Source: the human T2T-CHM13v2.0 reference genome, Homo sapiens
Assembly (NCBI RefSeq): GCF_009914755.1
Contig: NC_060928.1
Reading direction: 5' to 3' (one strand)
DNA length: 64,000 bases
Shown: positions 1 to 64,000 of the stretch, piece after piece
Position numbering within the stretch: the stretch's first letter is position 1
Layout of the letters: every line of letters begins with the position of its first letter
Notes under the pieces: model-generated
What the model was told of the DNA's origin: nothing
Databases searched by the model: none
What the model saw: the letters and a program-made list of their open reading frames with translations, nothing else
Position numbers and translations under genes: made by a program

Positions 1-129
1 CCGGCCCACCGACTCAAACGTCAGTCTCCTCTAGCAACACCCTCACAGACACACCCAGAAACAATACTTTACCAGCTGTCTAGGCATCCTTCAGTCCAAT
101 CAAGTTCACATCTAATATTAACCATCACA
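1..129 (-). mobile_element. MLT2 (ERVL) LTR, 5' part; continues off the left edge
   Basis: The reverse complement begins TGTGATGGTTAATATTAGATGTGAACTTGATTGGACTGAAGGATGCCTAG, an MLT2 start. It is homologous to the MLT2A copy at 55643. Confidence 0.85.
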
Positions 130-1262
<1,133 letters not shown>

Positions 1263-1616
1263 GCCTTATTTATTTTCTCACACCCGCATTTCTCTAACAG
1301 GGAGGCCACAGTGACATTTGACTTCTTAGATATTGCTCTATTCAAGGGCCTTGGATATAAGATCTGGGTGTTCCCTTCTTTCCAAGGTATAGCACCTACA
1401 TAGGTGGCTGTAGTTTCTTTTGGGAGCACTGGGGAATCCATACTGCATAGGCTATGCTGTATATCCTGCATGTATGCATCCTTCCTCATGGACCCGTATG
1501 GACCTTTTCTTTACTCAATGAATTGTGGGTCTGAGAACTGGCTTAGGTCTTGAAATTGGGCAAGAAGGCATAACTTCCCGCTAGGAATGGCTGACTTTAG
1601 CCTCCTTATCATCCAT

Positions 1617-1800
1617 TCTTTTTTTTTTTAATTTTTGTGGGTACACAGTAGGTGTACATATTTATGGGGTACATGAAATGTTTTGATACAGGCATGCAGT
1701 GAGTACTAATCACATCACATAAAATTGGGTCTCCATTCCTTAATGCATTTATCCTTTGTGTTACAAACAATCCAATTATACTTTCAGTTATTTTAAACTG
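1617..1800 (-). mobile_element. L1MA-type 3' end fragment
   Basis: Poly-T followed by TTTTTGTGGGTACACAGTAGGTGTACATATTTATGGGGTACATG, an L1 3' UTR. Confidence 0.8.
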
Positions 1801-2110
1801 ATCATTCATTCTTGATCTCTCTTTAGAGCTTAAAACTGCACTAAGATTTTTAGGATACCCTGTAAACAATGCCCTTGTTGCCTGCCCACTTATCTTTCCC
1901 CTAGAAACACCATGTTTCTAGAAACACCTCCCTGGATCTCCCCTGACTGTCATTCCAGATTCACTGTCCTTATTATGCCATCTAGCTTCTGACGATTAAG
2001 TGCTGCTGGCCTCTGCTACTGTGTGATCAGTTCTGTAGTGTCATCTCTTGTCAGCCCCAACCTACAGAAGACAGCTGCCACTGAGTTTCTCAGTGTGCTG
2101 GTATCCTCAC

Positions 2111-2550
2111 TGTCATGGGTAGCAACTGCCTAGGGCTGGTGGCACAGATGGTAAAAAGAATTTATCAAGATAGTTTTAGGTAAAGAAAGGCAGATTTATT
2201 GGAAAAAGTAGGAAAATGTATTTCAGGAAAGCAATGGGCAAGTCAGCAAGAGAGGAGCTGACTGCAAGGAGACAAAAGCTTGCTGGGGATTTTATAGGAT
2301 GGTGCTTGTGCTGTGTGCTGAAGAGGGCTTTGTGCGGTACTGATAATGCCAAGGTCGCAGTGAGCTAACTTGCATTTTTCTATCAGCCGAGTGTCTGGTG
2401 ATAGCTGGGCGCAGGAAGATGGTGAGTTATTTGCACAGGATGGCTCTGTGTCCTGGACCATGAAGAAAGGCAAACTTACAGCTTATCTGTTTTTTTGCTT
2501 TACCCTGGTCCCAACCATCTTGACTCCTTTTCCCTAATTAGGACTCCAAA
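2111..2550 (-). mobile_element. Solo ERVL-class LTR (LTR47-like, tentative)
   Basis: 5-bp TSD CTCAC at 2106-2110 and 2551-2555; one intact TG/CA terminus; AATAAA on the minus strand. Confidence 0.7.
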
Positions 2551-3379
2551 CTCACCAGTGCATTCCTTATCACCTGCATCCATGCAGTGTTCTCCCCAGG
2601 AGCATGGTCAACTGACCTCCCGTGGGAGAACTATTCTAGCATGTCCACTTCTCCAAGCCTCTTGATTCTTTTCTCCACAGTCAGTGCTGGTAGTTCTGCC
2701 ATCTTTACTTCATTTTTTTGTAGGTCAACACTTTCTGCAAGTTTCCAGGACTTATCCAAGCGGTGTATGAGACCCACATCCTGGGACCCTTGCCAGGTAG
2801 CTAATTCTGAGTGAAAGAGGAGTGCCCCCTTATAGAGAAACTCTCTCTTATCCAGTTTTATATTCCAACCTTTTGGTCCAGCACCATGGAGATTCACTTC
2901 CAGGCATACTCACCAGTTCTTGCCAGTACACATCAGCCAGGTTCTGAGCTGCTTGGGTGTAGAATCCCTCTTCTCCCTTAGCAGGCTCTGCTTTCCCTGT
3001 TAGGTTGTGCTGACATCTGACCTTAATTATGAATTTTGTGGCTGGGAGTGGAGGTAGAGCAGATCCTGAGGAAGACAGATGTTGTCTTATAAGGCACTGT
3101 CTCACTATCTGGTCTTCAAGTAAGAAGGGCCCACTATCTTCCAATTAGGCCATGTGGGCCACTTCTGAAGTTCAAGGATTCCAGAGAATATTACAGTGAG
3201 AGCTCTCGATTGCATCTACCTATTGTCCCCAACCTAAGCCTTGGGGTCTCACTCCTTCCCTACCAAAGCTCTGAGTTCATCTTCCCACCAAACCAACCCT
3301 TCTTGGTTTTCTTTCATAACATAAGAAAGAGTCATTTATTGAAAGCACTGGGCTAAATTTTGGAGCATAAAGAGATATG

Positions 3380-3830
3380 ACTAGTGCCTTCCTTCATGGG
3401 ACAAGAGTGAGTTCACATTGGCTCAAGCCAATGACCGTTTCCCATCTCCTTTGCCACATGACTGTGTTAGGGTTGGGAATTTAACCCAAGTGAAGCCAAG
3501 AGGACATGAAGACTTAGCTGAGGCTCTGGGAAATAGGGTCCTGCACTCTTTATTGAATTTGCTGCTCCAAAGACGTGAAGCTTGCAGTGGGCTTCCTCTG
3601 CAGCATCTTGAAACCAGGATGGGGAATCCCAGAGATTCTGGGAGTTGAAGTCAGGAGATGCTGCCATAAACACCTGGCAGGGGAACCAAGCTAGAAGCAG
3701 CACTGTGGAGAAGAGAATCCTGCTGACACAATTCCTTCTCTCGGTCAGGCCATACTCAACTGCACATCTGACTTGTGTGAAACGGTAGCCTCCCACTTCT
3801 GTTTAAGTCAGTCTGAGCATTTTGTCATGG
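3380..3830 (+). mobile_element. Old MaLR LTR (MLT1J/K-like)
   Basis: Degenerate MLT1 motifs (ATTGGCTCAAGCCAATG...GCAGCATCTTG...TTTAAGTCAGTCTGAG). Confidence 0.5.
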
Positions 3831-4043
3831 TGTCCACCCTAAAGAAGTTCATAGTGCAGCAAAAATCAGTCACAGTTTATGATAATCTGACTCATATTTT
3901 ATATGATTCCCTCAAAAACTGTTCAGTTATTGTTTCCTTCAGTTGGGAAGCTAGATTGTCTGCTCTGTTGAGTCCCGGTCTTAGGCCTTCTCCACCAGAA
4001 TGCATATTTATAGAGGACATTCAATATACACTTAATGCATTGT

Positions 4044-4430
4044 GTAGAAATTAAAAGAAGACCAATCAAATGAGAACTATGAAAAGTTGTTCATTCAGAG
4101 CTTGCTACAACAAGTGAATCACCCACTATTACTTGCGTTGTTGCAGAGACTCAACGGAAGGCAGAGGAGTGGGAAAGCTTCAGAGTAGAAAAAAGAGAAG
4201 GCATCAGGTGTGCCCTGATGGAGACCATGACCTGGGGAAGCTGCAGGCGGGCTGGCTAGAGGCGAGCATCCTATGTGATTGGTTAGGGGGGCATACTTGG
4301 TGTTGGAAGCAGGGACAAAAGTTAGGGAAGCTGTCAGTTATTAATCAAATCTTGGCCATTTAGGGCCAGTTGTTACAGAAGCATTTTATATATGGTCTGG
4401 CCATGGCTCATTTTGTATATTCAGTCTCTC
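4044..4430 (-). mobile_element. ERV1 LTR (MER31/MER67-like)
   Basis: Minus strand starts GAGAGACTGAATATACAAAATG; CCAATC box; LTR-like length. Confidence 0.55.
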
Positions 4431-4926
4431 TATTGATTGAATCTCCTTTCCCTAATTTATATCAAAAATAGACTTTTCAAGAATAGTTTGGGGATTGTTG
4501 TCTTTGTTGCTAAAACTTAAAAAAAAAAATGTGTCTAGTACTGTCGCTGCCTTCAGGGCTGATTCAAATCCAATATGGATTTAGAGAATTAAACCCAATC
4601 TATGGTGATATTGAAGAGAAGCTCAAAATGAGAAAAACAACTCTACTCAGACTAAATACACAATAATTAATTTGGATGCTGCACTTAGCAATGAAAGACA
4701 GAACCTAAAAGGGCATTTCTCAACCCCTGGAGTGTGTCTCGAGCAGTGAAACCAAAATTAGTGATGATTAGGAATCGAAAAAGTCTTCCTCATCAGGCAG
4801 AAGTTCTAGAAATTATTAACACATTTCACATGTTAAATGATGATACCAAGTATAAATATTATGTAAGTACAGCCACATATCCAGTGCTGGGGGGTATATT
4901 TTTAGACTGAATTTAAGAAACTTAAG

Positions 4927-5192
4927 GGCTGGGCGCGGTGGCTCACGCCTGTAATCCCAGCACTTTGAGAGACCAAGAAGGGCGGATCACCTGAGGTCAG
5001 GAGTTTGAGACCAGCCTGACCAACATGGAGAAACCCCGTCTCTAGTAAAAATACAAAATTAGCCAGGCGTGGTGGCACATGCCTGTAATCCCAGCTACTT
5101 GGGAGGCTGAGGCAAGAGAATTGCTTGAATCTTGCAGTGAGCCAAGATTGCACCATTGCACTCCAGCCTAGGTGATAGAACGAGTCTAGATA
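4927..5192 (+). mobile_element. AluS with small right-arm deletion
   Basis: Alu consensus; TSD aagaaacttaa. Confidence 0.9.
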
Positions 5193-5582
5193 GAAGAAAC
5201 TTAAAAAAGTGCACAGCAAATATTTTTTAAAAAGAGGAATAAGATTCTAGGATAAGTTTAATATTTGTAACAATTACCCTTTAAAAATAGAAAGCTGATC
5301 AGCAAGAAAGACTCTGATAACCAATTTGATGATGTTACAGCTACATTTTCACAGTATATGTTCATAAACTTAAGTACTGGAATTAAAACAAAGCAGCACA
5401 TATGGTAAGACTAACAAAATGTAAAGTGACAGATGTCTATAAATATGAAAATCATGTATAGTATAGTTCATTAATTACCTGTCATTGGATCTTAAAATTA
5501 GGAATGATATTTATTCCCACTCAGCCATTTAATGAATAGACTTTGAATGAGGAAAATAAGATATAACAAGCTGGGGCTTTTT

Positions 5583-5941
5583 ATATATATATATATTTTT
5601 TTTATTATACTTTAAGTTCTAGGGTACATGTGCACAACGTGCAGGTTACATATGTATACATGTGCCATGTTGGTGTGTTGCACCCGTTAACTCGTCATTT
5701 ACATTAGGTATATCTCCTAATGCTGTCCCTCCCCCCTTCCCCTACCCCAAACAGGCCCCAGTGTGTGATGTTCCCCTTCCTGTGTCCAAGGGTTCTCATT
5801 GTTCAATTCCCACCTATGAGTGAGAACATGCGGTGTTTGGTTTTTTGTCCTTGCGATAGTTTGCTAAGAATGATGGTTTCCAGCTTCTTCCATGTCCCTA
5901 CAAAGGACATGAACTCAACATTTTTTACGGCTACATAGTAT
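5583..5941 (-). mobile_element. 5'-truncated L1PA (PA4/5-like) 3' end
   Basis: L1PA 3' UTR; TSD AAGCTGGGGCTTTTT at 5568-5582 and 5942-5956; tail decayed to (TA)n. Confidence 0.92.
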
Positions 5942-6012
5942 AAGCTGGGGCTTTTTTAAGGTGTTACTTTACTTTTAACAATCATGCAATCAGAAGTATT
6001 GTGTTGATTTTT

Positions 6013-6135
6013 GTGGGGGAAAGTGGGGTCTCACTATGTTGCCCAGGCTGGTCTCAAACTCCCAGCCTCAAGTGGTCCTCCCACCTCAGCCTCTCAAAGT
6101 ACTGGGATTACAGGTGTGAGTCACTGCACCCAGCT
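6013..6135 (-). mobile_element. FLAM / free left Alu monomer
   Basis: Single Alu arm; TSD ttgtgttgattttt. Confidence 0.85.
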
Positions 6136-6205
6136 TTGTGTTGATTTTTACTACACTGTCATAGTGTGAATATTGCAAACTAGAGCTTAATTTAAATTTA
6201 AATAT

Positions 6206-6402
6206 ACAGTTGGCCCTCTGTATCTGGGGGTTCCGCATCCATGGATTCAACCAACCAGGGATCAAAAATATGTAGAAAAAAAAATGGATGGTTGCATCTG
6301 TACTGAAAATGTACAGACTTTTTTCTTGGCCTTATTTCCTAAACAATACAGGGTAACAACTACTTACATAACGTTTACATTGCATTAGGTATTATAAGTA
6401 AA
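6206..6402. mobile_element. MER2 (Tigger family) DNA transposon fragment
   Basis: TA-CAGTTGGCCCTCTGTATCTG..GGTTCCGCATCCATGGATTCAACCAACC terminal motif. Confidence 0.75.
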
Positions 6403-7059
6403 TGGTGTAACTAGTAGAATCAAGTATATTAAAGGAAAATTATTAATATTTGACCTGTTTGATATCAACATTAACATCAGAGTAAAAAAAATAGCAATGT
6501 TCAACTTTCTTTCTCCTAGGAAACATTCCTAGGTGGTTGAGGAGGGTGACTTACGACTTCCTCTCAAAGATATCTAAACCAAGACGTCTTCAACTTTAGC
6601 CTGCAAATGCATCACCTGGAAATCGAGGTGTAGGGTGGGCCCTGAGTTTGCCTTTCTAAGGAGAGATGCTAACAAGATCTGGACCATCAGCCACTCAAGA
6701 TCTTTAACATGTTTCATACCTGTCGACACCCTGATACACCTTGGCCTCTGAAATACTTTACAAGCTTTGCTAAAGAACACGTTCATAATGTACCAGTTCT
6801 TTAGCACTGATTCCCTTAGGGAAATCTGTTCTTCAAGGCAAGTTTCCCATTGCAGTTCTCTATCAACCTGGCGGGGGAAATTACTGCCAATCATTGACCA
6901 AGCAGCACAGATTGGGAGAACTCCGTACCTTGGCTCTATAAGCAACATCACTGTTCAGAGTGGTCATCCGAAGCATGCAGATTGGAGATACTATGAACTC
7001 TGATCACATAAATGAAGGATTCACTGTACTTTTGTAAGCAGAGAGGGTTTCCAGGGATT

Positions 7060-7526
7060 TTAGGAAATGAATAATCAACCTGAGGAAGCAGCCTGTTTTA
7101 CAGCCTCTTGCCCTGCAGCCTGTGTGGAATGCAGTCGCCTTGCTGGTTGGAACCAGCAACTGACAGACCCCAGCAACTTATAGATGAACCCCAGTGAAGT
7201 TTCTTCATGCCATGCTAAAGCCCTCCTCCCCTAGAGGAGCTATAGCTTTATTATCATAACCTGTGACCCATCATGGCATGTAGAGGGGGGGTCTGGGCCA
7301 CTGGGACCCCCCCCATACACATGCCATGATGCACCTCTCCCTTCTCTATCACTCCATCAAACCCTCCTGTCACTTTCCCTTGGGAAGATACGGCTTTGGA
7401 GAACACTTCCCGTGTGTGTCTTACTTGTGCCAAGTAACACAATGCCTATTGATCAAAATCTGAGTTCTCCTGGAGAGTCGTTTGTTACTCACCAGGCAAA
7501 TAAGCCCCAGTTTTTGGGAGGTAACA
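7060..7526 (+). mobile_element. ERV1-class solo LTR (subfamily uncertain)
   Basis: LTR-like U3/R/U5 text ending ...GGAGGTAACA; degenerate polyA region near 7435-7445. Confidence 0.65.
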
Positions 7527-8141
7527 TTATGAAATATTCTGAAGTAGTCCCATGAAAGATTTCTACTTTCCTTTTCAAATTATTGATAAATAAATGAGCT
7601 TGCTTTGGGCTATGGAGATAGTTTTACATGAATAAATCAATTCCTCTGAGCAGGGGCACCAGTGTGGAGATACAGGCTGACCCACCAGCTCTCTCCTGTC
7701 CCTGGGTGGGAGGGGCTGGGCCGGTGCCTCCCCTGGATTGTTTCCTGTTTAGGCATTGCCAGAGGCGGGATGAGAAGAAAGGGCTGTGGGGATCTGAGGC
7801 TTGGAATTCCAAGATTGCTCCCAACTAAGCTGTGGTGCTTAGATGGACACCTGCACACCCCGTTATCCTCTGGCTGGTCCTACATGTTCAAGGACCCTTA
7901 AGGGGCTCTCCACAACAGACTTTCATCTCTTCTTCCGAATTGGCCTGCTCTCTGTTCAATTCCCTCAAGGCAGGGATGGATGACTGGCAAAGTTATCCAA
8001 GTGTTACGTGAGAGAAAGAGAACTATTTCTTTTGTCTGAGTCCTTTGTCTATCTTTTTCTTTTCAAGTATTCCCTGTCCTTCAAGAGCCAGGTGAATGCC
8101 ACGTCCTCTTCAGAGCCTTCCTGGATGTCACAGCCGACCAT

Positions 8142-8696
8142 TGCTGGGGCTCAGAAAAAGCTACCTGAACATATGGCGCTCTGGCCTGCAGAGTACTTTG
8201 AACTGGAGGAGATTGGAAGCCTTCAGCAATGGCCTCAGCACTAAGATCTCTCTGACCTTCTCTTGCCCTTGTGTCTCGCTCCTCTTTCTCCCCTAAGCAC
8301 AGGGAGGGGCTGTCCCTGAACTTTCCTTGTCTCCTTAAAGATAGATCTAAAAAGGAACTCAGTTTCTCCTCCAGAGACAAGATTCACTGTATCATAGGAG
8401 AAGAGACTGGGGGTCCGGGCCACTCACAGACATCGCCATAGGCTATCGCCTGTTCGTCTTCCCCAAAAAGCACTTATTCTCCCCTAAGCAGCCTACATGC
8501 CCGATCCCCTCTTCTTTATGAAGAAGTAGATAAGCTTGTCAATTTCACTGGGTTTTGGGTACTCACTTTTGTTTCTCGTGCTGCTCCCATCCGTGTAATA
8601 AATGTGCATGTTTTTTTCTCCTGTTCATCTGCCTACTGTCCTGGAGTCAATTATGAAAACTCAGAGAGTAGAGAGAAAGTGTTTTCTGTCCCTATA
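8142..8696 (+). mobile_element. MER39/MER34-family ERV1 solo LTR
   Basis: Starts TGCTGGGGCTCAGAAAA..ATATGGCGCT; AATAAA at 8597; ends ..CCCTATA. Confidence 0.75.
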
Positions 8697-9196
8697 GGAG
8701 GCAGCCGTTGCTCTCATGGCACTCATCACTGTCTGCCTGGCGTCATGCGTAAGTACCCGGTTGCCCCTAAAAGATTGCAAGCTCTGTGGGAGCGGAAACT
8801 GTGTCTCATTCATCTCCTGCAGGCACTCAGGAAGGAGGAAGAAATGGATGAAGCCTCTTATGTCCTAAGGCCTGCTAAGGTGCTTATGTAATCAAATTTT
8901 ATCTTATCCTTATAATATGTGTTGCTTTACCTTTGATCACTGTAATGCCACTTATATAGCATGTTATAATTTATAAAGACATTTTCATATACTTTCTTTT
9001 TACCAACATTAATTTCCAACATCCTTCCATGCGTGTGATATTTTGCGGACAGTGTAGCTATCTGTTCTTTTGCCCCAAAATTACAACCAGCAGATGGCTG
9101 CCTCCATCCCCACTTAGAGATGTTGCCTGGCCGACAGCTCTCTGACTTCACAAAGAGGTCATCAGTCATCACAGAACCACAGAATCATGATGTGAG

Positions 9197-10857
9197 GGCG
9201 GCTCGCACCCCAGCGCGCACCCAGGCACCTTAGAGTCCCCGGCTTTGGCTCCCCTGGGTCCCCTGGTTGTGCGCCAGGCAAGATGTTGAGATGCACACTG
9301 GAAAACCGGAACGCTCAAACCAAGCAACTGCAAGCAGCTGTCTCAAATATGGAGAAGCATTTGGGAGAACTGTGCCAAGTCTTTGCTGCCTATGTGCGGA
9401 AAACTGCCAGACTGCGAGACAAAGTGGACCGAGGATGAATGAAATCAACTCATATGCCGCTACAGAGGCCCCACATCTAAGGCTGGGCCTGATGAACTTT
9501 GCTGATGAGTTTGCCAAACTTCAGGATTATTGACAAGCAGAGGTTGAAAGACTTGAAGCCAAAGTAGTTGAACCCTGGAAAGCTTATGGAACCATTGTAA
9601 AAATGAAACGGGATGACCCCAAAGCAACATTCACAGCAAGGAATCGAGAAGCTAAGCAATTAACTCAGGTAGAAGGAACAGGTCAGCGAAACCCACCTCA
9701 TCTGATCGACATGTTATTGTATCCTTTGAATTTCGACCTTTAAAAAAAACGTTTTTTAGGCCAGGCATGGTGGCTCACGCCTGTAATCCCAGCACTTTGG
9801 GAGGCTGAGGCGGGCAGATCACGAGGTCAGAAGTTCGAGACCAGTCTGGCCAACATAGTGAAATCCCATCTCTACTAAAAATACAAAAAAAAAAAAAAAA
9901 AAATTAGCCAGGCGTGGTGGTGGGCGCCTGTAATCCCAGCTAATCAGGAGGCTGAGGCAGGAGAATGGTGTGAATCCAGTGGTGGAGGTTGCAGTGAGCC
10001 AAGATCACGCCATTACACTCCAGCCTGGCTGACAGTGCAAGACTCTGTCTCAAAAAAAAAAAAATGTTTTTTTAAGGTTGTTACTGCCCAGCTCAGCCAG
10101 AAACCACATGAGGAGTGGCTCTTTGAGAGCCTGAGGGGCTCATTCCTGAAGGGAGTCCCTGGAGCAGGGGTTTGGGGCTGCGCCAATTGCTTGGTCCTTC
10201 TTCCTTTGGAGCAAAGGCAGACACAGAATTACAAAGAGCTGCAATGGATGCTACCCGAACAAGTCATCATCTGGAGGAAACTATTGACAACTTTGAAAGG
10301 CAGAAAATAAAGGCTATAAAGACTATATTTTCCAAATTTATCACAATCAAAATGTTATTTCACAGCAAAGCTTTAGAGGTCTACACAGCTGCCTACCAGA
10401 ATATACAAAAGATTGATAAGCATGAAGATTTAGATTTACATGTTTTCCTAAATTCCCTGTATGCACCAGATTATTCATCTCGTTTAGATATGGTAAGAGC
10501 AAATTCAAAGTCACCTCACCAGAGATCATGTCAGCTAAGTGTGTATCTGGAACAGGACAGGTATCCACTACCAACTAAGAAAGGATCAGCAAGCAGATGA
10601 TAATGAGGATGAAGAGTCAGATGTTACAGAAGAAGACAATTTTCTCAAGTAAACTACACATTTCCATTTTCATCATAAATGACATGAAATCCACAATGAC
10701 TAAATTGTAGAACTTTATACTCACTTTGATATGGTAAGCCTCAAAATGAAATTCAACTAGAAATGGAAAAATAATTAAAGGAAACTTACGCTGACCAAAA
10801 ATGAAGGCTTTAAAAAATATTACACACCAGTCATTTCAACATCCAAAAAAAAAAAAA
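9197..10857 (+). pseudogene. CIBAR1P2: Processed pseudogene of CIBAR1 (FAM92A1); probably CIBAR1P2/FAM92A1P2
   Basis: ATG 9283 MLRCTLENRNAQTKQLQAAVSNMEKH..ELCQVFAAYVRKTARLRDK; NEINSYAATEAPHLRLGLMNFADEFAKLQDY*; ADTELQRAAMDATRTSHHLEETIDNFERQK; EEDNFLK*(10652). GC-rich 5' UTR, poly-A 10845-10857, frameshift near 9430, stop at 9531-9533. The parent gene is secure; the P2 label is from memory of the locus. Confidence 0.92.
9759..10063 (+). mobile_element. AluS (Sg-like) inserted in the CIBAR1 retrocopy
   Basis: Full Alu; TSD aaaa(c/t)gttttt(t)ta on both sides. Confidence 0.93.
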
Positions 10858-11633
10858 TGACTTGAGCGTAGCAATTTGTTCTCTACTACAGGTGAGGGAA
10901 AGAAACCCTTGACCCTGAAAAGAAGTGTTTTGCTTAATATATTATCAGAACTGGGAAGAGGGTTGTCTCTTTTCTCCTCCTCCTCTTCTTTTTTAAATTA
11001 ACACCCCTTGTTTCCAAAAATCTATTCTATTAGCTTCAAATTGCCTTTTTGTTTCATTCTACTTTTCATTTAGATTGCCTTCTTTTGTTCTCATTTCTTT
11101 CTCTATTTCTTGTAAATTTTCATCTCTTCTTTGCTATTGTCCGTTTCTTTGAACCCTTCATATATTTATTGTCTAACCATGTAAAATGTGGTATGAACAA
11201 TAGTCATCTTATTCCCTTTCACTTAATTTTTTGGTATCATTTATTTTCTGTCCTTTCATCAGTGTCTCATTTTATGAATTTTCTACATTATCACTTCCTC
11301 CATTATTTCAATTATTTTTTCATTTAACATCCAGATGATCCAAAAACAAACAAACAAACAAAAAAACAAGTTCAGAGAATTATATTACAAACACCTGTGG
11401 GCCCACTATTCGGCTTTATCTGAAATTTTGCCAAATTTGTTTCAGGTTTTTGTTTTCTTGGGAAATAAAAAATAGGTTAAGAAAGTCCTCTTCTACTCCT
11501 GTTTTGGTAAAAACAAAATGTTATCATGAAGTGATGTTGAATTTTATCAAGAGCTATTTCTGTATTTCCCATGATGCTCCCATTTTTTCTCAATTTGTTG
11601 GTATGACAAAATAAACAAAATTTTCTGATTTTA

Positions 11634-13214
11634 TTTTATTTTATTTTATTTTTTTTATTGATCATTCTTGGGTGTTTCTCGCAGAGGGGGATTTGGCAGG
11701 GTCATACGACAATAGTGGAGGGAAGGTCAGCAGGTAAACAAGTGAACAAAGGTCTCTGGTTTTCCTAGGCAGAGGACCCTGCGGCCTTCCGCAGTGTTTG
11801 TGTCCCTGGGTACTTGAGATTAGGGAGTGGTGATGACTCTTAACGAGCATGCTGCCTTCAAGCATCTGTTTAACAAAGCACATCTTGCACCGCCCTTAAT
11901 CCATTTAACCCTGAGTGGACACAGCACATGTTTCAGAGAGCACAGGGTTGGAGGTAAGGTCACAGATCAACAGGATCCCAAGGCAGAAGAATTTTTCTTA
12001 GTACAGAACAAACTGAAAAGTCTCCCATGTCTACCTCTTTCTACACAGACACGGCAACCATCCGATTTCTCAATCTTTTCCCCACCTTTCCCCCCTTTCT
12101 ATTCCACAAAACCGCCATTGTCATCATGGCCCGTTCTCAATGAGCTGTTGGGTACACCTCCCAGACGGGGTGGTGGCCAGGCAGAGGGGCTCCTCACTTC
12201 CCAGTAGGGGCGGCCGGGCAGAGGCGCCCCTCACCTCCAGAATGGGGTGGCTGGCCGGGCGGGGGGCTGACCCCCCCACCTCCCTCCCGGACGGGGCGGC
12301 TGCCGGGCGGAGACGCTCCTCACTTCCCAGACGGGGTGGCTGCCGGGCGGAGGGGCTCCTCACTTCTCAGACGGGGCAGCTGCCGGGCGGAGGGGCTCCT
12401 CACTTCTCAGACGGGGCGGTTGCCAGGCAGAGGGTCTCCTCACTTCTCAGACGGGGCGGCCGGGCAGAGACGCTCCTCACCTCCCAGACGGGGTCGCGGC
12501 CGGGCAGAGGCGCTCCTCATATCCCAGACGGGGTGGCGGGGCAGAGGCGCTCCCCACATCTCAGACGATGGGCGGCCAGGCAGAGACGCTCCTCACTTCC
12601 TAGATGGGATGGCGGCCGAGCAGAGACGCTCCTCACTTTCCAGACTGGGCAGCCAGGCAGAGGGGCTCCTCACATCCCAGACGATGGGGGGCCAGGCAGA
12701 GACGCTCCTCACTTCCCAGAGGGGGTGGCAGCCAGGCAGAGGCTGCAATCTCGGCACTTTGGGAGGCCAAGGCAGGCGGCTGGGAGGTGGAGGTTGTAGC
12801 CAGCCGAGATCACGCCACTGCACTCCAGCCTGGGCACCATTGAGCACTGAGTGAACAAGACTCCGTCTGCAATCCCGGCACCTCGGGAGGCCGAGGCTGG
12901 CGGATCACTCGCGGTTAGGAGCTGGAGACCAGCCTGGCCAACACAGCAAAACCCCGTCTCCACCAAAAAAATACGAAAACCAGTCAGGTGTGGTGGCGCG
13001 CGCCTGCAATCGCAGGCACTCGGCAGGCTGAGGCAGGAGAATCAGGCAGGGAGGTTGCAGTGAGCCGAGATGGCAGCAGTACAGTCCAGCTTCGGCTGGG
13101 CATCAGAGGGAGACCGTGGAAAGAGAGGGAGAGGGAGACCGTAGAAAGAAAGGGAGAGGGAGACCGTAGAAAGAGAGGGAGAGGGAGAGGGAGACCGTGG
13201 GGAGAGGGAGAGGG
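11634..13214 (-). mobile_element. Full-length SVA retrotransposon (B/C-like, short VNTR)
   Basis: Poly-A, SINE-R (11660-12150), GC-rich VNTR, Alu-like domain, CCCTCT hexamer end; 18-bp TSD CAAAATTTTCTGATTTTA at 11616-11633 and 13215-13232. Confidence 0.97.
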
Positions 13215-13232
13215 CAAAATTTTCTGATTTTA

Positions 13233-13970
13233 AACTATCTTTGCACTCTGAGATAAATCCAACTTGTTCATGATATATTCTTATTTATATATTGCTAGAA
13301 CTATGTTGGCCAAAATTTATTTAGGATTTTGTAACTATATCCACAAATGAAATTGGCTTATAATTTATTTTTGTATTGTTCTGTTCAAAATTATATGTGT
13401 TCATAAGATAAGTTGGGAAACATTCCTCTTTTTCTGTTTAAAAAGTTATTAGATTATTCAGAAAACCATTTGTTATACATGTAACATTTCTTTGTAAGAT
13501 TGCGTTTTTGATGGTTTGATTTTTAACTGCTGATAAAATCATGGAAGCATGATTATTGATGTATGCAAGTTTTCTGTTCAAGTCTCTTTTGATATGTTAC
13601 ATTTATTTTAGGAAAATGTCCATTTTATCTTTTTTTTTCAATTGTCATTAAGTTGTGAACAGCATTCTCGTAGGGTTTTCAAAACCTCTATTCCCTCTTT
13701 GCAATGACTCATTTTAGTCCTAGTGTATTTGTGTGTGTGCTTTATCTCATTTTTTCTACTCAATCTTGCTTGCAAGTCATTCCATTTTATTTGTTTTTAC
13801 AGTCAATCAGCTTTAGGCTTTACAATCTTCTCTATCATTTCATCAACTTATGCTTTCTATTAATTCCTTGTATCTACTATTTTGGGGATTACTCTGTTGA
13901 GTGTTTATGTCATTACTTTTCAGTCGTTTCTTCTTTACTAAGATACAAGCATCTGAGATTATACACCTCC
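13233..13970 (-). mobile_element. Old L1M ORF2 remnant (host of the SVA; also ~11490-11615)
   Basis: T-rich, degenerate antisense L1 text. Confidence 0.55.
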
Positions 13971-13985
13971 CACTTACTACACTTT

Positions 13986-14344
13986 TTGAAAAATTTCAAC
14001 TTTTATTTTAGATACAAGGGGTACATGGCAGGTTTGTTACGTGGGTAGATTGCATGATGCTGAGGTTTGGGGTGTGGATCCCATCACCACCCAGGTAGTG
14101 GCATAGTATCCAATAGAGAGTTTTTCAGTCCACTTCCCCTACTTCCCTCCCCGCTCTAGTAGTCCACAGTGTCTGTTGTTCCCACGTTTATGTCCATGTG
14201 TGCTCAAAGTTTAGCTCCTACTTACAAATGAGAGCATGAGGTATTTTGTTTTCTGTTCCTGCGTTAATTCGCTTAGGATTATGGCCTCCAGCTATATCCA
14301 TGTTGCTGCAAAGTATGTGGTTTTGTTCTTTTTTATGGCTATGT
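13986..14344 (-). mobile_element. 5'-truncated L1PA15/16-like 3' end
   Basis: L1 3' UTR; TSD ACTTACTACACTTT at 13972 and 14345. Confidence 0.85.
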
Positions 14345-14389
14345 ACTTACTACACTTTCGATGTGTTCTGCATATTATACTTCTCATGA

Positions 14390-14695
<306 letters not shown>

Positions 14696-14719
14696 TCAGT
14701 TACATATTATTTTCTAAGT

Positions 14720-14925
14720 GAAGAAGCAGTTTGGGATTGTGTTAAAAAGGATGTGTTCTGCCTCTGGGCAGAATCACACTGTTCCTCAGTTTCATTATCT
14801 GTAAAGTGGAAATAATGACAGTTCTTACTTGGGGTCCTATCAGGATTAAATGAGCTAAACATGTAAAATGCATGGAAGAATGTCTGGCACATCATAAAAG
14901 CTCAACTACTGTTGGTAATTATCAT
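14720..14925 (+). mobile_element. MIR
   Basis: CCTCAGTTTCATTATCTGTAAAGTGG..GGATTAAATGAG MIR core. Confidence 0.75.
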
Positions 14926-16383
14926 TGTTATAATTTTTTGATTTTTAAGTTTTTAGAAGGTTTTTTAATCTCTAGAAATATATCCTTTGTTGCCTATTTT
15001 TTTATTAATTTTGAATTATTGTACTGAGGTAAGAGAATGCAGTCAATATGATAAAAAATGTTTTGCTCTCTACTGAAATTCCAGTATCATTTTTCACAGA
15101 AATAGGAAAAAACTCCTAAAATTCACATGGAACCACAAAAAAAACCCCAAATAGCCAAAGCAATTCTGAAAAAAAAAAGTTGGAAACATGAAACTTCCTG
15201 ATTTAAATTTATATTACAAAGTTATAGTAACCAACACAGTCTGATACTGGCATAAAAACAGACACATAGACCAGTGGAATCAAATACAGAGTCCCAAAAT
15301 AAATCCAAACACAGATAATCAACGAACTTTTTTTTTTTTTTTGAGACAGAGTCTCGCTCTGTCGCCCAGGCTGGAGTGCATTGGCATGATCTCAGCTAAC
15401 TGCAACCTCCGCCTCCTGGTGCAAGTGATTCTCATGCTTCAGCCTCCCGAGTAGCTGGGATTACAGGTGCCCACCACCACATCCGGCTAATTTTTGTATT
15501 TTTAGTAGGGATGAGATTTTACCATGTTGGCCAAGCTGATCTCAAACTCCTGACCTCAGGTGATCTGCCCACCTCAGCCTCCCAAAGTGTGGGATTACGG
15601 GTGTGAGCCACTGCACCCAGCTGGTCAACTAATTTCTGACAAGGGAATCAAAAAAATACAATGGGCAAAGGATCATCTCTTCAGTAAATGGTGCTGGGAA
15701 AACTGGATTTCCACATGCAAAAGAATAAAATTAGATCCCTATCTTACACATGCATAGAAGTCAACTCAAAATGAATGAAAGACTTAAAATATAAGACCTG
15801 AAACTGTAAAACTACTAGAAAATAACATAAGGGAAAGGCTCCATGACATTGGTCTGGGCAAGGATTTCTTTGGATAGGAACCCAAATGTTCAGGCAACAA
15901 AAGCAAAGACAGACAAGATTGCATCAAACTAAAAAGCTTCTGCACAAGAAAACAACTAGCAAAGTGATGAGACAACCCACAGAGTGGGAAAAAATATTTG
16001 CAAATTATATATGTAATGAAGGTTAGTATCCAAAATATATAAGGAATTCAAACTACTCAATGGCATGAAAACAAATAACCCAATTACAAAATGGACAAAG
16101 AACCTGAACAGACACTTCTCAAAAGAAGACATAAAAGTGGTCATCAGGTTCATGAAAAAAAAAATGCTCAACATTACTAATCATCAGGGAAATGCAAATT
16201 AAAACTGCAATGAGATACCACTCCCACCTGTTAGAATGGCTCTTATCAAAAAGAAGAAAGGTAAGTATTGGTGAGGATGTAGAGAAAAGGGAACCTTTGT
16301 AACGCATTGTTGGTGGGAATAAAAATTAGTACTGTCATTATGGAAAATGGTATGGAGATTCCTCAAAAATCTGAACATAGAAC

Positions 16384-18200
16384 TGAGAGGTGACAGCGTG
16401 CCGGCAGCCCTTGCTCACTCTCGGCGCCTCCTGCGCCTCGGGGCCCACTCTGGCCGTGCTTGAGGAGCCCTTCACCCCTCCGCTGCACTATGGGAGCCCC
16501 TCTCTGGGCTGGCTGAGGTCGCAGCCGACTCCCTCTGCTTGCAGGGAGGTGTATGGGGAGACGCCCAGGCGGGAACTGGGGCTGCGCCCGTGCTTGCGGA
16601 CCAGTGCGAGTTCAGGGTGGGTGTGGGCTCTGCAGGCCCCGCACTCAGAGTGGCCGGCCGGCACCGCCGGCACCAGGCAGTGAGGAGCTTAGCACCCAGG
16701 CCAGCAGCTGCAGAGGGTGCGCTGGGTCCCCCAGCAGTGCCGGCCCTGCGCTGGAATTCTTGCTGGGCCTCAGCTGCCTCCCTGCAGGGCAGGGCTCCAG
16801 ACCTGCAGCCTGCCACGTGCCAGACTCCCCCACGCTGTGGGCTCCTGCTCAGCGGAGCCTCCCCAACAAGCGCTGCCCCCTGCTCCACGGTACCCGGTCC
16901 CATCGACCACCCAAGGGCTGAGGAGTGCAGGCACACGGCACGGGACTGGCGGGCAGCTCCACCTGCAGCCCCAGTGCAGGATCCACTAGGTGAAGCCAGC
17001 TGGGCTCCTGAGTCTAGTGGGGACTTGGAGAACCTTTATGTCTAGCTAAGGGATTGTAGATACACCAATCAGCACTCTGTGTCTAGCTCAAGGTTTGTAA
17101 ATACACCAATCAGCACCCTGTGTCTAGCTCAAGGTTTGTAAATACACCAATCAGCACTGTGTCTAGCTCAAGGTTTGTAAATACACCAATCAGCACTCTG
17201 TGTCTAGCTCAAGGTTTGTAAATGCACCAATCAGCACTCTGTGTCTAGCTCAAGGTTTGTGAATGCACCAATCAGCACTCTGTATCTGGCTAATCTGTGG
17301 GGACTTGGAGAACCTTTATGTCTAGCTAAGGGATTGTAAATACACCAATCAGCACCCTGTGTCTAGCTCAAGGTTTGTAAATGCACCAATCAGCACTCTG
17401 TGTCTAGCTCAAGGTTTGTGAATGCACCAATCAGCACTCTGTATCTGGCTAATCTGTGGGGACTTGGAGAACCTTTATGTCTAGCTAAGGGATTGTAAAT
17501 ACACCAATCAGCACCCTGTGTCTAGCTCAAGGTTTGTAAATGCACCAATCAGTGCTCTGTGTCTAGCTAATCTAGTGCGGACTTGGAGAACTTGTGTGTC
17601 TAGCTCAGGGATGGTAAACACACCAATCAGCACCCTGTCAAAATGGACCAATCAGCTTTCTGTAAAACCAACCAATCAGCTCTCTGTAAAATGGACTAAT
17701 CAGCAGGATGTGGGTGGGGCCAGATAAGGGAATAAAAGGAGGCTGCATGAGCCAGCAGTGGCAACCCACTCGCGTCCTCTTCCACGCTGTGGAAGCTTTG
17801 TTCTTTTGTTCTTTGCAATAAGTTTTGCTGCTGCTCAGTTTTTGGGTCCGCACTGACTTTATGAGGTGTAACACTCGCTGCGAAGGTCTGCAGCTTCACT
17901 CCTGAAGCCAGGAAGACCACGAACCCACCAGGAGGAATGAACAACTCTGGACGAGAGGAACGAACAATTCCAGATGCACTGTCTTAAGAGCTGTAACACT
18001 CACCATGAAGGTCTGCAGCTTCACTCCTGAAGCCAGCAAGACCATGAACCCACCAGAAGGAAGAAACTCCGAACATGTCCAAACATCAGAAGGAGCAAAC
18101 TCTGGACACATCACTTTTAAGAACTGTAACACTCACTGTGAGGGTCCACGGCTTCATTCTTGAAGTCAGTGAGATCAAGAACCCACCAATTCCAGACACA
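16384..18200 (+). mobile_element. Solo LTR12 (ERV9; D/E-like)
   Basis: TGAGAGGTGACAGCGTG start, ..CCAATTCCAGACACA end, 4-bp TSD GAAC, tandem CCAATCAG array. Confidence 0.96.
17060..17760 (+). promoter_or_regulatory. LTR12 U3 enhancer/promoter: 14 CCAAT (NF-Y) boxes, GATA site, AATAAAA TATA-like box
   Basis: 14 CCAATCAG motifs counted between 17065 and 17680; AGATAAG near 17722; AATAAAA at 17731. Confidence 0.75.
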
Positions 18201-18393
18201 GAACTACCGTGTCATCCAGCAATCTCATTTCTGGGTGCATATCCAAAAAAATTGAAATCAATATGTCAAAGTAATATCTATATTCATTGCAACATTAGTC
18301 CCAATAGCCAAGATAAGGAATCAACTAATGTCCATGAACAGATGAATGGATAAAGAAAATATAGCATATGTATACACAATGGAATACTAATCA

Positions 18394-18749
<356 letters not shown>

Positions 18750-19244
18750 CTAAAAATAGTTGAACTCGTAGAAGCAGAGAGTAGAATGGTGGTTACCAGA
18801 GGCTGAATGGTTTACTAGAGGCTGAGTGGGAGAGAGAATGGGGTGTTGCTGGTCAAAGGGTACGAAGTTTTAGCTAGACAGGAGGAATAAGTTTTCAGAT
18901 CTACTGTACAGCAGAGTGACTATAGTCAATAATAATGTATATTTCAAAATATCTAAGAGAGGAAAGTTCAATTGTATTAACACAAAAAATGTTGAGTGAG
19001 ATGATGTATTTGTTAACTAGCTTGATTCAATCATTCTACATTGTATGCATATACCAAAGTATCATTGTATTCTATAAATATAATACAATTATGATTTATC
19101 AAATAAAGTAATATTAATTTTAAAAAGTTTTTGTATTGGTATTTCCTTTGTGACCCTAACATGTTACATGTATGCCTAAACATTATGTGTGTTCTCTGCT
19201 TGTGAGCCATAGAAGTTTTCTGTTTGTTTAGTTTTTGGGTTTTT

Positions 19245-19553
19245 TTTTGGTTTTTTTTGAGATGAAGTTTCGCTTTTGTTGCCCAGGCTGGAGTGCAATG
19301 GCACTATCTTCTCTCAGCACAACCTCTGCCTCCCTGGTTCAAAGGATTCTCCTTGCAGCCTCCTAAGTAGCTGGGATTACAGGCCCATGCCACCAAGCCT
19401 GGCTAATTTTTTTTTTAATTTTTTTTTATTTTTAGTAGAGACAGGGTTTCGCCATGTTGCCCAGGCTGGTCTCCAACTCCTGACCTCAAGTGATCGGCCC
19501 GCCTCAGCTTTCCAAAGTACTAGGATTACAGGCGTAAGCCACCACACCAGGCC
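19245..19553 (-). mobile_element. Alu (old S/J)
   Basis: Alu consensus. Confidence 0.9.
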
Positions 19554-21339
19554 TCCATTTAACTATTTTTTAAATCCCCAATAATACTTTTTGCCTTCAA
19601 CACCAAGATGCCCAATATTGTTATAGCCCACAAGTTTTGTTCCATTTTTTGTTTTGTTTTGTTTTGTTTTGTTTTGTTTTCGGATAGTAGATGTTTGGTT
19701 GCCCTTTTTTGATTGTTTACTTTTGACTTTTCCATATCAGTAGGTATATCTCTTATAACAGAATACAGCAAGAATCTTTAAAACACAAGTTTTAACTGAT
19801 ACTTTATCTATTTATATTTGTTAGAATTACTGATATATTGGATTTATTTCTGCAATCTTGTTTTTGTGCTTCTTTCCATACTTTGCTTCTTATTTTTCCT
19901 TTCTCATCCCCTAGTAAATTAACCATTTTCATCATCCCTCCCTTTTATTTTCAACTCATTTTAAAGTTCTATGTTCTCTTTATTCTTTTAGGAATTACCC
20001 TTACATTTTCTTGATGTATTTTGACTTAAAACCAAAGTTAATCAATATGCTTACTCATTTCCCAAACATCATTAGGATTTAAAAACACATTTTAAAACTC
20101 CCAAAACCTTATGTGTCATTTTTCCAGTAGTTTAGTTACAACATTGTTTTTACACCCTCAAATTAGCTATTATTGAGTTTGTTCTTTGACATAGTTAGTG
20201 CTTTTTAGACTTTGCCGAAAGTTTATAAATTTCCTTGCTTTCTATTTATTTTTGTAACTTGGTCTTTCCTTCTGAGCACAGTTATCTTATTCCTGAGGAG
20301 GAAAATCAAATGGTTCTGTCAGTGAGTCTGTGAAGGCAAATACATGGTAGTGGTGTTCCCAAGCCAAGAAATGCACATAAACTGGTATCCTTGAGCTGGG
20401 ACTGTGGATTTATGCTGATCTTTCTCTTCGAGGTTATTGCCTTTCACAGTTCTCAGATTTATGCAGGGATCTCAGTTCTTACCTTCCGTCAACAGTAGGC
20501 CTAAGGCCCCATTCCTTGCGCCTGCATGAAAGTTAAACCCAGGTCCCTGTTCTCCAGGGACGCTCGCCTACGGCTGCTTCAGACCATGTGCTAGCAGCTC
20601 TGGTTGTCATTTCTGGATATTTCTCTGGGCAATGCTTTCTTGAGCACTCAGGTTTACATTTTAGAAAATATTTGTTCTATTTTTACTAGCATTTGTAGTT
20701 CTTTAGGGGAGAATTTTCAAAACATTAGGTCCACAGTATTGACAAGCCAGAAGTCTTAGATCTACAGTTTATTTTACAAAAATTTCCTTTCTGGATTTGG
20801 ATCATATTTTTCTGTGACACCGTCATGTATAACTTTTCTCTCTCCCAAAAGGCTTCAGTAAATTCTAAAATACATTGTATAAATGAAATTTTTCAAAATA
20901 ACTTTAATAACCACTTTTACACTGAGCAGAATATGTCTCTCATTCTCTCAAAAATGGTCAGGAGATAATTTTTTCATTTATGAGTTTCTATTGCAGCTTT
21001 CATTTTCTTAGGTAGACACAGTTTCAGAGACAATTCAATTTCAAGTTTGTTGCTGCTATTATAAAATATGGACTCAGTATAGACATTTAGAATACTAAAT
21101 GGTTCATAGAAATAAAATGTTTCTGCACTAGACAGGCAGGCTGCCAATAGTTTCCTAGTATAAGTTCTGGCAAATCCCTTTCCCAAGAACCTTATGAACC
21201 AGGTAACCCTGTGAGGAATGCACATTACAAACTCCTGAACACACTAAATATATAAATTGCTTTTCAGAATATCTTTAGCAATAAGTTCTTTGGTGATATG
21301 TTAGTGGCAGCCTCAAAAGGTCCTAATTTTATGTGTCAG

Positions 21340-21369
<30 letters not shown>
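21340..21369. repeat. (CA)n microsatellite
   Basis: About 14-15 CA units. Confidence 0.95.
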
Positions 21370-21371
<2 letters not shown>

Positions 21372-21569
21372 TTGTTTGTTTTCTAAATCGACATATCTGG
21401 AAAAGGATAATATTGGGTTCATGTCTCCCCTTATGGCCAAAGAAAAACAGTAATGGAGAAAGAAAGAAAAAAAAAAAGCTCCCCTGTTGATGTGCCCTGT
21501 ACTGTGATTAAGATAAAGAAAAGATTTTTCTAGATCATAAAAGTCAGCATCTTATTAGTGTCCAGGAAC

Positions 21570-23400
21570 TCAATAAAATATTAGCAAATCAAATTCAACA
21601 ACACATCAAAAAGATTAAACATTATGATCAAGTGGGATTGATTGCTGGCAGGCAAGGCTGGTTTAACACATGCAAATCAATCAATGAGATACATCACATT
21701 AATAGACTAAAACATGAAAACCACACAATCAGATCAATTGACACAGAAAAAGCATTTGACAAAGTTTAACATTCCTTCTTGATAAAAAATTCTTAACAGT
21801 TTAGGTATAGAAAGAAAGTTCCTCAACACAAGAAATACCATTTACAAAAACCCACAGCTAACATCATAATAAGGGGAGAAACTGAAAACTTTTCCTCTAA
21901 GACCTGGTACAAGGCAGGGATGCCCATTCTTACCACCCTATTCAACATAGTACTGAAAGTCCTATCAAGAGCAATTAGACAAGGAAAAGAGACAAAATCT
22001 ATCTGAATTGGAAAGGAAGAAGTAAAATTATCTCTATCTGCAGATTACATGATTCTATATGTAGAAAATCCCAAAGATTCCACCAAAAACTGTTAAATAT
22101 AATGAATAAATTCAATAAAGTTGCAAAATATAAAATCAGCATGGAGAAATATGTGGCTTTTCTATACACAAGTAACAACTTAGCTGAAAAATTTAAAAAC
22201 CATAGATCATGATGCTCATCTAAAGAGGAAAAAGAAAGATGAAAGGAAAGTAGTTAATTAAAATTTTTTTAAAGAAATTTAAAAACCATCCCATTTACAA
22301 TATCATAAAAAATAGGAATAAATTAACCCAGGAGGCGATAAATCTGTACAATGAGACCTATGAAATAATGATGAAAGAAATGGAAAAGGACACAAATAAA
22401 TGGAAACATATTCCATGCTCATGGACCAGAAGAACTGATGTTGTTAAATGTCTATGCTACCCACAGCAACATGTGGATTCAATGCATCTTGACCAAAATC
22501 CCAACAACATTCCTCATAGAAATAGAAAAAACAATCCTAAAATTCATATAGAACTGCAAAAAAACTCCTAATAGCCAAAGCCATTCTGAAAAAAAAAAAA
22601 AAATTTGGAGACATCACACTTCCTGATTTAAATTTATATTACAAAGCTATAGTAACCAACACAGTATGGTACTGGCATAAAAACGAACACATAGACCAGT
22701 GGAACAGAATGGAGAGCCCAGAAATAAATCTAAACACATATGGCCAACTAATTTTCAAAAAGGGTACCAAAAAGACACAGTAGGGAAACTATAATCTCTT
22801 CAATAAATAGTGCTGGGAAAACTGAATTTCCACATTCAAGAGAATGAAATTGGACTCATCTCACACCATACACAAAAAAACTCAAAATGGATAAAAGACC
22901 TAAAGGTAAGGCATGAAACCATAAAACTCCCAGAAGTGTGCATAGAGTAAAAGCCTTGGCAATGATTTCTTGAATACCACAGTAAAATCCAGGCTACAAA
23001 AGTAAAAATGAATAAAGGGACTATATCAAACAAAAAGACTTCTGCATAGCAAAGGATACAATCAACAAAATAAAAAGGCAATTTACACATTAGAAAAAAA
23101 TATATTTGCTAACTATATAACAGATGAGGGGTTAAGGTCCAAGATTTATAAAGAACTTGTACAACTTAATAGCAAAAAATCCCATATAACCCGATTTATA
23201 AATTTCTCCAAAGATGACATAAAAGTGGACAACAGCTATATGAAAAGCTTCTCAGCAACACTAATGATTATGGAGATCAAAACCATTATGACATATCACC
23301 TCACACCTGTTAGAATAGCCATTATCAAAAAGACAAGAAATAACAAGTTTGGGGAGGGTATGAAGGAAAAGGAACACTTGCATGCTGTTGGCGGGAATGT
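21570..23400 (+). mobile_element. L1M/L1MA ORF2 (reverse transcriptase region) remnant
   Basis: Decayed GTRQGCP and L.ADYMI.Y (YADD-type) codons; MKEMEKDTNKWKHIPCSW. Confidence 0.88.
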
Positions 23401-26830
<3,430 letters not shown>

Positions 26831-27908
26831 TTATGTTTAATTAACATGAATACATAACAGTTATACATATTTATGGGGTACATGTGATATTTTAAAACAA
26901 ACAAGCAATGTGTAGTAATCAAATTAGGGTAATTAGAATATCCAAAACCTCAAATATTTATCATTTCTTTGTATTAGAAACATTATAATTCCACTGTTTT
27001 AGTCATTTTGAAATATACAATAAATTATTATTAACTATAGTCACCCTATTATGCTCCCAAATACTAGGTCTTATTCCTTCTATCTAACTGTATTTTTGTA
27101 TCCATTAACTATTCCCTTTTTCTGTCCACCCTTCCCCTCCCGACCAATTACCCTTCCTAGCTTCTGGTAACCATCATTCTACTCTCTATTTCCATGAGTT
27201 TACTTTTTCTTCCAAACTCCCACAGATAAGTAAGAACATGAGATATTTGTTTTTCTGTGCCTCACTTTTTTTCACTTGACATAGTATCCTCTAGCTCCAT
27301 CCATGTTGTTGCAAATGACAGGATTTCATTCTCTTTTGTGGCTGAATAATATTCCATTGTGTATATACCCCACATTTTCTTTATCCATTCATCCATTAGT
27401 GGGCACTTAGGTCGACTCCATGTCTTGTCTGTTGTGAATAGTGCTGCAATAAACCTGGGAGTACACATATCTCTTTGACATACTGATCTCCTTTCTTTTG
27501 AATATATACCTATCAGTGAGATTGCTAGATCACATGGTCATTCTATGTTTAGTTTTTTGAGGAACCTCCATACTGTTGTCCATAGTGGCTATACTAATTT
27601 ACATTCCAACCAACAGTGTACAGGTGTTCCCCTTTCTCCACATCCTCTCCAGCATTTATTATTGCCTGTCTTTTGAATAAAAGCTATTTTAACTGGGGTG
27701 AGTTAATATCTTATTGTAGTTTTGATTTGCATTTCTCTGATGATTAGTGATATTAGACATTTTTTCATATACCTGTTGGCCATTTGCATGTCTTCCTTTG
27801 AGAAATGTCTAGTCAGATTGATTGCCCATTTTTAATTGGATTACTTGGGATTTTCTTCTATTGAGTTGTTTCAACTTTTTAAATATTCTGGTTAAGAATC
27901 CCTTGTCA
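26831..27908 (-). mobile_element. L1MA 3' end
   Basis: [33 protein letters not shown]2 C-terminus plus 3' UTR. Confidence 0.88.
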
Positions 27909-28727
<819 letters not shown>

Positions 28728-29358
28728 TTTAGATAGAAGTTTCCGGGTAGCTGTGTGGAAAAATCACCATAGCAAACATGATGGGATCCCCCTTCATGTT
28801 TCCCACACTCAGTAAAGCAGCCCTGTGCAGACAGAGCTGCTCCTCTGTGCTTTTCACTATTGCTTTGGGCGATAGAATAGCTATACATGTAGAGTTTAGC
28901 CATTAGTTATAAAGCCAGCCGGTGTAACCGTGACCAGAGTGAAGGAAAGCTGTGGCAGTTGTCCCAGAGCCACTCCTGATGCCTCCTCCCTCGCTCCCTG
29001 CAGAAGTCACCACTCGCCTGACTTTTGTGGTAGTAATTTATTTGCTCTTTATCTCCTCCATGTGTGCACTCTAAACAACAGAGAATCGCTTTGTCTATTT
29101 ATGAACTTTTTAAGGAACTTTAAATAAAACCATGATGTTTATATTGCTTTGTGATTTGTTTTCTCCTTGGCATTGGTTCACCCTGGTCGTGAGTAGCTTA
29201 ATTCATTCATTAGGGTTGCTATATAGTAATCGCTCTATGACCATACCATGATTGATTGATTGATTCTCTTGTTGCTCTGCTATATTTTATGACAATAACC
29301 TCCTCCAAGTCCTCTGTATTTACCACTGTGCCTCCCATCCTCTGCACCCAAGGGGTGA

Positions 29359-29985
<627 letters not shown>

Positions 29986-30059
29986 TGAGTTAGACATAGT
30001 TAAAGCACATCTTTCTTTTCCCCATTGAATTGAATAATCAAGATTAAAGAAATTCACTT

Positions 30060-30390
30060 GTTCTTTTTTTAAAAGTGGTAAAATATACATAACAGAAAAG
30101 TTACCATTTGAACAATTTTTAGGTATACAATCCAGTGGCATTAAGTATATTCACATTTTTTCTGCAACAATTACTACTATCCATTTCCAGAACTTTTTCA
30201 TCATCCCAAACAGGAACTGTTCTTTTTAAGCACTATTAGTTCCTTTTAAGCACTAATTCCCATTCCTCCCTCCCCTCTAGCTCCTGGAAACCACTGTTCT
30301 CCTTCCTGTCTCTATGGATTTGACAATTCTAGGTACCTCATATACAGGCAGTCGTACAATATCTTGCCTTTTGTGACTGGCTCCTTTCAT
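30060..30390 (-). mobile_element. L1MB 3' end fragment
   Basis: GTGGTAAAATATACATAAC..TTTCCAGAACTTTTTCATCATCCCAAAC. Confidence 0.75.
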
Positions 30391-30692
30391 CACGTGATGA
30401 TTTTGACTCACGAATTAAATGAAGTGTCATGAATAGTTAAAAAGTAAAATTCAAGCCCCAGATCCAATTCAGAGACCAGCCTTGCACGTGTATTCCTTTA
30501 ACTTCTCCCACCTCTTGCCACAGTGCCAGGCCGGGCTCCTGTGATGCTGGTGGCTGGAGAGCTATCAATTCCAGACCCACCAGGGAGAATGAACGGGAAA
30601 TCCTAGAGTTGTTTCACTGGAAGGCTGTGAAGTGGTTTCCTTAAAACTGTTAGTTGCTTTTGCCACAGTATCGTCTGATTGAATAACCATAG

Positions 30693-31114
<422 letters not shown>

Positions 31115-31339
31115 TGAACATCCACCTAACAACCCAAATCAAGATATAGAACTTGGCCAGCACCCAAAAGTCCCCCGACTCCCTCTCCCACTAGAGAGAA
31201 TAACCATTCATCTTGACTTTTACAAGAATAATTTCCTTGCTTTTCTTTGCAGTTCTACCATCCATGAATGCAAGCTTTGCTCACTTTTGAATTTTATGTA
31301 AGTAGAATTTTATTGTATGTATTATTTTGTGACCTGCTT

Positions 31340-33695
<2,356 letters not shown>

Positions 33696-34041
33696 CTATA
33701 AGAATGTAACCTGCTTCTTTTTCTCAAATTAAGCTTGTGAGTTTCTCCCAAGTTGCACATTGTGGTAGTTCATTTATTTCCACAGTCATATTTATCCAGT
33801 CTACTCTTGTTGAACATTTGGAACCTTTCCACTGGGGCTACTAAGAACAGTGCTGCTATATACATCCCTACATATATTTTCCGGCATGGTTGTGTAACAG
33901 TTTCTCTAGGGTATATCCATAAGAGTCGAATTTGTATGTTTATCTGCAACTCTATAGAATATTCCCCTACTATTTTCCAAATGGTTGATACCTGTTTATG
34001 GCATATAAGATTCCATTGCTCCACCTTTTTATGTATTCACC

Positions 34042-34404
34042 TGCTATGGTTTAAATGTTCCCTCCAAAGCTCACCTTGAAGTTTAATTGCCATTGTAACA
34101 GTGTTGGGAGCTAGAACCTTTAAGAATTGATTAGGTCACAATGGCGGGGAATGGATTAATGCCATTATCATGGAAGTGGGTTAGTTATGGTGGGAGTTCA
34201 GCCCCCTTTCTCTTTGCCTCGTATGCTCACTTGCCCTTCTTCCCTTCTGCCATCTTACGATGCATCTGGAACTCCTTCACCAGACATGACCCCTTGAACT
34301 TGGACTTTCCAGCCTCCAGAACCATAAGCCAAGTAAATCTCTTTTCTTTAAAAATTACCCAATCTGTGGTATTCTGTGATAGCAGCAGAAAACAGACTAA
34401 GGCA
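34042..34404 (+). mobile_element. MST (MaLR) solo LTR
   Basis: TGCTATGGTTTAAATG...CAGACTAAGGCA; 5-bp TSD TCACC. Confidence 0.88.
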
Positions 34405-34539
34405 TCACCAAATTTTGTTTTTTATCACAATAAAAAATATTAGAAGCAACTCAAATAGCTATCAATGGGCAGTTAGCTAAATAAATTATTACAGAGCCAT
34501 ACAGCAGAATATTTTACAGCCATTAAAAGTGACAAGAAC

Positions 34540-35164
<625 letters not shown>

Positions 35165-36140
35165 TCATATGAAATTTTGTGGATTTCTTTAGACTGGATT
35201 TCAGAAAAAGAAATACAGAATTTTTCCCATGGTCACTCTTCTGAGGCACAGTCAAAAGTGCTAGGTCATTAAAAGACCTACTAAAAGTTGAAATATTGAC
35301 AGAAATATCTATATTCCTCATACATGACACATAGCCATTCAAAATCCATTTTGCTTGCAGAATACTCAAAATGTATTTATGTATTTTCAATCAACTCCAG
35401 GATTTGGTAGTTTTTAGAATTTTAAAGAGTCAGTTCCTATTTTAGAATATCTTTCTCTGCAAATGTCCACTCCTCTTGCCCTATCACCTCTTCCCCTCAG
35501 CTGATAGCCTCGTGTCCTGTTTCATAGAGACAGGCAGTAACCACCGTGTGAAGCCCACCCCAACTTTCTGTCACCAAAACCAGAAGCCACCCAGATCCAA
35601 GGCCAAGCCCTTCTCCTTCCCTTAGAGGGAGTGTCCCTCCTGATAGTGTCGTCCCATGAGCCCTCAACCCCATCTCTGCACCCTGTCTCAGGAAGTTCAG
35701 TGCACCAATTATCCCCTGTACTCCTCCTCTCAATTTGGCCTTTCCCAGAATCACATAATCATGCTCTGACAGCTCCCACCTTAGCAAACAAACAAACAAG
35801 TAAACACAAGCACAAGTATCCAAACAACAAATCAGACATCTGGTCAAGATGGTGCAATGAATTTATGCTTTAAAGCACTCCTCTTCTTAAAACTTAGTCA
35901 TGAGAGATAAAATATAAAAATAGAAACCAGACTCAAAAAGAAAACAAAACAAAAATCTCTATCTCTTTGCACTGGAAATAGAACAGAACTGCAAAGCAAG
36001 GCCAGATGGGCTCCAGCTCCAGAGGAGAACAGTATGGTTGGGATTGATTCCGGTGTGATAAAGGGGTGAAGCCAGGCTCAATAACAAGGCCAGGACCTGA
36101 GGTGGAGCTTCCCTAGCATGTGAAAAGGGGTGGAAAAAAC

Positions 36141-37015
<875 letters not shown>

Positions 37016-37092
37016 ACACAACCTAGGGCTAAATATTTTAGCAAATAGCAGACCTAAGGCATGGATGGTCACGGAAACCCTTCATGACCAAG

Positions 37093-37706
37093 TATTATGG
37101 CTTGAGTTGTGTCCTCCAAAAAGATGCCTTGAAGTCTTAACCCCTTAACAGTCAAAGACTGTTAATGGTCTTTGCAGATGTAATGAAGTTAATATGAAGT
37201 TGTTAGGATAGGTCCTAATCCAGTATGACTAGTGTCCTTATAAGAAGAGAAGAGAGGCCAGGTGAGGTGGCTCATGCTGGTAATCCCAGCATTTTGGGTG
37301 GCCAAGGCAGGAGGATTGCTTGAGCCCAGGAGTTCCAGACCAGCTTGAGCAACATAAAAAGACCCCATCTTTACCAAAAAAAAAAAAAAAAAAAGGGAAG
37401 AGACACAGACACACTGAGAAAGACAGCCATGTGAAGATAAAGGCAGAGATTGGAGAGATGCTGCCATAAACTAAGGAAAGCCTGGGGACCCCAGAGGCCA
37501 GTTTACAGAACACTGAAATAACGGAAGGCAGTTCCTAGAAAGGCCAGGACAGATCCTCCCCTGGAGCATTCTGAGGAAGCGTGGCCCTGCAGACACCTTA
37601 ATTTCAGACTTCTGGCCTCCAGACCTGTGAGACAATAAATTTTTGTTGTTTTAAACCACTCAGTTTGTGGTAATTTGTTACAGTAGCTCAAAAAAAATGA
37701 ATGCAC
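37093..37706 (+). mobile_element. MLT1 (B/C-like) LTR with inserted FLAM (37256-37395)
   Basis: MLT1 motifs GTCTTTGCAGATGTAAT..AATAAATTTTTGTTGTTTTAA. Confidence 0.8.
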
Positions 37707-37736
37707 CAAGCATTGACCAAGCAGAAGGATTAGATG

Positions 37737-38802
<1,066 letters not shown>

Positions 38803-38907
38803 AGACTAGAAACACTTTTGTGTTGGGGATTGGGGGCCTTGAAGCCAAGTGGAAACATCTGAGTAAGATAGAGAACGATCAGTTAACAAATGTAAAAGAT
38901 AGTTGAT

Positions 38908-39030
38908 GGCCAGGTGCAGTGGCTCATGCCTGTAATCCCAGCACTTTGGGAGGCTGAGATAGGTGATTGCTTAAGCCCAAGATTCAAGACCAGCCTTGGC
39001 AACATGCCAAGACTCTGTCTTTACAAAATT
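38908..39030 (+). mobile_element. FLAM
   Basis: Left monomer; TSD aaaagatagtt. Confidence 0.8.
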
Positions 39031-39049
39031 AAAAATTTTTAAAAGATAG

Positions 39050-40260
39050 TTCAGAAGCTCCAACAAACATTTCCAGAAGAAAACGGAAAGAATGGCAGGG
39101 AAACAACATTTGAATAGCCAAAAACTGCAAGTGTGAGGTGACTGCACATTGAGAGTGAACTCTGAGCAACAAGCAAGATTAGGATGAATTCCCATGGAGA
39201 CACATTCGATGAAATTAAACAACAAGAAGAGAAGGACTAAGTCTCAAAAGCTATCAAAGATAAAAGACAGATTATTTACAGAAGATTAATCATTAAATTG
39301 GCAGCAAGAATAGATAGATGCCAGAATAAAATAGTCATATATTTAAAGGACTGAAGGAAAATAACTGTCAAATCACAATTTTGTGTCCAGCTTAAGTTTC
39401 ACACAATTATGAGGGCAAATTAAGGATATTTTCAGACATGTACCAAAAGAAACATTGAAAGAGGTGCTTCAGCAGGAAGAAATCTAATCCCAGGAGAAAA
39501 ACGTGAGTTACAAGAAACAAAAGTGAACACAAAATTTGATAGACTATGTCAGTAAATGTAACTGATTTGTAAATAATTAATATATTTGAGTTTTTAAAAA
39601 ATCCAACAGACTGTTTTCTGGCAATCAGACAAAACTGATTCTAAATCCATACGGAGAAAACAAACACATCTGACCTTTGTTGTCTGGTAATGATGTGCTA
39701 TTTCCACCAACCTTCCACCCGAAAACAACTAAAAATGCTAAATAAAATATTTTTAAAATCCTCATCTGATCATGAGGAATTACCCTGCAAATGTTGGAGG
39801 AGAAACAGAAACCCAGAATGGTATGTGGAGTATGAAGGCTACATTTGCCCAAAGGCTATCTGTGGATCCTAACAATTGTGAATTTTCATTTTGAAGCTGA
39901 AGAGGACAAAGGGAAAAGAAAGGAAGCCCTGGGTCTGAACAAGGTGGAGGCTAAGAAGAGAGTTATATTCTCAGGAGAGGGCTCATCCTCCCTGAGATGA
40001 GCAGCCCAGGTTTATGTTACCTGAGAAATCCCAGAGGACCTGAAGCCAACAACATGGTGTAAGGTGCTCCTGGGCCAGTGGTATTTCCAGGTGCCTAGAA
40101 GAAGCAAATGAACATCTTTTTTGCAGAAAACCTTCATCTCAGATCCCAGGGAAAACCCCTTAACTAATAGTTTAATGATAGTGACGAACACACAGTCAAA
40201 GATAACCAGGAACACAAGGAAATAAGGCACCATGAATGAGAACAACAGAAATAACAGACC
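39050..40260 (+). mobile_element. Very old L1M ORF1/5' fragments
   Basis: A-rich degenerate ORF1 text (CTGAAGGAAAATAACTGTCAA). Confidence 0.5.
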
Positions 40261-42450
40261 TGTTAGTCTGCTGAAAAAAGCAGACACCACGATGGGGTTA
40301 AATGAGAAAGAGATTTATTACGGGAAACACCTAATACTTCTCGAATGCAGGAAATGAAGGAAAATGGGCATAAGCCAGAGAAGATGGGGAGAGCCATCAG
40401 ACTGTGACGCAGGTGAAGGAGAAAGGGAAGGAAGGAGCGGGGGATAGAAGAGTCTTACCCTGCAGGTACAGTTCTAAAAGAGCTTGTCAAGGCCGATGGG
40501 AAACCCTGAGCCAAAGGTGCCCATCAGAGGAGTTTTGTGTTTCCCAGGGATAGACCCAGCTTAGCATCCCTGCCCTGCTTGGGCATTAGCTGGGAGCAGC
40601 TGAGGCTGTCGGTCAGTTATACTCCCTGAAACTGGAGACCTGAGAGAAGTATCTCCCAGCCACCACCCCTTGTACTGTCCTGCACTTCTCCATATGGGTT
40701 CAGGGAGGAGTTCCTCTTTGGTTATTGTGGGAATTTATTCTTAACAAGCGGAAACCTAAAAGAGGAGTGTCAGGGGAATGACGCCTCTATCACTGCAGCT
40801 GATTTCAGGGCTGCAGCTGTTACACCTCTCCCCAGTTGGGATTTGCCCCATTTTCAGCAATGATCTCAGCAGCTCTTGATGGCTCACCTGGTGGTGTGAA
40901 CCAACTCTTCATTCCTGAGAGGTGTGAGCCCTTGATGATCACACTCTCCTAAGGCTGGGCTTGTTGCATGTGTCCATTCACAATTACAGCAGGGCAAGGG
41001 CGTACCAGGATGCACCCCAGCGGATCATGTGGGTTCCATTCATTCTGCTCCACTGCAGGAGACAGGGCCCCTTTGTAAGTTACCACTGAGCCTCCTACAG
41101 TTAACCATGAATAATGTGTTAAGGGTCCCAGTTTCTCATTATCTCTCTGCACGGCATCAATACAACGTAGCAGTAACTAGCCACTCTGCTGTCTTGGTAG
41201 GCATGGCTTCCTGCCCCCACCTCCAAATCTTTTGAATGCCTGCGTCTCTACCACGGCCCTTTCACTGGGACATTTTTTCACATCATTACTGGTGAAATCT
41301 CTAGTAATTAAGCCTCACTTTGTGCCAGGGACTATTCACACCCCACCTACCAACCAGGATAGCATCGTCTTTGCCCACCTGGCAGTGTGTGAAGCAACCT
41401 CAAATCCCCATTTATCATCTGTTTTCTTCAATTATTCCTTGTACCCTTTATGTTGGTCCAGGTTCTACAAGAGGCAGACACCAAGACAGAATTAGACATG
41501 CAAGAATTTATTAGGGGAATGCCTGTCCCGGAAAGTGGGTAGGCAGCCAAGGGAATTGTGGAATAGTGGAGAGTTATATTACACTGCCGTTGTGGTCCCT
41601 GTGCAGCAGAGAGGGAACAAGGAAGGCCAGGAGGAAGAATCTTGAGCTGCAATGCAGTTCTAAGGAAGTTCAGTAAGACTGATGGTGAGTCCTTGAGCCA
41701 AAACACCTATCAGAAGAATCCCACGTCTCCCAGAAACAGGCTTTGGGCACAGTGGCTCACACCTGTAATCCCAGCACTTTGGGAGGCTCAGGCAGGAAGA
41801 TCACTTGAGGCTAGGCCTTCTAGACCAGCCTGGGCAACACAGCAAGCCACCATCTTTACAAAAAAAAAAAATCGTGTTTTAATTAGCTGGTATATTAGTC
41901 TGTTCTTGCAGTGCTATAAAGAACTACCTGAGACTGGGTAATTTATAAAGAAAAGAAGTTCGATTGGCTCATGGTTCCACAGGCTGTACAGGAAGCATGG
42001 CTGGGGAGGCTTCAGGAGATATACGATCATGGTGGAAGGTGAAGGGGAAGGAGGCATGTCCCACATGGCTGCAGTGGGACAAAGAAAGTGAAGGGGGAGG
42101 TGCTACACACTTTTAGACAAACAGATCTCACTCACTATCACACTATCACGAGATCATCAAGGGGAAAATCTGCCCCCATGATGCAATCACCTCCCACCAG
42201 GCCCTTCCTCCAACACTGGGGATTACATTTGACATGAGATTTGAGCAGGGACACAAATCCAAACCATATCAGCTGGGCATGGTGTCATGCACCTGTAGTT
42301 ACAGCTACTTGGGAGGCTGAGGGAGGAGGTTGAGACTGCAGTGATCTATGATCACACCACTGCATTCCAGCCTGGGCAAAAATAAACAAAAACAAACAAA
42401 GAAACAAAAGAAACAGGCCTTCCTCAGAGTCCTTGCTGTGCCCAGCCACC
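40261..42450 (-). mobile_element. Degenerate ERVL-class provirus: LTR33-like LTR (40261-40665), ~780-bp internal, second LTR (41449-41738 and 42411-42450)
   Basis: Two homologous LTRs (GCAGACACCA.GA..G..TTA.A..G.AAGA.ATTTATT); PBS-like GGTACAAGGAAT and a purine tract on the minus strand at the internal boundaries. Confidence 0.6.
41891..42271 (-). mobile_element. MSTA-like LTR inserted inside an AluJ (41739-41890 and 42272-42410)
   Basis: TATATTAGTC...AAACCATATCA with 5-bp TSD GCTGG splitting the Alu; Alu TSD gaaacaggc. Confidence 0.88.
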
Positions 42451-42500
42451 TGTTTTTACGTATTAAGAAATAAAAGACTACCTTGAAAAATATCTCTGGG

Positions 42501-42835
42501 AGCCAGGCCCTGTGGTTCATGCCTGTAATCCCAGCACTTAGGAGGCTGAGGGGAGAGGATTGCTTGAGGCCAGAAGTTTGAGACCAGCCTGGGCAACATA
42601 ATGAGACTCTGTCTTCACACACACACACACACACACAAACATAAATAAAATTAGCCAGGTACAGTGGCATGTGCCTATAGTCCAAGCTACTTGGGAAGCT
42701 GAGGTGGGAGGATTGCTTGAGCTCAGGAGGTCGAGGATGCAGTAAACTATGATCTCACCACTGCCTTCCAGCCTGGGCAGCAGAGCAAGACCCTATCTCA
42801 AAAAAGAAAAAGAAAAGAAAAGAAAAGAAAAGAAA
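42501..42835 (+). mobile_element. AluJ with (CA)n linker and (GAAAA)n tail
   Basis: Alu consensus. Confidence 0.9.
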
Positions 42836-42839
42836 ATGT

Positions 42840-43720
42840 CTTTGGGGAATCAGGAACTATAAAATTACCCTAACAAACAAATAGAACTCCAAAAAGCAAA
42901 CAACCCTATAACTAAAATTAATTACTCAAATATAGTTTAACAGCAGGCTAGACAGAGCTAAAGAGAAAATTGGTGAACTGGATGTTGGTCAGAAGAAATT
43001 ATGTAGAATGTAGCACAGAGGACAAAAAATATAGAAAAGAGGTTAAAAAACATTGATGATAAAATAAGAAGGTCTAATATACATTTAATAAGTGTCCTAA
43101 AAAGAGAGGAGAAAAAATAACTAAAAGACAATATTTGAAATGATAATAACTAATAACTTACAAGAAAGACAAATCCACAGATTTAAGAAACTTATTAAAT
43201 CCTAAGCAGGGGAGAAAATCTACAACTAGATACATGCAGTGGAACTAAAACAAAACAAAACAAACAAAAACATGAAACAATACAATTATTTTAAAGGTGC
43301 AAAGACAAATTTTCAAAGCAGCCAGAGGGGGAAAAAACTAATTACCTTAGAGGGAGTTAAAACAGTCAGACTGTGTGAGACCTAATTCTTTAACAGCCAC
43401 AGTGGAAACCGGAAGACAAAGAATGAGATTTTCAATGTGCTAAGAGAAAATAATTGTCAATTTGAAATTATTTCAGGAAGGAAACAAAGAAAGACATTTT
43501 CAGACAAAGAAGACAAAGAGTTTACGACCAGGAGAAGCTTGCTAAAGGGAATTCTAAGGGGCATATTTTAAAAAAAGAAAAATGATCCCATATGGAGAGC
43601 CAGAAATGATGAAGGAATGAAGAACACAGGAAGCTCTAAATGTGTTGATAAATCTAACAAACATTGACTGTATAAAACAAAAATAATGATGTCTTTGGGG
43701 ATTAAAAAATAAATGATAGA
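42840..43720 (+). mobile_element. Old L1M ORF1 remnant
   Basis: A-rich ORF1-like text (GTGAACTGGA..CAGAAGAAATT; TTCAATGTGCTAAGAGAAAATAA). Confidence 0.6.
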
Positions 43721-44667
43721 AATGTAATTAGTTTAATCTCTATGGAGGGAAATTTAGCATTACTGTACTTATCAAAATTACAAATGTACATATCCTTTGA
43801 TTTAGCAATTCCACAAAGAATTGTAGGAATTTATTTGAAGGTTGAGTATTTCTTATTGTAATTAGTCTTCACATTGTTTTGACTGCAGGCAAGGATATTT
43901 CAGATATGTGAGCGCTTACTGGAACCAACGAAATTCTTAAGTTGTATAATTCTTCCAAATTCTTTGATAATTCCTGGTTCAATCTGTGTTTACCCCCACT
44001 AAATTTATGACTACTTCTGTTTCTAAATGCTTTACAATTGAATCACAATTAAATGTAATGAGAAGATCATATTTAAAACTCCATGATTAATTATTCTATA
44101 AAATAACACTTTTTTTCTATTATAAAGAAAATAGCCTCTAATTTATCTGTTTTTCAAGTGCAGAAAATCGTCATGTTGAAGTGGACTGCATTGCAAAAGC
44201 TTTTAAGCTGCTCGTGTGAACTCTGAATAAATTTTCCCTAAAAACCATTTTATTAAAAATGATTGTATTCACAAATAATCTTAAGAAAGTTGGTTTAACC
44301 CACAATGAGTTGAAATGGTCCACACTTGTGATGAAAAATAGTAAAAAGCAACATTTGTTATTTCCAGAAAATTGAAAATGGATAAGAACAAGAATCAATC
44401 TTTTTGTTCAATGTCGGTGCCTCAGGAAAAGTGGGTAAAAGCAATGTAGACACACAATCAGATGAGAAGACGACAAGAGCCTTCTGTAGAACTCTGGGCC
44501 CTTTTTGAGGCCTTTACGAGTTTATGGAGAAATCATGAAATGTATTATTTTCCTTTTCCTTTTCCTTGGAAAAAAATATCTAAGACCATAACACGTTTGC
44601 TTTAAAGTTGTGATTAGTGTCACTACTGCTGCACAAACAGAACTCGAGAAAGAAGAAGAGAAATCAT

Positions 44668-44980
44668 CTTTTTTTTATTATTATTTTTTATTTTTTTTTG
44701 CGAGACAGAGTCTGGCTCTGCCGCCAGGCTGCAGTACAGTGGTGCGAGATCTTTGCTCACTGTAGCCTCCACCTTCCGGGTTCAAGCAATTCTCCTGCCT
44801 CAGCCTCCTGGGTAGCTGACATTACAGGCATGCGCCACCACGCCCAGCTAATTTTTGTATTTTTAGTAGAGATGGGGTTTCACCATGTTGGCCAGGCTGG
44901 TCTCGATTTCTTGACCTCGTGATCCGCCCGCCTTGGCCTCCCAAAGTGCTGGGATTACAGACGTGAGCACTGCGCCCGGC
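44668..44980 (-). mobile_element. AluS
   Basis: Alu consensus; TSD gagaaat.atc. Confidence 0.92.
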
Positions 44981-45261
44981 GAGAAATTATCATTTCTAAG
45001 GAAGCCAAACGGGTTAAGAGAGGCAAGGAGGAAGAGGAGGGATTAAGAGAATATGAGTGCCAACAAAGCAACTGCATGAGACTAAATAAACTGAATTATA
45101 AATGGAAAAACACAAAGGAAAAGTAGCTAGAGACAGGTCTGTCCCCTGGGTAAGGATCACAATGCCTGGCCTTCGTGAAAGCTCAATGAAGATTTATTGA
45201 ACAGAGCAGAACTGAACTGCCCCCGAGAAAATCGTTTGAGGGTAGATGTTAGTTACCCATG

Positions 45262-45282
45262 TGGACCACCAGGTGGCAGCAT
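45262..45282 (+). promoter_or_regulatory. CTCF-binding motif
   Basis: GGACCACCAGGTGGCAGCA closely matches the CTCF core CCACCAGG(G/T)GGC(G/A). Confidence 0.65.
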
Positions 45283-46565
45283 GATCTCGTGACCCCTCAA
45301 TTGTCCCAGGTAAAACCCGGATGGGTAAGAAGCCCATCTACCACCAGGAGATTTTTGTGGATAGATGTTCATTAGTCAAATGTTCATAATTTGGTAAGAA
45401 TTTGTATGACTTTTCTCAAATCAGGTGAAGGACGGCTGAAGGAATCTTACTGATGGAATTTGGGTCCCAAACTCCCTACCTATTTTAACCTGAAGTCATT
45501 ATTCTTCAAAAATTACCCAAAAAACTACATTGCTACATTTCTAACCATTAATATCAAGTTAAAAACACATGGAATGTGTGAGCTAGCAATAATCTAGATG
45601 ACCGACATTCAGATAGAACTATTGCTACTACATGTTGCCTTTTGCTTTTTATAGCTGTGAATTGACCTATTTCCCAAAAATACAATTAGTCCAAGCTTTA
45701 TTATTTCAGGCTTATTCATACATGAATATTCCTCTGAGCATTACTAAAATAAAAACCAAGTAAAACAGATTAAAAACTATATTTAATGGTCCCCAAAGAA
45801 ACCCTTAAAAAAAATCTTCTCTCTGCCCATACTGAAGAATGATACCAAAATAGTTTGAAAGTTTAAAGCAAATAATTAGAAAGTAAAACAAAATGTTCTT
45901 AGGCTATGTTGATGGAGATCTGGCTAAACCCTTGAGAAGACAGGAAACGTAACTGAGAAATACGCTGCTCTCCTTTATCTAAGTGTGATTAACTACAATG
46001 CTTGCTCTGCAAGGTCGGGATCACTTTTCATGAATTCTTTCTCCGAGTGCGTCTTGCAGGGTCAGGCCCTCCCCTCCTGAACTCCATGGTTGACAATGGA
46101 TCCACTGGTACAGTTCTGCTTCTCTCCTGGATGTGGAAAACCCCAAAATTGCACTCCTCACCCAGATCTCTTTTCCACCTACGCTCAGCACTCTGTTTAC
46201 TGAACATTTGCAATGGTGAACCTGAGGGTCTGGAAGCCCCCAGGAAGAAAAGTAAAGTGAGATTCCATTTCATTGCCATTACTGCTAAGGGTTATTCACG
46301 CAAGAATTCCAACAATTTACATAAGGATCATTAGCCTCACTGGAAATGCATTTCATTGCAACAGACCTGAGTCTTACATTCTTGACATTTTCCAAGGAGT
46401 GGCACTGGGCATTGGCCATCAGAAATGGCCATGGTGATTATGCAGTTTTAGAAATATGCCTAAGATACATGAGGGATGCATTCCCCCAAACCATTATCCT
46501 CAGCCCTACAGAGTGATCTGGATAAGATGTGCTGAAGCTCCATGGAGTTTAAAGTAGTATTTATT

Positions 46566-46712
46566 GGCCGGGGACAGTGGCTTATGTTGAGGTGGGAGGA
46601 CTGCTTGAGCCCCGGAGCTCAAGGTTGCAGTGAGCTATGATTGCCCCATTGCCCACTGCACTCCAGCCCGGGGGGACATAATGAGAACCCGTCTCAAAAA
46701 AAAAAAAAAAAA
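46566..46712 (+). mobile_element. Alu monomer fragment
   Basis: Partial Alu with A tail. Confidence 0.8.
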
Positions 46713-47049
46713 GCACTTACTAAAAAATCTGAATTCCCCTTTGTTTCATTCACTGTATAGGGTCTACTTTGAAGGGAAGTGTTGTAATCTACAGAAGGCA
46801 AGGGTGACCTATTAATATTTGCAGAAGATAAATGATTACTCTGATTACTATTTGTAGGATCACCAATTTACACTGATTCTGCACTAGTCTGATACGGCAG
46901 CAGTCAGTGTAAAGTGTACTAGGTGATTTTGTGGAAGCCACAATTTGTGCAAAATATATCCTCTCAAGCTGAAAAGGATGTTTAAAAGATCATGGAAATC
47001 ACGAATGCCAGTGGGAGTAATTTGGGGCTTTATTTGTTAAATTAGGCAA

Positions 47050-47700
47050 CAAAATATCAGCAAGATATTTCAAGAGGAAAATATTATTTGTAATTTAGGG
47101 GAAAAAATCCCTGAAAAATGGAGATCTGAAACCCAAGGTAGGGAAAATCATTAGGAAGAAATTGAAAAATATTAGGCAAGAGATGAATCCTGGGTCTGTG
47201 TAGCGGGGAATGGGGAAAGAGTGAAAAGTAAAGGAAACTGCGGGAAGTGAGTTATAGGGCTTAGGGGAAAGAGGGTGATAAGAGAAGGAAACAATGGTTG
47301 ATTTCATAGCAGGGGTCACTAAGGCAATGATAAAGGCATTAAGGGAGGGAGGAGAAGCAGGAGGAAAAATCTGGATGAAAAGACAATGAGCTTGGTGGGG
47401 GGTATATTAGCAAGATATCCTCATGATGTCTAGCAGGCATTTGGAAAGTCTGTGTGGATTTCAGGGGAGTAAAACTAGAGCTATAGATTTGGGACTCCTG
47501 GGCATAAAGGTGGCAGTTGGATCTATGAAAATGGGCCATCAGTTCATCCTCACGGGGAAATATAGAAAGAAAAAGTGTTGAGGAAGAGCCTGGGGAATTT
47601 TACACTCTGGGGACAGAAAGTGGCGAAGGAAGCTGTGAGATGGAGATGAGGGGCATCTAGAGGGATGGGGGAATCAGAAAGGTTCAAGGGCAGAGAACCC
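47050..47700 (+). mobile_element. L2 remnant
   Basis: Purine-rich; GATGTCTAGCAGGCA.TTGGA..TATAGATTTGGGA L2 motifs. Confidence 0.6.
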
Positions 47701-47742
47701 CAGGTTGGAGCCAGTTGCAAGGACAGAGCTTGTGACTGGACA

Positions 47743-48445
<703 letters not shown>

Positions 48446-49008
48446 AGGCTGTTAGATCTGGAAGTTCCCCACTGGCCAACTGAGGGATACGCATTATAAT
48501 GGCAACGGTGAGCCTGTCCTCAGCACATGCTACCTGCTGGGTTCCGTGGAGAGTGCTTCACATGTATTAGCCCGTTTAACATTCACAAGCACCCTATGAA
48601 GTAGGTACTATTATCATCAGCACGTCTTTTTCCAGAGGAGGAAACAGAGGCACCAAGAGACACTTTGCCCAAAGTCACAAAGATAATAAGTGGCAGAACC
48701 CACGAGCTCGGCTTCTACACAGTGAATTTCATCAGCGATTTGTAGCTTGCTCCACCCTCAACAGATACCTGAGAAGTAATGATGTTGCTGAATTACTCAA
48801 AGGAACAGATGCATTTCCCATCAGCTGTCACTGACTGCAGCCTCTCTCTAAGGTATAAGGTGAATTCCGCAGGTAGATGTGACAGCTTGAAGAGAAAGGA
48901 AAATAAACAATAACTAATAGGTGGTTAAAGTGTCTCAGATTTAAAAAGCAAAGAGAGCAACCCTATTATGACTTCAAATATGTGTGTTTATTTAAGTTGT
49001 GTTTCTTA

Positions 49009-49345
<337 letters not shown>

Positions 49346-49392
49346 CAATGCAATGAGAAAATATTTAACAATGCATTTATACACTGAAAGCC

Positions 49393-49753
<361 letters not shown>

Positions 49754-49859
49754 TAGATTTTCTATCGTTTTGGCTTTATTGGTTTTTAACCAGAGATGAC
49801 TTTTTGAACTATTTTAACTTCAGGTTAGCCTTTAACATGAGAAGAGTGAGGAGAAAGAA

Positions 49860-49918
49860 ACACACACAGGTACACACAGAGATGCACGCACGCACACACA
49901 CACACACACACACACACC
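49860..49918. repeat. Interrupted (CA)n microsatellite
   Basis: CA runs with CG interruptions. Confidence 0.9.
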
Positions 49919-50219
49919 TTCAAACATGGATACACGGAAATGAAGTGAGAGGAAAAGAAATAAAAATCAGGTTACTAAAATTAAAATTCAAACAGGACCC
50001 TCTGGTGAGAATTCCTGCGAGAAGGTAGGTAGCCTGTCACTTTTATCTAAGAGAGAAGAATTCCCAGGACAATGGCACAAAAGCTGGGAAATGGCTCTAA
50101 AATGTCTCTATCTTCACTTCTTAAATCCCTCTCCAGCGTAACTGCATGGCGCAGGAAGCCACAAAAGCCTGAAAGAAACTGCCTGAGGGTGAGTGGGGCT
50201 CTTCCGAAAAGACTGAGTG

Positions 50220-50540
50220 AGGGCCCCCCTCTTGGGCTAGGCCGGCGTACCCCTGCACCCGACCCCTGCAGTACCTGCAGATGGGTGTTGCTGCCGCCTT
50301 CGCTCTCCCAGCTTTGAACCACTCGTCTCTGCGTCACTTCCCGTTGGGAGCATCTGATTGGCTGAGTCCAGTTCAGAAGCACATTGGGAGCCTCTGATTT
50401 GCTGGGCTAAGTCACTTACTACCTGCATCCCCTTTCTAGTCCTCTAGCTGGAGACATTCCCCGCCTTCCACCAAGGCTCCTGCGCCAGGCGGTACCCAAA
50501 CTTAGGAAAAGGGTTGAGATGTTACCGGAAAAAGGAAGTT
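50220..50540. promoter_or_regulatory. Putative promoter/enhancer (ETS-CRE, CCAAT, ETS)
   Basis: Locally GC/CpG-enriched unique DNA; GGGAAGTGACGCA (-, 50330-50342), CCAATC (-, 50356-50361), CCGGAA..AGGAAGT (50525-50540). Confidence 0.5.
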
Positions 50541-50587
50541 CATTACACATTTTAAGCATGTATTTTCAGAGACACTGAAACATCTGA

Positions 50588-51303
<716 letters not shown>

Positions 51304-53317
51304 TCATGTTGGGGAAGGAGATAAACAGAAAGAGATGGCAAAGACAGACAAGACTGTTAGAGGGCAGAAGATGGAGAAGCAGCAGGAGCCAGGAAAGTGA
51401 ACTAATTCTGACTGTCACCTGATGTCAGACACATTGTCTCAGTGCTCACTGCGATTCTGTGAGGTGGGCGCTTTTGCTCCTATGCAACGCATAAGAAGAT
51501 GGGAACGCAAAGTAAAATGACTGTGAGGGTCACCCACTAGTAAGCAGTGCAGCCAGGAATCCCGCAAGATCTGTCTGACCCCAAAGCCCAGGCTTTTTCC
51601 CTAGGCTACTATAGTTTCGCCTAGTGCTCCTAAGAAAAGTTGTGGGGCACACATACACTAGAAGAAATACAACCAGAAGAGAAATGAGAAAAGGGAATAC
51701 AACACACACATTTATACATATCTCCAAATTTATGCCTGGGGATATTGCTGTCTCCGTGTCATTCAAAGAAAAAGAAGTGAGAAGGGAGAGAATTCTGTAG
51801 ATTCTGGAATAATAGTTCAGCTCTCTAGCTGCATCTTTCCATGTACCAGGGTTGTGGGATTCAGGGTTCCACCCATTCCTATTCTTCATAGTTCAACAGC
51901 TCTTTATACCTGCACGTGAAGGGTCCTGGTTCTGGACACTTGCAGAGACATTCAGGCAGGGGAGTTACTGATTCCCAATGAAGCCAGGGTAGCAAAGACA
52001 TTCACACCCCAGGAACCCTTAAATGGAAACAAAAGCTCAACTAGGCTGACAGGTAGGAGGCTGCATCACCCCTTTGCAGCTTTGTAAGAAGAGTCTTCCA
52101 GCTTGCACCTTGGACTTTTCAAAACAGTCCAAGAATGTCCTCTGCCAAAAGGAAAAGACCCTGTTGTATCTCTACCATATCTCTTGTCAACACTTTTTTT
52201 TTTTATTGAGCAACCAGAGCAAAACGCTGAAGTGAACTTTGTAGCTGTTTCACTAAAAAATCAAACACTGGCCAAATTGTTTAAAAGCTAACAGTGATCA
52301 GATGGCTATGCCTTTTAACTGCATGTTTGCAAACACACATGTATATTGTCTTGTGTATACTGGCCTACAAAATCATTTTAGTTGGACAATCTTTCTACGG
52401 TTCAGTATGAATCAATATTAGTGCTGTGGTACATTTGTGTGCCTTCATTGAGTTGAACAGAAATCCACCAAGAGGTTTGGTTAATATGTGGCTCTAGTGT
52501 GTATGTCTCAGTCAAGAACATCTGAATGTGTGACTTCTCTAGGCATCGAGCCCAAATTAATTGTGGTGCTCACTCTCTCATATTTATTTTAAGTGTTTAT
52601 AAATTATTATTCTGCTATTCATAATATAGACTTTAATGGGTCTGTATATAAGAATGAAAAAGCATACAGCTATGCAAATCATAATCACAATGGGAGAAAA
52701 ATGGTCTTTTCATGCCTGTTAAAATTTAAGAGCCAAAACAGGAGAATTTTCTGGCCTTTATGGCTGGTCAGAGTCCATCTGTTTCATCTGCTATTTGGCT
52801 GTCTGAACGGTTGGATTTTATTTCCTCTACATCATACTGAACTTTTAAGAACAAACAAAAGACTTTTATCTGAGGATAGTACACAGATGTGTTGTGTTAC
52901 ATACTTAAATAGGCATTTATATGCACCTCGTTTTTATATCTGAAATAATTCGGTGAATGTTTCTTTTTTATCTTTTTTAGCATTTAATCCATGACTCTCA
53001 CCAGTTCAACTAACATACTACAAAATGTCTTACGCAAAACAGCCACTCAAGAATGTTGGATGTTTAAAAGACATTGTTAGTCCAAATAAACTAGGAAAGC
53101 AAGCAAAATTATTTAGAATCAGTACTAGTAAAAGATTTTTATGTGTGTTAAAATTTTTTTCATTACTCTTATTTGTACCAAAAAGTGTAATTTCATGAGG
53201 TTTGATTATATAATACAATAAAAGTTATTATTACTAAGTATACTCTATTTCAGAATAGTCTATATGACATATATTTCTTAGCATTCATAGATTACTAGCC
53301 GCTGTTGCATAAATTGA

Positions 53318-54591
<1,274 letters not shown>

Positions 54592-55115
54592 CTAAGCTAT
54601 TTTTCTGTTTTTAATTCTTTACTTTGGAATATTCTGGACTTACAGAAAAGTTGTAGGATGAACCATTCACATGCATACTTTCTCCAGTCTTCCCTAATGC
54701 TAAAATCTTACAAATCTATGGTACATTTGTCAAAGTAAGAAATTAACACTAGCACATTACTGTTTACTAAATTCCACACTGTATTTGGATTTCATCAATA
54801 TCTTGTTCTGTTTTAGCATCCAATCCAAAAAGCATTTAGTCATCATATCTCCTTAGTCTGCTCTGTTCTGTGACCGTTTTTCAGTCTTTCCTTGTCTTCC
54901 ATGACTTGTTTTATAGAATGTTCCTCACTCTGGGTTTGTCTAATGTTTTCTGAGGATTAGGCTGGAGTTAGGGACTTCAGGGGAAGCCTATATCAGGATG
55001 AAATGCCCTTCTCATCACATCATACCAGGGGTACATGCTACCAACGTGACTTATCACTAGTAATATCAACCTCGTCGCTTAATTAGGTAGTGTTTGCCAG
55101 ATTACTCCACCGTAA

Positions 55116-55419
<304 letters not shown>

Positions 55420-55642
55420 TGAGCCCGGCTCCTACTCTATTTTTAAAACATGGGTCACTAACTCCAGCCCACAACCAAGAGGGAAGGGATTAGGCTTTGT
55501 TTCATGGAGGGAGAAGTATCTACATGTATCATTTAGAAATATGTGGGGAAGATTTGTCCTTTCTCCCCATTTATTTATTTATTCATTCATTTATGTAATG
55601 CGTTTGGACTCACGTACATTTATTTTGTTTTGGGTTATAATC

Positions 55643-56191
55643 TATGATGGTTATTATTGAGCGTCAACTTGATTGGATTGAGGGATGCAAAGTATTGTTT
55701 CTGGGTGTGTCTGTGAGGGTGTTGCCAAAGGAGATTAACATTTGAGTCAGTGGACTTGGAGAGGCGGACCCACCCTCAATCTGAGTGTGCACCATCTAAT
55801 CAGCTGCCAGCACTGGTAGAACAAAGCAGGCAGGAGAAGTTGGGAGGACTTGATTGGCTGAGTCTTCCAGCCTTCATCTTTTTCCCATGCTGGATGCTTC
55901 CCACCCTCAAACATCAGACTCCAAGTTCTTCAGCTTTTGGACTCTTTGACCTACACCAGTGATTTGCCAGGGGCTCTCAGGCCTTCGGCCACAGACTGAA
56001 GGCTGCACTGTCAGCTTCTCTACTTTTGAGGTTTTGGGATTCCAACTGGCTTCCTTGCTCCTCAGCTTGCAGATGGCCTATTGTGGGGCTTCGCCTTGTA
56101 ACTATATGAGTTAATACTCCTTAATAAACTCCCCTTTATATATACATCTATCCTATTAGTCCTGTTCTTCTACAGAACCCTGATTAATACA
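55643..56191 (+). mobile_element. MLT2A (ERVL) solo LTR
   Basis: ..GATGGTTA.TA.TGAGCGTCAACTTGATTGGATTGA start; GAACCCTGATTAATACA end; 5-bp TSD TAATC. Confidence 0.92.
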
Positions 56192-56562
56192 TAATCCAAT
56201 TCTGTGTATTTATTTTGTTGCTCAAAATTGTGTCAGCTTTGATCATTATAGACTTTTTAAAGATGACTCCTGTGTGACTTTGATGCACCCTCCTTGTTTT
56301 GTTTCTTGGGCACTTCCTTACTCTGAGCCTGCAAGATTCCCAGGCTCACCTTGTATTTTCCCTCCTCTATCTCTAGAATCAAATCAGCCATTTTTCCAAG
56401 GACCCCTGATTTCTTTTATTAGAGAATGGTATTTAGCAACCAAGATCTGGGTGCTGGGTATCCTCCTTATGACTGGAGTGGCATTGCTTCTAAACCTAGG
56501 AACACAAGCTCAGAAACTCATGTGTCTATGCTAACCCAAGCATATACACACATATCTCATTT

Positions 56563-56602
<40 letters not shown>

Positions 56603-56620
56603 TCTATCTATCCATCCATG
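56563..56620. repeat. Compound (TCTG)n(TCTA)n(TCCA)n tetranucleotide STR
   Basis: Direct reading. Confidence 0.92.
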
Positions 56621-56687
56621 CATGAGTTCATACCCATGTCTCCAACCTAATCCTGTATGACAGGACACTTCCCTCTTGCTTATTTGT

Positions 56688-56963
56688 ATTTTTTTTTTTT
56701 GAGACGGAGTCTCGCTGTCGCCCAGGCTGGAGTGCAGTGGCGCGATCTTGGCCCCCAGGGTTCACGCCATTCTCCTGCCTCAGCCTCCTGAGTAGCTGGG
56801 ACTACAGGCGCCTGCCACCACGCCCGGCTAATTTTTTGTATTTTTAGTAGAGACAGGGTTTCACTGTGTTAGCCAGGATGGTCTCGATCTCCTGACCTCG
56901 TGATCCGCCCGCCTCAGCCTCCCAAAGTGCTGGGATTACAAGCGTGAGCCACCGCGCCCGGCC
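56688..56963 (-). mobile_element. AluY with short internal deletion
   Basis: AluY diagnostics; TSD GCTTATTTGTA; consensus CTCACTGCAAGCTCC segment absent near 56750. Confidence 0.92.
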
Positions 56964-57109
56964 GCTTATTTGTACTTTCTTTCTGTGTTAGTGAGAACCC
57001 TGGCTCAGGTCTACCTAAACTTTTGCCAGTAATAATCACTAGGTTTTGAATGGAGACAGAAAGTAAGGAGACAATGTGCCCTCTTCATAATCGTGCATAT
57101 TAACCACTG

Positions 57110-57350
57110 CTCCACTGCGATATGGCTAGGAACACAGACACTGAAGCTCGTCCCTTGGGTTTCATCCCGGCATTGTCATTTAATGGCTGTGTGATCTTCG
57201 GTAAATGACTTAAACTATCTGTGCCTCAGTTTCTTCTCCTCTCAAAAAAGAGTCATAATAATGAATATCCCATAGGGCTGAAGGGAGAATTGAAGAAGTT
57301 TACACAAGTAAACACTTCAGAGCAGTGCCCGTCTCATGCTAAGTGCTCAA
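57110..57350 (+). mobile_element. MIR
   Basis: GGCTGTGTGATCTT.GG..AA.TGACTTAA..CTGTGCCTCAGTTTC. Confidence 0.75.
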
Positions 57351-57490
57351 GAATTAACTTTAGAAACAAGTTTATACCAAAAGATTTATTTGACTGAAAT
57401 ATCAACAGCCAACAGGGGCCTGACAAATTAAAATTTTAAGAGTGTTTGTATATATTATTTATAAATCAATATAATAAATAAAGAAAAATA

Positions 57491-60400
<2,910 letters not shown>

Positions 60401-60714
60401 TCTGGATAATTTATAATGAACAAAAACTTATTTGGCTCATGGTTCTGGAGGCTGGAAAGTCCAAGATTGGGAGGCTGCAGCTGATAAGGGCCTTCCTGCT
60501 GCATCATCACATGGCAGAATATATGGCATCACAAAGAAGCATGCACAGGAGACAGAGGAAAACTGGGCTGAAATCCCATGATAATTAACCCACCCTGACT
60601 ATAACGGCATTAATTCATTCATGGAGCAGGGCCCTCATGACCTAATCACTTCTTAAAGGGCCCACCTCAGTACCATTGACATGAGTTTTGGAGGGGATGT
60701 TTAAACCACAGCAC
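60401..60714 (-). mobile_element. MST LTR, truncated
   Basis: TGGCTCATGGTTCTGGAGGCTGG.AAGTCCAAG..AAACCACAGCA. Confidence 0.75.
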
Positions 60715-63500
<2,786 letters not shown>

Positions 63501-63505
63501 AGCTC

Positions 63506-63887
63506 TATATTAGTCTGTTGTCATACTGCTATAAAGAATATATAGCCTGGGTAATTTATAAAGCAAACAGGTTTAATCGGCTCATGGTTCTGCAGGCTGT
63601 ATAGGAAGCATGGCTGGGGAGGCCTCAGGAAACTTATTGATTATGGAAAAAGGTGAAGGGGAGGCAGGCATGTCTTACGTGGCCAGAACAGAAGAGAGGG
63701 AGAAGGGAGGGGTGCCACACACCTTTACACGACCAGATCTCATGACGACAGCTCACTCACTATCACCAGAACAGTACTCAGAGGAAACGCGCCCCCATGA
63801 TCCAGTCACCTCCTGCCAGGCCCCAGCTCCTGGAAATTACAATTCAACATCAGATATGGGCGGGGACACAAATCCAAACCATAATCA
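63506..63887 (-). mobile_element. MSTA/B LTR
   Basis: TATATTAGTCTGTT..GGAGGCCTCAGGAAACTTA..ACAAATCCAAACCATA. Confidence 0.88.
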
Positions 63888-63954
63888 GCTGTATACTAGA
63901 TAATATTTGCTGTATCAATTTTAATTTCTTAGGTTTGATAATATTGTAGTTATA

Positions 63955-64000
63955 GGCCGGGCACGGTGGCTCACGCTTGTAATCCTAGCACTTTCGGAGG
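63955..64000 (+). mobile_element. Alu 5' end (runs off the window)
   Basis: GGCCGGGCACGGTGGCTCACGC. Confidence 0.9.

What the first reader, a model, noticed from the sequence alone, without database searches (positions are those of the whole stretch)
9700..10230. Retrocopy fossilises a minor-intron (U12) bypass isoform of CIBAR1
Seen: coding similarity stops after ..GATCGACATGTTATT (DRHVI) and is followed by GTATCCTTT (9719-9727), the canonical U12-type 5' splice site. After removing the Alu and one TSD copy, about 42 nt of intron-like sequence remains, ending AAG. Then come 140 extra nt, and coding resumes at GCAGACACAGAA (A-D/E-TELQ), omitting the Ser-Gln codons of parental HVISQAETE (recalled). 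All other junctions are cleanly spliced. Inference: the source mRNA skipped the U12 donor, used a downstream major-class donor and an acceptor 6 nt inside the next exon, a nested U2-in-U12 twintron-like switch. The frame stays open through the extension and cassette, then shifts to a stop at 10308-10310, i.e. an NMD-type product. This suggests an old splicing rheostat that couples minor-spliceosome activity to a ciliary BAR gene.
Basis: partly seen in the sequence, partly recalled or inferred. Interest (0 to 1): 0.8.

Follow-up and report, generated by a model that had tools for sequence, protein, structure and literature searches.

The report
Retrocopy preserves CIBAR1 minor-intron bypass transcript
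An old processed pseudogene on chromosome 4 is a copy of a CIBAR1 messenger RNA in which the gene's known minor (U12-type) intron was handled by ordinary splice sites instead; it is a tidy molecular fossil but adds little to what is already known about this gene.

Summary
In CIBAR1P2, similarity to CIBAR1 exon 4 stops at 9718 and GTATCCTTT follows. An Alu with target-site duplications interrupts about 40 nt of intron-derived sequence. A 140-nt extra block follows, and coding resumes at 10217 without the Ser-Gln codons.

I mapped every piece onto the parent gene on chr8 of the same assembly.
- The parent intron starts GTATCCTTT.
- A GT donor lies 38 nt downstream of it.
- The extra block is a 152-nt intronic cassette with AG/GT borders.

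One inference is wrong. Ser-Gln is not lost through an acceptor inside the next exon. It is encoded by a separate 6-nt microexon (TCACAG), which is the exon ending the 3000-nt U12 intron, and the source mRNA skipped it.

The bypass mRNA has a premature stop in the cassette: 184 aa against 289 aa.

CIBAR1/FAM92A is already listed as a minor-intron gene with exactly this intron. Cryptic-exon use and downstream-exon skipping are already tabulated for human testis. Loss of minor-spliceosome function is already reported to lower CIBAR1.

New here are the exact isoform anatomy and its minimum age (P2 branch 0.08 substitutions/site, roughly 40-80 My). The 'rheostat' idea is untested. Interest is low to moderate.

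The parts
9197..10857 (+). CIBAR1P2 retrocopy proper, including the later Alu. It runs from parent exon 1 to a proximal poly(A) site.
   Evidence: BLAST and three-way alignment to parent exons on C8. Similarity to the parent ends at 10844 and an A13 run follows.
9612..9718 (+). Copy of parent exon 4, the exon upstream of the U12 intron. It ends ..CATGTTATT.
9719..9727 (+). Retained U12-type 5' splice-site motif GTATCCTTT.
   Evidence: The parent has the same motif at its exon end. The MIDB table gives 5'SS ATTGTATCCTTT, score 98.3.
9719..9758 (+). Intron-derived exon extension, 5' part with the first copy of the Alu target-site duplication. It corresponds to the first 38 nt of the parent intron, up to the downstream GT donor.
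9759..10064 (+). Alu element with A-tail, inserted after retroposition. It is absent from the parent at this site.
   Evidence: Dimer halves (family D1).
10057..10076 (+). Second copy of the Alu target-site duplication, plus the end of the extension (..TAAG).
   Evidence: family D4, 15 of 16 identical to 9742-9757.
10077..10216 (+). Copy of a 152-nt cassette exon from inside the parent's U12 intron (C8:94831113-94831264). P2 carries a 12-nt deletion.
   Evidence: AG precedes and GT follows the cassette in the parent. All three frames of the parent cassette hold stops.
10216..10217 (+). Junction of the cassette to parent exon 6. The 6-nt microexon TCACAG (Ser-Gln) is missing here.
10217..10321 (+). 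Copy of parent exon 6.
10132..10134 (+). TGA in the cassette frame that corresponds to the parent's reading frame.
10845..10857 (+). Poly(A) tail of the retrocopy.

Best explanation
CIBAR1P2 is a processed pseudogene. It was reverse-transcribed from one CIBAR1 mRNA molecule in which the major (U2-type) spliceosome, not the minor one, processed the region of the gene's single U12-type intron.

The canonical route removes a 3000-nt U12 intron running from ATT|GTATCCTTT to a 6-nt microexon, TCACAG. The source mRNA took a different route:
1. It used a U2-type donor 38 nt downstream (AAG|GTATGG).
2. It spliced to a 152-nt cassette inside the intron.
3. It spliced from the cassette's donor to exon 6.

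My inference is that the microexon was skipped as a consequence. Its only acceptor is the U12-type 3' end: a branch-site motif 13 nt upstream and no pyrimidine tract. A U2-type donor therefore has no acceptor before exon 6.

The resulting mRNA carries a stop codon in the cassette and should be an NMD substrate. The retrocopy later took an Alu insertion inside the extension and decayed.

Shown: the mapping, the splice-site borders, the microexon, the premature stop, and the relative ages of the two retrocopies.

Inferred: the bypass arises when minor splicing is slow or fails, which is plausible in testis, where the gene is most expressed. Also inferred: it is a recurrent by-product rather than a tuned switch.
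For: - Genome searches with the non-Alu pieces found only the parent on C8, CIBAR1P1 on C15 and the window itself. One search gave 5 matches from 5 candidates, all scored. One search gave 4 matches from 4 candidates.
- Parent sequence at the three sites.
- TCACAG occurs 5 times in the 8001-nt locus. Only the copy at L020:4680 has AG before it and GT after it.
- With the microexon the parent exons give a 289-aa ORF. The bypass order gives 184 aa ending in the cassette.
- Donor dinucleotides are GT at 10 of 10 sites. Acceptors are AG at 8 of 8 sites set correctly. The exon 9 border was off by one there and was corrected.
- The U12 intron I derive (C8:94830079-94833078, 3000 nt) has the same length as the published FAM92A minor intron. 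The published motifs are 5'SS ATTGTATCCTTT and branch site TTTTCCTTTATG, in human and mouse.
- In the same data set, human FAM92A passes the filter for a cryptic exon inside the minor intron (CAT9, index 0.94) and for downstream-exon skipping (CAT4, 0.88). It passes in testis only, 1 of 8 tissues. Expression is highest in testis.
- CIBAR1P1 carries the canonical junction.
Against: - A retrocopy samples a single molecule, so it says nothing about how abundant or regulated the isoform was.
- The published tables give event categories without coordinates. I cannot show that the testis cryptic exon is this cassette.
- Those indices may be inflated, because a 6-nt exon is hard for read aligners (my inference).
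- Under minor-spliceosome inhibition, the events tabulated for this gene are skipping of both flanking exons and a cryptic donor inside the upstream exon. The extension-plus-cassette route is not among them.
- In TALS patient cells only modest intron retention is listed: delta-PSI 0.02 in fibroblasts and 0.11 in lymphoblastoid cells.
- I could not consult transcript annotation or RNA-seq junction data.
Confidence: 0.88

Rival explanations
1. The bypass route is a selectively maintained poison-exon switch. Competition between U11/U12 at GTATCCTTT and U1 at the +38 donor would set CIBAR1 dose according to minor-spliceosome activity. The retrocopy would show that the switch is tens of millions of years old.
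For: - All four U2-type sites used by the fossil mRNA are still intact in the parent.
- Non-CpG divergence between P2 and the parent in extension plus cassette is 14 of 170. About 22.8 differences are expected if both lineages were neutral (one-sided P = 0.026). The count is compatible with a nearly frozen parent lineage.
- The mouse gene also shows a cryptic exon in its minor intron.
- Canonical CIBAR1 mRNA falls by 69.9%, and the protein falls, in SCNM1-mutant fibroblasts.
Against: - The divergence test rests on 170 sites. It leaves out a 12-nt gap beside a poorly aligned stretch, and it ignores regional differences in mutation rate.
- By my arithmetic, keeping 8 splice-site bases unchanged at 0.08 substitutions/site is expected about half the time by chance.
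- No inhibition data set I could read lists this route as the response.
- I could not test conservation outside human.
Confidence: 0.15
2. One reading: the U12 donor is skipped and an alternative acceptor 6 nt inside the next exon removes the Ser-Gln codons.
For: P2 lacks exactly 6 nt relative to CIBAR1P1 at this junction.
Against: - The parent's next exon begins at GCAGAAACGG, right after an AG. TCACAG is not part of it.
- TCACAG is a separate exon 1754 nt upstream, with its own AG and GT.
- The published minor intron ends exactly at that microexon (length 3000 nt).
Confidence: 0.01
3. The extra segments come from an unspliced or partly spliced pre-mRNA (intron retention), or were acquired after insertion by recombination with genomic CIBAR1 DNA.
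For: The segments are intronic in the parent.
Against: - The interval between exon 4 and exon 6 is 4760 nt. Of it, the source mRNA kept only the 190 nt of extension and cassette and lacked the 6-nt microexon. Both kept segments end exactly at GT or AG borders.
- Every other intron is cleanly removed and a poly(A) tail is present.
Confidence: 0.02

Closest known systems
Alternative splicing around minor introns: cryptic U2-type donor, cryptic exon and exon skipping (Olthof et al. 2019, PMC6717393; Olthof et al. 2021, PMC8034651; review PMC8329584)
   Same: Same gene and same intron. FAM92A/CIBAR1 is in their tables with cryptic-exon use and downstream-exon skipping in human testis and in mouse tissues. 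The general rule that nearby U2-type sites are used when U12 splicing is not is stated in the review.
   Different: The tables give categories, not coordinates or whole isoforms. The fossil gives one complete molecule that combines a +38 donor, a 152-nt cassette and microexon skipping, and it puts a minimum age on that combination.
Processed pseudogenes as fossils of past splice variants (Shemesh et al. 2006, recalled from memory; I saw only that 8 held papers contain its title phrase)
   Same: A retrocopy preserves a non-canonical splice isoform of its parent.
   Different: Here the isoform concerns a U12-type intron and a microexon. I did not read that paper and do not know whether this gene is in its lists.
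U2/U12 twintrons or nested introns (Drosophila prospero; 18 conserved human cases in Janice et al. 2013, as summarised in PMC8329584)
   Same: A U2-type intron (extension donor to cassette acceptor, 996 nt) lies wholly inside the U12 intron, with separate splice sites.
   Different: - The bypass needs a second U2-type intron that runs past the U12 3' end and over the microexon.
- The outcome is a stop-containing mRNA, not two coding isoforms.
- The main text of Janice et al. does not name FAM92 (0 occurrences). I did not search its supplements.
Poison-exon / NMD-coupled alternative splicing
   Same: The cassette has stops in all three frames. The stop in the reading frame lies 67 nt before the cassette's 3' junction (counted from the sequence), and four more junctions follow.
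   Different: NMD sensitivity and any feedback on CIBAR1 were not tested.

Membership tests
U12-type (minor) intron, GT-AG subclass (parent CIBAR1 intron, C8:94830079-94833078) | Extended conserved 5' splice-site motif directly at the exon end | tested here: met
   ATT|GTATCCTTT in the parent and retained in P2. The published score is 98.3.
U12-type (minor) intron, GT-AG subclass (parent CIBAR1 intron, C8:94830079-94833078) | Conserved branch-site motif close to the 3' splice site, without a long pyrimidine tract | tested here: met
   TTTTCCTTTATG is followed by 11 nt to the microexon, which puts the likely branch A 13 nt from the intron end. The published score is 73.2 and the motif is the same in mouse. 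The accepted distance range is recalled, not tested.
U12-type (minor) intron, GT-AG subclass (parent CIBAR1 intron, C8:94830079-94833078) | Dependence on the minor spliceosome | not testable with these tools
   From papers only:
- The canonical transcript falls by 69.9% in SCNM1-mutant fibroblasts.
- Exon skipping occurs around the intron in U11-null mouse limb.
- Events pass the filter only in the U11 knock-out, and one event is affected by a U12 morpholino.
- Intron retention rises in TALS cells.
Processed pseudogene (retrocopy) | Introns removed at the parent's exon junctions | tested here: met
   All eight junctions in P2 fall on parent exon, extension or cassette borders.
Processed pseudogene (retrocopy) | Poly(A) tail where similarity to the parent mRNA ends | tested here: met
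   A13 at 10845-10857. The parent genomic sequence has no A run there.
Processed pseudogene (retrocopy) | Flanking target-site duplication | tested here: inconclusive
   Only a weak resemblance by eye between about 9178-9192 and 10854-10868, roughly 10 of 15 (flanks printed).
U2-in-U12 twintron (prospero type) | One U2-type intron nested in the U12 intron, so that either spliceosome removes the intervening sequence in one step | tested here: not met
   The bypass uses two U2-type introns separated by a cassette, and the second extends beyond the U12 3' splice site and the microexon. It fits the wider 'nested/interlocked' wording of the review.
NMD-targeted poison-exon isoform | Premature stop more than about 50 nt upstream of a later exon junction | tested here: met
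   184-aa ORF ending in the cassette and stops in all three cassette frames. The 50-nt rule is established knowledge.
NMD-targeted poison-exon isoform | Transcript stabilised when NMD is blocked | not testable with these tools
   No expression data were available.

The most novel reading that the evidence does not exclude
The +38 donor and the 152-nt cassette form a selectively maintained poison route, at least about 40 My old. The cell uses it, together with U12-dependent inclusion of a 6-nt microexon, to set the dose of the ciliary BAR protein CIBAR1 according to minor-spliceosome activity, especially in the male germline. The lower-than-neutral divergence of the cassette and the testis-restricted events would be its traces.
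Probability: 0.15. Interest if true: 0.55.

Novelty: new member of a known kind. Interest (0 to 1): 0.3.

Why it matters
CIBAR1 is a ciliary gene linked to polydactyly. Its loss of expression is one proposed route from minor-spliceosome disease (SCNM1) to cilia defects.

The fossil shows three things:
- The U2-type escape route around its minor intron, including the cassette and microexon skipping, already existed when P2 was made. So it is not a recent or disease-only aberration.
- The Ser-Gln microexon can be included only through the U12-type acceptor (my inference). This predicts how the gene fails when minor splicing is weak.
- A 6-nt exon next to the intron may distort read-based splicing indices for this gene.

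Beyond that it is an illustrative case, not a new mechanism.

Tried and rejected
- The first genome search with 9530-10330 was swamped by Alu copies: 68 matches, 40 of 6262 candidates scored. I repeated it with the non-Alu pieces.
- Intron retention or post-insertion acquisition is rejected, because the borders are exact splice sites.
- The cassette as a member of a repeat family: no further copies in the genome at this sensitivity, 4 matches from 4 candidates. It lies about 85 nt downstream of an Alu in the parent but is not part of it.
- GTATCCTTT as a statistical signal by itself is not significant.
- A second TATCCTT 27 nt upstream of exon 6 in the parent looks like chance: 3 matches in 8 kb against 2.0 expected, and 63 of 200 shuffles reach 3.
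- Flanking duplication of the retrocopy: inconclusive.
- Sources I could not use:
  - The AJHG 2022 SCNM1 paper (PMC9606384), which may describe the aberrant CIBAR1 products, is not held.
  - The supplements of PMC12956336 (U11 loss in mouse spermatogenesis) are unreadable.
  - File 4 of the PMC6800510 supplements was not searched.
- Paper searches surfaced no paper that links the pseudogene to this isoform or names the microexon.

Full report
**What is in the window**

- Similarity to CIBAR1 coding sequence runs to ..GATCGACATGTTATT (9704-9718).
- GTATCCTTT follows at 9719-9727.
- An Alu with its A-tail lies at about 9759-10064. Its flanking direct repeats are 9742-9757 and 10057-10072, 15 of 16 identical.
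- A 140-nt block lies at 10077-10216, and coding similarity resumes at 10217 (GCAGACACAGAA).
- The 9-mer itself is not unusual: 2 matches in the window against 0.84 expected by shuffling. The case therefore rests on where the pieces map.

**Mapping to the parent**

The window's own assembly is held.
- A first search was swamped by Alu copies.
- Searches with the non-Alu pieces found only three places: the window, a locus on C15 (CIBAR1P1) and a multi-exon locus on C8 (the parent gene). One search gave 5 matches from 5 candidates; one search gave 4 from 4.
- I fetched the parent and located all exons.

At the site in question the parent reads as follows.
- Exon 4 ends ..CATGTTATT and is followed directly by GTATCCTTT.
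- 38 nt later comes AAG followed by GTATGG.
- About 1 kb further, a 152-nt segment (85% identical to window 10077-10216) is preceded by a long pyrimidine run ending AG and followed by GTACAG.
- Exon 6 starts at GCAGAAACGG, directly after ..TTTTGTAG.

**The Ser-Gln codons**

CIBAR1P1 has ATT-TCACAG-GCAGAA at this junction. The parent's exon 6 does not contain TCACAG.
- TCACAG occurs 5 times in the 8-kb locus. Only one copy is preceded by ..AAATTTCAG and followed by GTGGGT.
- With this 6-nt microexon included, the parent exons give a 289-aa reading frame containing ..DRHVISQAETELQ...
- P2 therefore lacks Ser-Gln because its source mRNA skipped a microexon. It did not use an acceptor inside the next exon.

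**The intron is a known minor intron**

The interval from the end of exon 4 to the microexon is C8:94830079-94833078, which is 3000 nt.
- The supplement of Olthof et al. 2019 (PMC6717393; I saw supplement rows and text passages) lists FAM92A as a minor-intron gene in human and mouse.
  - The 5' site is ATTGTATCCTTT (score 98.3).
  - The branch site is TTTTCCTTTATG (73.2).
  - The human intron is 3000 nt long.
- Cologne et al. 2019 (PMC6800510, supplement rows only) list the same 3000-nt intron as U12-type. They report slightly raised retention in TALS patient cells.
- The branch-site motif sits 11 nt before the microexon.

**The isoform that was copied**

The three-way alignment of parent exons, P2 without its Alu, and P1 shows that every other junction in P2 is clean.

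P2's source mRNA had this order: exon 4, the 38-nt extension, the 152-nt cassette, exon 6. It used two GT-AG introns: 94830117-94831112 and 94831265-94834838.
- The first is nested in the U12 intron.
- The second overlaps the U12 intron's 3' end, the microexon and the following U2-type intron.
- This fits the broad 'nested or interlocked' description in a review (PMC8329584, passages). It is not a prospero-type twintron.

In the parent's frame the bypass mRNA stops inside the cassette, giving 184 aa. All three cassette frames hold stops. The stop lies 67 nt before the next junction, so the mRNA is of NMD type by the 50-nt rule (established knowledge).

Removing either duplication copy gives 40 or 43 nt, and in that frame P2 stops at 10109-10111. 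P2 is in any case already frame-shifted upstream, so its own frames carry no information.

**Mechanism**

My inference is that the microexon's only acceptor is the U12-type 3' end, which has no pyrimidine tract. Once U1 and U2 take over at the +38 donor, the next usable acceptors are the cassette's and then exon 6's. Skipping of the microexon would then follow from the bypass rather than being a separate choice.

This agrees with published events for the gene.
- The same categories appear in mouse, and expression is highest in testis.
- Retrocopies arise in the germline, so a testis-enriched isoform is a plausible source.

Caveats:
- The tables give no coordinates.
- A 6-nt exon may be missed by aligners, which would inflate these indices (my inference).
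- Under experimental inhibition of the minor spliceosome, the events listed for this gene are skipping of both flanking exons and a cryptic donor in the upstream exon. The cassette route is not among them.

**Age**

The analysis covered 1073 columns shared by all three sequences.

| Lineage | Private differences | Branch length (substitutions/site) |
|---|---|---|
| P2 | 82 | 0.081 |
| P1 | 13 | 0.012 |
| Parent | 9 | 0.008 |

- With assumed neutral rates of 1.0-2.2e-9 per site per year (recalled values), P2 is roughly 37-81 My old and P1 roughly 6-12 My old.
- The bypass isoform is thus at least as old as P2. The younger P1 records the canonical isoform.

**Is it a maintained switch?**

- In extension plus cassette, P2 and the parent differ at 14 of 170 non-CpG sites. 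About 22.8 differences are expected if both lineages drifted at P2's rate (P = 0.026), and 11.4 if the parent were frozen.
- This is a weak hint of constraint from few sites. It leaves out a 12-nt gap next to a poorly aligned stretch.
- Coupling of CIBAR1 to minor splicing is already published. Canonical transcript falls by 69.9%, and the protein falls, in SCNM1-mutant fibroblasts (PMC12750831, passages). Mis-splicing occurs in U11-null mouse limb (bioRxiv 10.1101/2022.11.10.516037, one passage).
- The original SCNM1 paper, which may describe the aberrant products, is not held.

**Verdict**

- One detail (the 6-nt acceptor) is wrong, and the truth there is a skipped microexon.
- The frame detail is not robust.
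- The regulatory claim goes beyond the evidence.
- It is a new example of two known things: retrocopies as fossils of splice variants (recalled; one search shows only that the title phrase is cited), and U2-type splicing around a catalogued minor intron.
- I did not search the pseudogene's names in the paper library and had no access to transcript annotation, so the exact isoform may already be annotated.

Noticed in passing
L020:4650-4700 (G000 C8:94833079-94833084): The exon downstream of CIBAR1's U12 intron is only 6 nt long (TCACAG, Ser-Gln). A U12-type 3' splice site and a U2-type donor (GTGGGT) are therefore separated by 6 nt, an extreme case for exon definition between the two spliceosomes. 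Read-based splicing indices for this gene may be distorted by it.
   Followed up: partly
window 10858-11633: The RefSeq transcribed-pseudogene model runs to 11633. Similarity to CIBAR1 ends at 10844 and an A13 tail follows (10845-10857), so the last ~780 nt of the model are flanking chr4 sequence, not retrocopied CIBAR1.
   Followed up: partly
L021:400-1840 (G000 C15, CIBAR1P1): The second retrocopy is much younger (branch 0.012 against 0.081). It has the canonical junction with the microexon. It carries its own Alu inside exon 3-derived sequence, with a 15-nt duplicated target. It also continues to match the parent's genomic sequence past P2's poly(A) site, so it came from an mRNA with a longer 3' UTR.
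   Followed up: partly
window 10430-10445: At the exon 7/exon 8 junction P2 has 6 extra nt (..GATTTAGATTTACATG..). This looks like a small tandem duplication rather than an alternative splice site, since no AG or GT in the parent would give it.
   Followed up: partly
L020:6411-6418 (parent, 27 nt upstream of exon 6): A second TATCCTT motif (ATATCCTT) sits just upstream of exon 6's acceptor. With 3 matches in 8 kb against 2.0 expected it is probably chance.
   Followed up: yes
window 9178-9196 and 10854-10868: A possible decayed target-site duplication of the retrocopy (about 10 of 15 by eye). It is too weak to call (flanks printed).
   Followed up: partly
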